A DNA stretch of 64,000 nt from Candidatus Melainabacteria bacterium 17Bon1m (GTDB taxonomy: Bacteria; Cyanobacteriota; Vampirovibrionia; Obscuribacterales; Obscuribacteraceae), in NCBI GenBank assembly GCA_032128875.1, contig JAVLKG010000011.1, positions 96,001 through 160,000 on the forward strand, read 5' to 3'. Shown one piece after another: positions 1 through 64,000 of the stretch. Both the position numbers and the translations under genes were made by a program. Under the pieces are notes generated by a model. It was not told the DNA's origin, searched no databases, and saw nothing but the letters and a program-made list of their open reading frames with translations. Within the stretch, counting starts at the first letter, position 1, and each line of letters starts with the position of its first letter.

Positions 1-307
1 CTTCGCCACGTCCCAGGCTGAATTGGAATGGTTCGCCACGGTCACGTGAGCTGTCGAATTTGCTGCCGTTGGTGAGCCAACCGGTGTAGTGCACAGAAAC
101 TCTTTGACCTTGACGCGGAGATGGTCCACTTCCGACCGTGATGTCTTGATACTTCAAGCCGCTTGGAGTCGTTACACCTTGGCCTTGAGCCAACTTGTTC
201 TTGTCTTTCGAGAAGAGACCTTTCGCTTCCATTCCTGTTGCTGGTGCAAAAAGAATTGCAAGCAGTGCAGCCGTAGCCGCTAATTTCTTTGAGTTGATTT
301 CGGTCAT
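1..307 (-). CDS. FKBP-type peptidyl-prolyl cis-trans isomerase with N-terminal signal peptide (3' end outside window)
   Basis: Manual translation from ATG 307: [23 protein letters not shown]...[59 protein letters not shown], which has the classic FKBP motifs. Confidence 0.92.
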
Positions 308-562
308 TATTTGCGCCTTTTCACTGACTCGGAATACGATTTATCAATCGCGTCATTATAGCTTCGATATAAATTTGATGCCTGTTGTTAACCACCGCTC
401 CCAAAACAAAAATTGAAGGTGGCACAAAACTAGGCCTGTTAGCCTTTAGCGGACGTTCGAGCGTGTATCCTTAAGTAACAGTGATTTGGGTATGAAATCA
501 CTCGGTACCAATGCGCCTTACTTGCCAGGCTTGATGCCTAAGACATTTCAAGGGAATCCACG

Positions 563-1159
563 ATGACCAGGTTACTGCTAGTTGACGATCACGAAGAGAC
601 CAGAATTAAGGTCCGTGAACAGTTGACTCAGGGCGGTTTAATCAAAATTGTCGGCGAGGCGGCAACCTCGGACGAAGCCTGGCGGATGGCTAAAGAACTT
701 CTGCCCGAAATGGTTTTGCTCGACCTTCACTTGCCGGGTTTTATTCAAACTCACGACCTGATTAAACGACTGGTTTCCCTTCGCAACGGCAAAGTGCTTG
801 TTTTTGCCAGTCAGAGCAAAGCCGCCGAAGTGCAAGGATTGCTCGATTGTGGCGCCTCTGGTTACGTTATGAAAGATGACCCGCCCGCCCTATTGCGCAT
901 GGCAATTGTCATGGTCCAGAAAGGCAACAATAATGTTCTGACGCCCAATTTGCCGCGCCATATCACTCACCTTTCACAGGATGAGCGGCATATCCTCACT
1001 TACATCACTATGCGTGGAAAACTCAACAAAGCCGCCGAGCGCATGGGTCTGACGGATGAAGAGTTCAACGAGCACATCGAGTCTCTTGTCGAAAAGTTAG
1101 AACTCGAAGATGCCGACAAGCTAGTTAAATGGGCGAAGAAGCACGGTTTTCAGGTGTAG
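563..1159 (+). CDS. NarL/FixJ-type response regulator (REC domain plus degenerate LuxR-type HTH)
   Basis: LLVDDH, LLDLHLP (phospho-Asp), GASGYVMKD; C-terminal HTH-like segment. Confidence 0.85.
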   Translation: MTRLLLVDDHEETRIKVREQLTQGGLIKIVGEAATSDEAWRMAKELLPEMVLLDLHLPGFIQTHDLIKRLVSLRNGKVLVFASQSKAAEVQGLLDCGASGYVMKDDPPALLRMAIVMVQKGNNNVLTPNLPRHITHLSQDERHILTYITMRGKLNKAAERMGLTDEEFNEHIESLVEKLELEDADKLVKWAKKHGFQV

Positions 1160-1276
1160 CCTGGCAGTGCCGGCGGCTTGCCGGATATTTTTTATGTGAG
1201 AGCACACTGCATGCGACCAATTTTTTGACGAGCGCGTGAGACGCGCCCCCACGGCTGTCTATCTGTTCATCAAGAT

Positions 1277-2002
1277 TTACTTCGGGGCCACAAACGGCGT
1301 GATGACAATGAGCCCCAGTAGCAGGCTCCCGAATATGACTGCACACAGTTCAAGCGACGAAAACGCCTGTCTGACCAACGCATCCTTTGGCTCGTGCTGT
1401 TTCCAATATTGATTTAGCCAATGCTGCGCGACTGCCATGGGGGCAAACGACGTCAGGCAAAAGAGAAACAGCGTAGAAGGCAAATTGCCCAGCATGTATA
1501 AAGCGAACATCGCCGTCAAAAGTAGGCCGGCCGTGATTCTTGGGTGCTTTGCACGGTATGTGTTCTTGTCAGGCTCGATTCTTGCAATCTGGTTGAATAG
1601 CTGAAAAGCCAGAAAGAGGTTTAGCAACGGCACAAACATTCCAAGCGTCAAAAGAATTGGATCTCGTCCCTTGACGCCTTCCAGCTCGGCGCCTCCAGTG
1701 TAAGCAACCAGCCTTTCGTCCGCTTCTTCTTCGCCTGCCGCAAGCTTTTGAGCGTGAATCATCAGCGACCAGTTCTTTGCAAACCAGAAGGGTGAATAGG
1801 TTGCAAGTGTGAGGATATGCAAGACGATGACATGCCAAACAGGCTGCCTCCGCGACTCTTGCAGATATGTCGCTTCCTCTTTCTTCTCTGTGACAGAAGT
1901 AATGACCAAAACTCCAGTTGATGCCAATTTTGTGCACAAATTGCTTGTGCCAGACGGTATTATAATCGTCAGCCAAATGGACGTTCGGGGAGCAACCCAC
2001 AA
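1277..2002 (-). CDS. Multi-pass membrane protein (DUF4234-like); true start probably near 1909
   Basis: Several hydrophobic helices; ILTLATYSPFWF motif. Confidence 0.6.
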   Translation of the reverse strand: MWVAPRTSIWLTIIIPSGTSNLCTKLASTGVLVITSVTEKKEEATYLQESRRQPVWHVIVLHILTLATYSPFWFAKNWSLMIHAQKLAAGEEEADERLVAYTGGAELEGVKGRDPILLTLGMFVPLLNLFLAFQLFNQIARIEPDKNTYRAKHPRITAGLLLTAMFALYMLGNLPSTLFLFCLTSFAPMAVAQHWLNQYWKQHEPKDALVRQAFSSLELCAVIFGSLLLGLIVITPFVAPK

Positions 2003-2087
2003 GACACGCCGTGGCTGAAGCTTTGAAACGACGCGCTTCTTGGCGACGTCGACTCAGAAATCGTGAGCGCAAGCGAGGGAAAGATAA

Positions 2088-2432
2088 ATGGTTAATTCGG
2101 TCATACTTGTCGGACGAGCTGGGCGCGATCCTGAAATGCGCTATTTCGAGTCGGGTCGTGTCAAGACCACATTCAGTCTCGCTGTAAATCGTCCTACTAA
2201 GGACAAAGAAACCGACTGGTTCGATATCGAAATTTGGGGACGTCAGGCTGAAATCGCCGGCGAATACGTACGCAAAGGCAGCTTGATCGGCATCGAGGGT
2301 AGACTTGATTTCAGCAAGTGGACCGATGACGGTGGCAATAAGAACGTTCGCCCGATTATCAACGCCAATGGCTTGAGACTGCTCGGCAGCAAACGCGATA
2401 ACGAAGCCAACATGTCGATGTCCGACGAATAG
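2088..2432 (+). CDS. ssb: Single-stranded DNA-binding protein (short, cyanobacterial-like)
   Basis: NSVILVGRAGRDPEMRYFESG, FSLAVNR, DWFDIEIWG, YVRKGSLIGIEGRL. Confidence 0.95.
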   Translation: MVNSVILVGRAGRDPEMRYFESGRVKTTFSLAVNRPTKDKETDWFDIEIWGRQAEIAGEYVRKGSLIGIEGRLDFSKWTDDGGNKNVRPIINANGLRLLGSKRDNEANMSMSDE

Positions 2433-2507
2433 TTCGAAGCAAAGCAACTTTCGACTTAGACGAAACGTTCGACAGAGAGCGTTCGACTCTTCTAAAAACC
2501 GAGGACC

Positions 2508-4136
2508 GTGGCCACTAGTGCTGCTCAGATTGGCTGGATAGATTACGTCATCATCGGCGTTTACTTCGTCTTTGTCATCGGCATTGGTTATGTTCTCAAA
2601 GGTAAGATGAAGTCCAGCGAGGACTTTTTCCTATCGGGGCACAACATCCCAAGCTGGGTGACCGGGCTTGCTTTTCTTTCTGCAAACCTGGGCGCCATCG
2701 AAGTAATGGGCATGGCTGCCAATGCTGCTCAGTACGGTGTGATGACCGCACACTTCTATTGGATCGGCGCGATACCGGCGATGGTGTTTCTTGCTGTATT
2801 CATGATGCCGTTTTACTACGGCTCTAAAGTGCGCAGTGTGCCTGAATATCTGAAGATGCGCTTCAATGAGCCAACGCGCGCACTGAATGCAATTTCGTTT
2901 GCAGTCATGACTGTGCTGATGTCGGGCATCAATCTATACGCCATGGCGTTGGTGTTCAAACTACTCTTGAACTGGTCCATCGACGCTTCGATATTCGCAG
3001 CCGCCGGTGTGGTTCTTGCTTACACTTACATGGGCGGATTGACCTCGTCTATCTACAACGAAGTCATGCAGTTTTTCCTGATCGTTTTCGGATTACTCCC
3101 AATTTCGATCATCGGTTTGTGCAAAGTAGGTGGATGGGCTGGGCTTTGTGAAAAACTCAAAGAGCCTGCATTTGCGCATCTTTGGATGCATGCCGGCACA
3201 TCTGCGAATCCAATGGGCGTTGATTGGATTGCCATTTGCTCTGGTCTTGGTTTTGTTCTTTCCTTCGGATATTGGTGCACTGACTTTCTCGTCATTCAGC
3301 GAGCGCTGGCGGCGGAAAGTCTTCCTGCTGCTCAGAGAACGCCGCTGATCGCTGCATTCCCGAAAGTTCTCTTCCCTGCCCTTACTGTTTTGCCTGGGCT
3401 GATTGCACTGGTGCTGATACCCGGCCTGGGTTCGAACAATGAAGGCATGCGCTATGACATGGCGCTCCCCTTGCTGCTTCCGATGATGTATCCGAGCGGT
3501 ATGTTAGGCGTTGGTTTGACCGCGATGCTGGCAAGCTTCATGTCCGGAATGGCCGGTAATGTCACCGCATTTAATACCGTCTGGACCTATGACCTTTATC
3601 AGAGTTACATTCGCCCCAATCAATCAGATCAGCATTATCTCTGGATGGGAAAAGTTGCAACTGCAGTCGGCATCCTAATTAGCATCGCCACTGCTTATAT
3701 TGCCATGGGCTTTCCAAGCATCATGGACTATATGCAGAATATCTTCTCATTCTTTAACGCGCCGCTTTTTGCAACATTCTTGCTCGGTATGTTCTGGAAG
3801 CGCACCACACCATGGGCTGCTTTCTTTGGTCTCGTAATCGGCACTCTGACCGCTATTTTGCATTTCTACGTTTTGACTGGCCATGAACCGTTTGTCTACA
3901 CATCGGTTATGGCTGGAAATTTCTGGCGCTCGACTTTTGCCTGGTTGGCGTGTTTCATTTCGACAATTGTCATTTCGTTCTTCACAAAGCCCAAGCCTGA
4001 AGAAGAGCTTGAGGGGCTGGTTTGGGGCAAGCCCAAAGAAGTTTCGACTGAGGTTTTGGTTTGGTACAAACGTCCAGGCATTCTTGCGATTATCATCCTG
4101 GTTTTCACAATCGCTTTGAATTTTCTCTTCTGGTAG
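2508..4136 (+). CDS. Sodium:solute symporter (SSS family)
   Basis: 13-14 TM helices; EDFFLSG, SVPEYLKMRF, YWCTDFLVIQRALAA motifs. Confidence 0.92.
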   Translation: MATSAAQIGWIDYVIIGVYFVFVIGIGYVLKGKMKSSEDFFLSGHNIPSWVTGLAFLSANLGAIEVMGMAANAAQYGVMTAHFYWIGAIPAMVFLAVFMMPFYYGSKVRSVPEYLKMRFNEPTRALNAISFAVMTVLMSGINLYAMALVFKLLLNWSIDASIFAAAGVVLAYTYMGGLTSSIYNEVMQFFLIVFGLLPISIIGLCKVGGWAGLCEKLKEPAFAHLWMHAGTSANPMGVDWIAICSGLGFVLSFGYWCTDFLVIQRALAAESLPAAQRTPLIAAFPKVLFPALTVLPGLIALVLIPGLGSNNEGMRYDMALPLLLPMMYPSGMLGVGLTAMLASFMSGMAGNVTAFNTVWTYDLYQSYIRPNQSDQHYLWMGKVATAVGILISIATAYIAMGFPSIMDYMQNIFSFFNAPLFATFLLGMFWKRTTPWAAFFGLVIGTLTAILHFYVLTGHEPFVYTSVMAGNFWRSTFAWLACFISTIVISFFTKPKPEEELEGLVWGKPKEVSTEVLVWYKRPGILAIIILVFTIALNFLFW

Positions 4137-4157
4137 TGGCGCATATGGTGGAAGAAA

Positions 4158-4373
4158 ATGCTTGATATTCGCATACCAATCGCCGCACTTTTCATAGTTG
4201 TAGGCGTTCTCTTAGTCGGCTACGGCTTTGTCGTTCCAACTGCAGTTGATGTGCCATTGAATGGAACTACTTATTCATTCAATTTGAACCGTGACTGGGG
4301 CGCGATAATCTTCTTGTTCGGAATATTCATGGGCACGCTGGTAAAGATGGACAAAGCGAAACCCTCAAAATAA
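4158..4373 (+). CDS. Small two-TM membrane protein, probably associated with the SSS transporter
   Basis: 71 aa, two hydrophobic segments, 21 nt downstream of the SSS gene. Confidence 0.7.
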   Translation: MLDIRIPIAALFIVVGVLLVGYGFVVPTAVDVPLNGTTYSFNLNRDWGAIIFLFGIFMGTLVKMDKAKPSK

Positions 4374-4440
4374 CGCATTGTTGCGCGATTTCATTTTGCG
4401 TGCTATATGTATGTATGGTATCGACTGTATCACAAGATAC

Positions 4441-4573
4441 GCCGTCTGAGCGGTTCTTCGCCGCTTTGTCGGATTCCGTCTGCCTACGCGTAGGACGAGG
4501 TTTTGAAATATACTGGAATAAAGCTTATTAACGCGCCGACTCGTCTTTTTAATACAAGAGCCGCTTAGGAGGT
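4441..4573 (+). promoter_or_regulatory. Putative structured 5' leader able to sequester the Shine-Dalgarno sequence of the 4581 ORF
   Basis: 4446-4458 CTGAGCGGTTCTT pairs with 4556-4568 AAGAGCCGCTTAG (13 bp, 2 G-U), abutting AGGAGG; competing local hairpin AGCGG/CCGCT at 4449-4465. Confidence 0.45.
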
Positions 4574-4580
4574 TAAGTCA

Positions 4581-5096
4581 ATGAGTGACAGTGAAATGGA
4601 AAAACCTATAGCAGCGCTTCACTCCGCTATTAAAGAGATGGTGCAGCAGCAGCGTCAAACTAATGAGCGACTAGACTCAGTTTCGACCGAAGTGAGATCT
4701 GGTCTGCAGGTTTTAGCGGATAAGCAAGATAAAACAAACGAGCGTTTGGACAAAACAAACGAGCGTTTGGACAAAACAAACGAGCGTCTTGATTTTGTAG
4801 CTTTGGAGTTTCGAGCTGGATTTGATTATCTGTCCAAAGAGCAGATCAAGACTAATGAAAAATTGGATAAGACCAACGCGAAGCTTGATTCTACGATTAC
4901 AACCCTCAACGATTTCAAAGTCCATGTGAGCAAGAAATTGGATGGCGTCGGAACCTACCTCATGTCGATTGATGATCAGCTCCACAATCATGAGAAGTGG
5001 TTGCGAAGATTGGACGATCGACTATACGAACAGGATAAATGGATACGCAAGCTCAGCGACCGCATAGTTCAAAGCGAATCGCCTAAGGACACATAG
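4581..5096 (+). CDS. Hypothetical coiled-coil protein with DKTNERL heptad repeats
   Basis: Strong AGGAGG RBS; continuous heptad pattern. Confidence 0.8.
   Translation: MSDSEMEKPIAALHSAIKEMVQQQRQTNERLDSVSTEVRSGLQVLADKQDKTNERLDKTNERLDKTNERLDFVALEFRAGFDYLSKEQIKTNEKLDKTNAKLDSTITTLNDFKVHVSKKLDGVGTYLMSIDDQLHNHEKWLRRLDDRLYEQDKWIRKLSDRIVQSESPKDT
4728..4790 (+). repeat. 3 x 21-bp in-frame tandem repeat (GAYAAAACAAACGAGCGTYTK)
   Basis: Directly visible; encodes DKTNERL three times. Confidence 0.95.
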
Positions 5097-5101
5097 GTAG
5101 G

Positions 5102-5743
5102 CTAGCGTTCTTTCACCAAAGAAAGAAAGTGATTGCGCACGTCTACTGTTTTGATGTGGATGACTCGCCCTGATTTGATTAAGTGTTCCAAGCTCAAATC
5201 GCACGCGACTAACATCGCGGCATCGAGATCTGCCTTTTTATTTGGATTGTTCTTCAACGCATTCCAAATTGGATCGGTGAAATCTTTGGGGCGAGATTCT
5301 TCCAAACAATCAGCGAGGAAAACAACTTTAGACAAATTGGTCATGCCGACTTTGCCGAGAGTATGCTCTGCAACTGCGTCAAGCAAGTCTTGATGTTTGA
5401 TGTTCAGTTCGTCTCTTGCGACAAAAGCTGCGACGGGTCCATGCAGTAAATGACCATTCTCTTTTTCAACATCATTCAGTTTTAGACCATAGGACAGAGC
5501 TGCTTTTACCAGCTCTTTGTCTTTCCATTCCTTGCAGCCGTCGTGAAGCCAACCGGCAAGCTCTGAGAGAAACGCATCTTCTGCTGCAAGTTCTGCTATT
5601 TCTTTTCCAACAGCCGCAACACCTTCGATGTGCCGAAACCGCTTTTCAGTGACGCGAGGTTTCGCCCACTTGCGTGCAGCTTCCAGAGTCAAATCTTCCG
5701 GAATACCTTTGTACTTCAATTTGATGGAAGAGTTCTTGCTCAT
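5102..5743 (-). CDS. yqeK: HD-domain Ap4A hydrolase YqeK
   Basis: KRFRHIEGV, WLHDGCKE, LLHGPVAA, EHTLG, VFLADCLE; overlaps the nadD stop. Confidence 0.88.
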   Translation of the reverse strand: MSKNSSIKLKYKGIPEDLTLEAARKWAKPRVTEKRFRHIEGVAAVGKEIAELAAEDAFLSELAGWLHDGCKEWKDKELVKAALSYGLKLNDVEKENGHLLHGPVAAFVARDELNIKHQDLLDAVAEHTLGKVGMTNLSKVVFLADCLEESRPKDFTDPIWNALKNNPNKKADLDAAMLVACDLSLEHLIKSGRVIHIKTVDVRNHFLSLVKER

Positions 5744-6456
5744 TTCGAATTCGCGTTTGACTTTGTTTTCGATTGAACGGCGTGGCGTTCGGTGTAATAG
5801 CCTTCGCTCATCAGCATTTCATTGACTTCCCGGGGCACCATGTAGCGAACCGATTTTCCTTCTCTTAGTCTTTCGCGAATGCCGGAGCTTGAGATGGCTA
5901 CGCCTGGAAAATCGATTAGAGCCCAATCCGCATCTTTCGGCATGTTGTACTTTTCCGGATCCGGATTTGACTCTGTTTTCTGCATTTTTCTTACGAGTGG
6001 ATTTGTCTGTTCAGTCTCGTATTCCAGACGTGGAGCCACAAGAATACGGCACGCCTTAATTAGTTCATCGACTTTGTGCCAACTTCCAATCTGCACAAAA
6101 TTGTCGCCACCGATGATGAAGTTGAGTTTTACCTCAGGACCAAACTTTTCGTGAAAGTATTCCATCGTGTCGGCTGTATACGAGAGTCCTTGCCGTTTTA
6201 TTTCAACATCGGACGCTTCGAAGAAATTATTTGTCGACACCGCTGCTAATACCAATTTGTGGCGAGATTCTTGATCGAGCTGTTCGTCGTCTCTGTGGGG
6301 CGGAGTGCCACTGGTTACGAAAATAACTTTTTCGAGTTGAAATTGAACTCGCGCAAACTCAGCAATCAACAGATGTCCGTGGTGAATCGGGTTGAAAGTT
6401 CCGCCGAAAATTCCGACCTGTCTGGTCACTGTTGATTCCTTATTAATGATCAGCAA
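5740..6456 (-). CDS. nadD: Nicotinate-nucleotide adenylyltransferase
   Basis: GIFGGTFNPIHHGHL, SYTADT, FIIGGD, ISSSGIR; start may be GTG 6429. Confidence 0.95.
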   Translation of the reverse strand: MLIINKESTVTRQVGIFGGTFNPIHHGHLLIAEFARVQFQLEKVIFVTSGTPPHRDDEQLDQESRHKLVLAAVSTNNFFEASDVEIKRQGLSYTADTMEYFHEKFGPEVKLNFIIGGDNFVQIGSWHKVDELIKACRILVAPRLEYETEQTNPLVRKMQKTESNPDPEKYNMPKDADWALIDFPGVAISSSGIRERLREGKSVRYMVPREVNEMLMSEGYYTERHAVQSKTKSNANSK

Positions 6457-7654
6457 AGTGCGAAGTTCGTGGGCGCGTGTAAATGCGCGGCAACCTTACT
6501 CGCAAATTGCAAGCCAACTCGTAGGTAATGGTATCAAGCATTCCCGCCCATTGTGCAAGGGTTAGGCAGGGTGAATGTTGAGCGCCGGACTCGTCACCAC
6601 TGCTCTGCTCGTGCCCGATGAGCGTTATGACGTCTCCCTCTTGCGCCTGAGGCACGTCGGTTATATCCACTAACATCTGGTCCATACTAATGATTCCGAC
6701 CTGCGGAATTTGTTTTCCCATAAGAAGGCACGACATTCTATTTGATAGACGGCGATTGACCCCGTCTGCATAGCCGATGGGTATGGATGCCAGTCGCGAC
6801 TTTCTTTTAGCTGTCCAAGTGAAGTTGTATCCTGCTGATTCGCCTTCCTCAATTTCTTGGGTGTGATTGATGCGAGCGCGAACTGACATAGAAGGTATGA
6901 GAATCTCAGAGTCTTTCTTTGCTTCCAATCCGTACAGATATATGCCGACGCGGACCATGTCGTAATGTGTTTGCGGGAAATATCGAACTGCCTCACTGGA
7001 TGCCAGGTGGGATAGGAAAGGCGTTTTTATGACGGAGCGAGCGCGTTCCACGCATTGTTTAAAGACTGAATTTTGTTTTTGTGTCGCCTCTTGATCACCT
7101 GCCATCGCCAGATGGCTGAAGATACTCACGAGGTTCAAGCTTTCAGACTGCTTTACCAAATCCAGCATCGGTTCGAGATTTTGAGGCAACACACCCAAAC
7201 GGTGCATGCCGCTGTCGACCTTTATGTTGACCTTGGCGACCCGCTTTATTCTTTGGGCGGTCTGATTGACGTCTTTCAATTCTGAAAGAGATGTCACTGT
7301 CATGTCGAGGTCGGTCTCAATTGCGGTTTTGACCGCCCAATTCGGAGCCGGGCCAAGAATAAGCACAGGAGCTTTAATGTCGGCGGCTCTAAGTTGGCAA
7401 GCCTCGTCCACAGAAGCCACGCCAAGCCAGTCCGCGCCCATGGCGATGAGCATTTCAGCTACTTGAACGCTTCCATGTCCATAGCCGTCGCCCTTAACAA
7501 CCGCCATGATCTTTGTCTTCCTGGTTTGGGCGGATTTTCCACCTGGTAAAAAGCCCGAAACCGTAGACAGGTTCTTCTCTATGGCAGACAGGTCAACCTC
7601 TACCCAGGCATCGCGTCTGACTGATGACAGGGTTTGTTGTCTCTGTTGAACCAT
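6443..7654 (-). CDS. alr: Alanine racemase
   Basis: AVVKGDGYGHG (PLP Lys), KVDSGMHRLG, IGYADG, SMDQ. Confidence 0.95.
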   Translation of the reverse strand: MVQQRQQTLSSVRRDAWVEVDLSAIEKNLSTVSGFLPGGKSAQTRKTKIMAVVKGDGYGHGSVQVAEMLIAMGADWLGVASVDEACQLRAADIKAPVLILGPAPNWAVKTAIETDLDMTVTSLSELKDVNQTAQRIKRVAKVNIKVDSGMHRLGVLPQNLEPMLDLVKQSESLNLVSIFSHLAMAGDQEATQKQNSVFKQCVERARSVIKTPFLSHLASSEAVRYFPQTHYDMVRVGIYLYGLEAKKDSEILIPSMSVRARINHTQEIEEGESAGYNFTWTAKRKSRLASIPIGYADGVNRRLSNRMSCLLMGKQIPQVGIISMDQMLVDITDVPQAQEGDVITLIGHEQSSGDESGAQHSPCLTLAQWAGMLDTITYELACNLRVRLPRIYTRPRTSHFADH

Positions 7655-7892
7655 TAGTAATATCTCTAAACACGATAAATGTAGGACCCTTGCGGGGTTG
7701 AAACTTTATGCTAGCATTGCTCTCAGCCGTATTCACAAGTAGGCTCAGGCCTGCGCTTGTTTGAGTTTAGGTGACACTAAACTTAGTCATAGCATTCAAA
7801 TCTTCTAGATTCGAGTTCGGCAAAGGAAATTCTTGGAGTCTTTTGGAGTCCCTTTGGTAGAAGCGTCACCACTAGAATTTGGGAGTTGGGCC

Positions 7893-8174
7893 TTGAATAA
7901 AGCGGAATTAGTGGACATCGTGGCTAAAGAAGCAGCAACCACGAAGAAAGATGCCGAACAAGTTATCAACAAGATGATGGAAACCATCATCAAGCATGTT
8001 GCAACCGGCGAAAAAGTTACTTTGGTTGGATTCGGAACGTTCGAAGCACGTCAGCGCAAAGCGCGTACCGGCCGCAACCCTAAGACAAATGAACCTCTTC
8101 ATATTCCAGCGAAGCGTGTTCCTGGATTCAGAGTCGGCAAAGAATTTAGCGAAGCCGTCAACAAGAAAAAGTAG
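7893..8174 (+). CDS. hup: DNA-binding protein HU (canonical length, TTG start)
   Basis: NKAELVD...VTLVGFGTFE...RTGRNPKT; GGGAG RBS before TTG 7893. Confidence 0.93.
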   Translation: MNKAELVDIVAKEAATTKKDAEQVINKMMETIIKHVATGEKVTLVGFGTFEARQRKARTGRNPKTNEPLHIPAKRVPGFRVGKEFSEAVNKKK

Positions 8175-8199
8175 GCGACTCAGTCGCTGAGGAGACTTT

Positions 8200-9186
8200 T
8201 TGGAGTTCCCCAAGGTAGGACTTATAGGATGCGGCAACTGGGGTAAAAACCTGGTTCGCAACTTTGCCAACCTGGGCGCTCTTGCAGTCGTGTGTGACTC
8301 TGACCCGGTGAAGCTCGAGCATGTGAAGCGAGAGCATCGTGGGGTCAGAGTCACTGACAATTTTCAAACCATGCTGGATGACCAGGATGTGAAGGCGATC
8401 GTCGTGGCAACGCCATCGGACACGCACTTCGACCTGGCTAAGCGTGCACTTGTTGCCGGAAAACACGTTTATGTGGAAAAACCACTGGCACGGGACGTGA
8501 AGCACGCTGATGAGCTTGACGAGCTGGCTACAAAGAACAATCTCGTGCTCATGGTTGGGCACCTTTTGCTCTACCATCCTGCCGTCAATCACCTCAAAGA
8601 TTTGATTGCGTCAGGCGAATTGGGCGAGGTCTTGTTCGTTCGTTCGGACCGAATGAATTTGAACATGGCTCGCAGAGACTGGAATGTGCTGTGGGACCTG
8701 GCTCCGCACGACATCTCCATGATGAGCTATTTGCTCGATTGCGAAGACACTCAAGTCAGTCGCGTGGGTGGCTGGGACACGCACGGCGACGGTCTCGTCG
8801 ACGTTGCTTATCTTGATTTGTCTTTCCCTGTAAATGGAAAGGAAATTCCTGGACAGGTTCGCAACAGCTGGGTCGATCCGCAGAAACAAGTGCGGCTCAC
8901 GGTCAATGGCAGCCTGAAAACCGCTGTTTTGAACGATGCTCAGACTGAAAACAAGCTGGCATTGCACAGCCTCAATCGCGACGGGCGTACCGTTGTTGAG
9001 TATCCAAGTTATGCGGATACTGAACCTTTGAATGTTGAATGCGAACACTTCCTCAACTGCATTGCAACCGGCGAGAGACCTCGTACGGATGCCAATAACG
9101 CCTATCAAGTTGTTCGAATTCTTTCTGACGTTGAAAAACGCTTATCAGGAAGACCAAGTGCCAGAGCGGCTCTCGGCGTTAAGTAG
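8200..9186 (+). CDS. Gfo/Idh/MocA family oxidoreductase
   Basis: GLIGCGNWG, HVYVEKP, WDLAPHD. Confidence 0.88.
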   Translation: MEFPKVGLIGCGNWGKNLVRNFANLGALAVVCDSDPVKLEHVKREHRGVRVTDNFQTMLDDQDVKAIVVATPSDTHFDLAKRALVAGKHVYVEKPLARDVKHADELDELATKNNLVLMVGHLLLYHPAVNHLKDLIASGELGEVLFVRSDRMNLNMARRDWNVLWDLAPHDISMMSYLLDCEDTQVSRVGGWDTHGDGLVDVAYLDLSFPVNGKEIPGQVRNSWVDPQKQVRLTVNGSLKTAVLNDAQTENKLALHSLNRDGRTVVEYPSYADTEPLNVECEHFLNCIATGERPRTDANNAYQVVRILSDVEKRLSGRPSARAALGVK

Positions 9187-9252
9187 ATTGTCAGTTAGTG
9201 GCGTTGGCGCCAATTACTAAATAGATTTCGGCAAAATCTGTTTACGTGCCTT

Positions 9253-9282
9253 TTGAATTCTTGAGGCAACGCGCTATATAAT
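9253..9282 (+). promoter_or_regulatory. Sigma70-type promoter of tRNA-Gly
   Basis: TTGAAT-N18-TATAAT, 18 nt upstream of the tRNA. Confidence 0.6.
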
Positions 9283-9300
9283 GAGGAACGCGCTGAAATT

Positions 9301-9375
9301 GCGGGAGTAATTCAGTGGTAGAATGCCTCCTTGCCAAGGAGGATGTCGCGAGTTCGAGCCTCGTCTCCCGCTCCA
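9301..9375 (+). tRNA. tRNA-Gly (GCC), CCA encoded
   Basis: GCGGGAG/CTCCCGC acceptor stem, CCTCC-TTGCCAA-GGAGG anticodon arm, GTTCGAG T-loop, TCCA end. Confidence 0.97.
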
Positions 9376-9440
9376 TTTTTGTCTGAAATCATTGTGCCGA
9401 TTCCGCGAAGGAACCGGCGTTTCAGTCTGTGCTTTCGGTT

Positions 9441-9494
9441 GTACGGGAGCCGTAAGCGGCTCCCTGCACAGGGCTGCGCATGCGCAGCCCGTAC
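9441..9494. repeat. REP-like doublet palindrome, copy 1
   Basis: GTAC-GGGAGCCG-TAAG-CGGCTCCC-TGCACA-GGGCTGCGCATGCGCAGCCC-GTAC; homologous in reverse orientation to 16576-16628. Confidence 0.8.
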
Positions 9495-9589
9495 GAAGTG
9501 ATCCTGCTATATTAGGTCGAGCGACGGACTTAGCCGCTCGATTTGTTTACAGCCGTTCCAGCCATCCCAATCTGAAGGAATATGCACTG

Positions 9590-10183
9590 ATGGCAGACGA
9601 CCCCAAGCCTGAGAAGTCCGGTCAATCTGAATCGTTTCAGGGCGAAAAGAAGCCTTCTGTGAAAGATTTAGAGAAGAAACCAGATCTTGTCGCCAAAGAC
9701 GAAAAGTCGGCTGTTCCTCCTCTGCAACTGAAAAACCTGCCTTTGCCGGACTCTGCAACTACGCCTGAGGCTCCCAAAACAGGCATAGCTGCGCGCCGCT
9801 CTCGCTGGGAGAGCAGTTTTGCTGCAATCAGATACATCAATAGTCTTGGTCGCGATGAAGAAGTCAAAGTTCGCGACAGCGACCGTGCCACGACTATTTT
9901 TCTTTTACTTGCTTCGATTCTCACTGTTTTATCCCTTGTCATCAAGCCGTTTGCGGGCATGCGCCTGCAGTTTGTGCTGATTTGTGATCTGCTTGTTGGC
10001 GTAATGCTTATCTTCTATCTCGCCAATCGTTTTGGCATTATCAACACGCTAACGCCGCGCCAGGCTCTTTTGACGTGGCAGTTGATCATGGGCTCGGCAT
10101 TTCTGGGTATCTTCATGACAATCAATCTCGCCGTTGTAATTGGCTTGCTGATTGCTAATACATCTATCGACATCACTCGATAG
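9590..10183 (+). CDS. Hypothetical membrane protein (disordered N-terminus, ~3 TM helices)
   Basis: ATG 9590 after GAAGGA; the longer ORF-track start overlaps the tRNA and is spurious. Confidence 0.75.
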   Translation: MADDPKPEKSGQSESFQGEKKPSVKDLEKKPDLVAKDEKSAVPPLQLKNLPLPDSATTPEAPKTGIAARRSRWESSFAAIRYINSLGRDEEVKVRDSDRATTIFLLLASILTVLSLVIKPFAGMRLQFVLICDLLVGVMLIFYLANRFGIINTLTPRQALLTWQLIMGSAFLGIFMTINLAVVIGLLIANTSIDITR

Positions 10184-10340
10184 ACATTGTTAAAGAGAGC
10201 CTGTAGGAAAGGTTAATTCCCTGCATTCGCATGATAAAATCAGCGCCTGCACGCGGTTCTAAGGCTCTTGTTTGAATAAAACAAACCGGCCGGCCGTTGC
10301 CTTGTCACCCAATATATACAAACGGAACAGGTAATTAGAA

Positions 10341-11819
10341 ATGAAAGTCACCCTTGAAAGGGAAGGCAAGAACATAGTTCGTATGGGCTTGGAGCTTGAA
10401 TCCGACAAAGCTGACAAAGCTTATGAGCTGGCCTGCCGGCAGCTCGCGGGAAAGATCAATATCCCAGGATTTAGACGTGGCAAGGCGCCCCGCAATATTA
10501 TTGAAAAGACACTCGGCGTCGATTACATCAAGCGCGAAGCTCTCGAGCGTCTCGTGCCGGAATTGCTCACCAGAGCCATTCTTGACGAAAACCTCGACGT
10601 AATCACCGAGCCGGAAATCGACAACTGCGATTTCGAATTGGGTGCACCGCTCAAGCTCAATGCTAAATTCGAAGTTCGCCCGGAAGTGACACTTGGTCAG
10701 TATCTTGGTATTTCAGCTGAAGTTCCTGAAGCAGTAATGCCGGAAGATGCGCTCGACAAAGCATTGCAATCGGTTGCCGAATCTAAGTCTTCGATGGCTC
10801 CGGTACCGGATCGCGAAGTGAAGATGGGTGACACTGTATTGATGGACTTCGAATGCAAAGTAGATGGCGAAGTCGTCGAAGGCGGCAAGGCTCAAGGACT
10901 TTTGCTCGAACTGCGTGAAGGCGCATTCCTGGAAGGCTTCTGCGAGCAAGTCGTAGGCAAAATGCCGAACACTGATTTTGAAGTCGAAGCGAAATTCCCA
11001 CCAACTTACAGAAACAAGGAGCTGGCTGGAAAAGACGCTAAGTTCAGTGTTTCCCTCAAAGAAATCAGAGAGCGCACCATTCCTGATGTGAATGAAGAAC
11101 TCGCCAAGGAAGTTGGATACGAAAATCTCGATCAACTCAAAGATTTCCTCAAAGAGCGCATTCAAGAAGAGATCAAGCAAGAAAACGACATGCGTTCGCA
11201 ACGCGCAGTAGTCGATGCTGTGGTCGCTCAAGCCAAAGTAGATATTCCCGAAACCATGATCGAGCGCGAACAACAGCTCCTCATGCACCAGCTCAAGCGC
11301 TACTTCGAGCAAACCGGCCAACCGTTCGAAGAATTCGAGCGCTCCGAAGAGTTCAAAGGTGTGAAGGATTCGAAGTTCGAAGAAGCCAAACAACGCGTTT
11401 TGACCAGCTTGGTTCTTGGTGCCGTCGTCAGACAAGAAAAAATGACTGTCCAGGACGAAGAGATGACGCCGTATATCGCTGAGTTGGTTCAGCGCTATCA
11501 AGTGCCTGTCGAGCAAGTTGCACGCAACGAAGAAGTGCGCCGTCAGATCATGGAAGAAGTCTTGACTAACAAAGTTGTTGAATACTTGGTCAGCAAGGCA
11601 AATATCAAATTCGTAGAAGAACCGGCTCACGAGCATGGTCCTGGCTGCGATCATGACCACGAGCACGGCAAAGAAGATAAGGCGAAAGCAAAGGCAGACA
11701 AGAAACCTGAAGCTAAGAAAGAAGCCGAAGCGGATGCGGAAAAGAAGCCCGCTAAAAAGGCAGAAGCCAAGGAAGAAGAGAAGCCTAAAGAGAAAGCCGG
11801 CAAAAAAGGCAAATCCTAG
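10341..11819 (+). CDS. tig: Trigger factor with His/Cys-rich and Lys/Glu/Ala-rich C-terminal extension
   Basis: IPGFRRGKAP ribosome-binding motif; FKBP-like middle domain; lies upstream of clpP. Confidence 0.95.
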   Translation: MKVTLEREGKNIVRMGLELESDKADKAYELACRQLAGKINIPGFRRGKAPRNIIEKTLGVDYIKREALERLVPELLTRAILDENLDVITEPEIDNCDFELGAPLKLNAKFEVRPEVTLGQYLGISAEVPEAVMPEDALDKALQSVAESKSSMAPVPDREVKMGDTVLMDFECKVDGEVVEGGKAQGLLLELREGAFLEGFCEQVVGKMPNTDFEVEAKFPPTYRNKELAGKDAKFSVSLKEIRERTIPDVNEELAKEVGYENLDQLKDFLKERIQEEIKQENDMRSQRAVVDAVVAQAKVDIPETMIEREQQLLMHQLKRYFEQTGQPFEEFERSEEFKGVKDSKFEEAKQRVLTSLVLGAVVRQEKMTVQDEEMTPYIAELVQRYQVPVEQVARNEEVRRQIMEEVLTNKVVEYLVSKANIKFVEEPAHEHGPGCDHDHEHGKEDKAKAKADKKPEAKKEAEADAEKKPAKKAEAKEEEKPKEKAGKKGKS

Positions 11820-12046
11820 ATAGATACCGGTTTTCGCCAAGATCTAGTAAGATTGCGATTTAATGCCGCTTTTTTAGCAGGCATTGGATAATATCGTTGT
11901 ACTTTTTTGCACCCTTACTCACGTGCATCTGTTTGGCAGACAATTAGCTATATACGGCTAGTTCTTAAAGTCTGAAAATTCGTGCTAACGTGATGTTAAG
12001 CAATAAAAATAACTAGTAATTTGAACAACAATTTGGAAGGAAGAAA

Positions 12047-12724
12047 ATGTCGATAAAGCGTCCATCAAGGAATGATGTGTATGAACTCTGGAGCGAGACT
12101 CCGGCAGCACAATCGCCCATGTCCTATTACCCCCCCACAGTTATCGAAACTACCGCCAGGGGCGAGCGCGCTTTTGACATCTTTTCGAGACTGCTTCGTG
12201 AGCGCATCATCTTCTTGGGCATGCCCATTGATGACGCCGTTGCGAATTTAATCGTTGCTCAATTGCTTTTGTTGGAAGGCGAAGATCCGGAAAAAGATAT
12301 ACGTCTATACGTAAACTCGCCAGGTGGCTCGGTTACAGCTGGTCTTGCCATCTATGACACCATTCAACATATACGTTCCGATGTTTCAACGATTTGTTTA
12401 GGACAAGCTGCCTCGATGGGAGCTTTTCTACTGGCTGCTGGGTCTAAGGGAAAGAGATTGGCACTGCCACATGCTCGTATCCTGATCCACCAACCGTTGG
12501 GCGGAGCGCAAGGACAAGCAACCGACATCGAGATTCAGGCGCGCGAAATTCTTCGCATCAAGCGTCAGCTCAATGAGCTTCTTGCGCATCACACCGGTCA
12601 GACAGTTAAACAAATTGAAAAGGATACAGACCGAGATAATATAATGACAGCTGAGGAAGCCAAGGAGTATGGTCTAGTAGATGAAGTGATTGCCAGGGTA
12701 GAACCTGCACTTTCAGCCGTTTAG
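12047..12724 (+). CDS. clpP: ATP-dependent Clp protease proteolytic subunit
   Basis: [40 protein letters not shown]. Confidence 0.97.
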
Positions 12725-12814
12725 GCAATACAACCAGAATTCTGGGCACCGCCTCGAAATTATAGAAAAACCTATATAACAGACCGCCGGAAACACCTAA
12801 TAGAAGGACAACAG

Positions 12815-14113
12815 ATGCCAAAGCAGTCAGACAACCGTCTTAAGTGCTCATTCTGTGGAAAGAGTCAGGATCAGGTCAAAAAACTGATTGCTGGGCCGGG
12901 TGTGTATATATGCGACGAATGCGTCGACCTCTGCAACGAGATTCTCGATGAAGAGCTCTTCGACGGCGCGCCGCAACCTGCTGCGTCCGAGGCGGTGCTT
13001 CCAAACCTGGTAGATATACCGAAGCCGCAAGAGATTAAGAGCTTCCTTGATCAGCACATTGTTGGTCAGACTTCAGCTAAGAAGATCCTGTCGGTAGCTG
13101 TGTACAACCACTACAAGCGGATTAGCCACAATTCGGAGATGTCCGAGCAAGTGGAAATCCAAAAGTCCAACATCTTGCTCATTGGTCCGACCGGATGCGG
13201 AAAGACCCTGTTGGCTCAGACTTTAGCTAAATTGCTGGATGTTCCGTTTGCAGTTGCTGACGCAACCACTCTTACGGAAGCCGGCTATGTTGGCGAAGAC
13301 GTAGAAAACATCTTGCTGCGTCTTTATCAAGCTGCCGACTACGACATTAAGAAGGCAGAGCGCGGAATTATCTATATCGATGAAATCGACAAGATTTCTC
13401 GTAAGTCTGAAAACACTTCGATCACGCGTGACGTGTCAGGTGAAGGTGTTCAGCAAGCGCTCTTGAAGATGATTGAAGGAACGGTCGCCAACGTACCGCC
13501 ACAAGGTGGACGTAAGCACCCGCACCAAGAGTTCATCCAAATCAATACAGCCAATATCCTCTTTATTTGCGGCGGCGCATTCGTTGGTCTAGACAAGATT
13601 GTCGAAGCTCGGGTGTCCTCCAACCGCAATATTGGTTTCGGCTCCGATCGCCCGCTTACAGCTTGGGAGCGCGAGCTCAAAGCCAGCAAGATTCTCAAAG
13701 ACACAGCGCCGGACGATTTGCTCAAATTCGGCTTGATTCCCGAATTTGTCGGACGTATGCCTGTTATCGCCGTGCTCGAATCGCTTGATGAAGAAGCACT
13801 CGTCAAAATTCTTGTCGAGCCGAAGAATGCCATTCTCAAGCAGTATCAGCAATTGCTGCATCTGGATGGTGTTGACCTCAAATTTGACCAGGAAGCCATT
13901 ACCGCTGTCGCTGAAGAAGCAATTAAGCGGAAGACAGGTGCCAGAGCCCTTCGCGCGATTGTCGAGGAAATAATGCTCGACATCATGTATGAAGTGCCAT
14001 CGAGAAGCGATATCAAGGCAGTTCACATTACAAAAGAACTCGTCGAAAAACGCTCCACGGCAGAGCTTCTCCAGTTGCCAAATAAGACAAAGCCTAAAGG
14101 AGAGATTGCCTGA
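12815..14113 (+). CDS. clpX: ATP-dependent Clp protease ATP-binding subunit ClpX
   Basis: CSFCGK...CDECVDLC zinc finger, [19 protein letters not shown] loop. Confidence 0.97.
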
Positions 14114-14173
14114 GGAAGAAATTTCTCTCGGCACGCCGTACAATCTATAGTCCGTTAAGGCGCTTGAGGCAGT

Positions 14174-16579
14174 ATGGCCGTTTTGAGCACAACTTCTTTT
14201 TCGCTGATTCCTTTGAGGGACGTTGTTGTTTTTCCTCAAATGGTTCAGGCACTCTTTGTTAGCCGTCCGAAATCAATTGCCGCTCTCGAGCAAGCTTTGC
14301 TGCGCGACGATCGGCTGGTAGTTTTGGTCGCTCAAAAAGACCCTGAGTGCGAGAATCCCAAAGAAGAGGACATCTACCAACTCGGCACGCTGGCTGAAGT
14401 CATGCAGATGTTAAAACTGCCCGACGGCACCGTGAAAGCGCTTGTCGAAGGCTCCTGCCGCGTCACGCTCGACAAAGTTATTGATGATCCTGAGCACTTC
14501 TCTGCAGTTGTGACAACGCAAGACGAAGTGATCCAAGAAGACGAATCGACAAAGACTCTGGTCAGAGTAGCTGTTGAGAAGTTCGAGCAGTACGTTAAAA
14601 CCACCAAGAAAATCAATCCGGAAAGCTTGCTTGCTGTCTCTGGCATCGGACAACCAGGGCGCCTGGCGGATATCATCGCCACTTACCTGGGGCTTGATCT
14701 TGCCGAGCGTCAAAAGTGTCTCGAGATCATTGATGCTACCGAGCGCCTAGAGTTTGTCAGCCAGCTGCTTTCAAGAGAATTGGAGTTTGCTGAATTAGAA
14801 CAGCAAATTCATGATCGTGTTCGTTTCAACCTTGAAAAGACCCAGCGCGAGTACTATTTGCGCGAAAAAATCAGGATTATTCAAGATGAGCTGAACGCCG
14901 AAGGCGAGCAGCAAGGTGAGATTGCTGAGTATAAGCAGAAGATCGCCAAGGCTAAGATCACCGGTGTTGCGTTGGAAAAGGCGCAGAAAGAACTTTCGCG
15001 CCTTGAAAAAATGATGCCTCAGAGCGCTGAGGCTGCGGTTATTCGCACGTATTTAGACACTATTGTTTCTTTGCCCTGGTCGAAGCGTTCGCGCGAAGTC
15101 ATCGACTTGGAGCGGGCCGATGAGATTCTAGAAGAAGACCACTATGGGCTCGACAAGGTCAAAGAGCGCATTATCGAATACCTGGCTGTGCGCAAACTTT
15201 CCCGCCAGGCTCAAGGAACGATTCTTTGTCTGGTCGGACCACCGGGTGTCGGTAAAACCAGTCTGGTCAAGTCAATTGCTCGCAGCATGAATCGTAAGTT
15301 TGCTCGCATTAGTTTGGGTGGCGTCAATGACGAAGCCGAAATCCGCGGACATAGACGCACTTACATCGGCGCCATGCCGGGTCGTATTATTCAAGCGATC
15401 AAACAATCAGGGACAAAAAACCCTGTTATCTTGCTTGATGAAGTCGAGAAGATGACACGCAGTTATATGGGCGATCCTACGGCTGCCATGCTGGAAGTTC
15501 TCGATCCTGATCAGAATATTGACTTTACTGATCACTATTTGGATGCGCCATTCTCACTGGCCGAAGTGATGTTCGTCGCTACCGCTAATACGTTGGATTA
15601 TGTTCCAAGACCGCTCCACGACCGTCTCGAGGTCATTCATATCTCCGGTTATACCGAAGAAGAGAAGGTCGCCATTGCGGAGCAGCATGTCATTCCTAAG
15701 ACGCTCGAAAAGCATGGTCTGACCAATAAGCAATTGAAATTCCAAGATGCTTCGATAAGAAAAATCATTCAGGAATACACTCGCGAAGCTGGTGTCCGTG
15801 CGCTTGAGCGCTGTATTGCTACAGTGGCAAGAAAAGTCGCTACGCACATAGTTAAGAAGAAAGATGCGACCGTGAAAGTAACACCGAATCTGGTGCCTAC
15901 TTATCTGGGTCCGCCCAAAGTCGTGCGTGAAGGTGAGGTTCGCGGACCGCAAATCGGCATTGTCACCGGGCTTGCCTGGACAGAGATTGGCGGTGAGACC
16001 CTTTCGGTTGAGGTAAATATCATGCCCGGCAAAGGCAAACTGCAATTGACCGGACAATTGGGCGACGTAATGAAAGAGTCTGCTCATGCGGCTTTCAGCT
16101 ATGTGCGCAGCCATGCATCCAAGCTCAATCTCAATGCCAATTTTCACGACGAAATCGACATTCACGTGCATATACCAGAAGGCGCCATTCCTAAAGACGG
16201 TCCTTCTGCCGGCATTGCACTGGCAACGGCAATGCTCTCAGCCGTTTCAAAACGCGCTGTAAGGTCTTCCCTGGCAATGACAGGTGAAATCACTCTTAGA
16301 GGGCGAGTGCTGCCTATAGGCGGGCTTAAGGAGAAGGTTCTGGCGGCTCTGCGGCAGGGGATCAAAACCGTTCTTTATCCCAAAGGCAATGAAAAAGACC
16401 TCAGTGAAATTCCTGACTATGTTCAAAAGCGCATAGAACTTGTCCCCGTGGCACATTTGGACGAAGTCTTCAAAATTGCTTTCACCGACAATTCGAAAAA
16501 TCCACCGCAAGGAAAATCGCGCGCTGTTCAACGCGTGGTTGCTAAGAGGGGCGCTAAGAGAAGCGCAAAACGTTCGTAG
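14174..16579 (+). CDS. lon: Lon protease (LonA)
   Basis: [26 protein letters not shown] (catalytic Ser), IGGLKEK (catalytic Lys). Confidence 0.97.
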
Positions 16580-16628
16580 GGGCGGTGCATGCGCCGCCCT
16601 GCCAGGGAGCCGCATGCGGCTCACGTAC
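16576..16628. repeat. REP-like doublet palindrome, copy 2 (its GTAG overlaps the lon stop)
   Basis: GTAG-GGGCGGTGCATGCGCCGCCC-TGCCA-GGGAGCCG-CATG-CGGCTCAC-GTAC. Confidence 0.8.
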
Positions 16629-16756
16629 GTAATGAACGGAATTAGGCCGAATTGGCTACAGGGGTACCCCTTTGAAGCAAATTGCCTTATCGCGTTAGAA
16701 AAAAATGGCGAGACGCCGCAGACGGGGTTGCGATGCTTGTCAATTACCGCGAGAAT

Positions 16757-16796
16757 ACTAAATATGGCGGGTTACGCCATTTTTAGTTGATATGAT
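16757..16796 (+). promoter_or_regulatory. Inverted repeat (putative operator) next to an extended -10 element, upstream of the aminotransferase operon
   Basis: ACTAAATATGGCG-N5-CGCCATTTTTAGT then TGA-TATGAT; extra half-site AAAAATGGCG at 16701-16710. Confidence 0.45.
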
Positions 16797-16895
16797 CAGC
16801 GTGCTATTTGGGTACCTCAAGCCCCGTGTCTGCTTCTTTTGGAGCCATGCGGGTCGGGGGGATGTTCATCCTGCACGCGCATATAGGAGCTCTCC

Positions 16896-18197
16896 ATGGT
16901 AATGACCGATACGACCAACAAAAATCTTTCCTACCTCGCAATGGATGACGAATTCGTCAATCCAGTATTAGCGCGTTCTGCACGCATTGTCGCTCAAAAA
17001 GCAAAAGGCTCATACATCTATGACCGCAACGGAGATGCCTACCTCGATCTCACTACCGGTATCGCTGTAAACAACGTCGGACACTGCCATCCTAAAGTAG
17101 TAGAAGCTGTTAAAAAGCAATGCGAAGAGCTCATTCACACTTCTGTTGTTGTGCACCACGAGCGCTATATCGAGCTCGCCAAGAAAGTTGTCGAGATCAC
17201 TCCTAAGACTCTCAACTCTGCATTCTTTGCAAACTCCGGTGCTGAAGCCGTTGAAGGCGCAGTCAAACTGGCCCGCTACGTGACCGGACGTCCTGCCATC
17301 ATCAATTTCCGCGGTTCTTTCCACGGACGTACATTCATGACGATGGCGCTGACCACATCGAAGCTCTACTACCGTGAAAACTATGAGCCGCTTCCGGGCG
17401 CTATTCACACGGCTCTATTCCCGTACGAATATCGCTCGCACTACAAAGGCGACACCAAGAAAGTTATCCAAGAGTCTCTCGAATACATCGACATGCTCTT
17501 CCATCAATTCATCAACCCTGCGCAAGTCGCAGCGTTCATCATCGAACCGATTCTCGGAGAAGGCGGCTATGTGCCGGCTCCGGAAGGCTTCATCAAAGAA
17601 TTGCGCAAGTTGGCTGACGAGCATGGCATCATGCTCATCATCGATGAAGTGCAAACAGGTTTTGCCCGCACCGGCAAAATGTTCTGCATCGAGTACGAAG
17701 GCGTCGAGCCGGACATCCTTGTTATGGCAAAAGGAATCGCAGGCGGCATGCCGCTTTCCGGTTTCGTATCCAGAAGAGACATCACCAACAAGTGGCCAGC
17801 AGGCCGCCACGGAACCACCTTCGGTGGCAACCCTGTTTCGTGCGCCGCAGCGCTGGCAACTATCGAAGTAATCCAGGAAGAAAAGCTTGTTGATCGCTCG
17901 GCCAAATTGGGTGCCGACATCATGAAGCGTATGAAGAAGTTCCAAGAGAGCAACAAGCACCTCGGCGATGTCCGCGGTAAAGGCTTGATGATCGGTCTGG
18001 AATTCAATGATGAGAAAGGCAACCCCAGCAAGGAAATTGCCGATCAAGTCGCTGCAAAATGCCTCGAGCAAAAAATGATCGTGTTGACCTGCGGACAGCA
18101 AGGTCAGGTTATTCGCTTGATTCCGCCGCTCAACATCTCTGATGCGGATGCGGAAAAAGCATGCGACATCCTCGAAAAGGCGATGACGCTCAAGTAA
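16896..18197 (+). CDS. Class III PLP aminotransferase (GabT/DavT-like 4-aminobutyrate or 5-aminovalerate aminotransferase)
   Basis: NSGAEAVEGA, FHGRT, EPILGEGG, DEVQTGFARTG, MAKGIAGG, TTFGGNP. Confidence 0.88.
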   Translation: MVMTDTTNKNLSYLAMDDEFVNPVLARSARIVAQKAKGSYIYDRNGDAYLDLTTGIAVNNVGHCHPKVVEAVKKQCEELIHTSVVVHHERYIELAKKVVEITPKTLNSAFFANSGAEAVEGAVKLARYVTGRPAIINFRGSFHGRTFMTMALTTSKLYYRENYEPLPGAIHTALFPYEYRSHYKGDTKKVIQESLEYIDMLFHQFINPAQVAAFIIEPILGEGGYVPAPEGFIKELRKLADEHGIMLIIDEVQTGFARTGKMFCIEYEGVEPDILVMAKGIAGGMPLSGFVSRRDITNKWPAGRHGTTFGGNPVSCAAALATIEVIQEEKLVDRSAKLGADIMKRMKKFQESNKHLGDVRGKGLMIGLEFNDEKGNPSKEIADQVAAKCLEQKMIVLTCGQQGQVIRLIPPLNISDADAEKACDILEKAMTLK

Positions 18198-18246
18198 ACA
18201 AAGTATCTGGTATGCCCGTTAATCGACAACACTCCAGGAGAAAGTC

Positions 18247-19797
18247 ATGACCTCATCTACAAAGAGCCCAGAGAGCGCGCCTTCGAAGGCTGGCTCTCCG
18301 CGCACCTATCACAACTACATCGATGGTAAGTGGGTAAAGGCAGAAACAGGCGAAACCTTCGCTAGCTACAACCCGGCTAACTTGACCGAAGTAATCGGTC
18401 ACTTCGCATCATCGACTCCTAATGACGTGAAAGCTGCTGTTGATGCTGCTCAAAAAGCACTCTACGGCTGGCGTCATACTCCAGCTCCTGCACGTGCCGA
18501 CATTATTTTGAAAGCCGCATACTTGCTGGAAAGCCGCAAAGAAGAAATCGCAACCACAATGGTTCGCGAAATGGGCAAAGTGCTCAAAGAAGCTCGTGGC
18601 GACGTTCAAGAAGCGATCGACATGGCTAAGTACATGGCTGGCGAAGGACGCCGCTTGATGGGTCAAACGGTTCCATCCGAAATGCCCAACAAGTTCGCAA
18701 TGGCAATCAGACAGCCGATCGGCGTTGTCGGTTTGATCACTCCATGGAATTTCCCAGTCGCAATTCCTTCGTGGAAGATGTTCCCCGCACTCGTTGCCGG
18801 CAACACCGTTGTTTTCAAACCCGCAACCGATACGCCACTTTGCGCATTAATGTTGGTTGAAGTTCTCATCGAAGCAGGACTCCCGCCGGGCGTTCTCAAT
18901 TTTGTCACCGGCATGGGCGCTAAAGTTGGTATGGCTCTCGTCGACGATCCTCGTGTCAAAGCTATCTCTCTAACCGGCTCGACCGAAGTTGGTCGTCGCG
19001 TCGCAGGACGTTGCGGCGAATTGATGAAGAAAGTCAGCTGCGAATTGGGCGGCAAAAACGCAATCTGCGTTATGCCGGATGCCGATATCGAGTTGGCTGT
19101 AGAAGGCGCTGTCTGGGGAGCTTTCGGCACTGCCGGACAACGTTGTACAGCAGCCAGTCGCTTAATCGTTCACAGTGATGTCTACAAGAAATTCACTGAT
19201 GCATTTGTTGCTCGCACCAAAGAACTCAAGCTCGGTTTTGGTCTCGATCAAGACGTCACCGTTGGACCTGTCGTAAACAAGAGCCAATTGGAAAGCATCA
19301 ACGAATACGTTCAAATCGGCAAGAAAGAAGGCGCCAAGCTGCTTTGCGGTGGCAACATCGTGACTGAAGGCGAACTCAAGAATGGTTGCTTCCACGAGCC
19401 CACCGTATTTGGTGATGTAAAACCAACCATGCGTATTGCTCAAGAAGAAATCTTCGGACCTGTGACTGCAATCATCAAAGTCGACAGCTTCGAAGAAGCA
19501 ATCGAAGTAGCCAACGGCACTGAATTCGGTCTCTCGCTCTCGATGTACACACGTGACGTTCACCAAGCCTTCAAAGCAATTGAAGAATTGGAGTCCGGCA
19601 TTGTCTACATCAACGCTCCTACCATCGGCGCTGAAATTCAGTTGCCATTCGGTGGCGTCAAGCAAACCGGTAACGGTCACCGCGAAGCAGGCACCACTGC
19701 TATCGAACAATTCACCGAGTGGAAAGCTATCTACATCGACTACTCCGGTCAATTGCAAAAAGCACAGATCGACAATCATCCGACCAAGAAGAAGTAG
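18247..19797 (+). CDS. NAD(P)-dependent aldehyde (semialdehyde) dehydrogenase
   Basis: PWNFP, LTGSTEVG, ELGGKN, GQRCTA, EEIFGP. Confidence 0.92.
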   Translation: MTSSTKSPESAPSKAGSPRTYHNYIDGKWVKAETGETFASYNPANLTEVIGHFASSTPNDVKAAVDAAQKALYGWRHTPAPARADIILKAAYLLESRKEEIATTMVREMGKVLKEARGDVQEAIDMAKYMAGEGRRLMGQTVPSEMPNKFAMAIRQPIGVVGLITPWNFPVAIPSWKMFPALVAGNTVVFKPATDTPLCALMLVEVLIEAGLPPGVLNFVTGMGAKVGMALVDDPRVKAISLTGSTEVGRRVAGRCGELMKKVSCELGGKNAICVMPDADIELAVEGAVWGAFGTAGQRCTAASRLIVHSDVYKKFTDAFVARTKELKLGFGLDQDVTVGPVVNKSQLESINEYVQIGKKEGAKLLCGGNIVTEGELKNGCFHEPTVFGDVKPTMRIAQEEIFGPVTAIIKVDSFEEAIEVANGTEFGLSLSMYTRDVHQAFKAIEELESGIVYINAPTIGAEIQLPFGGVKQTGNGHREAGTTAIEQFTEWKAIYIDYSGQLQKAQIDNHPTKKK

Positions 19798-19806
19798 TTA
19801 GAAGTG

Positions 19807-19840
19807 AAACTCTCGCCCGGGATGTCTCGGGCGAGAGTTT
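19807..19840 (+). terminator. Long intercistronic hairpin (partial terminator or mRNA stabiliser)
   Basis: AAACTCTCGCCCGGGA-TG-TCTCGGGCGAGAGTTT, 16-bp stem with one G-U. Confidence 0.6.
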
Positions 19841-19927
19841 CTAAAACTAGATTTGAAACAGAATCTGCCCAGCCCAAGCGGCTTTTACTTACAAAGCAAA
19901 ACTAAATAGAAACGCGGAGAATAGGAT

Positions 19928-21127
19928 ATGGATTTCGACTTTACACCAGAGCAAATCGCTTATCGCAAGCACATGCGCGAATTCATGGAGCGCGAAGTTG
20001 CACCGGTTGCTCAGATGAACGATCGCGAATGCAAATTCGACATGAATGTCGCCAAGAAAATCTTCAAGGAAGGTTTTCTCGGTTGCCCAGTGCCGGAAAA
20101 GTACGGCGGTCTTGGAATGGACTACATCGCATACGGCTTGATGACTGAAGAAGTTAACCGCGTATGCTCATCGACCAGAACTCTCTTCTCCGTGCAAACT
20201 TCACTGGTTGCTTTGACAATCTTGAAGTGGGGCAACGAAGAGCAGAAAAAAGAATTGCTGCCCAAACTCTGCAACGGCGAATACATTGGTTGCTACGGTT
20301 TGACTGAGCCAGAAGCAGGCTCTGATGCCGGTAACCAACAAACCCGCGCAGTCAAAGATGGCAACGACTACATCTTGACCGGACAAAAGGTTTGGATCTC
20401 TTGCGGAACTATCGCATCACATGCGCTCATTTTTGCAACTGTTGATCCAAAGCTCGGTCACAAAGGCATCAGCTGCTTCATCGTTGACACCAAGTCGAAA
20501 GGCTTCTCGGCTGCAGCGATCAAAGGCAAACTCGGCCTGCGTTCTTCCGATACTGCTACCCTCTACCTCGATCAAGTTCGCGTACCGAAAGAAAACATGC
20601 TCGGTGCTGAAGGCGACGGCTTCAAAGTTGCAATGTCAGCACTCGATAACGGTCGCTTCTCGGTAGCCGCTGGTGCTGTCGGTCTTGTCCAAGGCTGCAT
20701 AGACGAGTCTACCAAGTACGCAATGCAAAGAAAGACTTTCGGCAAACCGATTGGCGAACACCAACAAGTTCAAGCCATGATTGCTGACATGGTTGCTGAT
20801 TGCGAAGCAGGCCGCTTGCTCTATTTGAGAGCTGCTCACCTGAAGAACAAGAACGTCCGCAACACGCTCGAAACCTCCCTCGCCAAGCTCTTCTGCGGCG
20901 AAGCAGCTAACAAAGCAGCTCACAACGCAGTACAGATCTTTGGTGGCTACGGCTTCTCCGATGAGTATCCGGTTGAGCGTTTCTTCCGTGACGCCAAAGT
21001 GCTCAACATCTACGAAGGCACCCGCGAAATCCAGCGCTTGATCATTGCTCAAGACGCACTCGGCATTCGCAACGCCAACGGAGCTCCAACCGGTCGCATG
21101 ACCGAATTGGCCGGCGTAGGCGTGTAA
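19928..21127 (+). CDS. Acyl-CoA dehydrogenase, glutaryl-CoA dehydrogenase-like
   Basis: GCYGLTEPEAGSD, QIFGGYGF, IYEGT; RVCSSTRTLFSVQTSLV resembles the GCDH RVDSGYRSAMSVQSSLV segment. Confidence 0.85.
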   Translation: MDFDFTPEQIAYRKHMREFMEREVAPVAQMNDRECKFDMNVAKKIFKEGFLGCPVPEKYGGLGMDYIAYGLMTEEVNRVCSSTRTLFSVQTSLVALTILKWGNEEQKKELLPKLCNGEYIGCYGLTEPEAGSDAGNQQTRAVKDGNDYILTGQKVWISCGTIASHALIFATVDPKLGHKGISCFIVDTKSKGFSAAAIKGKLGLRSSDTATLYLDQVRVPKENMLGAEGDGFKVAMSALDNGRFSVAAGAVGLVQGCIDESTKYAMQRKTFGKPIGEHQQVQAMIADMVADCEAGRLLYLRAAHLKNKNVRNTLETSLAKLFCGEAANKAAHNAVQIFGGYGFSDEYPVERFFRDAKVLNIYEGTREIQRLIIAQDALGIRNANGAPTGRMTELAGVGV

Positions 21128-21174
21128 GAAAACCTATTGGCGTTGCGTTGCATCGTCAGTAAGCCAAAGAATTG

Positions 21175-21204
21175 GAGGGGTATGCAATAGCATGCCCCTC
21201 TTTT
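21175..21204 (+). terminator. Rho-independent terminator of the catabolic operon
   Basis: GAGGGGTATGC-AATA-GCATGCCCCTC-TTTT. Confidence 0.8.
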
Positions 21205-21436
21205 GCTAAACCCAGATCTAAAGCGTTGTTTTGGCTCTTTTGACTATCTAAAATATAAGAAACTGTTAAGCCCCGAGAAGGGCAAGACATCGTGTAGAAG
21301 TTCACGGGCTCAGTTTACAAAGCCCCGTTCTTAACCGGTCCTTAAACGGAGCGGGATTAGGATGGAACCATTGCACTGTATGGAAGCCATACGGTCGAGT
21401 GTCAAAAGTAATAGCAAGCCAATAAAACGGTAGGTT

Positions 21437-21547
21437 ATGGGATATCTTGAAGGTTTAGTCGTTTGTGTAGTTGCAGCCGTTGCCGCCATGTGGGTCAACG
21501 ATACGCTCCCGGTTGGGGGCGAGTACATCCAAGACGAGACCCTGTAG
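21437..21547 (+). CDS. Putative 36-aa single-TM small protein (not in ORF track)
   Basis: MGYLEGLVVCVVAAVAAMWVNDTLPVGGEYIQDETL, preceded by GGTAGGTT. Confidence 0.45.
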   Translation: MGYLEGLVVCVVAAVAAMWVNDTLPVGGEYIQDETL

Positions 21548-21795
21548 TCAAAAGTCAAAACAATTTTGGGGACTACGTATTTTCCCCACTAGACATGTTC
21601 GGTTTCAGTCGTATGATTGACCCTTGTCAAGGGATGCCCCCACGCACCTGAGACTTTCCACTTGCGCAACCCAAGCTCTACAAGCCCCCAAAAGGGGCAG
21701 GTTCGAGCTGCAAGTTTTCGCTTCACCCTTTCTAAAACCAAACGTCTGAGCCGGCATGCGCCGTCTAATTCGTTTACATAAAAATCGCGACGACT

Positions 21796-21978
21796 ATGGA
21801 GTCGTATGCGGAGGGTGATGTGTTGCTGAATTACTTACTAGCAGAGTTTGAAAAACGCCCGAGTCATTCTGTTGACTCGATGTATTTGACGCACTGCAAG
21901 CGTTCGATACATCAATTGCAGCTATTTTTGAAATGGGCGCAATCGCACGCTGCCAGAGGGATACCGCGATTGTCATAA
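21796..21978 (+). CDS. Putative 60-aa helical hypothetical protein
   Basis: Amphipathic, protein-like sequence; lies directly upstream of the EF-hand cluster; weak RBS. Confidence 0.4.
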   Translation: MESYAEGDVLLNYLLAEFEKRPSHSVDSMYLTHCKRSIHQLQLFLKWAQSHAARGIPRLS

Positions 21979-22060
21979 TTTTGTCACCAGGGCCTGAGTA
22001 GTATCTCGGGACCCCCCGGTACACACCGTTCCTAAACTTACTAGAGGCAATGAAGTTCAT

Positions 22061-25000
22061 ATGCCAGCAGATTCTATTGGCGAAATTACCAATGTTCAAA
22101 ACCCGGTCGTAAAAGATGCGAGTGAAAAAGCCCTCGCTGATGCCGGAAAAAACGGCGCGCTAAACGCACAAGCATACGTTGAGAAGAACTCCCAACAACT
22201 GCGCCAAGCGGGCGTTTTGCCCGAACTGGCAATCGACGGCGCCAGCGAAATCTCCTATGTGCAGAAGAACTTCGACAAGGTCGACCAATCGAGAGACGGT
22301 CATGTCAGCGCTGATGAGATCGACCAATACGTCAGAGAAAACGGCGCCAATCTGAAGCCGGACGAGCTTGAATCACTGAGAAAAGTCAAAGAGAAGATCA
22401 GTAAATTAGAGGACCTCAGCAATGACGAGCTCGGTTTTGAAAACGATGGTGTAACCAAGAAAGATCTTGATGAAGCACAAAAGCGCTTCAAAGCTTTGGA
22501 CTTTGCAGAAAAGAATTTCGACAAGCTAGACGTGGACGCAGATGGCTACATCGGCTCAAGCGATATTGATGGATACATCCGAGCGCAAGGCGCCAAGCTA
22601 GATCCCAAGGAAGCCGAACAACTAGATTACCTTAAGAAGAACATCGATGACCTGGAAGAATACAGCAACGATGAGTTAGGTGATGAAAACGATGGTATCA
22701 CCAGACACGATCTTATCGCTGCGAAGCAGGAAGACGGCACGGATCAAATGAAGGCCGGTCGGCCGGTGTGCAGCACTGAGGCGACCGTTGCAACTGAAGA
22801 TTTGCGACCGGCTCTAGCTTATGCTCAGAAGAATTTCGACAAGCTTGACGGCGATAAAGACGGTTATATTACCGTGGGCGAAATCGATAAGTACATGGAG
22901 GCAAACAAAGCCTCAGTCTCAGCTGAAGACCTAGCTAATTTAAGAGCTTTGAAGGCGAAAGTTGGCGATGTCGAAGAGCTTAGTAATGATGAAGTTGGTG
23001 ATGAGAATGATGGCATTACCAAGAAAGACATTGTTATGTCCAAAGAGCGCATTGATGCTCTGGCTTATGGCAAGGGAAATTTCGACAAGCTGGACGGCAA
23101 TGGCGACGGTCATGTAACAGCTGAAGACATTGATGCCTACATCAAAGCCCGCGGTGACGTTTCACCAGAAGAGAAAAAGAATCTCGAGTATCTAAAAAAG
23201 GAAATTGACGATCTGCAGGGATATCACAATGATGAGTGGGGCTTTGAAAACGATGGCTTCACTAAAGGGGATCTTGCGGACGCACTGAGCGAACTTGGTT
23301 CTGGCTCCGCGCGCGGCGATCTTCAAAAGCCTTGTCCAGCAGGGGAAAACCAGGCTCAACCGGGCGATAAGCCTGCAAATTCTGGTGATAAACCTGCAAA
23401 TGGTGACAAACCTGTTCAACCAAGTGAGAAGCCTGCCGAAACTATCTATGAAGTGAAGAAGGGCGACACGCTCTGGAAGATTTCCAAAGAGCAATTGCGC
23501 GAAGCCAGTGGCGGCAAAGAGCCAACGAACAGCGAGATTGCGAAGAAGGTCGGTGAGCTTGCTAAAAATAACGGCATTACCAATCCGGACAGAATTTATC
23601 CCGGACAAAAGATCAAACTGCCGGGCAAACCGGAAGTGCAGGCTCAAAATCCAGATAACGGAAAGCCGGAAGGCAAGCCTGAAAACAAGCAAGAAGGTAA
23701 GCCGGAAACCCAGCCGGAATCGCAAGCTGCGACGCCTGAAGACAAAGGCGCAGACTCTGGTTTGGATTATGTGCGCAAACGCTTTGCCTTCATAGATCAA
23801 GATGGCGACAATCACGTTACTAAGACCGAAATCGAAAAGTACATCAAAGACAACGAGAAGTCGCTAACTTCCGGAGAAGTAACTGCGCTCAAAAGAGTAG
23901 CCAGTAAAGAAGACGATCTCGAAGAGATGTACAACGATGAGCTCGCAGACGAGAATGACGGCATAACGCGTCAGGACATCAATGTCGCTGAAGAGCGCAT
24001 GAAAGCGATTGAGTTTGGTCAGAAAAATTTCGACAAACTCGACAGTAATGGAGATGGCTACGTAAATGCTGATGAGGTCGAAGGTTATGTCCGCGCCAAC
24101 AGCGACAGACTGAATGCTCAGGATCGAGCCAATCTAGACTATCTCAAAAAGGAAGTCGGCGATCTCGAAGATTACAGCAACGATGAGTTGGGCTTTGAAA
24201 ATGACGGCTTCACTAAAGCTGATTTGAAGGGTGCTCTTGCTGAAGTTGGCTCCAACACAGTCGGCACCGAAGGGCAGATGGAAAAACTTCCCACCCTTCC
24301 AAAAGTTCAACCTGCTTATGACAGCCAAACTGAAAAGGTAAAGACCGAAGACTTCACAAAAGAGAGCCTGCGTCTCTTCGATAAACTTGACAAAGACAGC
24401 GACGGATATCTGAGTGAAAGTGAGCTGGCGACAGCAGTTCAGAGTGAAGAGTATAAGGGGCGAGACGCCCAGGTAGTAGCTGCGCTCTATAAAGCTCAAG
24501 ACGATATAGAAGAACTGAGTAATGATGAGTTAGGCGATGAAAACGACGGAATTACAAAAGCGGACCTGACAAAACTAGAGGAGGTTAGGCAAAACAACCA
24601 GAAGGAACTTGAGCAAACGGCAAGGGCCAGAGCGTTTTTAGACAAGGATGATAATTTCAAAAAAATCGATTCTGACGGCGACACCTTCCTTACTAAGTCC
24701 GAAATTTCTAAAGCACTCGAAAGACAAGACCTCACTCCCGAGGAGCGCGTCAGCCTGGAGTTCTTAAGAGACCACGTCAGCGATATCGAAGAATCTCACA
24801 ACGATGAGACCGGCGACGAGAACGACGGTATCACGAGAAAAGACCTCGATTACTACGGCGACGACACCATGGCCTCTATTTCCAATACGCTTTGGAGAAC
24901 CAATGAAGCTCAAAGATCCGGAACGCGATTGCTCTACGGAGATCTTTTGAACCCGCTGGAAAGTATCAAGCCTGATGCGATTAAGCAAGGCATGATTGGC

Positions 25001-25663
25001 GACTGCTATTTTGAATCAGCTGTTGCTTCCTTGGCTGCAACCGATCCGGAATCCATTAAGAAAATGATCAAGGATAACGGAGATGGAACCTACACCGTCA
25101 CTTTCCCTGGCGCGACGGACGAGCCTATTACCGTTAAAGCTCCGACCGAGGCCGAAATGGGTCTATACAATCAAGGAGGCAAAGACGGCTCATGGGCTTG
25201 CGTTCTTGAAAAAGCCTATGGCGCGTATTGCCAAAATCATTTTTTCAGCCGCTCACCATTCAATATGGGCGGAGGGAATACTGAGGCCGAAGGTAGCGAC
25301 GGCGGCGAGTTTTTCCATGGCAGAGCGATGTCTCTTTTGACCGGCCGCGGTCGCGACAACGATAATCTCACATTCTCATCGGAAGCTGAAATCGCCAAAA
25401 AGTTGGACGCAGCACTTAACCATTCACCAAAGCGTCCTGTCCTGGCCGGTATCAACAACAGCTTTTTCTCCGATGAGACTGGAGACGGTTTTCCTGATGC
25501 TCACGTATACAGTGTGATTGGATTCGATCCCAGCGGACCGGATGGAGGCACTGTCACCATTCGCAACCCGTGGGGAGACGGCGACAACACTACCAGAGGA
25601 ACCATCAAAATCAGCGTCAAGAAATTCAGAGCTAATTTCAGCGAGGCTGTTTATTCGGAATAA
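22061..25663 (+). CDS. EF-hand repeat / LysM / calpain-like (peptidase C2) cysteine protease, 1200 aa, no signal peptide
   Basis: 8 units of FDKLDxDxDGY...NDELGxENDGITKxD; LysM YEVKKGDTLWKI...IYPGQKIKLP; triad QGMIGDCYF, DAHVYSV, IRNPWG; plus LEKAYG. Confidence 0.88.
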   Translation: MPADSIGEITNVQNPVVKDASEKALADAGKNGALNAQAYVEKNSQQLRQAGVLPELAIDGASEISYVQKNFDKVDQSRDGHVSADEIDQYVRENGANLKPDELESLRKVKEKISKLEDLSNDELGFENDGVTKKDLDEAQKRFKALDFAEKNFDKLDVDADGYIGSSDIDGYIRAQGAKLDPKEAEQLDYLKKNIDDLEEYSNDELGDENDGITRHDLIAAKQEDGTDQMKAGRPVCSTEATVATEDLRPALAYAQKNFDKLDGDKDGYITVGEIDKYMEANKASVSAEDLANLRALKAKVGDVEELSNDEVGDENDGITKKDIVMSKERIDALAYGKGNFDKLDGNGDGHVTAEDIDAYIKARGDVSPEEKKNLEYLKKEIDDLQGYHNDEWGFENDGFTKGDLADALSELGSGSARGDLQKPCPAGENQAQPGDKPANSGDKPANGDKPVQPSEKPAETIYEVKKGDTLWKISKEQLREASGGKEPTNSEIAKKVGELAKNNGITNPDRIYPGQKIKLPGKPEVQAQNPDNGKPEGKPENKQEGKPETQPESQAATPEDKGADSGLDYVRKRFAFIDQDGDNHVTKTEIEKYIKDNEKSLTSGEVTALKRVASKEDDLEEMYNDELADENDGITRQDINVAEERMKAIEFGQKNFDKLDSNGDGYVNADEVEGYVRANSDRLNAQDRANLDYLKKEVGDLEDYSNDELGFENDGFTKADLKGALAEVGSNTVGTEGQMEKLPTLPKVQPAYDSQTEKVKTEDFTKESLRLFDKLDKDSDGYLSESELATAVQSEEYKGRDAQVVAALYKAQDDIEELSNDELGDENDGITKADLTKLEEVRQNNQKELEQTARARAFLDKDDNFKKIDSDGDTFLTKSEISKALERQDLTPEERVSLEFLRDHVSDIEESHNDETGDENDGITRKDLDYYGDDTMASISNTLWRTNEAQRSGTRLLYGDLLNPLESIKPDAIKQGMIGDCYFESAVASLAATDPESIKKMIKDNGDGTYTVTFPGATDEPITVKAPTEAEMGLYNQGGKDGSWACVLEKAYGAYCQNHFFSRSPFNMGGGNTEAEGSDGGEFFHGRAMSLLTGRGRDNDNLTFSSEAEIAKKLDAALNHSPKRPVLAGINNSFFSDETGDGFPDAHVYSVIGFDPSGPDGGTVTIRNPWGDGDNTTRGTIKISVKKFRANFSEAVYSE

Positions 25664-25719
25664 AAAAAATTTGTAACCCAGTTTTTAGATGACGCCGATT
25701 ATTCTCAGACTACGGAGCA

Positions 25720-26550
25720 ATGCAACAAATGTCCGACAACGCAGATACAAAAATCGCCAAGCAAGTTGCCAAAACACAAGATGCGCCGCCAGATGTCGAC
25801 GCTTCGGCCGTCTTGAGCGAGCACATGTACAAATTTGTCTACGGACCGAGCCCGCATATGGCAGAAGCCGTAAATCAGTTGAACACTCAGTCCGCCGGCA
25901 TGGCAAGAAATGCGGCGACTCTTTCTACTATTGATAGAGAAAGCAGCAGCGTCAAAGACTGCATGCAAAATAACGCCTTGAGGGGCGCGGAATTGGGACA
26001 GAGAAAGGTTGTAGAACTGGCTAGTCAGCTTGATCTTGGTGCTATCTCTGCAGCTATCGCAGGCAACATTGCTAAAGGGGGAAGTGATTCTCTGGTCAAC
26101 GTTCTTAAATTCGCCGGAGCTACTCCACTGGTTGAGCGGGTCCGTTTGGGCGCAATTCAAATGCGCCAGAGCCAAGAAACAGACGCAGAGAAAACGTTTG
26201 AAGGCGCCTTTAAAGCTGACATCGCAAGAGAATCAAGGGAGCTGCCGGAGGTTGTCCAACTCAAAAGGGCGGCACAAAAGATGTTTGAAGAACTCAAACT
26301 GAGGCGCACATTGCCCGAGGTTTTTGACGACAACCTTACCCTCATCGACACGATGGTGAAGGATGGAGCTCTGACAAAAGAAGAGTTGGCGCTTTCCAAA
26401 AAATCTGCCGTAAAAGATGGAATGACTCAAACCTTAATCGAGTATCTATTGAAGAATTTCGATCAAGTAAAAAACGGCGACAACTCCATTAGCCGGCAGG
26501 ACGTTGTTGCTTATCAGAGAAAGGTTCAACTGAAAGGATTGCCTCACTAG
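25720..26550 (+). CDS. Hypothetical helical protein with C-terminal degenerate EF-hand-like unit
   Basis: IDTMVKDGALTKEEL...YLLKNFDQVKNGDNSISRQDV resembles the repeat unit of its neighbours. Confidence 0.7.
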   Translation: MQQMSDNADTKIAKQVAKTQDAPPDVDASAVLSEHMYKFVYGPSPHMAEAVNQLNTQSAGMARNAATLSTIDRESSSVKDCMQNNALRGAELGQRKVVELASQLDLGAISAAIAGNIAKGGSDSLVNVLKFAGATPLVERVRLGAIQMRQSQETDAEKTFEGAFKADIARESRELPEVVQLKRAAQKMFEELKLRRTLPEVFDDNLTLIDTMVKDGALTKEELALSKKSAVKDGMTQTLIEYLLKNFDQVKNGDNSISRQDVVAYQRKVQLKGLPH

Positions 26551-26829
26551 AGAGCCCTTTCTGGCGACTCCGTTTGTATATGTACAGGTAGTTAGGGTAG
26601 AACTCGAAAACTTTCAAAATTGGGTCGTCTTTGGCTGCCCTCTAAACCCAAGAGCCCCGGTGTGGTTGGCTTTTGGGTTTTCAAGATTTTTTAAAACTTG
26701 CGCCCGTATTCTAAGAGCGTTCCTCCCCCCAAGCACACAACCAGCAAGCAAGCATTGAAGGACCGTTCAGGACTCAATGTGCGCCGAAAGTCGTCCTTCC
26801 CCGCTACTAACAAAATTGAGGCAAACAAA

Positions 26830-28497
26830 ATGGCCCCCATCAAACCTGAAGCATTGGAAGCAAAAACACCCGAAGATAACAAACCGGTACTTTCCGTTCA
26901 AATCGGTGATGGTGACAACAAACAGCTCCTTTCCTTCAATCGTAGCCAAGCCGATCAACTGAAATCTGCCGGCATTCTTCCGGAATTGTCTATTAGCGGC
27001 GGCACCGAACTCGATTATGTTCGCAACAATTTCGACAAGCTGGACAAATCCAAAGATGGACATGTGACAAAGCAAGAGATTGAAGACTACATCAAGACCA
27101 ATAAAGAGCTCTCTAAGCAAGAAGTGGATGCACTTACCAAAACAGCAGCCAATATCAATAAGCTCGAAAACAACAATAGAGATGCAGAGTTTATTACTGT
27201 AGACACAGGCGGTGGAGCGTATGGTCCTGAAGGTGGACTCACGAAGAAAGATGTTGAGGTCTCCAATCAACGTTTGAAAGCTGAAGAATACGCCAACAAG
27301 AATTTCGACAAGTTTGACAAAGACAATGACGGTCATGTAAACGCTGATGAACTCAATGCTTACATGAAGGCGAATGAAGGCAAGTTGAGCAAAGAAGAAC
27401 TTGCCAATCTTCAAACTCTAGTTAAGGACATGGAGCGCCTCCAAAGTTCTGCGAATGACGAATTGTTCATTGAGAATGATGGATTCACTCAAAGAGACTT
27501 GAAGGTTGCTCGCAACGAAGATGGTACTGCAGGTATGAAGATCGCTGATGGCAGCTTCAAGTTCAAGAAGGAAGAAGCGCCCGAATCCAGGACCGGCGAA
27601 GTTCCCGGTCAAAAACCAGAGCCTGGTAAGAAAGCCGGCGATAACTCTTCAACCGGTGACCATGAGTATGTGATCAAGTCCGGCGACTCATTCTGGAAAA
27701 TCGCGAAGGACAATTTGAGAGCACAAAACGGAAAAGATCCGTCCAATGCAGAAGTAGTCAAAGCGATGAATGAATTGGCCAAAGCCAATGGAATGAAGCT
27801 TACTGACACGATTCATCCGGGGCAAAAGTTGAAAGTGCCCGGTCCGGACAAGGGTGAATCTATGCCTGCAAACGGTGAGAAACGCGCACCAGCTCCACGT
27901 CGCGCAGAACCAGTAATGCCTACACGCAAAGGCGAACCAGCACCAACCGAACCTGAAAAAACTGAGCCTCTAGCTCCCAAGCCTGAAGCTAAAGCTCCAG
28001 AATCCGCATCACAAGTGCTTCAACGCCGCTTCAGCGAAATTGATAAAGATGGCAATAATAAAGTAACCAAGAAAGAAATCGATAAGTATTTGAACGATCA
28101 CGCAAAAGATCTTTCCGCCGAAGAAGTAAGAGCACTCGATATTATGGCTAGAAACGAAAACAAGATTCGCACGCTCGTTGACGATGAGAAAGGTCCGGAA
28201 AACAGCGGTATGTCCCGCAAGGATTTGCAGAAGCTCGATCAGGTTCAAAAGATCGGCAATGGCATGCTGGCCACCGGTATGTTCAATGAACTCGACGGCA
28301 ATCACAATAAGTTCCTCAGCAAGGAAGAGATCACCAAGGCACTGACGACAAGAAATCTCACGCAGCAAGAGCGCGTCACCCTGGAGTTTCTCAAAGACAA
28401 TCTGAAGATTCTTCAAACCGGTGTGGACGATGAGCGCGGAGCGGAAAACAACGGTGTATCGCAAGCCGATTTAAGATACTTCGCATCACTCAAGTAA
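26830..28497 (+). CDS. EF-hand repeat / LysM protein, paralogue of the 22061 gene without the protease domain
   Basis: GAGG RBS before ATG 26830; 4 repeat units; LysM YVIKSGDSFWKIA...IHPGQKLKVP; Pro-rich linker. Confidence 0.85.
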   Translation: MAPIKPEALEAKTPEDNKPVLSVQIGDGDNKQLLSFNRSQADQLKSAGILPELSISGGTELDYVRNNFDKLDKSKDGHVTKQEIEDYIKTNKELSKQEVDALTKTAANINKLENNNRDAEFITVDTGGGAYGPEGGLTKKDVEVSNQRLKAEEYANKNFDKFDKDNDGHVNADELNAYMKANEGKLSKEELANLQTLVKDMERLQSSANDELFIENDGFTQRDLKVARNEDGTAGMKIADGSFKFKKEEAPESRTGEVPGQKPEPGKKAGDNSSTGDHEYVIKSGDSFWKIAKDNLRAQNGKDPSNAEVVKAMNELAKANGMKLTDTIHPGQKLKVPGPDKGESMPANGEKRAPAPRRAEPVMPTRKGEPAPTEPEKTEPLAPKPEAKAPESASQVLQRRFSEIDKDGNNKVTKKEIDKYLNDHAKDLSAEEVRALDIMARNENKIRTLVDDEKGPENSGMSRKDLQKLDQVQKIGNGMLATGMFNELDGNHNKFLSKEEITKALTTRNLTQQERVTLEFLKDNLKILQTGVDDERGAENNGVSQADLRYFASLK

Positions 28498-28561
28498 TTA
28501 AGAAAAAAAACAAAGCAGAAAGATTCAGGATCAAAACCAAGACAGACACCGCTTAACCAAA

Positions 28562-28600
28562 AGAAGGAGGAGCTACCAGCGCTTCTCCTTCTATTTTATT
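28562..28600. terminator. Probable bidirectional terminator
   Basis: AGAAGGAGGAGC...GCTTCTCCTTCT flanked by A and T runs, between convergent genes. Confidence 0.6.
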
Positions 28601-28636
28601 TCTCTGTTTGCGACAACAGAAACTTGTTCAACTCTC

Positions 28637-29281
28637 TCAGTCGTCGTTATATCCGACTTCAGTGCTATGAGCGAATCTACGTCTTTCACCCTCAACGGAT
28701 TTAATTGCCTTCAGGCAAGATATCGGGGGACGAAACTCAAAGGCGGAAACGTCTTTATGCAGAGGTTCTGGCAAACACTCATTGATGTAATCAATACCGC
28801 TGAAATCTTTGAAGCCAAGCTTGTGCACTTTCCATCTGCGCAGTCGCATGGGCGCATCTTCTTCCCATGTGGCCCAGAGCCACTTGCGAAAGAGTGCTTT
28901 AAAAATTGGCTCAAACATCTTAAAGATTGGATGCGTGATGATGTTGTACGTCGCAGTAATGCGGCAACGCTCACCAGGGAGATCTTCAAACAGAACTTCC
29001 ATCTCGAGCAAAAAACCGAGCTGATCCTGGTGGAATGTCTTCATTACATTCCCTTCCATGTATTGAAGCGCCATACCTCCGCTCCAAAATGGAAGAAACG
29101 GCATTTTTTTACCGCGATAAACAAGCGCCCAGTCATCTCTCTGCGCGAGCACCCGAGCATGGTCATAGAGCTTATAATGCGTGCCAACAAGATGCTCGTG
29201 GTCATAGTAATTCCACATTACTATTTCTTTTGGGCAATCCATTTCGGCCCGGCACGTGACGCTAAGATTTACTGTTTTCAT
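28637..29281 (-). CDS. Stand-alone Rieske-oxygenase-like catalytic (SRPBCC fold) domain
   Basis: NYYDHEHLVGTH (N-x2-D-x2-H-x4-H) and late WEEDAPM carboxylate motif; start ATG 29281 chosen. Confidence 0.65.
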   Translation of the reverse strand: MKTVNLSVTCRAEMDCPKEIVMWNYYDHEHLVGTHYKLYDHARVLAQRDDWALVYRGKKMPFLPFWSGGMALQYMEGNVMKTFHQDQLGFLLEMEVLFEDLPGERCRITATYNIITHPIFKMFEPIFKALFRKWLWATWEEDAPMRLRRWKVHKLGFKDFSGIDYINECLPEPLHKDVSAFEFRPPISCLKAIKSVEGERRRFAHSTEVGYNDD

Positions 29282-29294
29282 CTTCACTTCATCT

Positions 29295-29678
29295 TCACAG
29301 CAAATCAATGTAGATCTTCTGGTCGCGAATGTGCAGAGAATACTCTCTCAACGGAAGGTTTGAGTTGGTCAAACACGCACCGCTGCTGCAATCGTATTCC
29401 CAGTTGTGCCACAAGCAAGTAAACTTGCCGCCTTTCGCTTGGTGATATCCGACGGGGCCGCCAAAGTGCCTGCAAATGTTGCTGATCGCTTTTACTTTAC
29501 CTTCGAAAATATAGAGCAGTATGTCGTGCCCCTCAATCCACTTTGTTAGCTGTCCATGCTTCGAAAGTTCGCTCATGGATGCAAGAAAAGGGCAGACGCG
29601 CTGTTGCCCTAACTCGGAGATAACTATCTCGTCGCGTTCTTCGTTTGAGACGTCATTTTTGACTAACGAATTGGTCAT
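29295..29678 (-). CDS. Rieske [2Fe-2S] domain protein
   Basis: NICRHFGGPV...FTCLWHNWEYD. Confidence 0.9.
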   Translation of the reverse strand: MTNSLVKNDVSNEERDEIVISELGQQRVCPFLASMSELSKHGQLTKWIEGHDILLYIFEGKVKAISNICRHFGGPVGYHQAKGGKFTCLWHNWEYDCSSGACLTNSNLPLREYSLHIRDQKIYIDLL

Positions 29679-29781
29679 TTGTCGGTTAGCCGTAAGATCC
29701 GGTGAGGGCTACTACTTGAGACTCCGTAACCATTGTACGGACGGGGGATTGCATAATCATTAAAGAAAAGAAACGATTGTC

Positions 29782-29946
29782 ATGAGTAAGTTGCATGTTG
29801 AGTCTGCGAAACCCGAAAGGGCCCCCATTTTTTGGTCCTTCTTGACCCTTTTCATTGGCCAATTGAAACTAATTTCACGCGGTACTAAAACGGTCATGAC
29901 TTTCTTAATAGACTTAAGCGGACGTTCATTGAATCTCAAGGTCTGA
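29782..29946 (+). CDS. Possible 54-aa hypothetical protein
   Basis: MSKLHVESAKPERAPIFWSFLTLFIGQLKLISRGTKTVMTFLIDLSGRSLNLKV; purine-rich upstream sequence; fills an otherwise empty gap. Confidence 0.3.
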   Translation: MSKLHVESAKPERAPIFWSFLTLFIGQLKLISRGTKTVMTFLIDLSGRSLNLKV

Positions 29947-30017
29947 AATGCTGTCGCGGTTAGGTTGCATGCAGTATGTGCGTTCGATGTCGTAGCGTAT
30001 CTTGATCCGAAATACTT

Positions 30018-30227
30018 TTGCACACAACTAGTTTTGGATTCTCTTTGGCAAGAAGAGAGGCACCGAATATGGTGCTGTTGGCAGTAGCTTCGCTCTGTCT
30101 GCTGTACACGTACACGTTCTTTCTTCGACCGAGCGCTGTTAGGTCGTCAGGTGGAAAGATCAGGGAATTCGACAGCGTCAAGAGCGTAGAATATGCACCT
30201 CCACGTCAGCTCGGCGCGGGAAGTTGA
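30018..30227 (+). CDS. Possible small single-TM protein (start may be ATG 30069 after AGAGG)
   Basis: VLLAVASLCLLYTYTFFL hydrophobic segment. Confidence 0.45.
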   Translation: MHTTSFGFSLARREAPNMVLLAVASLCLLYTYTFFLRPSAVRSSGGKIREFDSVKSVEYAPPRQLGAGS

Positions 30228-30272
30228 CGTGTCGTCAAATAGTTATTGTTCCTCTGGAACCAAGGAGTTTAA

Positions 30273-30479
30273 ATGTCAGGCGTATATAAAATGGTCGAAA
30301 TCGTTGGCACTTCATCGGTCAGCTTTGCAGAAGCTACCAAAGAAGCTGTTAAGCGTGCTGCTAAAACCATCCGTCACATGGGTTGGTTCGAAGTAGTCGA
30401 ACAACGCGGCGCCATCAAAGATGGCACAGTTTCTGAATTTCAAGTCAAATTGAAAGTCGGATTCAAGCTGGACGAGTAA
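30273..30479 (+). CDS. Dodecin (flavin-binding protein)
   Basis: VYKMVEIVGTS...WFEVVEQRG...FQVKLKVGFKL; AAGGAG RBS. Confidence 0.93.
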   Translation: MSGVYKMVEIVGTSSVSFAEATKEAVKRAAKTIRHMGWFEVVEQRGAIKDGTVSEFQVKLKVGFKLDE

Positions 30480-30573
30480 TTTCTCGTACCGGAAATAACA
30501 ACTGAAAAGGGGGGCCACAGGGCTCCCCTTCTAGTTAGAGTGCTTTGGAACGATTTCGGAGCGCATCTTGTGC

Positions 30574-31218
30574 TTATGTTCCGAAAATACGATCGCCTGC
30601 ATCGCCCAAGCCTGGCACGATGTAGCCGTGTTCGTTCAAATTGTCATCAAGCGCAGCCGTGGTGATTCTGACGTTTGGAAATTGCTCGTGTACGCGCTTT
30701 ACACCCTCCGGCGCGGCAACTATAGAGACCAAGTGAATGGTTTGAACATTCAATTTGTCGAAAAGGTTAATGGCAGCGCATGCCGAGCCACCAGTTGCCA
30801 GCATTGGATCGAGAACGAAGACGCGGCTTTCGTTGGGGAGGGCTTCCGGCAGTTTTGCATAATAAGAAATCGCCTTCAGCGTCTCTTCATCGCGGCGCAG
30901 ACCGATGTGATAGATGCGGGCGTTGGCGAAAAGCTCTTGTGCTGCTTCTGCCAGGATGAGCCCAGCTCTCAAAACCGGTGCAAAGACCACATAATCGCTA
31001 AGAGCTACACCCTTTGCCGGTCCAATTGGCGTCTCGACGCCCACTTCACGGACGCCCAGTTCACGCATAGCTTCGTAAACCAGGAAATAGCTGAGCTGTC
31101 TGGCTTTCTCGCGAAATTCGCCCGACGGCGTCTGGTAGTCGCGCAGCCTGGTCAAAATATTCCTCGTTAGAGGATGATTTACGATCGTGAGTTTTGACGT
31201 GTCCGTGCCAGTAACCAT
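30574..31218 (-). CDS. upp: Uracil phosphoribosyltransferase
   Basis: PVLRAG, VLDPMLATGGS, YIVPGLGDAGDR. Confidence 0.96.
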   Translation of the reverse strand: MVTGTDTSKLTIVNHPLTRNILTRLRDYQTPSGEFREKARQLSYFLVYEAMRELGVREVGVETPIGPAKGVALSDYVVFAPVLRAGLILAEAAQELFANARIYHIGLRRDEETLKAISYYAKLPEALPNESRVFVLDPMLATGGSACAAINLFDKLNVQTIHLVSIVAAPEGVKRVHEQFPNVRITTAALDDNLNEHGYIVPGLGDAGDRIFGT

Positions 31219-31256
31219 TGGAGCTTTCTCCCCCTGTGTGAGGCGCCTCTGTGCGC

Positions 31257-32432
31257 TTATGCCGCCCGGGACTTAAGGAGGTTGTCTGCCTCTTGTCGAG
31301 CCCAGCGATCCGCCTCAAGTATATCGTCCAAACCGGGATTGGTGACCGGCTTGTGCTTCTCTAATACCTGTTCGATAAGTTTTGGAATGTCTTTAAAGAC
31401 AATTCGTTCGTTGAGGAAGGCGGCAACGACTATTTCGTTGGCTGCGTTCATTACACATGCGCTGGTATTGTCCTCAGATGCGACTTTCTTGGCGATTGCC
31501 AGGCAGGGGAAACGGTCTGTGTCCGGCTCTTCGAATGTAAGTTGGCTGAGCGTCGTCAAATCCAGGCGTGGAACGCGCTCTGAGTGGACTCTTTCAGGAT
31601 GGAACAAAGCGTAATGAATCGGCAGGCGCATATCAGGCAAACCCATCTGCCCGACGATAGAACCGTCTACGAATTCTACTGCTGAATGAAGGATAGATTG
31701 CGGGTGAACAACTACGCGAATTCTGTCGGCAGTAATGTCGAAAAGCCAGCGCGCCTCGACTATCTCTAAGCCTTTATTCATCAGCGTTGCAGAGTCGATG
31801 GTTATCTTCTGTCCCATGCTCCAATTAGGATGTTTTAGAGCATCACTTTTGGTGGCAGATTCAATTTGTTCTTTTGTCCAAGTGCGAAACGGACCGCCTG
31901 ATGCTGTAAGCCAGATTGAATGAACATCATTGGTCGTGTAGCCGCTCAATGACTGGAAGATCGCCGAATGCTCGCTGTCCACTGGGACGATTTTTGCGCC
32001 GTATTTTTGAACCATCGGCATCACCGCACTGCCTGCGGCGACCAGGGTTTCTTTATTCGCAAGCGCAATCGTCTTGCCTTTCTCGATAGCTTTTGCTGTC
32101 GGTTTCAATCCAAGAAATCCGACTACACCTGTGACGACAGTGTCGGCGCCGCTTTCTGCCGCGACCGTTTCCAAACCGCTAGAGCCTGTTTCAATCTCAA
32201 CGCGAATATCCGAGCCGAGCTTCTCTAGTAGTGTTTTTCTGTTTTCGTCCGTTGGAACGCAAACCACGCCAGGGCGAAATTGCTTGATTTGGTCGGCAAA
32301 ATCGTCCAAATTGCTTGCCCCTGCTGCCAAAGCAACCACTTCCAAGCTGTCCTTATGTGCCTGGATGATGTCGAGAGTTTGTCGGCCGATTGAGCCTGTG
32401 GAGCCGAGGAGGCTGATTTTTTTGGTTGCCAT
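31257..32432 (-). CDS. dxr: 1-deoxy-D-xylulose-5-phosphate reductoisomerase
   Basis: LLGSTGSIG, LANKETLV, PVDSEHSAIFQ, HPNWSMG, KITIDSATLMNKGLE. Confidence 0.97.
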   Translation of the reverse strand: MATKKISLLGSTGSIGRQTLDIIQAHKDSLEVVALAAGASNLDDFADQIKQFRPGVVCVPTDENRKTLLEKLGSDIRVEIETGSSGLETVAAESGADTVVTGVVGFLGLKPTAKAIEKGKTIALANKETLVAAGSAVMPMVQKYGAKIVPVDSEHSAIFQSLSGYTTNDVHSIWLTASGGPFRTWTKEQIESATKSDALKHPNWSMGQKITIDSATLMNKGLEIVEARWLFDITADRIRVVVHPQSILHSAVEFVDGSIVGQMGLPDMRLPIHYALFHPERVHSERVPRLDLTTLSQLTFEEPDTDRFPCLAIAKKVASEDNTSACVMNAANEIVVAAFLNERIVFKDIPKLIEQVLEKHKPVTNPGLDDILEADRWARQEADNLLKSRAA

Positions 32433-32604
32433 GATATCCAAGGACCCCCTGACTACTTGTCGTTCGGCTAATTTTACCAATTGTGCCGTCTAATCACTGT
32501 GATGCGGGCAGCTCACACTTCATAAACTGAGGGTTCTAAACTATTTACTCGAATCCTGTATGGTTAACTGCTACCAACTCGTTTGGTAAACCAAGGAGAA
32601 TTAA

Positions 32605-34029
32605 ATGCTTTCCAAGTCTGTTGTTTCACGAGTAGTGAAAACATTCGTCGTCGCTTTGACCATCCCGCTCTTGGCTGGGTGCGTGGTAGAGCAGCGTTTG
32701 TCGTGGTCGCCGGACGGAAAGAAGTTGGCGATCGTCGGTGCCGACGGCTTGCGTGTTTCTGTGGATGGTGGCATACATTTGGGTGAGCCCGTTGAAGACG
32801 ATGCTCAGCTTGTAGGCTGGTTTCCTGATTCGAAGCGAGTTGCAGTTGTAACCAAAAGCAATTTCGAAAATTGGGCCGAGCTTGAAAAATCTCTAGACAA
32901 AGAAGAAGTTGAAGCAATTAGAATAGGCGGCGCGCAAATGCTCAAGCAGTTGGAGCTTTGTGGTGGCGACTTTGCGGTATGCCGAGACGCTCTTAAGAAA
33001 GATAACTTCAACGCCGCTTACATCCAGCCCGTACTGTATTATCTTCGCTCTACACAGCACGACAGCATGCAACGTCTTGTCGGTAGAGAATGGTCAGAAA
33101 TGAGGGCGATGGATGCTTTTGTCTTCCTCTCTCGTATCAAGGTGTACGAAGTCGATGCAAGCGGAAAGTTGCAGCACAAGCAAACTTTGGCCTCCACCGC
33201 AGATACTTTTGAATCAATCAGAGTAAGTCCGTCTAACGAATTTTTGTGTTTAGTGGATAAAGATGGAAATCTTTGTTTGGCTCAAACAACCGCCGGCGCA
33301 AAAGGTTATCGCCGGATTGGTTCAAAGTTTTCAAAACTGCCGGATTGGGACCTTAATACCGATGTGATTTATGGTTTGCATTCAGTTGTGAAAACGGACA
33401 AAAGAGGCTCATCGGACGTTCAAGAACTCGTTGCCGTGGATGCAAGAAAAGGCGGTTCGCTAAAACGATTGTCGTGGGCGCAAACAACAAATAGCAAAGT
33501 ACGTTCTACAGTCGATGGCAATTTGATTTTCGGGTCTTCAGTCCGCGTGCCTGCAGGAAAGAAAAGCAAGACGCGAGACATCGATGCTTTGAGCGTTTTC
33601 AATCTGACCAGCGGAAAGTCGAAACGTCTCTTTGTTGCAGATAGTGGTGACAGGTTGGAGAACTTTGAAGTAAGTCCAGACGGAAAGAAAATCTCCATAG
33701 TCAGCACAAATGGCGCCGTGAAAATCGTCTCCCTGCCTGCCGGCACATACCGCGTAGTCGTGCCCGGTGTGCCTAAAAATGAGCGCGATGTTTTCGCACC
33801 CGTCTGGAAAAGCAATGATGAAATTTGCTACGAGCGTCTGTCTGTCAAGGACGGTTTGGGAAAGGTTGCTCTATTTTCGTTGAGTACAAACAAGTCCAAG
33901 GACATCAGCTCCGCGTGGCCGGCTGAGGCTGTACGCCGTCTTTTGAACGATCCGAAAAAGGGTAGCAAGCTTTCTTTTGAAGACATGCTCAAAGATTTGG
34001 CAGATCAAAGGACAAAGCTGAAAAGCTAG
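32605..34029 (+). CDS. Lipoprotein with TolB/WD40-like beta-propeller repeats
   Basis: Lipobox LAGC; WSPDGKKLA, WFPDSKRV, VSPDGKKIS repeats. Confidence 0.75.
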   Translation: MLSKSVVSRVVKTFVVALTIPLLAGCVVEQRLSWSPDGKKLAIVGADGLRVSVDGGIHLGEPVEDDAQLVGWFPDSKRVAVVTKSNFENWAELEKSLDKEEVEAIRIGGAQMLKQLELCGGDFAVCRDALKKDNFNAAYIQPVLYYLRSTQHDSMQRLVGREWSEMRAMDAFVFLSRIKVYEVDASGKLQHKQTLASTADTFESIRVSPSNEFLCLVDKDGNLCLAQTTAGAKGYRRIGSKFSKLPDWDLNTDVIYGLHSVVKTDKRGSSDVQELVAVDARKGGSLKRLSWAQTTNSKVRSTVDGNLIFGSSVRVPAGKKSKTRDIDALSVFNLTSGKSKRLFVADSGDRLENFEVSPDGKKISIVSTNGAVKIVSLPAGTYRVVVPGVPKNERDVFAPVWKSNDEICYERLSVKDGLGKVALFSLSTNKSKDISSAWPAEAVRRLLNDPKKGSKLSFEDMLKDLADQRTKLKS

Positions 34030-34035
34030 TTTCGC

Positions 34036-34293
34036 TCAACGTTGCAGTTGAAGCGTTTCTTGCTCTTTGCGAAAAAGCTTGTCCAATGCCATCAGAATAG
34101 CTACGGCTGCAACCAGTCCTAGCATCGCAGCCGGCAAAGCCACTATTTGCATAAACTCACTCAACGATTTGTCGGTGAGGTAGGACGTTAATGCGGTGAA
34201 TCCAATTACTATGTAGAAGGGAAATCCGCAAATCAGAAAGATTGTTGTTGCCCAGCAGGCGACTTCTCTATGTGTTTGTTCTTGTGTTTTCAT
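34036..34293 (-). CDS. Small two-TM hypothetical protein
   Basis: 85 aa, two hydrophobic helices. Confidence 0.6.
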   Translation of the reverse strand: MKTQEQTHREVACWATTIFLICGFPFYIVIGFTALTSYLTDKSLSEFMQIVALPAAMLGLVAAVAILMALDKLFRKEQETLQLQR

Positions 34294-34406
34294 GACCCCA
34301 GTATGGATTAACCGGGGTTAAGGACCGGTTATGGATTCGCTTATCATCGCGATCTTTCACCATGTCTTAATTGTTTTGCCGGGTTCTAAATCGTTTTTGT
34401 TGAACT

Positions 34407-35375
34407 CTAAAAGCTCTCGATTTCCTTGCGGTCTTTGTCTGCCAGGTCCTTTCGTCCCATCTTTTCGTAAGCCGCAGCTCGCTCTTTCAGCGCTATTTTC
34501 GACGGCTGCAGCTCAAAGGCCTTCGTGAAGTCTGCAATTGCTTCTTTGTGTCTTCCCATACTTTCGTAGGCTCTGGCTCTGTTTAGATAGCCGGCATCAT
34601 CCTGTTTGTTATGTGTCACGAGGCCATTCAAACTTTTGATTGCTTCTTCGTGTTTGCCCATTGCGCGCAAACACGCGACTTCTCGGTAAACGACTTGATC
34701 TTCGTACTTCAGTTTTAATAGCCTTCGATATTCGGCAATCGCGCGATCATACTGCTTAAGGTTTTCCAAAATTGTTGCGCGTTGAACCCAATACTTTCTT
34801 TCCGGTTTTGGATTCAACTTCAAAAACATGTCGATGTCCTTGAGCGCTTCTTTGTCGCGCTTCAAATTGCTGAGCGCACCGGCTCGTTCGTGATAGCCTT
34901 CATAATCAGGTTTTTTGACGGTCAAACCTTTGGTGGCAAACTTAATGCCACTTTCAAAATCACCTTTTGCGTCATAGCATTCGGCGAGCCGAACCCAGGC
35001 TTTTCCGAGCTGAGGATCAATCTCCAGGGCGCGCCGCAAGCACTTTTCCGCTTTCTCCGTCCCGCTAGCTAAGTCGTTGTAGTTGTTCATGTAGGCATTG
35101 CCCAATTCCGTCAACACATATGGGTCATTGGGATGCTTGCGCTGAATTTCGCGCAGCATTCTGGCGCTCTCACCATAGTGACCAAGTTGCCCAAGGCGAA
35201 GCGCCTCATCAAAAGCTCGTCCATCGGCGCTGCTCGCCAATGCAGGCGAGAATCTTGCGCAAAAAGGCAGAGCGATGCAAAAACACAATGCGACGCAAAA
35301 GGATCTCGCGCGCAAAAACTGTTTGCTTTGCGAAGCATCATATTTGGTGGCAAAAACTATTTCCATCGTTCGCAT
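34407..35375 (-). CDS. Exported TPR protein, paralogue 3 of a tandem triplet
   Basis: Signal-like N-terminus (..PALA); TPR repeats; C-terminal YEKMGRKDLADKDRKE shared with neighbours. Confidence 0.85.
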   Translation of the reverse strand: MRTMEIVFATKYDASQSKQFLRARSFCVALCFCIALPFCARFSPALASSADGRAFDEALRLGQLGHYGESARMLREIQRKHPNDPYVLTELGNAYMNNYNDLASGTEKAEKCLRRALEIDPQLGKAWVRLAECYDAKGDFESGIKFATKGLTVKKPDYEGYHERAGALSNLKRDKEALKDIDMFLKLNPKPERKYWVQRATILENLKQYDRAIAEYRRLLKLKYEDQVVYREVACLRAMGKHEEAIKSLNGLVTHNKQDDAGYLNRARAYESMGRHKEAIADFTKAFELQPSKIALKERAAAYEKMGRKDLADKDRKEIESF

Positions 35376-35408
35376 AAAAATTGATTTGGGCGCTTGCTTC
35401 GCATCCGA

Positions 35409-36320
35409 TTATAATCGCTCGGCTTCTTTGCGATCTCTGGCTGCCAAATCCTTTCTACCCATCTTTGCATACGTATCAGCTCTTTCGTTGTAGAGGGTGG
35501 CGGATGGCAGAAGTTGAATCGCCTTGCTGTAGTCTGCGACAGCTTCTCTTAGCTTGCCCTGTTTGACCAGTAAGTTACCGCGTGCTTCATAGGCGGCATC
35601 GTCGTCGTCATTGTGCTTCAGTAAATTGCTGAGGCAATCTATCGCCTCTTCTAGCCTGTTCAACTTCTCAAGACAGCGGGCTTCCTTGAACACGGTGCCA
35701 TCGTCATAATGTTCTTTCTGCATCACGCGGTAGTCGGCGAGCGCCCGCTCGTATTGTTTTAAGTTCTCCAAAATGCTCGCCCTGCGCTCAAATGCTTTTC
35801 TGTACCCCTTGCGTAACGAAATGAATTTGTCTAGATCAGCTAGCGCTTCCTTGTCTTTGTGCAGGTTGCTGTATGTCGATGCGCGTTCCATGTACGCTTG
35901 GGTATCAGGTCTTTTGACGGTAAGCGCTTTGGTCGACATCTGAATTGCAAGGTCGTATTTGCATTGCGCGTTTGCCCATTCGCTCATGTGGTAATAAGCC
36001 TTGCCGAACTGAGGATCAAGCCTTATCGCCTTGCGGAAGCACTGCTCTGCTTTGATTTGTCCACCAGCCATTTCATTCGTGTCGTTCAGATAAGTCTGAC
36101 CGAGTTCAACCAACAAGCTGGCGTCTTGCGGATGGAGCCTGCATAGCTTTTCCAAAATAATGCTTGCTTGATCTAGATGTCCATCTTTGATGAGCTGCTG
36201 CGCGCGCTCGTATTGAAACTGTTCTACAGATTTGCAAGTTCCGGAAGTTCCTGAGACAAGGGAGGTAATCAAAAACCCGATGGCAAAAAGTTTGAACCTG
36301 GAAGCAAACATTCCCTTCAA
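35409..36320 (-). CDS. Exported TPR protein, paralogue 2
   Basis: Hydrophobic N-terminus; AEQCFRKAIRLDPQFGKAY; YAKMGRKDLAARDRKEA. Confidence 0.85.
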   Translation of the reverse strand: MKGMFASRFKLFAIGFLITSLVSGTSGTCKSVEQFQYERAQQLIKDGHLDQASIILEKLCRLHPQDASLLVELGQTYLNDTNEMAGGQIKAEQCFRKAIRLDPQFGKAYYHMSEWANAQCKYDLAIQMSTKALTVKRPDTQAYMERASTYSNLHKDKEALADLDKFISLRKGYRKAFERRASILENLKQYERALADYRVMQKEHYDDGTVFKEARCLEKLNRLEEAIDCLSNLLKHNDDDDAAYEARGNLLVKQGKLREAVADYSKAIQLLPSATLYNERADTYAKMGRKDLAARDRKEAERL

Positions 36321-36323
36321 CCC

Positions 36324-37292
36324 TTACATTCGATCTGCTTCTTTTCTGTCTTTCTCCGCCATGTCTTTGCGCCCCATTTTTTCGAAAACAGAAGCGCGTT
36401 CTTTTAAGGCTGTAGGCGAAGGTGACAAGTCGAGTGAAGTCGAATAGTCAGTAATAGCCTCTTTGTGTTTGCCCAGGCTTTCATAGAGCCGAGCTCTGTT
36501 GAGATAACCAGTGTCATCAAATTTGTTGTGCGCGATTAGTTGGTTTAAAACCTTGAGTGCTTCGTCTGGTTTTTTCATAGCCTTTAGGCAGGCCACTTCA
36601 CGGAACACAATCGAGTCTTCATAGTGCTCTTTCTGCATAGTGCGATAAACGGCCAACGCTTTATCGTACTGCTTGAGGTTTTCGAGTATCCCAGCCTTTT
36701 GCAAGTAGATCTTATTCCTGTGGCGCTGTTCTTTAGGCAGCGGAGTTTTTGACAGAAACAGCTCGAAATCGGCGAGCGCCTCTTTATCTTTGTGCAACAT
36801 GCTGTACGCTCCTGCACGTTCAACGAGTGCTGTCACATCGGGTTGTTTGACAGCCAGTGCCTGAGTTGCCAGCTTCACAGCCATTTCCCAATTTCCGTGA
36901 GCGCTGTACCATTCAGAAAGTTTTTTGTATCCACGACCATATTGCGGCTGGACTTCAATGGCTTTTCTGAAGCATTTTTCGGCTATAGCTGTGCTGTGAG
37001 TCAGGTCGGCTGCGTTATTCATGTGTGCATGACCAAGCTGACAAAGGACGAATGCGTCTTTTGGATTGCGTTGATTTACACCGGTGAGAACGCGAATTGC
37101 TTCCGGAAAGTGGCCGGTATCGCATAGGCGGATCGCATCATTGACTCGCTGCGAATCGTACGCGTCCATCGCTAAAGCCGGAGCTGCAAGGCAAAGGACG
37201 GTAATGGCGGAGATGACTCGCGCGGAATCGAAACGCTGAAGTGTTTTCTTTGCGATACTGAATGTGGTGGCGCTGTTTGAGTTCAACCGCAT
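36324..37292 (-). CDS. Exported TPR protein, paralogue 1
   Basis: LAAPALA signal-peptide end; AEKCFRKAIEVQPQYGRGY; FEKMGRKDMAEKDRKEA. Confidence 0.85.
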   Translation of the reverse strand: MRLNSNSATTFSIAKKTLQRFDSARVISAITVLCLAAPALAMDAYDSQRVNDAIRLCDTGHFPEAIRVLTGVNQRNPKDAFVLCQLGHAHMNNAADLTHSTAIAEKCFRKAIEVQPQYGRGYKKLSEWYSAHGNWEMAVKLATQALAVKQPDVTALVERAGAYSMLHKDKEALADFELFLSKTPLPKEQRHRNKIYLQKAGILENLKQYDKALAVYRTMQKEHYEDSIVFREVACLKAMKKPDEALKVLNQLIAHNKFDDTGYLNRARLYESLGKHKEAITDYSTSLDLSPSPTALKERASVFEKMGRKDMAEKDRKEADRM

Positions 37293-37360
37293 CTGGCTGT
37301 CCGCAGGTAAGTCGCTTAAACGACTATCCTTAGGATACAGTGTTTCTGCCTAAGCTGAGG

Positions 37361-38470
37361 TTATGGCAATTCGATGCGTGGGAAGGCGTTGTTCTTCATC
37401 AGGTTGCGCATGAATGTCAGCGCCACTTCGCGATGTTTCGCCTGATCATAGCTGCCGCCCCAGAATCCATAATAGTATTCGGGGAAGCGCGGATCTCTGG
37501 AATCGCCGTAAATGCGATAAGGGTCTAACGGCATGACTGCATTGCCTGGCGGCACACGGTTTACCCGTTGCAGTCCGGTACGCGAATCAGTGTCAACCGC
37601 CTTCAGAAGCGAGATTGCATCATCCATTTTCTTTAGCGAATATGGATTATTGAGTTCGATAAAGCGGCCGCCATTGAGGACTTGATCGATAATCGGCTTC
37701 ATCGCTTGTGCCGCATAGACGTCCGCCAGATAAATCTTGAAATATGGGTTGTCCGAAGTCTTTACGGACTCCTCGAGACTCTTTGCCTGAATGTCCAGGA
37801 CGTTGGAAGAGGTCTTCGACATGCGCAGGAAGTAATTCATTGCGTCGCCGCTGACGGCTCGACCGCCCGGAGCCTGGAAATCCACTTGCTGCCCGGGTTT
37901 GAAGTTGGAGAAGCCCTTAAATCCGTTCTCCACCGCCATCGCTTCGTTAACCTTGAGGCGCGTGGCTTCAAGGTCGCGTTTGTCGGAATTCATCTCGATT
38001 TCTTTGGCTTGAATCGAATAATAGTGTCGGCGTGGGCGCTGCGAGACGGTTCCGTCGCCGCCGCGAATCTGTTCCATCTCTCCAGAGCCATCCAGCCAGA
38101 AGAAATAGCCCTTCGAGTCCACGAAGTGCTTGACCTTAACGCCTTCCGGAATTCCTTGAATACTCAGTTGCTGATAGTTAGGATTAACCGCCAGTTTGCG
38201 GTCGAAGTCCGCTTCGCCATAACGCAGAGTCAGCTTGCCGTTAACGACAGGATCCGGGATGGTTCTGTCCGTAACCACCGGACGTGTGCCGTTTTGCAGA
38301 ATTTCAGGCTGTGTTTGCCCGCCCGCCAGGCGATCACGGATGCGGTCACGGAAAGACGTGCTGGGTTCTTGGTACTGTGTCCGTACCCAATACTCACTAT
38401 TGTCCAAAACACTGCCCTGCGGCACTTTTGCCGCTTGCGGGTCAAATTGTTCGTTGGTCCGTTCACCCAT
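37361..38470 (-). CDS. Hypothetical protein without signal peptide (369 aa)
   Basis: AAGGA RBS; long ORF with normal codon usage; no motif recognised. Confidence 0.75.
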   Translation of the reverse strand: MGERTNEQFDPQAAKVPQGSVLDNSEYWVRTQYQEPSTSFRDRIRDRLAGGQTQPEILQNGTRPVVTDRTIPDPVVNGKLTLRYGEADFDRKLAVNPNYQQLSIQGIPEGVKVKHFVDSKGYFFWLDGSGEMEQIRGGDGTVSQRPRRHYYSIQAKEIEMNSDKRDLEATRLKVNEAMAVENGFKGFSNFKPGQQVDFQAPGGRAVSGDAMNYFLRMSKTSSNVLDIQAKSLEESVKTSDNPYFKIYLADVYAAQAMKPIIDQVLNGGRFIELNNPYSLKKMDDAISLLKAVDTDSRTGLQRVNRVPPGNAVMPLDPYRIYGDSRDPRFPEYYYGFWGGSYDQAKHREVALTFMRNLMKNNAFPRIELP

Positions 38471-38617
38471 GAATGCTGTCCTTAAGGCTTTTCTGGCATG
38501 CTTATGGTGAATATCTTCAAAATCAAGCCCTGTGTCAATGTTAGGACTACGTACCTCACCCGGGACCGCCCACGCCGCAGCGAACTGGAAGGTTTTTCGG
38601 CTCCATTAGATCGCACC

Positions 38618-38658
38618 AAAGAAAATGAGGGCACATAAATGCGCCCTCACGTTTCTTC
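38618..38658 (-). terminator. Terminator downstream of thrS
   Basis: Minus strand GAGGGCGCAT-TT-ATGTGCCCTC followed by a T-rich tract. Confidence 0.65.
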
Positions 38659-38703
38659 TATTTTTGTCGAGTTTTCAAAACAGATATCTACGTCGATATC
38701 TAC

Positions 38704-40665
38704 TTATTTTGATTCCTTACTGTCGATCTCTTCTTTGAACTTGACCTTGATGTCGTTCAAATTGAGAATGCCCAGATCGCCTTCGCGTCTGTGGCGCAAC
38801 GCAGCTCCGTCGGCAGCCAATTCTTTGTCCCCGATAACACACATGTAGGGCACTTGCTCTAACTGTGCTTCGCGGATGCGGTAGTTGATCGTTTCAGAAC
38901 GAGTGTCTACCTTTACGCGCATTCCCATCTCCTTGAGCGCCGCGGCGACTTTGTCGGCGTGCTCGTAGTGACGGTCTGCAATCGGGAGAATTACTGCTTG
39001 AATCGGCGCCAGCCAAAGCGGGAAAGCCCCGGCATAGTGTTCGATCAAACCGCCGACGAAACGCTCCATCGAACCGAGGACAGCGCGGTGGATCATAACT
39101 ACTTTGTGGCGGGCATTATCGTCGCCTATGAAATTCACATCAAAACGGTTGGGCAAGTTCAAATCGACCTGCACTGTTGGACCTTGCCATTCGCGGCCGA
39201 TGGCATCATAGAGTTTGATGTCGATTTTCGGAGCGTAGAACGCGCCGCCGCCTTCATCAATCTCGCATTCCAATCCGCGCGATTTAGCCGCGTTTTTCAA
39301 CGCTTCTGTGGCTTGATCCCATTCCTCGACCGATCCGATGAATTTCTCCGGACGTGTTGCCAGATAGGCTTTATATGTATAGCCGAAGGTTTTCATCAAC
39401 GAATCGATCAAATCGAGAATGCCATTGATTTCACTTTCCATCTGCTCAGGCGTGCAGAAGATGTGCGAGTCGTCTTGGGTAAATCCGCGGACGCGCAGCA
39501 TTCCGTGCAATACGCCGGAGCGCTCGTAGCGATAGACCGTTCCCAATTCCGCAAAGCGCAGCGGCAAATCGCGATAGCTGCGCAGTTTGGTCTTGTAGAT
39601 CATGATGTGACCGGGGCAGTTCATCGGTTTGGCACGATAAGGCATGCCGTCGATGTCCATTGCCGAGTACATGTTCTCGCCGTAAGACTCTAGGTGACCG
39701 CTGATTTTATAGAGTTCTTCCGACGCGATGTGCGGAGTGAAAACGAAGTCATAGCCGCGTTTTCTGTGCTCATCTCGCCAGTAGTCTTCGATTACGGCGC
39801 GGACTGTCGCCAGATTTGGATGCCAGAAAACCAACCCTGGACCTACTTCATCGTGCGTGGAAAAAAGGTCCAACTGCTTCGAAAGGCGTCTGTGGTCGCG
39901 TTTTTCCGCTTCTTCCAGTCGGTGCAGGTAATCTTCAAGATCTTTCTTAGACCAGAAAGCCGTCGCGTAAATGCGCTGCAGATGGTCTTTCTTCTCATCT
40001 CCACGCCAGTATGAGCCTGAAAACTTGAGGAGCTTGAAGGCTTTTATATGGTTGGTTGACGGCAAGTGCGGTCCCCGGCAGAGATCGTTCCAGATCGTCT
40101 TGCCATCTTTGTCCTGCATGAGATAGAGCGTCGGCTCGTGGTCTCTGTGTTCTTCCAGAAGTTCGGCTTTGTACTTTTCGCCTTGATCCTTGAATTCTTT
40201 TATTTGTTTGTCGACATCAGGAATATAGAAGCGCACCAACTTTTGATTGGAGTCGGCGATTTTCTTCATTTCTGCTTCGATTTTTTCCAAGTCCTCAGCC
40301 GTGAGCTTGTGATCCGGGATATCGAAGTCGTAATAAAAACCGTCTTCAATTGTTGGACCAATGGCAATTTTTGCCTGTGGAAACAGGTTTTGCACAGCCT
40401 GCGCCATAACGTGCGCGCTGGAATGCCTCAAAAGTTCAATAGATTGCTTATCTTCGGGTTTGAGGATGCAGACTGTGTCGCCGTCGTTCAGAGGAGTGAA
40501 TAAATCGCGCAATTCGCCGTTGATTGTGGCGCCTACGGCTTTTCTGTAAAGCCCTTCTGCGATTGATTTTGCTAGATCTGCTGCGGTCCAACCAGGTTCG
40601 ATCGGTCTCTTGGAGCCGTCGGGCAGATTGACCACTGGAGCGTTTTTTACCTCTTGAACTGACAT
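38704..40665 (-). CDS. thrS: Threonine--tRNA ligase
   Basis: TGS domain, RHSSAHVMAQA, DLCRGPH, KPMNCPGH, RVRGFTQDDSH. Confidence 0.97.
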   Translation of the reverse strand: MSVQEVKNAPVVNLPDGSKRPIEPGWTAADLAKSIAEGLYRKAVGATINGELRDLFTPLNDGDTVCILKPEDKQSIELLRHSSAHVMAQAVQNLFPQAKIAIGPTIEDGFYYDFDIPDHKLTAEDLEKIEAEMKKIADSNQKLVRFYIPDVDKQIKEFKDQGEKYKAELLEEHRDHEPTLYLMQDKDGKTIWNDLCRGPHLPSTNHIKAFKLLKFSGSYWRGDEKKDHLQRIYATAFWSKKDLEDYLHRLEEAEKRDHRRLSKQLDLFSTHDEVGPGLVFWHPNLATVRAVIEDYWRDEHRKRGYDFVFTPHIASEELYKISGHLESYGENMYSAMDIDGMPYRAKPMNCPGHIMIYKTKLRSYRDLPLRFAELGTVYRYERSGVLHGMLRVRGFTQDDSHIFCTPEQMESEINGILDLIDSLMKTFGYTYKAYLATRPEKFIGSVEEWDQATEALKNAAKSRGLECEIDEGGGAFYAPKIDIKLYDAIGREWQGPTVQVDLNLPNRFDVNFIGDDNARHKVVMIHRAVLGSMERFVGGLIEHYAGAFPLWLAPIQAVILPIADRHYEHADKVAAALKEMGMRVKVDTRSETINYRIREAQLEQVPYMCVIGDKELAADGAALRHRREGDLGILNLNDIKVKFKEEIDSKESK

Positions 40666-40737
40666 GATGTTTATCCTCATAATGCGGCATCTACAAACTG
40701 CCGTAGATAAGGATCTTACCAATTCAAAGTGTAGTTT

Positions 40738-41229
40738 CTAACAACCGAACTCGCTTCTGAGCTGTTTCGTAAAGGATGCGAGGTTGTCGCGGGTCGTGTG
40801 CATGCGAATTCCGACGCCATCCCAGCGGTATACGCCCGTTGTGGCGTTTCCTGAATCCAGCCAGGCTTCGACCTTGAAGCCGAAGACGGGGGCTTTTGTA
40901 ACGCGCAATTCGAAGAAAGGTTCGGCTGGCTCGAACAATACAGAGTCCACTTTGCCCTCGATTAACTGCTCAATCTGCTCGGCCAGTTCGTGAACTTCAT
41001 CTTTTGGCTTACGGCAGATGAGGCATTCTTCGAAGTCTGACTCCTCGTCAGGGGATGAATTTCCATTAGATGAATAGCCGAGATTTATATTGAAAGGTCC
41101 GCTTACAAGCGCCAGACCGACTTTCTGCCAGGCCTGGTCGCTCATGATTTCAGCCACCGGCAATGCTGGACCGGGGACGATCTCAAGAGTGCTCTCTACT
41201 TCTTTATCTTCAGAGGCTAGTTTTGCCAA
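40738..41229 (-). CDS. Hypothetical acidic protein (TTG start)
   Basis: 163-aa ORF co-oriented between mnmE and thrS; GAAGG RBS. Confidence 0.7.
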   Translation of the reverse strand: MAKLASEDKEVESTLEIVPGPALPVAEIMSDQAWQKVGLALVSGPFNINLGYSSNGNSSPDEESDFEECLICRKPKDEVHELAEQIEQLIEGKVDSVLFEPAEPFFELRVTKAPVFGFKVEAWLDSGNATTGVYRWDGVGIRMHTTRDNLASFTKQLRSEFGC

Positions 41230-41324
41230 AAGGGACCTTCTTTATTTGATTACCGATACGAACTTCTTACTAATGCCTATCTGCGGATTGACGCTGGAAA
41301 AGACTAACTCCGACAAACGCTGAA

Positions 41325-42740
41325 CTACTTACCAATACAGAAATTTGCAAAAACCTGACCAATCACTTCCTCAGAAACGGATTCTCCGCACACCTCGGAC
41401 AAGCGATCCACCGCCAATTTTAGATCGGTGGCCAGGCAGTCTTGGGGGAGTCCAGTGTCTAGAGTTTCTTTAACTAGCTGCAAAGCTTGATTGGCGCTGC
41501 GACAGAGCTCATGCTGGCGTTGATTAAGTGAGCCGCCCGCTTGCTTTAGCGCGTCTTCTGTGAGTACGTAATTCTCAATAACTGCGCCAATGTCTTTTAC
41601 ACCTGCACCGGTCTTTGCTGATATCTCCAGCTTTGCCACTGGTGGGGCCGCGTCTTGGGCGATTTTGCCATGGAGAAACTCGTCAAAATTGAAATCGGGG
41701 CTCAAGTCCACTTTGTTGGCGATGAGCACGAAAGGCTTATTACCAACCAATTCGCGAACTTTGCTGTCTTCCTCGGACCAGGGAGTATTGGCTTCGAATA
41801 GCATCAATATAAAGTCTGCTTCTTCGACCGCCATAGCCGAACGCTCGATACCAATTTGTTCTACGGTGTCCTGCGTGTGGCGAATGCCTGCAGTATCGAT
41901 GAGTATTACAGGAATGCCGTTCAGGTCAAGCGGTTCATGAAGCGCGTCTCGAGTGGTTCCGGCGATTTCTGTGACGATGGCGCGATCATAGCTGAGCAGC
42001 TGATTGAGAAGACTTGATTTACCGGCGTTTGGTTTTCCGACGATTGCGACTTTCATTCCTTCACGTAGGAAGTGACCGGAGCGCGCGGTTCGCAAAAGCC
42101 GCTCCAAGGCTTCGCTGCTTTGTTGAAGGACGCTTTCAATGCGCTCTTGCGGTGCATCTCCTACCTCTTCAGGAAAATCGATGCCGGCTACTATTTCTGT
42201 GAGCAGCGTGAGCAACTCGAAGCGAACTGCTTTTATCTTTGCGCCCAAGCCGCCCGCCATAGCCGATACTGCAAGCTGTCTTTGGCGGACTGTCTTTGCT
42301 TGAATTAAATCGAGAACTGCTTCTGCTTGAGTTAAATCGATTTTGCCCGCCAGGAAAGCCCTTTGCGTAAACTCCCCGGCGCGCGCGAGTCTTGCACCGC
42401 TCTCTACGCAAGCATTCAGAATTTCGGCTGTGACGACAGAACCGCCGTGGCAATTGATTTCAATCAGGTCGGAGCCGGTGTAAGAATTTGGTGCCTTATA
42501 GGCGATAACTACTACTTCATCGATTACGTTTCCGGTCTTGGGATCTCGGATAAACCCGTGTTGGGCCGTGTGTGTTTTTAGTGGCGGCTCTCCTGCTTGA
42601 TGTGGAAAGCCTTGCGGGGTGAAAAGTCGGTTTGTTATAGACCAGGCCTGATCGCCCGCCAGCCGTACGATTGCGATGGCTCCCGCGCCGTGCGCGGTCG
42701 AGATTGCACAAATGGTGTCGTCTAGAAACATTGAATTCAT
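41325..42740 (-). CDS. mnmE: tRNA modification GTPase MnmE
   Basis: DTICAIST, EINCHGG, GKPNAGKSS, GTTRD, DTAG, NKVD, FCIGK end. Confidence 0.97.
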   Translation of the reverse strand: MNSMFLDDTICAISTAHGAGAIAIVRLAGDQAWSITNRLFTPQGFPHQAGEPPLKTHTAQHGFIRDPKTGNVIDEVVVIAYKAPNSYTGSDLIEINCHGGSVVTAEILNACVESGARLARAGEFTQRAFLAGKIDLTQAEAVLDLIQAKTVRQRQLAVSAMAGGLGAKIKAVRFELLTLLTEIVAGIDFPEEVGDAPQERIESVLQQSSEALERLLRTARSGHFLREGMKVAIVGKPNAGKSSLLNQLLSYDRAIVTEIAGTTRDALHEPLDLNGIPVILIDTAGIRHTQDTVEQIGIERSAMAVEEADFILMLFEANTPWSEEDSKVRELVGNKPFVLIANKVDLSPDFNFDEFLHGKIAQDAAPPVAKLEISAKTGAGVKDIGAVIENYVLTEDALKQAGGSLNQRQHELCRSANQALQLVKETLDTGLPQDCLATDLKLAVDRLSEVCGESVSEEVIGQVFANFCIGK

Positions 42741-43128
42741 GGAGGTTGAATTTACCACATGGTGAGGTAGATGCTTATGGAATGAGCTCTTTTGCAAGCA
42801 GGGATTAAGTTGGAAGAAGTGGCCCCTCGATTTCAAATGAATATAGCTTTCGTATGTACCCAGTGCTTATCGCTCTTAAAATGCGGATTCCCAAAGAAAA
42901 AATTTTTTGTCGAAAATAGCCTGGAATCTTTTTTGTGGCATCCTGCAAATGCGGCGCCGTTTCTGGCTCTCATGGCTTACGCCTTTTGCCATGCGCCTTT
43001 TCATCGGCAAGATTTCCAATTTTTTTTCGCTCGAACTACTTGAATAAGATCGGAAGTAGCTGGTAGTATCACGCAGTTTTACGGCTATTAAATTGGCTCT
43101 CGATAGTATTTAGGTTAGGGAGAATTCC

Positions 43129-43554
43129 ATGAACAAAGCAGAGTTAGTCAACCAAATCGCTAAGTCGACTGGTCAAACCAAGATGCAAGTGCACAACGCA
43201 GTTGCTTCTATGTTGCACACCGTCACCCAAGCTCTTCAAAAGGGCGACAGAGTGACCTTGGTCGGATTTGGCACCTTCGAGCGTCGTCAGCGTCAAGCTC
43301 GCACCGGCGTTAACCCGCAAAATCCGAAGCAAAAGCTCAGAATCGAAGCAGCTAAAGTGCCTGTATTCAGAGCAGGACAAGAGCTCAAAGATGTTGTAGA
43401 CGGCAGAGCAAAATTGCCTGCTTTGAAGGTCGAAAAACCGGCCGCTGCAGCTCCTAAGAAAGCCGCTGCTAAGAAGCCTGCTAAGAAAGCAGCTAAGCCC
43501 GCTAAGAAGGCAGCTAAGCCAGCTAAGAAAGCAGCTAAGAAGAAAAAACGCTAA
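43129..43554 (+). CDS. hup: Second HU protein with a histone-H1-like Lys/Ala/Pro C-terminal tail
   Basis: HU core followed by PKKAAAKKPAKKAAKPAKKAAKPAKKAAKKKKR. Confidence 0.92.
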   Translation: MNKAELVNQIAKSTGQTKMQVHNAVASMLHTVTQALQKGDRVTLVGFGTFERRQRQARTGVNPQNPKQKLRIEAAKVPVFRAGQELKDVVDGRAKLPALKVEKPAAAAPKKAAAKKPAKKAAKPAKKAAKPAKKAAKKKKR

Positions 43555-43579
43555 GCGCTAAGCAAAGCAAAAATTCTTG

Positions 43580-43609
43580 AGGGGAGGCGAAAGCCTCCCT
43601 TTTGCTTTT
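43580..43609 (+). terminator. Rho-independent terminator of the tailed HU gene
   Basis: GGGAGGC-GAAA-GCCTCCC-TTTTGCTTTT. Confidence 0.85.
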
Positions 43610-43647
43610 GTGGAAAAACTAGAATCGCTGGGCATTTCTACGCTCGT

Positions 43648-43760
43648 TCTCGGCTTCACCTTCAACTTCAATTTCGCCTTCGCCCTCGCTTTAAACTTCT
43701 ACTTCGGCTTCCACTTCGGCTTCCACTTCGGATTCGACTTCGGCTTCGGCTTCGGCTTTG
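43648..43760. repeat. Degenerate hexamer repeat (CTTCNN)n
   Basis: cttcggcttccacttcggcttccacttcggattcgacttcggcttcggcttcgg and flanking variants. Confidence 0.85.
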
Positions 43761-43787
43761 ACCTTGTCTATTTCCGTTTTTACCTAA

Positions 43788-43976
43788 TCCATCCACTCCG
43801 AAAAATCTGGATTTTTCGGAGTGGATGGAAGCCTCGAAATGCCCATGAAATGGACATTTCTATTTATTGCCTGAGAAGTGCTTGATAAGCGCAGCGTCTG
43901 AAAGCCTGATTAAATCGGGGTTTCAGCCTTCGCCATTTGCTCCGAAAAACCGGGAAATTTCGGAGTAGATGGAAGG
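43788..43976. repeat. Cluster of four hairpins, including two copies of a ~42-bp palindrome
   Basis: 43788-43829 is a perfect 20-bp inverted repeat with a 2-nt loop; degenerate copy at 43933-43972; hairpins at 43836-43860 and 43898-43926 lie between. Confidence 0.8.
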
Positions 43977-44004
43977 AAGCGAATTTGAAATGGCTTGGTC
44001 GCTG

Positions 44005-44685
44005 TCAGTTTTTCCTATCTCTGGAATCACTTACGCTGCAGGATTTATCGCCATGTTTCTCATCCGTTTTTTCAGAAGGGCTTCCGGCTAATTTATCGAT
44101 TGGTCCAAATCTCAAAAACAGAATGACGATCAAATTATTCAACACATGCCCTGTAATGGGTGCCCAGAGCGAATTTGTCGCTTCCATCGACAGTCCGAAC
44201 ATCAGCCCGGCAACCATTGCCCATATGCCGTATGTGAGGTAACGCAAAGTGGGCATGTGGAACATGCCGAAAATTCCGGCTGCTATATAAAGATTGAAAT
44301 CGAGTTGCAGTGCGCCGCGGAAAAATACCTCTTCACAAAAGCCCGATACGACAGAGATTAAGAGCGCGTCCAAAACTGTTATGTCACGAAAGAGAGGCGC
44401 CAGTTCTTCCACTGCTATGCGCTTCATCGAAAGAATGGGGCCGTCAGCTCGCTTCGGAAATACCTTCTCAAGAAGATACGAGCCGGAATAAATGACGAAT
44501 GATGTAAAGACAAGCGCAACGCCCACTGCCGCGCCGATCGCGAAGTCCTTACCGTGTGGTACCAAGACTGGTGCGAGCAAAATGTTGCCTAGCCAACACC
44601 AGATTGTGGCGAGAAGAAGTAATGCTCCTTCTATGTAGAGGACGATATTGAGGAGCAAGCCTCGGTCAGGACGTAACTCGCGCAT
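44005..44685 (-). CDS. CPBP (Abi/CAAX) family intramembrane glutamic endopeptidase
   Basis: EEVFFRG, FGMFH, HVLNN motifs. Confidence 0.88.
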   Translation of the reverse strand: MRELRPDRGLLLNIVLYIEGALLLLATIWCWLGNILLAPVLVPHGKDFAIGAAVGVALVFTSFVIYSGSYLLEKVFPKRADGPILSMKRIAVEELAPLFRDITVLDALLISVVSGFCEEVFFRGALQLDFNLYIAAGIFGMFHMPTLRYLTYGIWAMVAGLMFGLSMEATNSLWAPITGHVLNNLIVILFLRFGPIDKLAGSPSEKTDEKHGDKSCSVSDSRDRKN

Positions 44686-45643
44686 CCGAGAATACGACCT
44701 CCGGCTTACCCATGTTTTGTATTTGCTTCAAAAGTGCCACGTAGACTCCGTTTTGAACAGCCAGAAAAAAACGACCAGATTCGCCGTTTTTGCAAACAAC
44801 CCGACTGCCTTCGTTCGATGAGATGTCCTTTGATGCTAAATCAATTGCGCGTCCGTTGAAAATGTTTTCCGCATCTCTGTGATCGACTTCGATCTTTTCA
44901 AAGCCAAGCGCTGTTGTAAGGTCTGTGAAAAGTGACTGCCAGTCATCTTTTTCGATAAGCTCTTTTATCTGGTCCAGTGACAGTGAATTGTCTATGGACA
45001 GATTACCGGCTTTTTCGCGTACGAGTTTGGATAGGCAGGCGGCACTTCCCAATGCTTCTCCAAGATCGCGTGCCAAAGAGCGAATGTATGTTCCTTTGGA
45101 GCAATGCACTCGCACGGACGCAACGGGACCATTGAAGGCGGTGGACCCAGCACGTGCATCAGACGCACCGGAGGCTTGGAAGGAAAGCAGATCAAATTGA
45201 TGTACTGTGACCGTTCGCTCAGGAGCCTTTTCCGGCGCTTTGCCTTTTCTCGCCAAGTCATATAGATGCTGTCCATCAATGCGAATGGCACTGTAGACGG
45301 GCGGATTTTGCTTGATCTCGCCGCGAAATTGCGTGAGTGCAGATTCTATTTGGGCTTGAGTTATGTGCGAGGCGTCTTTTTCTTCCAGCACCTCGCCTTC
45401 TAAATCGTCTGTCGAGGTTCTTTTACCGAACAAAATTTCGGCATAGTAAGTCTTGTCTGAAGGCAAAAAGTCGATAAGCCGGCATGCCTGACCCAGCGCC
45501 ATCGGTAAGACACCCTCAGCGAGTGGGTCCAGTGTGCCGCCGTGTCCTGAGCGTTTTACTCGCGTCAAGCGACGAACACGCACGACAACATCATGTGAAG
45601 TCATGCCCGGCGGCTTCAACACATTTAGAAAACCGAAGTGCAC
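44666..45643 (-). CDS. truB: tRNA pseudouridine(55) synthase
   Basis: KPPGMTSHDVV, GHGGTLDPLAEGVL, CSKGTYIRSLARD. Confidence 0.96.
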   Translation of the reverse strand: MHFGFLNVLKPPGMTSHDVVVRVRRLTRVKRSGHGGTLDPLAEGVLPMALGQACRLIDFLPSDKTYYAEILFGKRTSTDDLEGEVLEEKDASHITQAQIESALTQFRGEIKQNPPVYSAIRIDGQHLYDLARKGKAPEKAPERTVTVHQFDLLSFQASGASDARAGSTAFNGPVASVRVHCSKGTYIRSLARDLGEALGSAACLSKLVREKAGNLSIDNSLSLDQIKELIEKDDWQSLFTDLTTALGFEKIEVDHRDAENIFNGRAIDLASKDISSNEGSRVVCKNGESGRFFLAVQNGVYVALLKQIQNMGKPEVVFSDARVTS

Positions 45644-45658
45644 TGCTTTGCCTGAAAG

Positions 45659-46012
45659 TTAAACTTCGCCGCGGGCAATTTTTCCGAGCAAATCGGAAAC
45701 TTTGGCGCCGCGCTCAAGCGAGGTGTCGAGCTTGAGATTTAGTTCTGGAGCAAAACGCAAATGCAGGCGGCGGCACAGTTCGCCTCTCATATAGCCGAGG
45801 TGTTCGTTGAGTGCTTCCATCGTGCTTTCGGAATCACCTTCGGCGCCGAAAACGGAGACGTAAACACGGCACGAACGGCAATCAGGCGTGGACTCGACGT
45901 CGGTAATCGAGACAAGACCCTTAATACGGTCGTCTTTCAAATCGCGGCGAATGATTTCCGACAACTCTTTCTTTATTGACTGGGAAACTCGCAATGCGCG
46001 TTGGCTGGACAT
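45659..46012 (-). CDS. rbfA: 30S ribosome-binding factor A
   Basis: LRFAPEL, DTSLERG; lies between infB and truB. Confidence 0.95.
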   Translation of the reverse strand: MSSQRALRVSQSIKKELSEIIRRDLKDDRIKGLVSITDVESTPDCRSCRVYVSVFGAEGDSESTMEALNEHLGYMRGELCRRLHLRFAPELNLKLDTSLERGAKVSDLLGKIARGEV

Positions 46013-46052
46013 AATTCACCTCTCCAAGAAAGGTAAGAAAGGGCGAAGGAAA

Positions 46053-48635
46053 CTAAGAGCGGGTAATTTCGCGCTTGGTTTCTTGAATTTCGTAGACAGT
46101 GACCTTGTCGCCTTCTTGCAGGTCATTGAATTTCTCGAAGCTCATGCCGCATTCAAAGCCGGTTGCGACTTCTTTGGCATCGTCTTTGAAGCGCTTGAGA
46201 GTTTCGATCTTGCCTTCGTAAACGATAGTGCCGCCGCGGTCGATTTTGGCGATGCCGCCGCGTTTGACCTTTCCGGATGTGACCATGCAACCACCGATGG
46301 AGAGCGCTTTGCCCAGTTTGAACACGGCGCGGATCTCGGCTTGACCGATTTGAACCTCGGACTTGAGCGGTTGGATGAGACCTTGAATGGCTTTTTCGAG
46401 GTCGTCTGTAATTTGATAGATGATGTTGTAGGTACGAACATCAACGCCTTCTTTTTCGCTGACTTCTTGTGCGTTGCGGTCAGGCTGCACGTTGAAGCCG
46501 ACGATGATGGCATTTGAAGATGCCGCCAGGTTGACGTCGTTTTCGGAGATGTCACCGGATGATGTACGAAGAACGCGCACTGCAACTTCATTAGAAGTGA
46601 GTTTGCGGATTTGTTCGGCGATAGCTTCGGCTGTACCTTGTACGTCTGCTTTGACAATGATGTTGAGTTCTTTGACTTCACCGGTTGCCAGCATATCGTG
46701 CAGAGATTCGAGAGTGACGTGGTGTGGACGTCTGTCTCCTCTTTCTGCTTTGCGGCCATCGACGATTTGCTTTTGGATCTGCATGTCGGCAACGACTTCG
46801 AAGCGGTCGCCGGCTTGTGGAACATCGTCAAGACCGAGCACTTCCACAGGCATCGATGGACCGGCTGCTTTGACGCGCTGTCCTCGATCATCAAATAGAG
46901 CTCTGACTCTGCCTGATGCTGTTCCGGCAATAAGCAAATCGCCTTCTCTGAGTGTGCCAGTCTGAACGAGCGCTGTAGCAACGGCGCCTTTTCCACGAGA
47001 AAGTTCCGCTTCGATGATGACACCGTTGGCGGGTTTTTCGGGGTTGGCTTTCAGATCTTGAATTTCAGACACCAACAAAATCATTTCGAGCAATTCGTCC
47101 AGACCGGTACGCTTCTTCGCCGAAACGTTGACGGTAACAGTGTCTCCACCGAATTTATCGGGGAGAATTCCATGCTCCATCAATTGAGTCAGAACACGAT
47201 CAGGATCTGCATCTTGCTTATCGATTTTGTTGACGGCAACAATAATCGGCACGCCTGCAGCCTTAACGTGGTCGATTGCTTCAATTGTTTGAGGCATGAC
47301 ACCGTCGTCTGCTGCCACTACAAGGATGGCGACGTCGGTGGCCTTGGCTCCGCGAGCACGCATGGCAGTAAATGCTTCGTGACCAGGAGTATCAAGGAAA
47401 ACAATCTGACGCAGCGAGCCATCTTCATGCGGCACTTCGACGTGATAGGCGCCGATGTGCTGCGTGATACCGCCGTGTTCTGCATCCGTGAGCAAGAACT
47501 TCGTCTGTCTAATGGCGTCGAGCAAACTGGTTTTGCCGTGGTCGACGTGACCCATAATCGTGACCACCGGCGGTCTGGTGACCAGGGCCTTGAGGTCTTC
47601 TTCGGAGAGATCTTCTTCGACTTTGACGACTTCCTCGACCTTTTCTTCGGTCAAGACTTCGTATTCCATTTCGGAAGCCAGCTCACGCGCCAGATCAACT
47701 TCTACAAGTTGGTTGACGGTGCGCATGGTTCCTTTCATGAACAGGCGCTTAATCACTTCTGTGTCAGCGACATTCATTTTTTCGGCCAATTCTTTGACCG
47801 TAAGGTTTTGGGTAAGAGTTATCACTTTTGGGACTTCAATTGTCGCGGCTGCTGGGCGCGACTTTTCTTCCTTCTTTTGTTGTTGTTGTCTTTCGTGTCC
47901 AGCATGCCGAGATTTCGGAGGTCTGGGCGGCGTGGCGCGGTTGGAAGGCGCGGCCACTCTCACTGGTTGAGATGGAACAGTTGGCACTGATGGACTTTGA
48001 ACTAGTTTTTTGAATGCATCAGGCGAAAAGTTTTCTGTAGCTTTGGACTTGTCTTCTTTCGGAGGTTCTTCGCTCTTGGGCGCAGTCGCCGGTTCTGTCG
48101 GTGCCTCTTTGACCGGCTCTTTGACAGGTTGGGCTGGCACTTCTTCCGGTTTGTCGTCACCTTTGCCTTTTGGAGCTTTCGACTGTTCGTCTACTTCTTC
48201 CACAACCGGAGGCGCTGGTGCTGCCTCCACGACAGGCTCAGGTGGTGCAGGTGGAGCAACCGGTTCTTGAGGCGGAGCCTTTTCGGCCGGTTCTTGAACT
48301 GGAGCTGCATCGACAGGCGGTGCTTCCGCAACTGTCTCCTCTGGAGCGGTCTCTTTTCTGTATCGTGCCAGTACTCTAGGTTTTTGCTTTTCCGGGGTTT
48401 GGGGCGGCGGGATCTTGCCTAAAGGCTTGGCAGCTGTCTTGACTGCCGGTTTGTCTTTCTCGCCTTTGCCGTTCTTCTTGCCCAGGTGTGAGATAAGAAG
48501 CCCGACTGTACTGGCGTCAATCGTGCTCGAATGGCTCTTGATGTCGTAGCCGAGTTCACGCAAAGCTGTGATGATATCCCCGTTTTCGAGGTTCATCTGG
48601 CGCGCTAATTCGTACACACGGACACGATCATTCAT
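46053..48635 (-). CDS. infB: Translation initiation factor IF-2
   Basis: VRVYELA, RPPVVTIMGHVDHGKT, DTPGHEAF; AAGGAG RBS before ATG 48635. Confidence 0.97.
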   Translation of the reverse strand: MNDRVRVYELARQMNLENGDIITALRELGYDIKSHSSTIDASTVGLLISHLGKKNGKGEKDKPAVKTAAKPLGKIPPPQTPEKQKPRVLARYRKETAPEETVAEAPPVDAAPVQEPAEKAPPQEPVAPPAPPEPVVEAAPAPPVVEEVDEQSKAPKGKGDDKPEEVPAQPVKEPVKEAPTEPATAPKSEEPPKEDKSKATENFSPDAFKKLVQSPSVPTVPSQPVRVAAPSNRATPPRPPKSRHAGHERQQQQKKEEKSRPAAATIEVPKVITLTQNLTVKELAEKMNVADTEVIKRLFMKGTMRTVNQLVEVDLARELASEMEYEVLTEEKVEEVVKVEEDLSEEDLKALVTRPPVVTIMGHVDHGKTSLLDAIRQTKFLLTDAEHGGITQHIGAYHVEVPHEDGSLRQIVFLDTPGHEAFTAMRARGAKATDVAILVVAADDGVMPQTIEAIDHVKAAGVPIIVAVNKIDKQDADPDRVLTQLMEHGILPDKFGGDTVTVNVSAKKRTGLDELLEMILLVSEIQDLKANPEKPANGVIIEAELSRGKGAVATALVQTGTLREGDLLIAGTASGRVRALFDDRGQRVKAAGPSMPVEVLGLDDVPQAGDRFEVVADMQIQKQIVDGRKAERGDRRPHHVTLESLHDMLATGEVKELNIIVKADVQGTAEAIAEQIRKLTSNEVAVRVLRTSSGDISENDVNLAASSNAIIVGFNVQPDRNAQEVSEKEGVDVRTYNIIYQITDDLEKAIQGLIQPLKSEVQIGQAEIRAVFKLGKALSIGGCMVTSGKVKRGGIAKIDRGGTIVYEGKIETLKRFKDDAKEVATGFECGMSFEKFNDLQEGDKVTVYEIQETKREITRS

Positions 48636-48642
48636 CAGGCTT

Positions 48643-48978
48643 TTACTCCTTGCTCTGTGTATTTTGGCACGTTTTAGCCGTATCTGTGCACTCTCTGTAT
48701 ACAAGCTGTATCAGTTGCTCAGAGAGCGGGAAAGCCACAGAGCGTGGGGCTGGCTTGCCCTTTACTTTTCGTCCTTCCAGGGCCCCTTTCAGGCGTGTGC
48801 CTTTCAAAGCCTGGTCAACACAGGCTTTCCGGCGACAAATATAAACCGATCTTCCTGACAGGTGCTTATTGCCTGTGTTCAGGCGCACTTCACTGCTTTG
48901 ATAGTCGCAGGTGAGGCGAATTAAATCTTTCTGCGCTTTCTTCAAACGGCATGCCACGCAGATTCGCGTAGAAAGCAA
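48643..48978 (-). CDS. ylxR: YlxR/RnpM (DUF448) RNA-binding protein
   Basis: RICVACR, GRSVYIC...C; lies between nusA and infB. Confidence 0.9.
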   Translation of the reverse strand: MLSTRICVACRLKKAQKDLIRLTCDYQSSEVRLNTGNKHLSGRSVYICRRKACVDQALKGTRLKGALEGRKVKGKPAPRSVAFPLSEQLIQLVYRECTDTAKTCQNTQSKE

Positions 48979-49100
48979 CGGGCTGTCTCTCCGGTTGGAT
49001 GCGGCAAGAGAAAATAGATCGAACTAACCAGGCAGCTGTACTGGCTGCCCTTCAAGCTCTTTTCAATTCCCGCGTGAGTGTTTCTCTGTGAACGTTAATT

Positions 49101-49133
49101 AGAAAAAGAGGACCGGATAAAGCCCGGTCCTCT
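49101..49133 (-). terminator. Intrinsic terminator immediately after nusA
   Basis: Minus strand AGAGGACCGG-GCTTTAT-CCGGTCCTCT followed by TTTT. Confidence 0.75.
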
Positions 49134-49145
49134 GCTTGACTGCAT

Positions 49146-50285
49146 TTACGCTTGGGCGCCCAGGTCTTCCAATGTTTGATTGAGAGATTTGAACGAACCG
49201 CCTGCTTGAGATTCGGATTTGATGTCGATTTTCCAGCCGGTCAGTTTTGCCGCCAGACGGACGTTTTGACCGCCGCGACCGATAGCCAAACTAAGTTGAT
49301 CGTCAGGAACGATTACTTCGGCTCTCTTGCCGCCCGCTTCCGGATTCTCTTCGTAAAGAGCTACGGTTGTGATGCGGGCAGGGCTGAGCGCATTAGAGAT
49401 GTAATCGACCGGGTCACCGGAGAAGCGGATGACGTCAATCTTTTCGTTACGCAGTTCGGCAACGACGTTCTGAATACGAACGCCTCGTGTACCGATACAG
49501 GCGCCGACCGGATCGACATCGGCATCATCGGAATGCACGGCAATCTTTGTACGATAGCCGGCTTCACGAGCAATCGATTTGATTTCGACTGTTCCGTCTT
49601 CGATTTCCGGAACATAAAGTTCGAACAATTCTCTAACCAGTTCGGGGTGCGCTTGCGAGACGATAATCTGCGGAACGCGGCCGGTTTCTCTCAGTTCGAG
49701 AACGTACACACGAACGCGGTTGCCCACTCTGTATGTTTCGCCAGGCAACTGTTCGCGTGTGGGCATGCAGCCTTCGACGCGTCCGAGGTTGACGATGACG
49801 TTGTTTCTCGTATTGGAGATAACTTCGATACGCTCGATTTGCCCGGTTGTGCAGGTGCCTTTGCGAGCTTCGAATTCTTTTTTGATCAGTTCCTTTTCAG
49901 CTTCTCTCAAACGTTGAGTCATCAACTGCTTGGCTGTTTGAGCCGCGATACGGCCGAACTCTGAGAAGTCTGCCGGTGTTACTTCGATTTCCAAAACTTC
50001 GCCGACTGTTACGTCAGGAATCAGATCTTTAGCATCTTCGAGGCTGATCTGGTGATATTCGTTTTCCGCTTTGTCCACAACTTCTTTGGGAGCAAAGATG
50101 CCGATTTCACCTGTTTCGTGGTCGAAGATTGCCCGTACGCCTTCGACATCGTGGTCGGGCACTTTCTTTTTGTAAGCGGCAACGATAGCGTCGCACACGT
50201 ATGAGATGAATTCTGCTTGCGGAATATTGCGCTCTCTTTCCAGCTCTTCAGCTGCTTCCAAGAGTTTGTCGCCTATTTTGATCAT
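49146..50285 (-). CDS. nusA: Transcription termination/antitermination factor NusA
   Basis: FGRIAAQTAKQ, AREAGYRTKIAV, SLAIGRGGQNVRLAAKLTGWKIDI. Confidence 0.97.
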   Translation of the reverse strand: MIKIGDKLLEAAEELERERNIPQAEFISYVCDAIVAAYKKKVPDHDVEGVRAIFDHETGEIGIFAPKEVVDKAENEYHQISLEDAKDLIPDVTVGEVLEIEVTPADFSEFGRIAAQTAKQLMTQRLREAEKELIKKEFEARKGTCTTGQIERIEVISNTRNNVIVNLGRVEGCMPTREQLPGETYRVGNRVRVYVLELRETGRVPQIIVSQAHPELVRELFELYVPEIEDGTVEIKSIAREAGYRTKIAVHSDDADVDPVGACIGTRGVRIQNVVAELRNEKIDVIRFSGDPVDYISNALSPARITTVALYEENPEAGGKRAEVIVPDDQLSLAIGRGGQNVRLAAKLTGWKIDIKSESQAGGSFKSLNQTLEDLGAQA

Positions 50286-50413
50286 GGATTTGACTCCTTC
50301 AGTCTATTCAATTTTAGTATTCAGTTTTAGTTTCCGGTTTTCTTTTCTTTTCGTAGAAGCGGCATGGTGACCGCATTCTCTCAGGTTGGGTTTCCCCTAA
50401 ATCTGTTTTGCTC

Positions 50414-51046
50414 TCACTCTTTGTCCTGGCATTCCTCATCGGCATTCAGGTCTACAGGCGGTAATTTAGGCATCTCTTGCGGATGAAGGCGGACGAGTGC
50501 CACCTTCTTCATATCGAGAATCAAGCTAGGGCAGCCTGGTGTTGCGGATTTCTGCAGTTCTGCCGCCTTCTTTGATGGCTTGGCGTTGTGCCCCATACCT
50601 TTCTTTGCCAAAACCGGCTTCACATTTTTTAGATGCAGTTTGCCGTCAAGAAGCGCTTCCAGGGTGCCGGTGAATTCCGTGCCTACATCTTGTACTTTGT
50701 CTTTTGCTCTGACAAAAACCTGATGTCCGGCAAATACGAGAAACTCACGCGCGGTCTTTAGCTCTCTTTCGATACCCGGACTCTGTACTTCTAGATAGTA
50801 CGAACCTTCGATGATCGCCGGCTTGTTAGTCTCGGGCTCTAAAACCTCGCCCAGCTGGCGGCTAATTGTTTCACAATCCGACAAACCAACCGATTTTGTA
50901 TGTGAGAAAATCGTCACTTCCACGCTCTTTCTGCGTCCTTGCTGCGTCAGGCGCACATCGACGACTTGAAAGCCCAGCGGGGCGGCGATTTTTTCGGCGA
51001 GCCCTGTCACCTCCAAAATCACATCTTCTGGTTTTCTACTTGTCAT
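50414..51046 (-). CDS. rimP: Ribosome maturation factor RimP
   Basis: LSDCETISR, YYLEVQSPGIERELK; first gene of the nusA operon; start uncertain (51046 or 51106). Confidence 0.92.
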   Translation of the reverse strand: MTSRKPEDVILEVTGLAEKIAAPLGFQVVDVRLTQQGRRKSVEVTIFSHTKSVGLSDCETISRQLGEVLEPETNKPAIIEGSYYLEVQSPGIERELKTAREFLVFAGHQVFVRAKDKVQDVGTEFTGTLEALLDGKLHLKNVKPVLAKKGMGHNAKPSKKAAELQKSATPGCPSLILDMKKVALVRLHPQEMPKLPPVDLNADEECQDKE

Positions 51047-51154
51047 TTTTACCGGCTGGCCGATGGTCACACTGAATGCGGCTGTCTCTTGGCTATCGTG
51101 GCGCATCGTGCTGCGGGCGGCTCATACAAGCCAAACACGACAAAGACACCGCCG

Positions 51155-51194
51155 AAATAAAAGAGGGCGTAGGCTTAGGCTTCCTACACGTCTC
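51155..51194 (-). promoter_or_regulatory. Leader hairpin with U-tract (attenuator-like) upstream of rimP
   Basis: Minus strand GAGACGTGTAGG...CCTACGCCCTC-TTTTATTT. Confidence 0.55.
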
Positions 51195-51326
51195 AATTGC
51201 TTCCCTTGCAAGCCGCTATGTTAGCATACCGGCAGTTTTCAAACAATCCGGGACATATGGAGCCGGTCTGGCGCCGGTTTTGCGACTTCAAAAGTATTGA
51301 TTTCCTATCTTCAAAAAGGGGCTAGA

Positions 51327-51836
51327 GTGCCGATTTCTGTCAGTTTTACCAACCAGCAAAAGTATCTGAAGGTGAGCAAGAAAGAGTGGAAAGCCAAGTT
51401 CGACAAGCTTGCAGCCGCAATAATTCGCAATCTTCAGGAGGAGCCACCGCCGCATCTGAAGAAGAAGTGGTTGGCGAAAGTTGCTGAAAGAGGCGTGTTC
51501 AACGTCGTTTTCGTTACTAACGATGAAATCCAGGATTTGAACCGCCAGTGGCGAAACAAGGACGCACCGACCGATGTACTTTCATTCCCGATGGATGCCG
51601 ACGAGCCCCCGCCGGGAGAGCCATGGGAATTGGGCGATGTGATCGTCTCGGTTGAGAGAGCCGATGAGCAGGCTGAAGATTATGGACACAGTCTCGAGCG
51701 AGAGCTGTGCTTCCTCTTTGTGCACGGAGCCCTGCATGTTTTAGGCTTTGATCACGAAACGAAAAAAGAAGAAAAGGAAATGTTCGGGCGGCAAAAGGTT
51801 GTCCTTGATTCTCAAGGAATCAGCCGGGACAAATAA
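51327..51836 (+). CDS. ybeY: rRNA maturation RNase YbeY
   Basis: PTDVLSFP, LGDVIVS, HGALHVLGFDH. Confidence 0.95.
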   Translation: MPISVSFTNQQKYLKVSKKEWKAKFDKLAAAIIRNLQEEPPPHLKKKWLAKVAERGVFNVVFVTNDEIQDLNRQWRNKDAPTDVLSFPMDADEPPPGEPWELGDVIVSVERADEQAEDYGHSLERELCFLFVHGALHVLGFDHETKKEEKEMFGRQKVVLDSQGISRDK

Positions 51837-51920
51837 GGAAACTATATAAACAACTGAGATAGAAGCAATTTCTTCGCTTGCTCGACGTGTTATCTTGCAA
51901 AATGGAAGAGGAATTCTACA

Positions 51921-52430
51921 GTGACCGCAGGAACCGCAACTAAAGCCGCAGAGTCGAATTCTCTAAATTCGGTGTCGTCAAAGAAGGCGAACACTGCGGC
52001 AGTCACAGCAAAACGTGACAGTACATTTGTTGTACCTGCGAGCTGGCAACACAAGACCGGCCGCACCACAAGCATGATCGAGTCTTTCTACCACGCATTT
52101 TCCGGCATTCGGCAGGGCTTGAAAGAGCAGCGCAATCTGCGTATCCATTTCACGCTCTCTGCTCTGGTTGTATGTTTGGGCGTTTTCCTTCATGTAGACG
52201 CGGCGAGCTGGCTGGCGCTGGTGCTTTGCATTGGGCTTGTAATTGGCGCTGAGCTGCTCAATACAGCCATTGAGCACGTAGTCGATTTGACTGCGGGCGG
52301 TGAATATCATCTGGCAGCCAAAAAGGCGAAGGACACAGCAGCAGCGGCTGTTTTGGTGGTCGCTCTGGCGGCATCGGCAGTGGGAGCAATCGTCTTCCTG
52401 CCCAGGCTCTGTGCCTATTTTGGAGTTTAA
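51921..52430 (+). CDS. dgkA: Diacylglycerol/undecaprenol kinase family protein (DgkA)
   Basis: EQRNLRIH, ELLNTAIEHVVD, AKKAKDTAAAAVL; follows ybeY. Confidence 0.9.
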   Translation: MTAGTATKAAESNSLNSVSSKKANTAAVTAKRDSTFVVPASWQHKTGRTTSMIESFYHAFSGIRQGLKEQRNLRIHFTLSALVVCLGVFLHVDAASWLALVLCIGLVIGAELLNTAIEHVVDLTAGGEYHLAAKKAKDTAAAAVLVVALAASAVGAIVFLPRLCAYFGV

Positions 52431-52607
52431 AATGCCCTTTATCGGGCATAACATATAGGTAGGGGTGGCAAAATCAAAACCCCGTCTGGTGCGGCATTTC
52501 ACGGGCTCCGTGGGATTTTTCCCATTGACTGTCCAATCTTCGCTGAGTTATGTATATATGCGAGCACGACTACATAAAGACCTAACCCCTTTGCGAGGTC
52601 CCACCGA

Positions 52608-53795
52608 ATGAGTACGGGTGATTACGATTCCCGTCCAGCAAATCTATATCAGTTTGCGGATGGCAATCAGAACAACCAAGGCGACAGAACTGATATGTAT
52701 CAGTTCAATGGCGGCGACGGACCAAGTCGCTTCCAGGAAGAAGGTTGGAATATACCTCGTGGTCAGACCAAGACCTACGCATTCCCGATGGATAATCAGG
52801 GCTATCCTGTTATCAACAATTACGGGACCGTCAACATTTATATGGCCGGCGGCAACGGTTATGACGACGCCTCATGTCGAGCACAGCAGGCCGCCAAGCT
52901 CAACGACATGATGTCTGGTCGCTATGACAATTACGATGACCGTTATCGTGAGCAATATTCTCCGGACTACAATCGACTGTCCGACTTCAGGCGCCAAGCG
53001 CTGATTCGCGACGGACAACGTATGGATCAGCAATTCCGCGATCAATACGAACGCAGCAGCTATAGACCTGACCCCTATTACGATCGTAGTTTCAACGATT
53101 ACGCATACAGGCGTCCGGGTGGCAACGACGTCAGCTATACGCATGGCGGGCGCGATGGAATCAGCTTCTATAGAAGCGAGCCTTCGTACAACAGCCTTCC
53201 ACCATGGGTCAATGATGACTGCTTCGGTACAGGAAGAGATAGAAATGGCTATCGTATCTTCCAAGATTTGCTGCAGACAGGCTTGTCTTATGACATAGCT
53301 CGCCGACACGCACGCAACGGTGGCGACGACTATTATGGCAGTGGACGCTGGGATCGCGGATACGACAATGCTCGTATGAACCCGATTGAGTACATGTTGT
53401 TGAACAATGCCATTGGTGGCAATCGTTGGGATCGCTATAGCAACCGCTATTACGATAACCGCGATATCAACTACACCCATGGCGGACGCGACGGCTTGTC
53501 CTTCTACAATCAATCGCCATCTTGGGATAGATATGGCTCTGGCAACGCCGGTCTCGGCTTGTTGGAAGACGGACTGAAAACCTATTTGGCATACGACATT
53601 GCCAGACGCTCTGTACCGAAATACGATTCACACAATAACGTAAATTCGTATTATTCAAACAACGATCGCTATTACAACGATCGCTACGAAAATCATCAAG
53701 CGTATGCTCGTGCGCGTCAAGACATCATGTACCAGCGCAACCAGGAGCGTATCGCCTACAATCGTCAAAGAGCATTAGAACGTCGTCAAGGCTAA
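52608..53795 (+). CDS. Tyr/Asp/Arg/Asn/Gly-rich low-complexity hypothetical protein with an internal duplication
   Basis: 395-aa ORF, GAGG RBS; YTHGGRDG(I/L)SFY and L(S/A)YDIARR each occur twice. Confidence 0.8.
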   Translation: MSTGDYDSRPANLYQFADGNQNNQGDRTDMYQFNGGDGPSRFQEEGWNIPRGQTKTYAFPMDNQGYPVINNYGTVNIYMAGGNGYDDASCRAQQAAKLNDMMSGRYDNYDDRYREQYSPDYNRLSDFRRQALIRDGQRMDQQFRDQYERSSYRPDPYYDRSFNDYAYRRPGGNDVSYTHGGRDGISFYRSEPSYNSLPPWVNDDCFGTGRDRNGYRIFQDLLQTGLSYDIARRHARNGGDDYYGSGRWDRGYDNARMNPIEYMLLNNAIGGNRWDRYSNRYYDNRDINYTHGGRDGLSFYNQSPSWDRYGSGNAGLGLLEDGLKTYLAYDIARRSVPKYDSHNNVNSYYSNNDRYYNDRYENHQAYARARQDIMYQRNQERIAYNRQRALERRQG

Positions 53796-53813
53796 TCGCC
53801 AAAGCGTGAGCCA

Positions 53814-54638
53814 CTAAAGTCCAAAGAATACTGTGCTCGAATCCGGGTTTGCAGAATCTCTGATGATTCTCAACTCTGTGTCGAATGCTGATTGGAGATT
53901 CTCTCTGGTCAAAACGTCTTGAGGCGCCCCAGTGAATAACTGGGTGGACGGACCTTTTGGAGATTTTTTCAAGCAGACTACTTGATCGCACACTTGCGAG
54001 ATGAAGTTCAAATCGTGCAGGCAAGTGATAATAGTCATCCCTTGCGATTTCAAATGCAGCATCAGTTGCATCAAGCTTTTCTGATGTTTGAAGTCGAGAT
54101 GAGCAGTTGGTTCGTCCAGGAGCAAAATTTCCGGCTCTTGTGCAAGTGACATTGCAATCGCCGTCCTCTGACGTTCTCCGCCAGATATCTCAGATACTGA
54201 TTTGCCGCGCAGGTCGCCTAGTTCTGTCGCTTTGATAGCATTCTCCAGAGCTGATTTGTCGTTGTGGTCGGTTCTCCATTGCCACCATTTCTGGTGCGGG
54301 TTTCTTCCCAGCGCAATCATGTCCTCGACGGTCAGCTCTCTTGAATTGGCGATATCTTGCGGTACATAAGCCAGTTTTTTCGCCAGTGATGCCAGCTCAA
54401 GCGAGGAGAGTTCCTTTCCTTCAATAATGACTCTTCCATCAATAGCTGGAATTAGTCTGGCAATTGTTTTCAATAAAGTCGATTTTCCCGCTCCATTGCC
54501 TCCCGCTATTGCCGTCACGGTTCCGCGTTGGACTTTGAGTGAAACACCTTGCACGACCGGTTTTGTATTAAATCCGGCTGAAAGATTTTCGAGTTCGAGA
54601 ACATCAGTGTTTGCAATAGATATGTTCGAATCTTGCAT
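53814..54638 (-). CDS. ABC transporter ATP-binding protein (iron-chelate/cobalamin type)
   Basis: GGNGAGKST, ISGGERQR, LLLDEPTAHLD, LHDLN. Confidence 0.92.
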   Translation of the reverse strand: MQDSNISIANTDVLELENLSAGFNTKPVVQGVSLKVQRGTVTAIAGGNGAGKSTLLKTIARLIPAIDGRVIIEGKELSSLELASLAKKLAYVPQDIANSRELTVEDMIALGRNPHQKWWQWRTDHNDKSALENAIKATELGDLRGKSVSEISGGERQRTAIAMSLAQEPEILLLDEPTAHLDFKHQKSLMQLMLHLKSQGMTIITCLHDLNFISQVCDQVVCLKKSPKGPSTQLFTGAPQDVLTRENLQSAFDTELRIIRDSANPDSSTVFFGL

Positions 54639-55660
54639 CACACGTCCTCTCCTTTGCTCGTTGAGATCAAGTAGAGGAAAAACGGACCGCCGACAAGCGA
54701 GAGTAGCGTCCCGAGCGGAAGTTCTTGTCCTTGGCCGAGCGTGCGCGCGGCGAGATCTGACAGTGTTACGAGGACTGCTCCGATTAATGCCGAAGCGATG
54801 ACCTCTATGCGCTCGTCGCGGACGAATAGCATACGTGCGAGATTCGGTGCAATAAGTCCGACGAAAGCGACTAGCCCGGAAGCAGAAACCGCAGCTCCAC
54901 ACATCAGTACCGCACAGGCTAAAAGCAGCCACTGAAGTTTGGAAACATCGACTCCAAGCGCTTGTGCTGTTTCATCGCCTAATGAAAGAACGCGAATCTG
55001 TTTGCTAAGAAGCAGCGTTGCAATAATACCGCCTATGGTGTACAGCGATAGTGTTCCCAAATCACTCCAACCCCTTCCGGCAATTCCACCTGCCAGCCAG
55101 AAGATAATTCCTTGAGCTTGAGGCGCACCACCTGACTGAGTAATGATGAGCGTTATGAGCGAACCACAGACTGCCGATATCGCTACGCCGCCGAGGATCA
55201 ATCTTGTTACGGAAAGTCCTCCGGCTCGCTTAGCCATTTGAGCGACCAAGAGTGCGGCAGCCAGTCCACCGATGAAAGCGCAGGCCGGCATGAGACTGAA
55301 ATTTAGTCCCAGGATTATTGCAAGCGCCACAGCCAGTCCGGCTCCGCTAGACACTCCCGTCAGGTAAGGATCGGCCAGAGCATTTCTAGACAACGCTTGC
55401 AAAATATAGCCTGACACTGCCAGTGCGGCACCGACTGCGGTGGCAATCAATGTACGCGGCAAGCGAATTTGCGTGAGTATGTCGGCGACCCCAGGTGCTG
55501 ATGCGCTCGAAGTACCGCCCATAATGAGCTCCAGCGCTTCCTTGGGCGCGACGAAGACGTCGCCGATACATACGGACGTGAGAAAGCCAGCAAAAAGTAC
55601 GCCCGTTAGTACTACGAGCTTAAGGGCCATATTTGGTCTGGGGGATGCTGCGCTTGTCAT
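54638..55660 (-). CDS. FecCD/BtuC family ABC permease
   Basis: IRLPR, RNALADPYLTGVSSGA, FVGLIAP. Confidence 0.92.
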   Translation of the reverse strand: MTSAASPRPNMALKLVVLTGVLFAGFLTSVCIGDVFVAPKEALELIMGGTSSASAPGVADILTQIRLPRTLIATAVGAALAVSGYILQALSRNALADPYLTGVSSGAGLAVALAIILGLNFSLMPACAFIGGLAAALLVAQMAKRAGGLSVTRLILGGVAISAVCGSLITLIITQSGGAPQAQGIIFWLAGGIAGRGWSDLGTLSLYTIGGIIATLLLSKQIRVLSLGDETAQALGVDVSKLQWLLLACAVLMCGAAVSASGLVAFVGLIAPNLARMLFVRDERIEVIASALIGAVLVTLSDLAARTLGQGQELPLGTLLSLVGGPFFLYLISTSKGEDV

Positions 55661-55756
55661 TGATTGCTGTACGTTGCAAGTAACGGATGAGATACAGAAT
55701 TCTACATCCTCTTAGGTGCGTGATACTATTTAGCACTTCCAATAGGTGTTACACAC

Positions 55757-56920
55757 GTGGCCATTTATCTGGACAACAGCGCAACTACGCCTGTCAGGCG
55801 TGAAGTAATTGACGAGATGCTTCCATTTTTGGAGAGCGACTTCGGCAATCCTTCGTCGATTCATTCGCACGGAATGAAAGCTGCCTCCGCAGTCAAACTC
55901 TCAAGGGAGCGCGTTGCCGGGCTTTTGGGCTGCATGCCTGCGGAAGTTTATTTCAGTCCCTGTGGCACCTACGCAAACAACGTCGCTATTCTCGGGCGTG
56001 CTCGTTTTGTAGAAGCTAATGATGGCGGCCGCCATCTAATCACGACTTCGATAGAGCATCCCTCAGTAATCGGACCTAGCCAACATTTGGAATCGAGAGG
56101 CTGGCGCGTCACTTATTTGCCTGTAGACAAAGACGGCATCATCGACCTTGAGCAGTTGAAGAATGCAATTTCCAATGACACATCCATAATCTCAGTCATG
56201 TGGGCGAACAACGAGATTGGCTCTCTGCAACCGATCGAACAGATTGCGAAAGTTGCCCAAGAGCGCGGCATCTTTTTCCACACGGACGCCGTGCAAGTGC
56301 CCGGAAAATTGCCGATTGATGTAAGCAAACATTCTACTATTAGCGCTCTGTCTGTCTCCGGGCATAAATTCTATGCTCCGAAAGGTATTGGCGTACTTTA
56401 TTTGAAGCAAGGGGAAAACGTCATGCCTACCGCTTTTGGGGGCGGTCAGGAGATGGGAATACTGCCGGGCACCGAGTCTGTCCCGAATATTGTCGCGATT
56501 GGAAAAGCTGCTGAGCTTGCGGCAAGCGAAGTTTTAGAAACCAGCAAAGCTCTGCGCAATTTGCAGCGTATTCTGCTGGAAAAGCTCATGCCAGTCGAAG
56601 GACTGCGAATCACTGGTCCCTGTGAAATTGAAAAAAGGTTGCCGGGTCATGTCAGTGTGGCGATTTCAGGAGCAGAGGGCGAATCTTTAGTAATGAAGTG
56701 CGACCTCAAAGGAATCAGCGTATCAAGCGGGTCGGCTTGCCACAAAGGGATAATTGAACCTTCCTCTGTATTGCGTGCGCTCAGACTTGCCGAATCCGAA
56801 GCTAGAGGTTCGTTGCGTATCTCTGCTGGACGTTTCAACACCATTGAAGAATGTGAGAAAGCCGCCGATCTAATTGCACAAATTGCCGCCAAGTCAGCTA
56901 AAACAGTCTCGGCAAATTAG
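55757..56920 (+). CDS. Cysteine desulfurase (IscS/NifS type)
   Basis: YLDNSATT, GNPSSIH, HTDAVQ, SGHKFYAPKG, SSGSAC. Confidence 0.93.
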   Translation: MAIYLDNSATTPVRREVIDEMLPFLESDFGNPSSIHSHGMKAASAVKLSRERVAGLLGCMPAEVYFSPCGTYANNVAILGRARFVEANDGGRHLITTSIEHPSVIGPSQHLESRGWRVTYLPVDKDGIIDLEQLKNAISNDTSIISVMWANNEIGSLQPIEQIAKVAQERGIFFHTDAVQVPGKLPIDVSKHSTISALSVSGHKFYAPKGIGVLYLKQGENVMPTAFGGGQEMGILPGTESVPNIVAIGKAAELAASEVLETSKALRNLQRILLEKLMPVEGLRITGPCEIEKRLPGHVSVAISGAEGESLVMKCDLKGISVSSGSACHKGIIEPSSVLRALRLAESEARGSLRISAGRFNTIEECEKAADLIAQIAAKSAKTVSAN

Positions 56921-58084
56921 TTAGTCGCTTCCTTTTGGCGCGCGTGGTATTACGCCGCTCACTGTGGCGCCGAGTTCTTTTGCTTTTGCAACATCTTTGA
57001 GCTCAGCTTGAACATTGCCAACCTGCTTGTGAATTTGAGCGCGCAGTAAGTATCCTCGAGCATCTCTGGGGTGCGTTTTCAAATAATGATTAACATCAAT
57101 CATCGCCTGGTGCGCTCGACCCAAGCCAAGATAGGACATTGCGCGTTCTAGAAAAACAGGTACTGTGGAATCTGTTTCTGCCAAACCATAGCGGATTGCC
57201 ATCGTGTAGTCGCTGATGGCATTTTTGTAGTCTTTCATTAATCGATAAACACGACCACGATTGAAATAAATATGCGGAGTGCCATTTTTCCGCTGCGTTG
57301 CTTTATTAAAGTCTGCCAGTGCCGACTTGTAATCACCCATTTCTCCATATGCGCAGCCGCGGCTGTGGTAAGCATATGTGAGCGTCGGGTCCAAGTCGAT
57401 TGCTGTTGTGTAATCGGCAATAGCAGCTTTGTACTCTTTGGTTTTAAATTTAACAGCACCTCTATAAAAGTAAGCGAGCGAATTTTTCTTGTCTTTACTA
57501 ATTGCTGCGTTCAAGTCTTTGAGCGCCTTGTCATAACGATCTAGCTTGAAATACAATCCACCTCGCAATGTGATTGCTTCATTATTGCCGGGTTGTAACT
57601 TCAACGCATGATTGATGTCGTACTCGGCGCCCTGCAATTGCGAGACGCGCAAGAGAATCCGCGCGCGCTTATTGAACAGTTCCACCTTTTGCGGATTGAG
57701 AGTAATCGATTGATTGAGGTCGGCAACAGCACCTTCGTGATTGCGCTCTTCGCTGCGCAAATCCGCCCTCAGTGTGTGCAGGGGTTCGCTTGAACTGTTC
57801 TTTTCAATTGCTGCATTCAGTATTTGTATTGCGCGGTCAGGGTGTCCCGTGCTTTTTTGTTTTAGGGCTTCTTGCAGGCTTTGCTCGTCTTCTTTGCCGT
57901 GAAAATTGGCAATCGGTGCGGCCAGAGCTGCCGGGATAGCTGACGGAATAAAAGGATAGTTCGGGAATGAATAATCTTTCAAAAAGCCTGACTGTGGCTG
58001 CTTTTCTGTTGTTGAAACGGTGAGCGCCGCAAGAACAACAATCGCGAATGGAGCAGTTATTTTCGAAGCACGAATTGCGATCAT
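56921..58084 (-). CDS. TPR repeat protein, probably exported
   Basis: Multiple AYFYRG/AYHSRG/YFNRG TPR motifs; hydrophobic N-terminus. Confidence 0.85.
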   Translation of the reverse strand: MIAIRASKITAPFAIVVLAALTVSTTEKQPQSGFLKDYSFPNYPFIPSAIPAALAAPIANFHGKEDEQSLQEALKQKSTGHPDRAIQILNAAIEKNSSSEPLHTLRADLRSEERNHEGAVADLNQSITLNPQKVELFNKRARILLRVSQLQGAEYDINHALKLQPGNNEAITLRGGLYFKLDRYDKALKDLNAAISKDKKNSLAYFYRGAVKFKTKEYKAAIADYTTAIDLDPTLTYAYHSRGCAYGEMGDYKSALADFNKATQRKNGTPHIYFNRGRVYRLMKDYKNAISDYTMAIRYGLAETDSTVPVFLERAMSYLGLGRAHQAMIDVNHYLKTHPRDARGYLLRAQIHKQVGNVQAELKDVAKAKELGATVSGVIPRAPKGSD

Positions 58085-58152
58085 AATTGCTCTAATTTAT
58101 GTGAGTTCCCTTGTGTGCTGCGTTATTTTAAGGCTGCGTTATTTACTTGCTG

Positions 58153-59721
58153 CTATGGTTTTGCTTTGCGGAACATATTAGCCAGCATAGCGAAAAGCCC
58201 TTTCGTTTTGCCGACTGGGAACGTGCCATGCAAAAGACCAATGCCGGCTTTTGCGACCTTTACGCGTGAATCGCCATACGGATACCACCACATTCTCTCC
58301 GAGCCTGACGGCGAGTCTATGTTGATATGTTTGATGTTGCAGAGATCTTGAAGTCCAAACTGCGAATGGCTTCTTCCGAAGCCGCTCTTTTTCAGTCCAC
58401 CCCAGGGAAGTTGCGGCGCCGCATGAGAGAAGAGGCAGTCGTTCAACAGCACTGTGCCAACGTTCAGGTCTCTTGCGATACCTTCAGCACGCGCCAAATT
58501 CTTTCCCCACACCGTGGCAGTGAGACCGAATTCACTGTCATTGGCTAGTTCTACAGCTTCGTCCTCTGTGTCTACGACCATAATCGGCAAAACAGGACCG
58601 AAGCTTTCTTTCTGCATGATAGCCATTTTGTGATTGACGCCTGTCAGTATCGTGGGTTCGTAGAAGAAGCCGCCAAGGTCATCTCGGCGGTTGCCACCAG
58701 CGATAACATTCGCTCCCAGAGCACGAGCTTCGTCTACGTGCGCGATTACCTTTTCCAACTGAATTTCATCAATCACCGGTCCCAGGTCGACTGATGGATC
58801 GCCTGGATTGCCCAGCTTAAGCTCTTTTGTGTGATGGACAATTCGTTCGATCAGAGCATCGGTTTTTTTGCCTTTGATCAAATAGAGTCGTTCAATCGAC
58901 GCACATGCCTGTCCTGCATTCGTGAATGCGCCCCAGACAATGCCTCTGGCTGTCCAATCTACCGGCGCATCAGGCAGCACAATGGCAGCGTCTTTGCCGC
59001 CCAATTCCAGAGTGACTGGCGTTAGATGAGGTGCCGCTTGTGCCATCACCTTCATGCCACCTTCAACCGAGCCGGTAAAGATGAGTTTGGCTAATTTGCA
59101 GTTTGAGAGATGCTCTCCGGTTGTGCGGTCACCTGTGATGACACTGACGACATCTTTTGGAAAACCAGCAGCCTCGAAAAGTTCTCCTATTTTGATCCCT
59201 ACCAGGGGTGACTTTTCCGAGGGCTTCAGCACAACCGTGTTGCCGAGCATCACCGCCATCAGAATTGTCATCATTGGAATAGAAAACGGATAATTCCATG
59301 GCGCTATCACGCCAATCACACCCAACGGTTCGAACGCAATCAGGCTTTGCTTGCTGGAAAGCAGCGGATTCGGAAGCTGAACCATCTGGTCTTTCAACAT
59401 TCTCTCGGCGTTTTCACTGAGCCAAACGCAGGTGTCAAGCGGACCGGTAAGTTCGGAGAGGTAGCTTTCCACTCTTGGTTTGCCGACTTCGCGGCAGATG
59501 AGGTCTGCAATCTCATCTTGCTTTCTTTCAATAACTCGGCGCAATTCGAGAATTTTGCGTGCCCGCTTGTGATATTCGAGGACGTTCCAATTCTCAAAAG
59601 CCGCCCAGCTGCGCGCCACGGCAGCTTGAACCTCTGCTTGTCCGAGCACCGGTACTTCACCCAAAACCTCTTTAGTGGCTGGGTTTATAGAAACAATCGT
59701 AGCTGTTTGACTGGCGACCAT
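58153..59721 (-). CDS. Aldehyde dehydrogenase family protein
   Basis: PWNYP, FTGS, ELGGKD, GQACAS, ESFGP; start ATG 59721. Confidence 0.92.
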   Translation of the reverse strand: MVASQTATIVSINPATKEVLGEVPVLGQAEVQAAVARSWAAFENWNVLEYHKRARKILELRRVIERKQDEIADLICREVGKPRVESYLSELTGPLDTCVWLSENAERMLKDQMVQLPNPLLSSKQSLIAFEPLGVIGVIAPWNYPFSIPMMTILMAVMLGNTVVLKPSEKSPLVGIKIGELFEAAGFPKDVVSVITGDRTTGEHLSNCKLAKLIFTGSVEGGMKVMAQAAPHLTPVTLELGGKDAAIVLPDAPVDWTARGIVWGAFTNAGQACASIERLYLIKGKKTDALIERIVHHTKELKLGNPGDPSVDLGPVIDEIQLEKVIAHVDEARALGANVIAGGNRRDDLGGFFYEPTILTGVNHKMAIMQKESFGPVLPIMVVDTEDEAVELANDSEFGLTATVWGKNLARAEGIARDLNVGTVLLNDCLFSHAAPQLPWGGLKKSGFGRSHSQFGLQDLCNIKHINIDSPSGSERMWWYPYGDSRVKVAKAGIGLLHGTFPVGKTKGLFAMLANMFRKAKP

Positions 59722-59859
59722 CTTGCAATCCTGCATATGCCGGTTCTGCCCACACGCAAAAGAACCGCCCTCTGAATTGTATCTGCCCAATCCTATAAGG
59801 TGTGCCCGGGCAATGCGGTTCATTAGCTGGCTATTTTATCTGAATGCAGCGCCAACGTT

Positions 59860-61164
59860 CTATTTGTGCCCCATTCCTTCTTTTGCTTTGGCTTCATAAT
59901 CGATACCAAGAGCCTTTAGCCCCGGTACCTTCTGGCATTCCTTCGCTTCTGCAAGCGCGTCTTCGAAGCGACCGGCTTTAATGAAAGCGTCAGCCAGGCA
60001 GCTGTGAACGACCAAAAGGCTTTGATCTCCGGCCAGGGCTTGCTCGAAATTCTTTATTGCCTCTTCTGTTTCATTTCGATGCGACGCCAATTTTCCTTTG
60101 GCCAGAAGGCAGAGCGGACGTCTCTCACCCTTCTCGCCGATCTTTTTGAGGCACAGTTCAGACTCGTCCACGTTGCCCTGGTCGCTCAGGATCATCGATT
60201 TGACCGACAAAATATCTGCGTCATCGGGCGAAGCGCTGAGCAGAACGTCTACGGTGTTACGTGCTTCATCCAGGCTGTTAGAGAAAAGTTGTCCGAGCGC
60301 TTTGGCTTTGAGTGCCGACGTCGACTTCGGATATTTATCCAGTGCTTTATTCGCGGCTTGGACAGCCTCACTGTAGGCTCCGACGGACAGCACTTCGGTT
60401 GCTAGTTGGTCGAAAAATTCAGGCGGGTCGGCATCGGAGGCGAGCAAGCGGGTCACTTCGTTCTTTAGTGCGTCTGACCTGCCTGTCACTTGCAAGCTGT
60501 GCAAAGTGCGGAATTTCGCTTTTCTTGATTGCGGGTCTAGAATTGCAGCTTTTTCTCCGCACTGTTTGGCTTTGTCCATTTCGTTGAGGCGCCCATAAAG
60601 CTCGCTCAGGCTAGACCAAGCGTCGTAGGAAGTTGGATCGATTTCTGTAATCCGCACAAACTCGTCTTTGGCTGAGGATGTCTTATCCAGCGCCATCAAG
60701 GTCAGCGCATGTTGCATGTGAGCAGCAGTAGAGTTGGGGGAAATCTGGCAGGCAATTTTCGCTTCTGCTTCGGCTTCTGCTTTGGCATTTCCCAAGCGCA
60801 AAAGAATCGTCGAAAGAAGCAGGTGAAGCTGGGTATTGTGCATGCACTTTGGCGACCATGTGCGCAGAAGGTCGGCTGCTTCGGTGTTTTTCTGTCCTGC
60901 AAACAGTGTCGCCGCTTTTGCGACTGCGTCTCGGCACCCAGGTTCGTCTTTGCCATATGACGGTGCTGCTGGTTCGGCTTCAACCTCGACTTTCTTTTTG
61001 GCAAAAGCCGGCAGGCTGGATGAAACCAATGGCAGTGCGATGGATAAAACTATTGTGGCAACGGTCGCAGAAATCGGTGAATTCGCGTGCCAGCCGTGCT
61101 TTCCGTAATTCATTGTTTTAGCAAATCCCCAATATGTACAGTCATTGAGCATAGCCCATTTCAC
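59860..61164 (-). CDS. Exported TPR repeat protein
   Basis: Signal-like LPAFA cleavage site; TPR-like helices; start uncertain. Confidence 0.78.
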   Translation of the reverse strand: MKWAMLNDCTYWGFAKTMNYGKHGWHANSPISATVATIVLSIALPLVSSSLPAFAKKKVEVEAEPAAPSYGKDEPGCRDAVAKAATLFAGQKNTEAADLLRTWSPKCMHNTQLHLLLSTILLRLGNAKAEAEAEAKIACQISPNSTAAHMQHALTLMALDKTSSAKDEFVRITEIDPTSYDAWSSLSELYGRLNEMDKAKQCGEKAAILDPQSRKAKFRTLHSLQVTGRSDALKNEVTRLLASDADPPEFFDQLATEVLSVGAYSEAVQAANKALDKYPKSTSALKAKALGQLFSNSLDEARNTVDVLLSASPDDADILSVKSMILSDQGNVDESELCLKKIGEKGERRPLCLLAKGKLASHRNETEEAIKNFEQALAGDQSLLVVHSCLADAFIKAGRFEDALAEAKECQKVPGLKALGIDYEAKAKEGMGHK

Positions 61165-61215
61165 TTCTGGGTGCCTTCATTTGCACGGGTTATCAACATG
61201 TCCTAAACTGAAGCA

Positions 61216-62388
61216 TTGGCAAAGCTGACCGAATCGACGATGGCAAATTTATTGGAAACTCGGCACCCTGCTTCGGGAAATCAAAAGCGAAATCTTTCAG
61301 GTTCGTCGAACTTGCTGCTAGTTTGTGCCTTTTGTTTGGCACTTGTTACCATGCAACCAGCGCTTGCAGACAAGGCTGACAGCAGCAGCGAAGACCTGCT
61401 TCAGAAAGCGGAAAAACTCTATCTCGAAAGAAAGATGGGTGAAGCCGCAAGTTATCTGAACACGGTCATTTCTGCCGACGCCAAGAACGGTCGTGCGCAT
61501 AATTTGCTCGGCAAGATTTATCATCGGCAAGGAAAAGTAGAACTCGCAATGGCCGAGTATCACAAAGCAATTGACAGTGATGCGCGCCTGGCAGATGCTC
61601 GTTATAACTTGGGTGTTGCACTTATTGACCAGGACAATTTCAGAGAGGCCGAGCGCTATCTTGATGATGCCGTCAGGCTTGACGGGCGCTCAGCTGAAGC
61701 TCACTACAATCTGGGACTTTGCGCCGACAATTTAGAGAAGTACGAAAAAGCGTTGGACGAGTTTCAAAAGGCAGTGAAGATTGATCCAGCGACTGCGGAA
61801 ATGCGTTATTGCCTCGGGCGCGCTTATTACAAGATGAAGATGTTCGACAAAGCCGTTGAGGAGTACAAAGCGGCGCTGAACATCAACCCGAAATATGTTG
61901 AAGCGCATAACAATCTTGGTGTCGCATATAGTGACCTGGGTAAGTATCCTGAGTCGATTGCTGAGTTTCAGATTGCTCTTAAAATAGAGCCTAATTATCC
62001 GGAAGCTCAGCGCAATCTTGGATACGCTCAAGCGCACACCAGTCTTGGTATCACTTATTTCAAGCAGGGGAATGCTCGAAAAGCGTTCGAAGAATACAGA
62101 AAGGCTATTAAGATAGATCCTGAGTTCGCCGATGCGCACTACAACCTCGGCATTTACTATCAACAGCAAGGGCAGATTACAACAGCGATTGGGCACTATC
62201 AGGCTGCAATCAAGTTCGACCCCAAAAATGCTCAGGCGCACAATAATTTGGGCGTCGCTTACTCGCGTTTGGGCAAACGCGATCTGGCTGAAGCAGAATA
62301 TCGCCAGGCTTTGAAACTGAAACCGGACTATCGCGAAGCAAATGAGAATCTGCAGTCGTTAAAACTCGGACCGGGCGCAAGAAGGTAG
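61216..62388 (+). CDS. Exported TPR repeat protein
   Basis: QPALA signal-peptide end; regular AEAHYNLG/AHNNLGVAY repeats. Confidence 0.88.
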   Translation: MAKLTESTMANLLETRHPASGNQKRNLSGSSNLLLVCAFCLALVTMQPALADKADSSSEDLLQKAEKLYLERKMGEAASYLNTVISADAKNGRAHNLLGKIYHRQGKVELAMAEYHKAIDSDARLADARYNLGVALIDQDNFREAERYLDDAVRLDGRSAEAHYNLGLCADNLEKYEKALDEFQKAVKIDPATAEMRYCLGRAYYKMKMFDKAVEEYKAALNINPKYVEAHNNLGVAYSDLGKYPESIAEFQIALKIEPNYPEAQRNLGYAQAHTSLGITYFKQGNARKAFEEYRKAIKIDPEFADAHYNLGIYYQQQGQITTAIGHYQAAIKFDPKNAQAHNNLGVAYSRLGKRDLAEAEYRQALKLKPDYREANENLQSLKLGPGARR

Positions 62389-62408
62389 GCGCCCACGTCT
62401 ATTGTCGC

Positions 62409-62535
62409 AAAAAGGCAGCACGACTACCTGCCACCAAATGAGTGCACAGAGCCCCTCCAGTTGCGCGAGGGCCCTAGGCAACACTCGCGCATAGGGCGTG
62501 GCACTCGCTTCACCGGGCAGTGCGCAAAATCCTAT
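62409..62535 (-). ncRNA. Putative unannotated ~125-nt structured small RNA
   Basis: Lies between a consensus promoter and a GGCAG/CTGCC-TTTTT terminator; internal stems TGCGCGAG/CTCGCGCA and GAGTG/CACTC; no credible ORF. Confidence 0.62.
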
Positions 62536-62541
62536 ATATGC

Positions 62542-62569
62542 ATTATACATACAATCGTATGGGTGTCAA
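62542..62569 (-). promoter_or_regulatory. Consensus sigma70 promoter
   Basis: Minus strand TTGACA-cccatacgattgtatg(16)-TATAAT. Confidence 0.75.
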
Positions 62570-62595
62570 ACAGAGTTAATGATGCAGGCGCGTTT

Positions 62596-64000
62596 TTATC
62601 TGTCTGTTTTTTTCTTCGCCGGCCTATCTGTTAGGTCTGCATCGTTGCCCTTTGCTTGATGAATTTCTACCGGGTAGCTGATTATCAATTTGCGCGGCTT
62701 CGTACCCTTTGGCGGATGCGCAACGGCGCAAAGCCAAGACCCGGTCGTGTTGCCGCGCCAGACGCACCGTCCGTTGGCATCTGCCGTCAGGTCATCGGTT
62801 ATCTCAACAGGCTTTTTTAGTGGAACCGGAAACTTGTTTTCGACAGGAGTGACACCACGATCGGTGCCTGCATAAAGAGTGACTTTTGAACCCGGGACAA
62901 CGTTGGCTATTTTTGCAACGACCTTTTCTTTTTTGAAGGCAGAGAGCACGTTTTCGGTAATCGGCACAATCCGTGATGGTAACTGCGGTCTTATTGAAGG
63001 GTGCGCTTCCAAATACTGTCTAAATGGAATTCCGACACGCTCGGGTGTGTTGACTATGTTCTTCGCATCCTTGAAGTCATAACCTTCACCGGATTGGAAT
63101 GTGTAGTTATTGATCGCGACTTTGTATTCGCTGCTCTCATCTACTGGACTGTAAGAGCCATCTTTGTCTTCAGCAAGAGCAAAAACAAGTCGCTCCCCGC
63201 GTTTTCTGGTTGGATCGTAGCCAATTTTGAGCCCATGCACATCCAGAAATCTGCCGCCTGCGGGGCCGGACACACTGTGCTCAATAGCGCCCAGCAGCGC
63301 TTTTCCTTTAATGGTTGCGAATGTGAGGCGATTGTCGAAAGGCAAAATTTCTTGAACTTTTTCAAGCGATATCGGGCCCTTTTCAATACGACCACGCATC
63401 CCACCTCTATTGTGTACGCTTATCGTTGTTCCATATGATTTGCCTGCTTCACAGAGCGCATCCGTGATTAGATCTCCCAGCGCGGAATCCCATGGATAGG
63501 ATGTCCAACGATTATCGAAGGCGTCTTCTGCTTGAGAAACTATTGTGCGGCGTAGCGGAAGAAGTGGTTCTACCTTCTTATCTATGTACGCCTTCATTGC
63601 AGGATCTTCCGGTATTTTGTCGGTGATATTGATGAGCCTGTATTTAGTGTCGGCCGCATCCATTCTGCCGTCTTTGTCAAAGGCTAGATCAAGCCGCCCA
63701 AGCGTTCGCCCGTAGCTTCCTGTCTGTACGATTATGGTTTTCGAGCTGTCATCGTGCTCTACAAAAATTGCTTTGTCTAGACGGGTGTGGCTGTGTCCAC
63801 CGATGATGACGTCAATTTCCGGAATCGCTTGAGATATTTGTTGGTCGAAGTCTGTACCGCAATGCGTCACAGCGACGATGTGATTGACGCCTTTGCTCTC
63901 TATTTCTTTGACTGTTTCTCTAACAGGAATCAGCCAGTCATCATTCACGTGCTTGACTTTTACGCCTCCCAGGGAGAGTGAAAGGCGCTCTAATTCCGGT
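62596..64000 (-). CDS. Bifunctional metallophosphatase/5'-nucleotidase (5' end outside window)
   Basis: VTHCG, DVIIGGHSHT, LGDLITDA, NRGGMRG, LPFDN; frame is open to the window edge. Confidence 0.9.
   Translation of the reverse strand, partial: PELERLSLSLGGVKVKHVNDDWLIPVRETVKEIESKGVNHIVAVTHCGTDFDQQISQAIPEIDVIIGGHSHTRLDKAIFVEHDDSSKTIIVQTGSYGRTLGRLDLAFDKDGRMDAADTKYRLINITDKIPEDPAMKAYIDKKVEPLLPLRRTIVSQAEDAFDNRWTSYPWDSALGDLITDALCEAGKSYGTTISVHNRGGMRGRIEKGPISLEKVQEILPFDNRLTFATIKGKALLGAIEHSVSGPAGGRFLDVHGLKIGYDPTRKRGERLVFALAEDKDGSYSPVDESSEYKVAINNYTFQSGEGYDFKDAKNIVNTPERVGIPFRQYLEAHPSIRPQLPSRIVPITENVLSAFKKEKVVAKIANVVPGSKVTLYAGTDRGVTPVENKFPVPLKKPVEITDDLTADANGRCVWRGNTTGSWLCAVAHPPKGTKPRKLIISYPVEIHQAKGNDADLTDRPAKKKTDR

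Follow-up and report, generated by a model that had tools for sequence, protein, structure and literature searches.

The first of three co-oriented genes in the genome of an Obscuribacterales bacterium (Melainabacteria; genome 93% complete) is predicted, from its domains, catalytic triad and core-like modelled fold, to encode a cysteine protease of the calpain family (C2) that binds calcium. Among the C2 proteases that have expanded throughout the Obscuribacterales, with two EF-hand-pair units and a following C2 domain as their common core, it is, as judged by sequence, the most elaborate, and it constitutes a calpain-family variant with an architecture absent from the searchable literature. 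The window (the whole analysed stretch of 64,000 nucleotides) contains this gene, g1 (22061..25663, 1200 aa), and its neighbors g2 (25720..26550) and g3 (26830..28497) between positions 22061 and 28497; according to the list of open reading frames all three, like every feature given below, lie on the + strand. The initial annotation had described three co-oriented genes built from one acidic repeat and carrying LysM, EF-hand and Peptidase_C2 domains, and both the reading frames and the Pfam matches bear this out.

The g1 product is strongly acidic (pI 4.49, with Asp and Glu making up 21% of residues). It begins with a module of ~70 aa (22058..22270; motif ..L..AG.LPEL.I) that is common to g1, g3 and other signal-less proteins of the host genome; in all, at least nine signal-less proteins with LysM and/or EF units have it there. 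There follow EF-hand-pair units 1-4 (22247..23302, residues 63-414), a Pfam LysM domain (23447..23623, residues 463-521) with Pro/Lys/Glu-rich linkers on either side, as read from the translation, units 5-8 (23759..24868, residues 567-936) and the calpain-type Peptidase_C2 domain (24959..25660). Units 7-8 lie directly N-terminal of the protease, the same arrangement as in shorter family members.

Assignment of a calpain-type protease is based on the domains, the triad, the Foldseek and PDB fold matches and the kept calcium ligands. Peptidase_C2 (PF00648) matches residues 967-1174 with 38.4 bits against a Pfam gathering cut-off of 23.8, and the triad codons first proposed at 25004, 25502 and 25565 proved exact, encoding Cys982, His1148 and Asn1169. 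These residues and Gln976 (24986) are invariant in 10/10 relatives and, in a second set, in 12/12. A structural model of residues 750-1200 (pLDDT 82.7, pTM 0.79) matched the cores of calpain-1, -3, -8 and -9 in Foldseek (E 2e-9 to 1e-7, prob 1.0; TM by target length ~0.55). The g1 profile also matched calpain chains in the PDB (E 6e-7), the HMMER alignment covering only the segments around the Cys and around the His/Asn. Positions of the core calcium sites were assigned by calpain-2 residue offsets taken from the accessible part of Rawlings 2015 (PMC4631099). The C2 domain of g1 stops 31 residues past Asn1169 and by these offsets appears to leave no room for the distal half of core calcium site 2: half of this site lies, in calpain-2, in a stretch for which g1 would have no counterpart. 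Asp972, one residue off the calpain site-1 Asp, is invariant.

The EF-hand families match g1 with E 3e-29 (Pfam), g3 likewise has a Pfam EF-hand match, and the unit counts originally given, four on each side of the LysM in g1 and two on each side in g3, were upheld. Mean identity among these 12 units is 35.6% (range 21-54%), and each consists of a canonical 12-residue EF loop followed by a second acidic loop, NDE.G.ENDG.T..D. The canonical pattern, with ligands at positions 1, 3, 5 and 12, is present in 8/8 loops of g1 and 4/4 of g3. Across 12 orthologues with an overall identity to g1 of 68%, 382 of the 384 cells at these four positions of the eight loops are ligand-compatible; the calcium-ligand positions are evidently under strong constraint. 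The EF arrays contain no Cys except for two isolated ones. The LysM domain (PF01476) scores 42 bits in g1 (E 9e-11) and 37.2 bits in g3 (residues 324-381), both against a Pfam cut-off of 20.9. On the other hand, the best NCBIfam LysM match is of the PRK11198 type, which we count against an extracytoplasmic role: its E. coli member is a cytoplasmic K+-binding protein, and LysM is not strictly extracellular. Furthermore, precomputed Pfam matches lack LysM in some eight-unit orthologues (P0007, P0010, P0013, P0017), a point against the explanation that we prefer below.

The g2 gene follows g1 after 56 nt and encodes a 276-aa orphan; its true start is probably the second ATG (25729), since relatives have 272-276 aa. 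The protein combines a helical, TPR-like N-domain with one degenerate EF-hand-pair unit (nt 26314-26547, residues 199-276). The degeneracy noticed in the initial annotation was borne out by a mean identity of 18% to other units and the loss of the ligand positions. In Pfam the only match is a sub-threshold EF-hand_7 (residues 214-265, E 0.0014); the modelled EF part nevertheless aligns with the troponin C C-domain over 72 columns (prob 0.95). The g2 family is tiny and lineage-restricted (44 representatives among 1.84 billion proteins). The g3 reading frame is open from TTG 26698 (599 aa), but the start is most likely ATG 26830, giving 555 aa, because an identical 555-aa database protein exists, relatives mostly have 557-591 aa, and GAGG stands 9 nt upstream. 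Its LysM (nt 27667-27840) has two units before and two after it. The protein is a paralogue of g1 without the protease; the two are 35% identical over 533 residues, and particular units pair between them (u3 with u5, u4 with u8). These pairings and this identity suggest that g3 originated from a g1-like gene. Its relatives range from 515 to 924 aa with 3-8 canonical loops. Between g2 and g3 a 13-bp hairpin with a U-rich tract (26644..26680) is possibly a weak terminator, its z of -1.66 versus shuffles not being significant. The only strong + strand terminator-like hairpin within 21000-28800 lies 3' of g3 (28562..28592, 12 pairs and a T-run). Libraries labelled RNA gave contigs of 12-24 kb across both strands and thus contain DNA.

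In 6/6 related loci the trio stands between the same housekeeping genes, so that the expectation of co-conserved genes held within the genus; it failed for a fixed system, as one lineage has lost g2 and in three other genera g3 is not beside g1-g2. In each of the 11 g2 loci, with identities as low as 34%, g2 comes immediately after the protease. Of the best 30 protease loci, 14 have a g2 behind the protease and 16 have no g2-like gene. Loci L038 and L041, from two species of this genus, have a g1 with intact triad and g3 directly after it; g2 is missing from both loci and was not found in the genomes (83% and 82% complete). The two species are sisters inside the g2-bearing clade (tree support 100/99).

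Beyond the genus, the C2 domain occurs in 94/107 genomes of the order, mostly in several copies and commonly behind two EF units, with 3-10 copies in 6-9 Mb genomes and four matches in the host genome. The cluster is one elaborated member of an order-wide EF-hand+C2 protease expansion rather than unique. Throughout the order the EF+C2 core has been retained in the absence of LysM, which suggests that selection acts on the protease. The cluster proteins change 3-10 times faster than the products of flanking housekeeping genes (dN versus L026 of 0.15-0.35 and 0.02-0.05, respectively). Gene-wide dN/dS of the cluster genes is 0.01-0.2, which gives no sign of an arms race and counts against our preferred explanation.

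Comparison with eukaryotic calpains (CAPN1/2 with CAPNS1; MEROPS C2) reveals the same protease family and fold, the same Cys/His/Asn triad and oxyanion-hole Gln, and likewise EF-hands fused to the protease, with protease-less EF-hand proteins encoded beside g1. Identity to the calpain cores is, however, only ~19%. Calpains carry a C-terminal penta-EF-hand, whereas g1 has eight self-contained N-terminal pairs, each with a canonical loop and a 14-residue acidic loop, and also a LysM domain, which calpains lack. The classical calpain layout was rejected for g1, there being no C-terminal penta-EF-hand and no calpain-III/CBSW domain after the core (for calpain-III, no Pfam match at E up to 1). Since the EF-hands form N-terminal pairs rather than a penta-EF-hand and calpain-III is unmatched, the independent assembly initially proposed is plausible.

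A calpain homologue is present in another bacterium, as Tpr of P. gingivalis. Like g1, the surveyed bacterial homologues have C2 in a non-eukaryotic domain context, some of them being secreted via signal peptides; g1 is set apart by the EF-hands that precede its protease, the four matches in its genome and the spread over the order. According to the accessible text of Rawlings 2015 (PMC4631099), EF-hand domains are absent from all bacterial homologues of calpain, and these homologues are rare, with one per bacterium only; the corresponding part of Veselenyiova 2022 (PMC9380684) concerns only photosynthetic cyanobacteria and mentions neither EF-hands nor Melainabacteria. The earlier suspicion that the architecture is undescribed thus agrees with the searchable literature. 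Among NCBIfam models, the EF units match the XopAW family (NF041410) best (E 2.6e-19); its members are also signal-less, acidic and bacterial and have EF-hand pairs; XopAW itself has neither protease nor LysM and is named, in the portions of the literature found, only in effector inventories. Membership in this family was rejected, as the match reaches 70 bits against a cut-off of 120 and covers the model partly, and a homologue of the type III export gate was not found in the host genome. RTX-type substrates of type I secretion are likewise acidic and signal-less, with long arrays of calcium repeats that would be empty inside the cell and fill once outside. Their repeats, however, are GGxGxD beta-rolls and those of g1 are EF-hands, and no ABC/MFP/TolC genes adjoin the cluster.

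As originally stated, none of the three proteins has a signal: no hydrophobic N-terminal or internal segment was found in g1, g2 or g3 (maximum 19-residue Kyte-Doolittle means 0.63, 1.31 and 0.46, against 1.80 for a paralogue with a signal-like N-terminus), and we count the absence of a signal peptide against the preferred explanation. Markers of type VI (PF05943), type IV (PF03135), type III/flagellar (PF00771, FHIPEP), contractile injection (PF04984) and type VII (PF06013) systems had no match in the host genome; no route of export was thus found there, which likewise counts against that explanation. Some other C2 paralogues are plainly predicted to be exported, e.g. C1_374011, which combines a signal-like N-terminus with TPR and C2. 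An extracytoplasmic role for g1 is indicated by these paralogues, the LysM score, the acidity and near-absence of Cys, and the fast evolution.

We tentatively propose, as possible rather than probable, that g1 is an exported, calcium-loaded, LysM-tethered protease coupled to its EF units, with g3 a partner or competitor and g2 an accessory. At cytoplasmic calcium levels the EF units would be empty and floppy; g1 would leave the cytoplasm by a non-Sec route, upon which the units would fold on calcium binding and the central LysM would anchor g1 to a GlcNAc polymer such as peptidoglycan. Coupling of calcium occupancy to protease competence would fall to the two EF units that lie against the protease. 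The g3 gene would be a duplicate of a g1-like gene that lost its protease part, and its product may bind at the sites used by g1, either competing with it or acting as its non-catalytic partner. The clade-specific g2, a helical scaffold with a dead EF unit most like the protease-preceding one, may bind g1 as a regulator or chaperone and would be dispensable. We consider doubtful a further version, a calpain-like calcium-switched system of Obscuribacterales independent of that of eukaryotes, in which the two EF-hand-pair units beside C2 would gate it, g2 would be a dedicated EF-bearing regulatory subunit analogous to the calpain small subunit or calpastatin, and the N-terminal module would mark signal-less LysM/EF-hand proteins for export or assembly by a route not yet described.

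Rather unlikely, in our estimate, is that g1 and its paralogues stay inside as calcium-switched proteases performing calpain-like limited proteolysis, a calcium rise (through signalling or envelope breach) loading the EF units and g2 acting as regulatory subunit or inhibitor. The lack of signal peptides and of one-step secretion markers would suit this, as would the strictly kept ligand positions, which a sensor requires, the two EF units always abutting the protease, and copy numbers resembling signalling-family expansions. Signal-like N-termini occur in 4/107 long homologues, all without the EF-unit motif, and in 0/31 of those with it, a pattern that suits calcium sensing in the cytoplasm no less than export, although the contrast (0/31 versus 4/76) is too small for significance. 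As points against it, LysM and Pro/Lys/Glu-rich linkers are typical of wall-associated proteins, eight units with 16 loops go far beyond what switching needs, the proteins evolve fast compared with neighbor genes, and no PADLOC defence model matched save a weak one in the EF region.

A toxin-immunity pair, with C2 as an antibacterial or anti-eukaryote toxin head, g2 as immunity protein and g3 as decoy or spare delivery module, might be suspected from the position of g2 immediately downstream of the protease, its tiny family, RHS repeats fused to C2 in relatives P0078, P0079, P0082 and P0086, and weak Foldseek rows for a papain-like toxin/immunity pair and a CdiA-CT domain (E 0.02). The motif that ends the Rhs shell, DPxGL, is however present in 0/6 of the RHS+C2 proteins, which are short; type VI, type VII and contractile-injection markers were not found in the host genome, selection is purifying gene-wide, and 16 of the best 30 protease loci have no g2-like gene. 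In fact, the lineage of L038 and L041 lost g2 yet kept g3 and a g1 with intact triad, which rules out g2 as an always-retained, obligate immunity gene; overall, we consider the pair improbable. We find it equally hard to credit that g1 and g3 are mainly calcium-stiffened, wall-tethered matrix or surface proteins with EF arrays as calcium-dependent spacers, the protease serving only self-processing or matrix remodelling and g2 being functionally unrelated. The long arrays around a central LysM, the protease-less twin g3, the variable unit number and the shared N-terminal module would agree with such a role; against it stand the catalytic residues invariant in all relatives checked, the LysM-free EF+C2 core, which would suggest selection on the protease, and the same export problem that burdens the exported, LysM-tethered protease.

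In eukaryotes, calpains are the textbook example of proteases activated by calcium; where they came from is a matter of debate. Close relatives of the host occur in aquifer, drinking-water and plankton metagenomes, so that material for metaproteomics exists. Overall, the sister lineage of photosynthetic cyanobacteria has multi-copy C2 proteases routinely fused to EF-hands. If calcium gates enzymes of the g1 type, the calpain principle would have been invented a second time, independently, and these enzymes would provide a tractable bacterial model of it; if they are exported, this would suggest that Melainabacteria move signal-less LysM proteins by a route not yet known.

The three co-oriented genes g1 (22061-25663, + strand; an ORF of 1200 aa), g2 (25720-26550, +; 276 aa) and g3 (26698-28497, +; 599 aa when counted from TTG) lie in a purine-rich stretch (AT skew +0.20 to +0.29). 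Such a composition is expected from the acidic, Lys-rich character of the encoded proteins, and the long minus-strand ORFs inside 22061-28497 are shadows of it. The Pfam analysis of g1 revealed EF-hand families (E 3e-29), LysM at residues 463-521 (42 bits versus a cut-off of 20.9) and Peptidase_C2, the calpain-type protease domain, at residues 967-1174 (38.4 bits versus a cut-off of 23.8). For g3 it returned EF-hands and LysM at residues 324-381, and for g2 a sole, below-threshold match to EF-hand_7 at residues 214-265. The EF-hand/LysM/C2 cluster of three genes that the initial annotation had noticed at 22061-28497 was confirmed by this analysis, including the arrangement of EF-hand-pair units (four, LysM and four in g1; two, LysM and two in g3, by motif scan and unit alignment), the exact codons of the catalytic triad (25004 for Cys982, 25502 for His1148 and 25565 for Asn1169) and the degenerate nature of the single g2 unit (mean identity to the other units of 18%). 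The reported absence of a signal was also borne out, as none of the three proteins contains a hydrophobic segment (maximum 19-residue hydropathy of 1.31, as compared to 1.80 for a paralogue from the same genome that has a signal-like N-terminus). The true start of g3 is most likely ATG 26830, giving a protein of 555 aa. The database holds a 555-aa protein identical to g3 from this ATG, relatives are mostly of 557-591 aa, a GAGG is found 9 nt upstream, and in-frame conservation of the longer ORF in one relative begins only near residue 40. The start of g2 is probably at 25729.

From 12 aligned sequences, AlphaFold produced a model of g1 residues 750-1200 with a pLDDT of 82.7 and a pTM of 0.79, and the C-terminal part of this model matched the cores of calpain-1, -3, -8 and -9 (Foldseek E 2e-9 to 1e-7, probability 1.0) with an identity to the calpain protease cores of ∼19%. 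Calpain chains in the PDB were also found by the g1 sequence profile (E 6e-7). Gln976 and the triad residues Cys982, His1148 and Asn1169 are invariant in all relatives aligned (10/10 in one alignment and 12/12 in another). Since the score, the catalytic residues and the fold all fit, g1 belongs to peptidase family C2. On the other hand, it does not qualify as a classical calpain: g1 has its EF-hands as N-terminal pairs rather than as a C-terminal penta-EF-hand, the calpain-III domain of classical calpains has no Pfam match in g1, and the chain stops 31 residues past the catalytic Asn, a length that leaves no room for the distal half of core calcium site 2 under the numbering given in the available excerpts of Rawlings 2015 (PMC4631099).

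Each repeated unit (∼80 aa) comprises a canonical 12-residue EF loop followed, ∼45 residues on, by a highly conserved acidic loop (NDE.G.ENDG.T..D); the mean pairwise identity among the 12 units of g1 and g3 is 35.6% (range 21-54%). A dockerin-like reading of the units was rejected, as they have no Pfam dockerin match and their loops are spaced as in an EF-hand pair. Ligand positions 1, 3, 5 and 12 of the eight canonical EF loops were compared in g1 and 11 orthologues (overall identity 68%); of the 384 cells, 382 hold a ligand-compatible residue, and ENDG, the core of the second loop, hardly varies. This retention of ligand positions across orthologues provides strong indirect evidence that calcium binding is a selected property of the g1 units.

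The window is located on contig 11 of a 7.55 Mb assembly (93% complete). The g1-g2-g3 trio occupies the same chromosomal slot in six out of six related loci, with an acyl-CoA dehydrogenase gene upstream (where the locus extends far enough) and upp/dxr downstream; one related locus encodes a protease domain 99% identical to that of g1. The cluster proteins change much faster than those of the neighboring genes (dN versus the related locus L026 of 0.15-0.18 for g1, 0.15 for g2 and 0.35 for g3, and of 0.02-0.05 for flanking genes). The Nei-Gojobori analysis provided no evidence of diversifying selection; dS was saturated for most gene pairs, and wherever it was finite dN/dS was in the range of 0.01-0.2, so that selection on the cluster genes is purifying overall. 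In the comparison of another related locus, L022, with the window, the acyl-CoA dehydrogenase gene has a dS of 0.27 and a dN of 0, while g1-g3 and upp have dS values of 1.4-3.0; given this inequality within the same genome pair, flank and cluster differ in history, possibly due to within-genus recombination. Next to the cluster, at 28637-29678 (-), are two overlapping genes (one of 223 aa with no Pfam match, the other of 127 aa and Rieske-type by eye); they are present in the locus of the closest relative (L021) but missing from the other four loci compared, which marks a variable spot adjoining the cluster. The 934-bp spacer upstream of g1 contains a 36-codon ORF at 21437-21547 (+) for a hydrophobic peptide (MGYLEGLVVCVVAAVAAMWVN...), and a hairpin with a T-run is found at ∼21170-21205, after the acyl-CoA dehydrogenase gene.

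The g3 gene appears to be a protease-less derivative of a g1-like gene (35% identity to g1 over 533 residues), its units 3 and 4 corresponding to g1 units 5 and 8. Its family is narrow (23 clusters), and across the genus g3 is found together with g1. Relatives of g3 differ in how many EF units they contain, with 3-8 canonical loops (e.g. the database clusters P0186 of 751 aa, from locus L025, P0190 of 924 aa and P0193 of 677 aa, partial). The g2 gene of L025 and the stretch there that aligns with g3 are ∼2.3 kb apart, as would suit a g3 that is longer and resembles g1 more closely. In 21000-28800, a single strong terminator-like hairpin was found on the + strand, at 28562-28592, 3' of g3; a weaker one, followed by a U-tract, separates g2 and g3. 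This suggests that g1 and g2 are likely co-transcribed and that g3 may have its own promoter. Three libraries recorded as transcriptomic RNA-Seq (X2-X4) yielded contigs of 12-24 kb over window positions 19000-31000; as these span genes of both strands and the spacers, the libraries contain genomic DNA. Near-identical sequence is also found in aquifer, drinking-water, plankton and oil-facility metagenomes. An Rfam search of 20800-29000 (E up to 1) returned no match.

The g2 family is likewise of 23 clusters, and a search of 1.84 billion proteins found 44 representatives (E 0.001 or better); longer matches cover its EF part only, and no g2 paralogue was found in the same genome. The all-helical model of g2 (pLDDT 85.7, pTM 0.81) has C-terminal 70 residues resembling the C-domain of troponin C. 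Foldseek found nothing in the PDB at E 0.001 or better, the TPR-like helical repeats matched by the N-domain in VIA-align (wide) reached a top Z of 9.9, below the ∼13 that helical models attain through chance, and ESM Atlas feature matches were in the chance range (0.78 or less). We therefore describe the modeled N-domain as helical and TPR-like, and nothing finer. In all of the 11 g2 loci, which reach into other genera at identities as low as 34%, the gene comes immediately after the protease gene; among the 30 top-ranking protease loci of the order, 14 have g2 after the protease. The unit of g2 is most like g1 unit 8, the one abutting the protease, and g3 unit 4 (LEFL.. helix), a likeness consistent with a docking of g2 to g1, as we infer from sequence. 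In two species of the same genus (loci L038 and L041), g1 with an intact triad is followed directly by g3, and no g2 was found in the respective genomes (83% and 82% complete). In the protease tree they are sisters nested within the g2-bearing clade (support 100/99), which implies one loss of g2; g2 is dispensable. The initial annotation had interpreted the genes as a system with a catalytic and a non-catalytic EF-hand protein, anchored to a cell wall and activated by Ca2+. This interpretation has partial support: the underlying observation holds and the genes are co-conserved within the genus, but they do not form a fixed three-gene system, given the loss of g2 in L038 and L041 and, in three other genera (L018-L020), a g3 that does not neighbor g1-g2.

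At least 9-11 proteins encoded in this genome, among them g1 (22058-22270) and g3 (26848-27030), have at their N-terminus a common, weakly conserved module of ∼75 aa (core ..L..xG.LP.Ls.). The others, by contig, are at C5:337766-339325, C5:583498-584580, C3:229088-230197, C3:227831-228877, C16:24390-25985, C11:177730-178842, C2:71271-72464, C3:182292-182768 and C13:50784-51755. No signal-like segment is present in the proteins checked, and LysM and/or EF units occur in most; signal-less proteins that combine the module with LysM and/or EF units number at least nine. The module may function in targeting or assembly. A profile of 11 such proteins gave eight matches in the sister species, but of 39 genomes from other genera only 10 were matched, weakly and 1-3 times each. 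A role as a general export signal was rejected, the module being either too divergent or too local for such a role to be upheld.

With respect to where g1 acts, we tentatively rank first an exported, calcium-folded protease tethered to the wall. An extracytoplasmic role is favored by the presence of LysM with Pro/Lys/Glu-rich linkers around it, by the acidity and fast evolution of the protein, and by the existence of clearly exported C2 paralogues. It is disfavored by the lack of a signal peptide and by the search for secretion and injection machinery: no T3SS/flagellum, T4SS, T6SS, T7SS or contractile injection system markers were found in this 93% complete genome, in which three secretins are present. 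Moreover, among 107 long homologues a signal-like N-terminus occurs in four, all without the EF-unit motif, and in none of the 31 motif carriers. The latter pattern is expected of cytoplasmic calcium sensors, although the number of homologues behind it is small. We rank a cytoplasmic calcium switch second, at a somewhat lower probability than the exported protease.

The idea of a toxin-immunity pair was raised by RHS+C2 fusions among the relatives. It was downgraded to an improbable one because L038 and L041 keep an intact g1 without g2: lost where g1 and g3 are retained, g2 is unlikely to be an obligate immunity protein or antitoxin. With PADLOC, g2 and g3 had no match, and g1 had only a weak one in its EF region (E 3e-6). 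A mainly structural role seems to us similarly improbable. The mechanism of the g1 cluster, for the wall-tethered protease as for the other readings, is still a prediction from sequence and model.

The search with the g1 protease domain retrieved 107 database clusters (660-2100 aa), of which, as tallied from the cluster table, 52 have EF-hand and 10 have LysM Pfam matches. The named members are mostly from Obscuribacterales, Melainabacteria or 'Cyanobacteria bacterium SZAS', and one EF+C2 protein was verified to come from Vulcanimicrobiota. At the genome level, 94 of the 107 Obscuribacterales genomes searched, from 33 of 38 genera, have matches to the domain profile at E 1e-10 or better, usually several of them; the genome studied here has four. 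Paralogues in the latter include two proteins of ∼540-555 aa with two EF units and C2 (C3:157591-159207 and C5:107508-109172; no g2-like gene among their neighbors), a TPR+C2 protein with a signal-like N-terminus (C1:374011-375270) and a 699-aa protein (contig C2, 752269-754368) whose protease-like part aligns partly, has seemingly lost the catalytic Cys (by eye) and has no Pfam C2 match at E 0.01 or better. Contig 9 encodes another g3-like protein with the EF-LysM-EF layout (687 aa). As paralogues and relatives of g1 carry the layout of two EF units then C2, this is the common core of the family; g1 adds six further units and LysM, and the eight-unit layout is kept in its orthologues. In loci of other genera (L045-L049, L052 and L042), EF+C2 protease genes have small, unrelated genes close behind them (within ∼13-130 bp), whose products (126, 251, 259 and 195 aa) show signal- or TM-like N-termini and may be clade-specific partners unlike g2.

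According to the available excerpts of Rawlings 2015 (PMC4631099), bacterial calpain homologues never have an EF-hand domain, are rare and occur only once per bacterium; those of Veselenyiova 2022 (PMC9380684) cover photosynthetic cyanobacteria only. Our literature searches on calpain, EF-hand and LysM in Obscuribacterales, Melainabacteria and bacteria did not find the architecture, in agreement with the initial suggestion that it had no earlier description, though the supplements of the surveys might list such sequences. The several C2 copies per Obscuribacterales genome contrast with the one-per-bacterium statement in the excerpted text of the former survey. Overall, the g1 cluster is a real, undescribed calpain-family variant, and g1 is the tip of a large lineage-specific C2 expansion at odds with the portrayal of bacterial calpains in the literature, as far as these excerpts convey it.

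Follow-up and report, generated by a model that had tools for sequence, protein, structure and literature searches.

The minus strand of the analyzed window (the whole stretch of 64,000 nucleotides from Candidatus Melainabacteria bacterium 17Bon1m) carries at 62409..62569 what is probably a stand-alone gene for a structured small RNA (sRNA) of ~127 nt (62535 to ~62409), one of five paralogs in the genome, gated by LexA and acting in trans. The GC-rich RNA lies downstream of a perfect TTGACA-N16-TATAAT promoter. The locus is present in multiple copies, its promoter and the dyad within it are conserved, and compensatory changes are seen in three helices. The palindrome of the dyad is also found at lexA and at other SOS genes. 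An earlier note on this DNA had proposed a novel sRNA here. This description is supported, since the element has its own conserved promoter, conservation that sets in at the predicted start, covariation and no match in Rfam.

A consensus scan placed the -35 hexamer TTGACA at 62564..62569 and the -10 hexamer TATAAT at 62542..62547 of the minus strand, separated by a spacer of 16 nt. Both hexamers together match the consensus at 12/12 positions, as the earlier note had read them. The spacer contains a 14-bp palindrome (CATAC-GATT-GTATG, 62548..62561, minus strand) which abuts the -10 hexamer and is a predicted LexA (SOS) box. Among the 73 unique copies of the sRNA, most have a TTGAC-like -35 element and 56 have the TATAAT -10 hexamer, while CATAC-N4-GTATG is exact in 63 and has a single mismatch in the remaining 10. 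Promoter and dyad are thus kept across all 73 unique copies. Tests on the single copy gave numbers near chance: in the region 60500-64000 there were 2 promoter-like sites (3.0±1.6 by chance) and 5 terminator-like sites (4.6±2.1 by chance), respectively. The feature was judged real because of its conservation across copies and not because of these chance tests.

The six nucleotides following the -10 hexamer are variable, and a conserved AUAGG starts exactly 6 nt past this hexamer in 63/68 copies. Since conservation of the RNA begins where transcription would be expected, we placed the predicted transcription start at A62535 (minus strand), the A of AUAGGA. The start near 62535 that had been guessed from the window copy coincides with this onset of conservation.

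The locus had been described as an orphan unit, which it is not. BLAST found related stretches at four further places in the same genome, and an nhmmer profile identified five full copies (E 2e-45 to 2e-22) located on contigs C11 (the window locus), C5 (twice), C2 and C1. The paralogs are ~70% alike outside the invariant hairpin, the palindromic loop and the covarying helices described below. When this genome and 40 relatives were searched by BLAST, 14 of the 41 had matches, including 11 of the 12 other genomes of the same genus. With a covariance model of the core the sRNA was found in 18/101 family genomes and in 5/37 genera with ~100 copies in total, the positive genomes carrying 1 to 21 copies each; here the family genomes were taken as Obscuribacteraceae by their record titles and many of the negative ones are incomplete. 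A scan for the exact core hairpin through one genome per species (185,579 species) returned 68 loci. All of them are in metagenome-assembled genomes titled Obscuribacterales, Obscuribacteraceae, Melainabacteria, Cyanobacteria or 'bacterium', representing 15 assemblies by accession prefix. The sRNA family is restricted to a few genera of the Obscuribacteraceae (non-photosynthetic Melainabacteria / Vampirovibrionia).

A scan of the whole window against Rfam 15 at gathering scores matched only a tRNA at 9301-9372 and nothing at the sRNA locus. A permissive scan of 62250-62750 brought up only two snoRNA models (E 5.6 and 5.7), both far below their gathering scores. The cmscan search and the search for relatives that the earlier note had suggested thus both turned out in favor of a new family: no Rfam family matches the locus, and the copies that were found show structural conservation as compensatory changes in three helices.

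The dyad in the spacer had been seen previously but left uninterpreted. It matches a palindrome that is conserved upstream of lexA across the family. Matches to lexA were fetched for 29 genera of the family, with one genome per genus and this genome among them, and the 26 near-full-length matches were scanned. In 25 of these 26 genera ACTATAC-N4-GTATG was located upstream of lexA at a distance of 41 to 190 nt from the match, and there the palindrome is the most conserved element of the upstream region; the 26th genus carries a variant with one mismatch. In the genome studied here, where lexA is located at C11:69668-70312, its box (one mismatch, T for the first C) overlaps the -10 element of the lexA promoter. 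Three further boxes of this genome are located at SOS genes. One with the same mismatch (T for the first C) lies ~90 nt upstream of an imuA-like ORF with weak matches to ImuA and to the RecA family, an exact one ~150 nt upstream of dnaE2 encoding the error-prone polymerase (NF004225, 998 bits at a cut-off of 939), and an exact one 34 nt upstream of ssb (TIGR00621, 84 bits at a cut-off of 54).

A palindrome found at lexA itself as well as at an imuA-like gene, dnaE2 and ssb bears the classical mark of a LexA operator. The box of the lineage lies at the sRNA promoter, between the -35 and -10 hexamers, where bound LexA would obstruct RNA polymerase, as would be expected for a member of a LexA regulon. 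From these positions the dyad is most likely the LexA box of the lineage, and the sRNAs are predicted members of its SOS regulon. The genera that lack the sRNA still carry the box at lexA, so the box is likely older than the sRNA family, and the family would have been recruited to the box later.

The LexA box of cyanobacteria and Gram-positive bacteria is given as RGTACNNNDGTWCB / AGTACWNWTGTACT (PMC3091678). It is alike to the one found in our study in being a 14-bp palindrome of the type 5-N4-5 with an AC-N4-GT core upstream of lexA. The arms differ, being YATAC/GTATR in the Obscuribacteraceae and AGTAC/GTACT in the cyanobacterial and Gram-positive box (PMC3091678). A literature search returned nothing that combined LexA with Melainabacteria, Vampirovibrionia or Obscuribacter.

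The number of boxes is less telling than their positions. For the exact 14-mer the genome has 13 occurrences (~7 expected), 5 of which are the sRNA promoters. Relaxed boxes number 20, of which only 3 or 4 lie inside long ORFs, and this total is below the compositional expectation of 29. For this reason the LexA assignment rests on where the boxes are and not on how many there are. One could therefore argue for the same transcribed family with a dyad that is the operator of another regulator, or a promoter element without any repressor, in which case the sRNAs would not belong to the DNA-damage response. We regard this as unlikely. It would account for the box total not exceeding expectation, for recA, which has no box at up to 2 mismatches, and for exact sites by a TetR/efflux pair, hypA-hypB and an SRPBCC ORF. 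However, it leaves unexplained why the palindrome is the top conserved element upstream of lexA in 25/26 genera and why it recurs at the imuA-like gene, dnaE2 and ssb, which is the signature of a self-regulated LexA regulon. The layout is also that of the cyanobacterial and Gram-positive LexA box, and even the hyp site fits, since cyanobacterial LexA has been reported at hydrogenase genes as well (PMC3091678).

The pairings listed in the earlier note for the RNA are those of the minimum-free-energy fold of the window copy. This fold has a predicted energy of -51.3 kcal/mol with a z-score of -0.27, and 69 of 200 shuffled sequences were at least as stable. Comparison of the copies supported these pairings only in part, since the GCCCU/GGGGC helix found no support across copies (206/331 cells paired, a value reached by 244/1000 shuffles). 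Compensatory changes support three helices: P1, P3 and a long-range helix CUGCC(C)/(G)GGCAG.

P1 is formed by the 5' end of the predicted RNA, AUAGG (62531..62535, minus strand), and by CCUAU (62491..62495, minus strand) located directly 5' of P3. Its first pair is A-U in 44/49 distinct combinations, and its second pair is U-A in 32, U-G in 6 and C-G in 5 of the 49. The P3 hairpin (62463..62490, minus strand) consists of GCGCGAG and CUCGCGC enclosing a 14-nt loop and is nearly invariant. Together with three inner pairs it has 98.9% of cells paired over 73 distinct rows; half of its 10 pairs (5) are the same in every row, and three pairs show changes on both sides, for example GCGUGAU/AUCACGC and GCGCUAG/CUAGCGC. 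Between the 5' strand of the long-range helix and P1's CCUAU a variable domain (62496..62515, minus strand) is found, which judged by eye from the alignments forms a local hairpin in most copies and ranges from 20 to 80 nt across the family.

The 5' strand of the long-range helix, CUGCC (62516..62520, minus strand), begins ~16 nt from the 5' end of the RNA. It pairs with GGCAG at 62432-62428, which is part of the conserved 3' motif (G)GGCAG-GUA-NNN-GYGYUG (62416..62432, minus strand) seen in the alignments. In an alignment that was not fitted to the helix, changes on both sides were found at 7/7 pairs with 76.9% of cells paired; in the other alignment this was the case for 5/7 pairs. The copies are related and not independent, so shuffle tests overstate significance, with 229/294 paired cells for P1 against 216.8±2.8 in shuffles (observed value reached by 0/2000), and with 0/500 shuffles reaching the observed values for P3 and the long-range helix jointly on four of five measures in both alignments. 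Slid controls remained far below the observed counts for P3 and the long-range helix. In the alignment made with the covariance model (A3), ~25 long copies have their 5' end in the wrong place; P1 was therefore counted on anchored positions, and A3 was used only for P3 and the long-range helix.

The long-range helix crosses P1, so the fold would be either pseudoknotted or alternating with a rod. In addition, GGGCAG has an alternative partner in a 3-bp UGC (the RNAalifold hairpin UGC/GCA), with U-A in 34, C-G in 3 and U-G in 3 of 42 combinations. Since P1 competes with the full rod and GGGCAG with this UGC, the fold of the sRNA is not settled. The domains at the 5' and 3' ends of a copy pair somewhat better with each other than with the domains of unrelated copies (-28.4 vs -26.1 kcal/mol), and the own pair is among the best 5% in 12/68 copies. 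As a side observation, the 3-bp UGC/GCA hairpin shows some covariation but excludes the better supported long-range helix. A third short helix, GCA/UGC, joining the 5' region to the UGCGCGC motif, was discarded as weak (70% of cells paired, little covariation).

The loop of P3 contains a self-complementary hexamer, found by motif scan as CCUAGG at 62473..62478 (minus strand) and being CCCGGG in other copies. Its central dinucleotide was CG in 52 and TA in 20 copies and never TG or CA (72/73 unique copies matching the motif pattern). This is the strongest covariation in the sRNA (MI 0.90). On a copy tree built without the two loop columns, the state of the loop switched at least 4 times, with at least 3 of the switches forced by well-supported branches, and no other position of the sRNA tracks the CG or TA state. 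Two adjacent bases that stay self-complementary suggest a symmetric loop-loop pairing (kissing) or a symmetric reader. The P3 loops of two RNAs could thus kiss, or a symmetric partner could read the loop. A 6-nt palindromic loop in two self-complementary versions that kisses an identical RNA is known from the HIV-1 dimerisation initiation site. The likeness is an analogy only, as organism, size and context are unrelated.

The strict conservation of P3 raises another explanation, namely that the RNA is part of a protein complex or is catalytic (a sponge, a scaffold or a ribozyme) and does not regulate by base pairing. With P3 kept in sequence and half of its pairs invariant, sequence-specific recognition is suggested, and the complementarity searches brought forward no mRNA target or partner. 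Of the 10- to 12-mers with perfect complementarity to the P3 loop, almost all were the sRNA loci themselves, and 9-mer sites near possible start codons look like noise. On the other hand, none of the protein genes is a constant neighbor of the five genomic copies, Rfam gives no match to a ribozyme or any other family, and we hold a role of this kind to be quite unlikely.

Three known kinds of RNA were considered and rejected. HDV-like ribozymes have a nested double pseudoknot that starts with a G-U pair, and in them the short P3/L3 core is conserved whereas P4 varies. The helices of the sRNA follow in the same order, P1(5')-helix(5')-hairpin-P1(3')-hairpin-helix(3'), which would speak for a catalytic RNA. 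However, the first pair is A-U, the hairpin at the position of P3 in the HDV-like fold is the variable one here while that at the position of P4 is invariant, and no Rfam ribozyme matched. 6S RNA is usually encoded by one gene per genome; the genome has its own 6S RNA at C7:122687-122898 (48.4 bits), and no 6S match was present at the locus. A Y RNA was rejected as well, since the genome (93% complete) has no match to TROVE/Rsr and the 5' end of the sRNA pairs internally and not with its 3' end.

At the 3' end, a sequence scan of the window copy showed a terminator-like hairpin with U5 (62409..62435, minus strand), the hairpin reaching from 62435 to 62414 and being followed by TTTTT at 62413-62409. 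The GGCAG/CTGCC hairpin and T5 tract of the earlier note are therefore present in this copy, but they are not a feature of the family. A run of at least 4 T directly after the last hairpin was found in only 16/68 copies, and ortholog L006, at 92% identity, already lacks the T tract. Comparison of the copies leaves just three possible pairs in the terminal hairpin (CAG/YUG); they do not covary, the observed value being reached by 363/1000 shuffles. There is thus no support across copies for a conserved 5-bp terminator stem.

The gene upstream of the window locus is 5'-nucleotidase-like and is located on the same (minus) strand with its stop at 62596. Downstream, a TPR gene (checked against Pfam) on the opposite strand ends at 62388. 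[quoted passage not shown] The five convergent genes encode a TPR protein, a membrane protein, a DUF62-like protein, an RND pump and again a TPR protein; only the TPR gene of the window was matched against Pfam, the other four being named by reading their sequences. For the 68 loci with short flanks, 13 downstream genes were convergent, 3 co-directional and 52 undecidable.

These neighborhoods bear on the reading of the locus as an attenuator whose read-through would be antisense to the TPR gene, as had been suggested. We do not follow this suggestion, because the downstream genes are convergent (5/5) and belong to unrelated families and because the terminator is not a family feature. A riboswitch or attenuator leader was rejected on the same arrangement. 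A more general cis-acting device is conceivable, which would silence the gene on the opposite strand by strong convergent transcription or by read-through of a weak stop. The 3' end of a convergent gene abuts all five copies of this genome, 13 of the 16 decidable loci are convergent, most copies have no T tract, and GGGCAG has two possible partners, the 5' CUGCC and a segment of the 3' hairpin. We nevertheless regard it as very unlikely, since the convergent genes are unrelated and a pure cis effect would not keep the hairpin invariant, its loop palindromic and three helices covarying among the paralogs.

With regard to coding capacity, a 63-aa ORF (62359-62550, minus strand) covers the element but starts inside the box and the -10 hexamer, and a 22-codon ORF has the AUG of CCCUAUG as its start. 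No reading frame is shared between copies, owing to one-base indels in the linker. A small-protein or type I toxin gene was rejected on the start of the long ORF within the promoter and on these frame shifts, and a phage or mobile origin of the element was rejected on 0 matches in viral contigs. That the locus is a repeated DNA element (a mobile remnant or a protein-binding palindrome) or a small protein gene and not an RNA gene is hardly credible, despite its intergenic position in several copies, the palindromic nature of CCTAGG and CCCGGG as DNA and the presence of the two ORFs: orthologous positions are kept (judged by eye, L001, L006, L009, L010, L022, L014 and L082 lie at the same downstream gene end), viral contigs contain no match, terminal repeats did not stand out in passing, the compensatory changes keep RNA pairs including G-U, which would be meaningless in DNA, and for a protein the frame is broken in the linker, the long ORF begins in the box and the UA-to-CG switch alters a codon.

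We therefore return to the stand-alone, LexA-gated sRNA acting in trans. Judged from the sequence features, transcription between the predicted ends, binding by LexA, induction by damage and action downstream might proceed as follows. A LexA dimer on the 14-bp palindrome would fill the spacer, touch the -10 hexamer and keep the consensus sigma-70 promoter off. Upon DNA damage RecA would stimulate self-cleavage of LexA, the promoter would fire and all copies would be induced together. The RNA would begin with AUAGGA, and its 5' end would pair with CCUAU (P1) beside the almost invariant P3, while the 5' CUGCC(C) would pair with the 3' (G)GGCAG across P1, resulting in a pseudoknotted or rod-like fold. 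The loop of P3 would present the self-complementary CCYRGG, by which two RNAs may kiss or which a symmetric partner may read. The sRNA would then act in trans via the invariant hairpin and the conserved 3' motif.

Public sequencing data gave little information on expression. In total, 16 sequencing runs contain at least half of the sampled words of this DNA. Three RNA-labelled runs, whose sample is possibly the source of this DNA, contain it in full, with the locus on contigs of 22 to 33 kb with flat depth and are uninformative on transcription. A lake metatranscriptome yielded a 297-nt contig (depth 10.8) over a sister copy with flanks identical to those of an L008-type copy. This contig extends beyond the predicted start by ~33 nt and beyond the 3' motif by ~125 nt, and it hints only weakly that loci of this kind are set apart from the surrounding sequence.

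Families of sibling sRNAs under one regulator include Qrr1-5, the csRNAs, LhrC1-5 and the cyanobacterial Yfr2. The paralogs of such families are scattered between unrelated genes and share a promoter or operator and a hairpin motif, with other parts being variable. The sRNA of the Obscuribacteraceae is alike in these respects, consisting of paralogous copies with their own promoters and unrelated neighbors, as stand-alone sibling sRNA genes do. It differs from the siblings in its predicted regulator LexA, in its sequence and fold and in reaching up to 21 copies. Its loop is self-complementary and not an obvious anti-Shine-Dalgarno seed.

Small RNAs under LexA control are known from other bacteria, an example being IstR-2 of the tisAB locus of E. 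coli. In M. tuberculosis, LexA ChIP peaks at two sRNAs have been described. DinR of Klebsiella is a LexA-gated small RNA and forms a non-coding arm of the SOS response (PMC10907235), with LexA control being a prediction for the sRNA found here. Processing of the dinI mRNA gives rise to DinR, which requires Hfq and acts as a repressor of ftsZ; according to this account the SOS-linked non-coding RNAs other than DinR belong to toxin-antitoxin pairs (PMC10907235). In contrast to DinR and IstR-2, the sRNA of the Obscuribacteraceae stands alone, is present in 5 to 21 copies, has no sequence in common with them and no linked toxin ORF. Its palindromic loop also sets it apart from the LexA-linked and sibling sRNAs named here. 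By analogy with DinR, ftsZ was considered as a target and rejected, as its start region did not pair better than a small background taken from the start regions of other genes: a fraction of 0.42 to 0.76 of the 41 background windows pair equally well or better by whole-length duplex energies, which are crude.

Stand-alone sRNA genes that are directly gated by LexA are rare. If the gating by LexA is true, a DNA-damage response that induces 5 to 21 copies together in one genome would have an unusually large output of RNA. As a speculation that is rather improbable, up to 21 near-identical damage-induced promoters might flood the cell with a pseudoknotted RNA that pairs with itself or its siblings via the kissing loop, and its dimers or larger assemblies would be a new SOS effector. 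Such RNA assemblies might for example capture a repair or division factor or a nucleic acid, and they would form an RNA arm of the SOS response without described counterpart.

A literature search found no non-coding RNA for Melainabacteria, Vampirovibrionia or Obscuribacter, and the locus gives a candidate non-coding RNA as well as a candidate LexA box for Melainabacteria / Vampirovibrionia. The inferred box YATAC-N4-GTATR allows the SOS regulon of the lineage to be mapped computationally. With regard to individual sites of the genome, at least the exact one between the TetR-like gene and the efflux gene may belong to another regulator, and other exact sites are located by non-SOS genes, namely hypA-hypB and the SRPBCC ORF.

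Upstream of the lexA gene of this genome (G000:C11:69668-70312; TIGR00498, 170 bits) the palindrome TATACTTACGTATG was found at L092:1377-1390 (G000:C11:69544-69557), where it overlaps a TATACT -10-like hexamer. The site lies on the same contig as the window, approximately 26 kb ahead of the window start. Upstream of lexA, this same palindrome was kept in 25 of 26 genera of the family that were scanned. The TATACTTACGTATG-type site at lexA is a candidate for the LexA box of the Obscuribacteraceae.

Boxes of the kind present in the promoter of the small RNA were located at other genes of the genome as well. On contig C2 they precede an imuA-like ORF (G000:C2:626928-626941; L095:1313-1326) and the error-prone polymerase gene dnaE2 (G000:C2:633522-633535), approximately 6 kb apart. 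Together with their boxes, these two genes resemble a mutagenesis cassette under SOS control. An extended perfect palindrome, GTCATAC-TTAA-GTATGAC, is situated at G000:C1:440764-440777 between hypA/hypB-like genes, which look like hydrogenase-maturation genes, and an ORF with many cysteine motifs; the genes on both sides were named by reading of the printed sequences. This arrangement recalls the situation in cyanobacteria, for which PMC3091678 reports a link of LexA to hydrogenase genes. Furthermore, the box variant TATACTATCGTATG (G000:C2:126712-126725) precedes an AAA ATPase gene by 156 nt; the product of this gene partially matched the retron-associated anti-phage effector PtuA (107 bits, below the cut-off). 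Here a defence gene may be subject to SOS control.

Several paralog clades of the RNA share an additional motif, CCGGTCAAAAT(C/T)C, located 30 to 45 nt 3' of the GYGYUGG motif and beyond the conserved 3' end; carriers include the loci L049, L033, L051, L040, L066 and others. These copies may encode a longer RNA or may possess a second element behind the conserved 3' end. Directly upstream of the sister copy on contig C2, and in the same direction, an ORF of 146 aa is present (G000:C2:444360-444800), which by eye looks like a PemK/MazF-type toxin.

In the window, a pair of neighbouring TPR-repeat genes on opposite strands occupies 59860-62388 (59860-61164, minus strand; 61216-62388, plus strand), adjoined by a minus-strand gene for an aldehyde dehydrogenase (58153-59823). 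The runs X2-X4 are catalogued as RNA-Seq libraries; all three yielded contigs of 22 to 33 kb with uniform depth over window positions 62150-62850, a pattern that would suit DNA, or RNA heavily contaminated with DNA.

The sole Rfam match in the window was a tRNA gene (9301-9372, plus strand; 66.1 bits). The 6S RNA of the genome was found on the minus strand of contig C7 (L124, G000:C7:122687-122898) with 48.4 bits, slightly above the gathering score.
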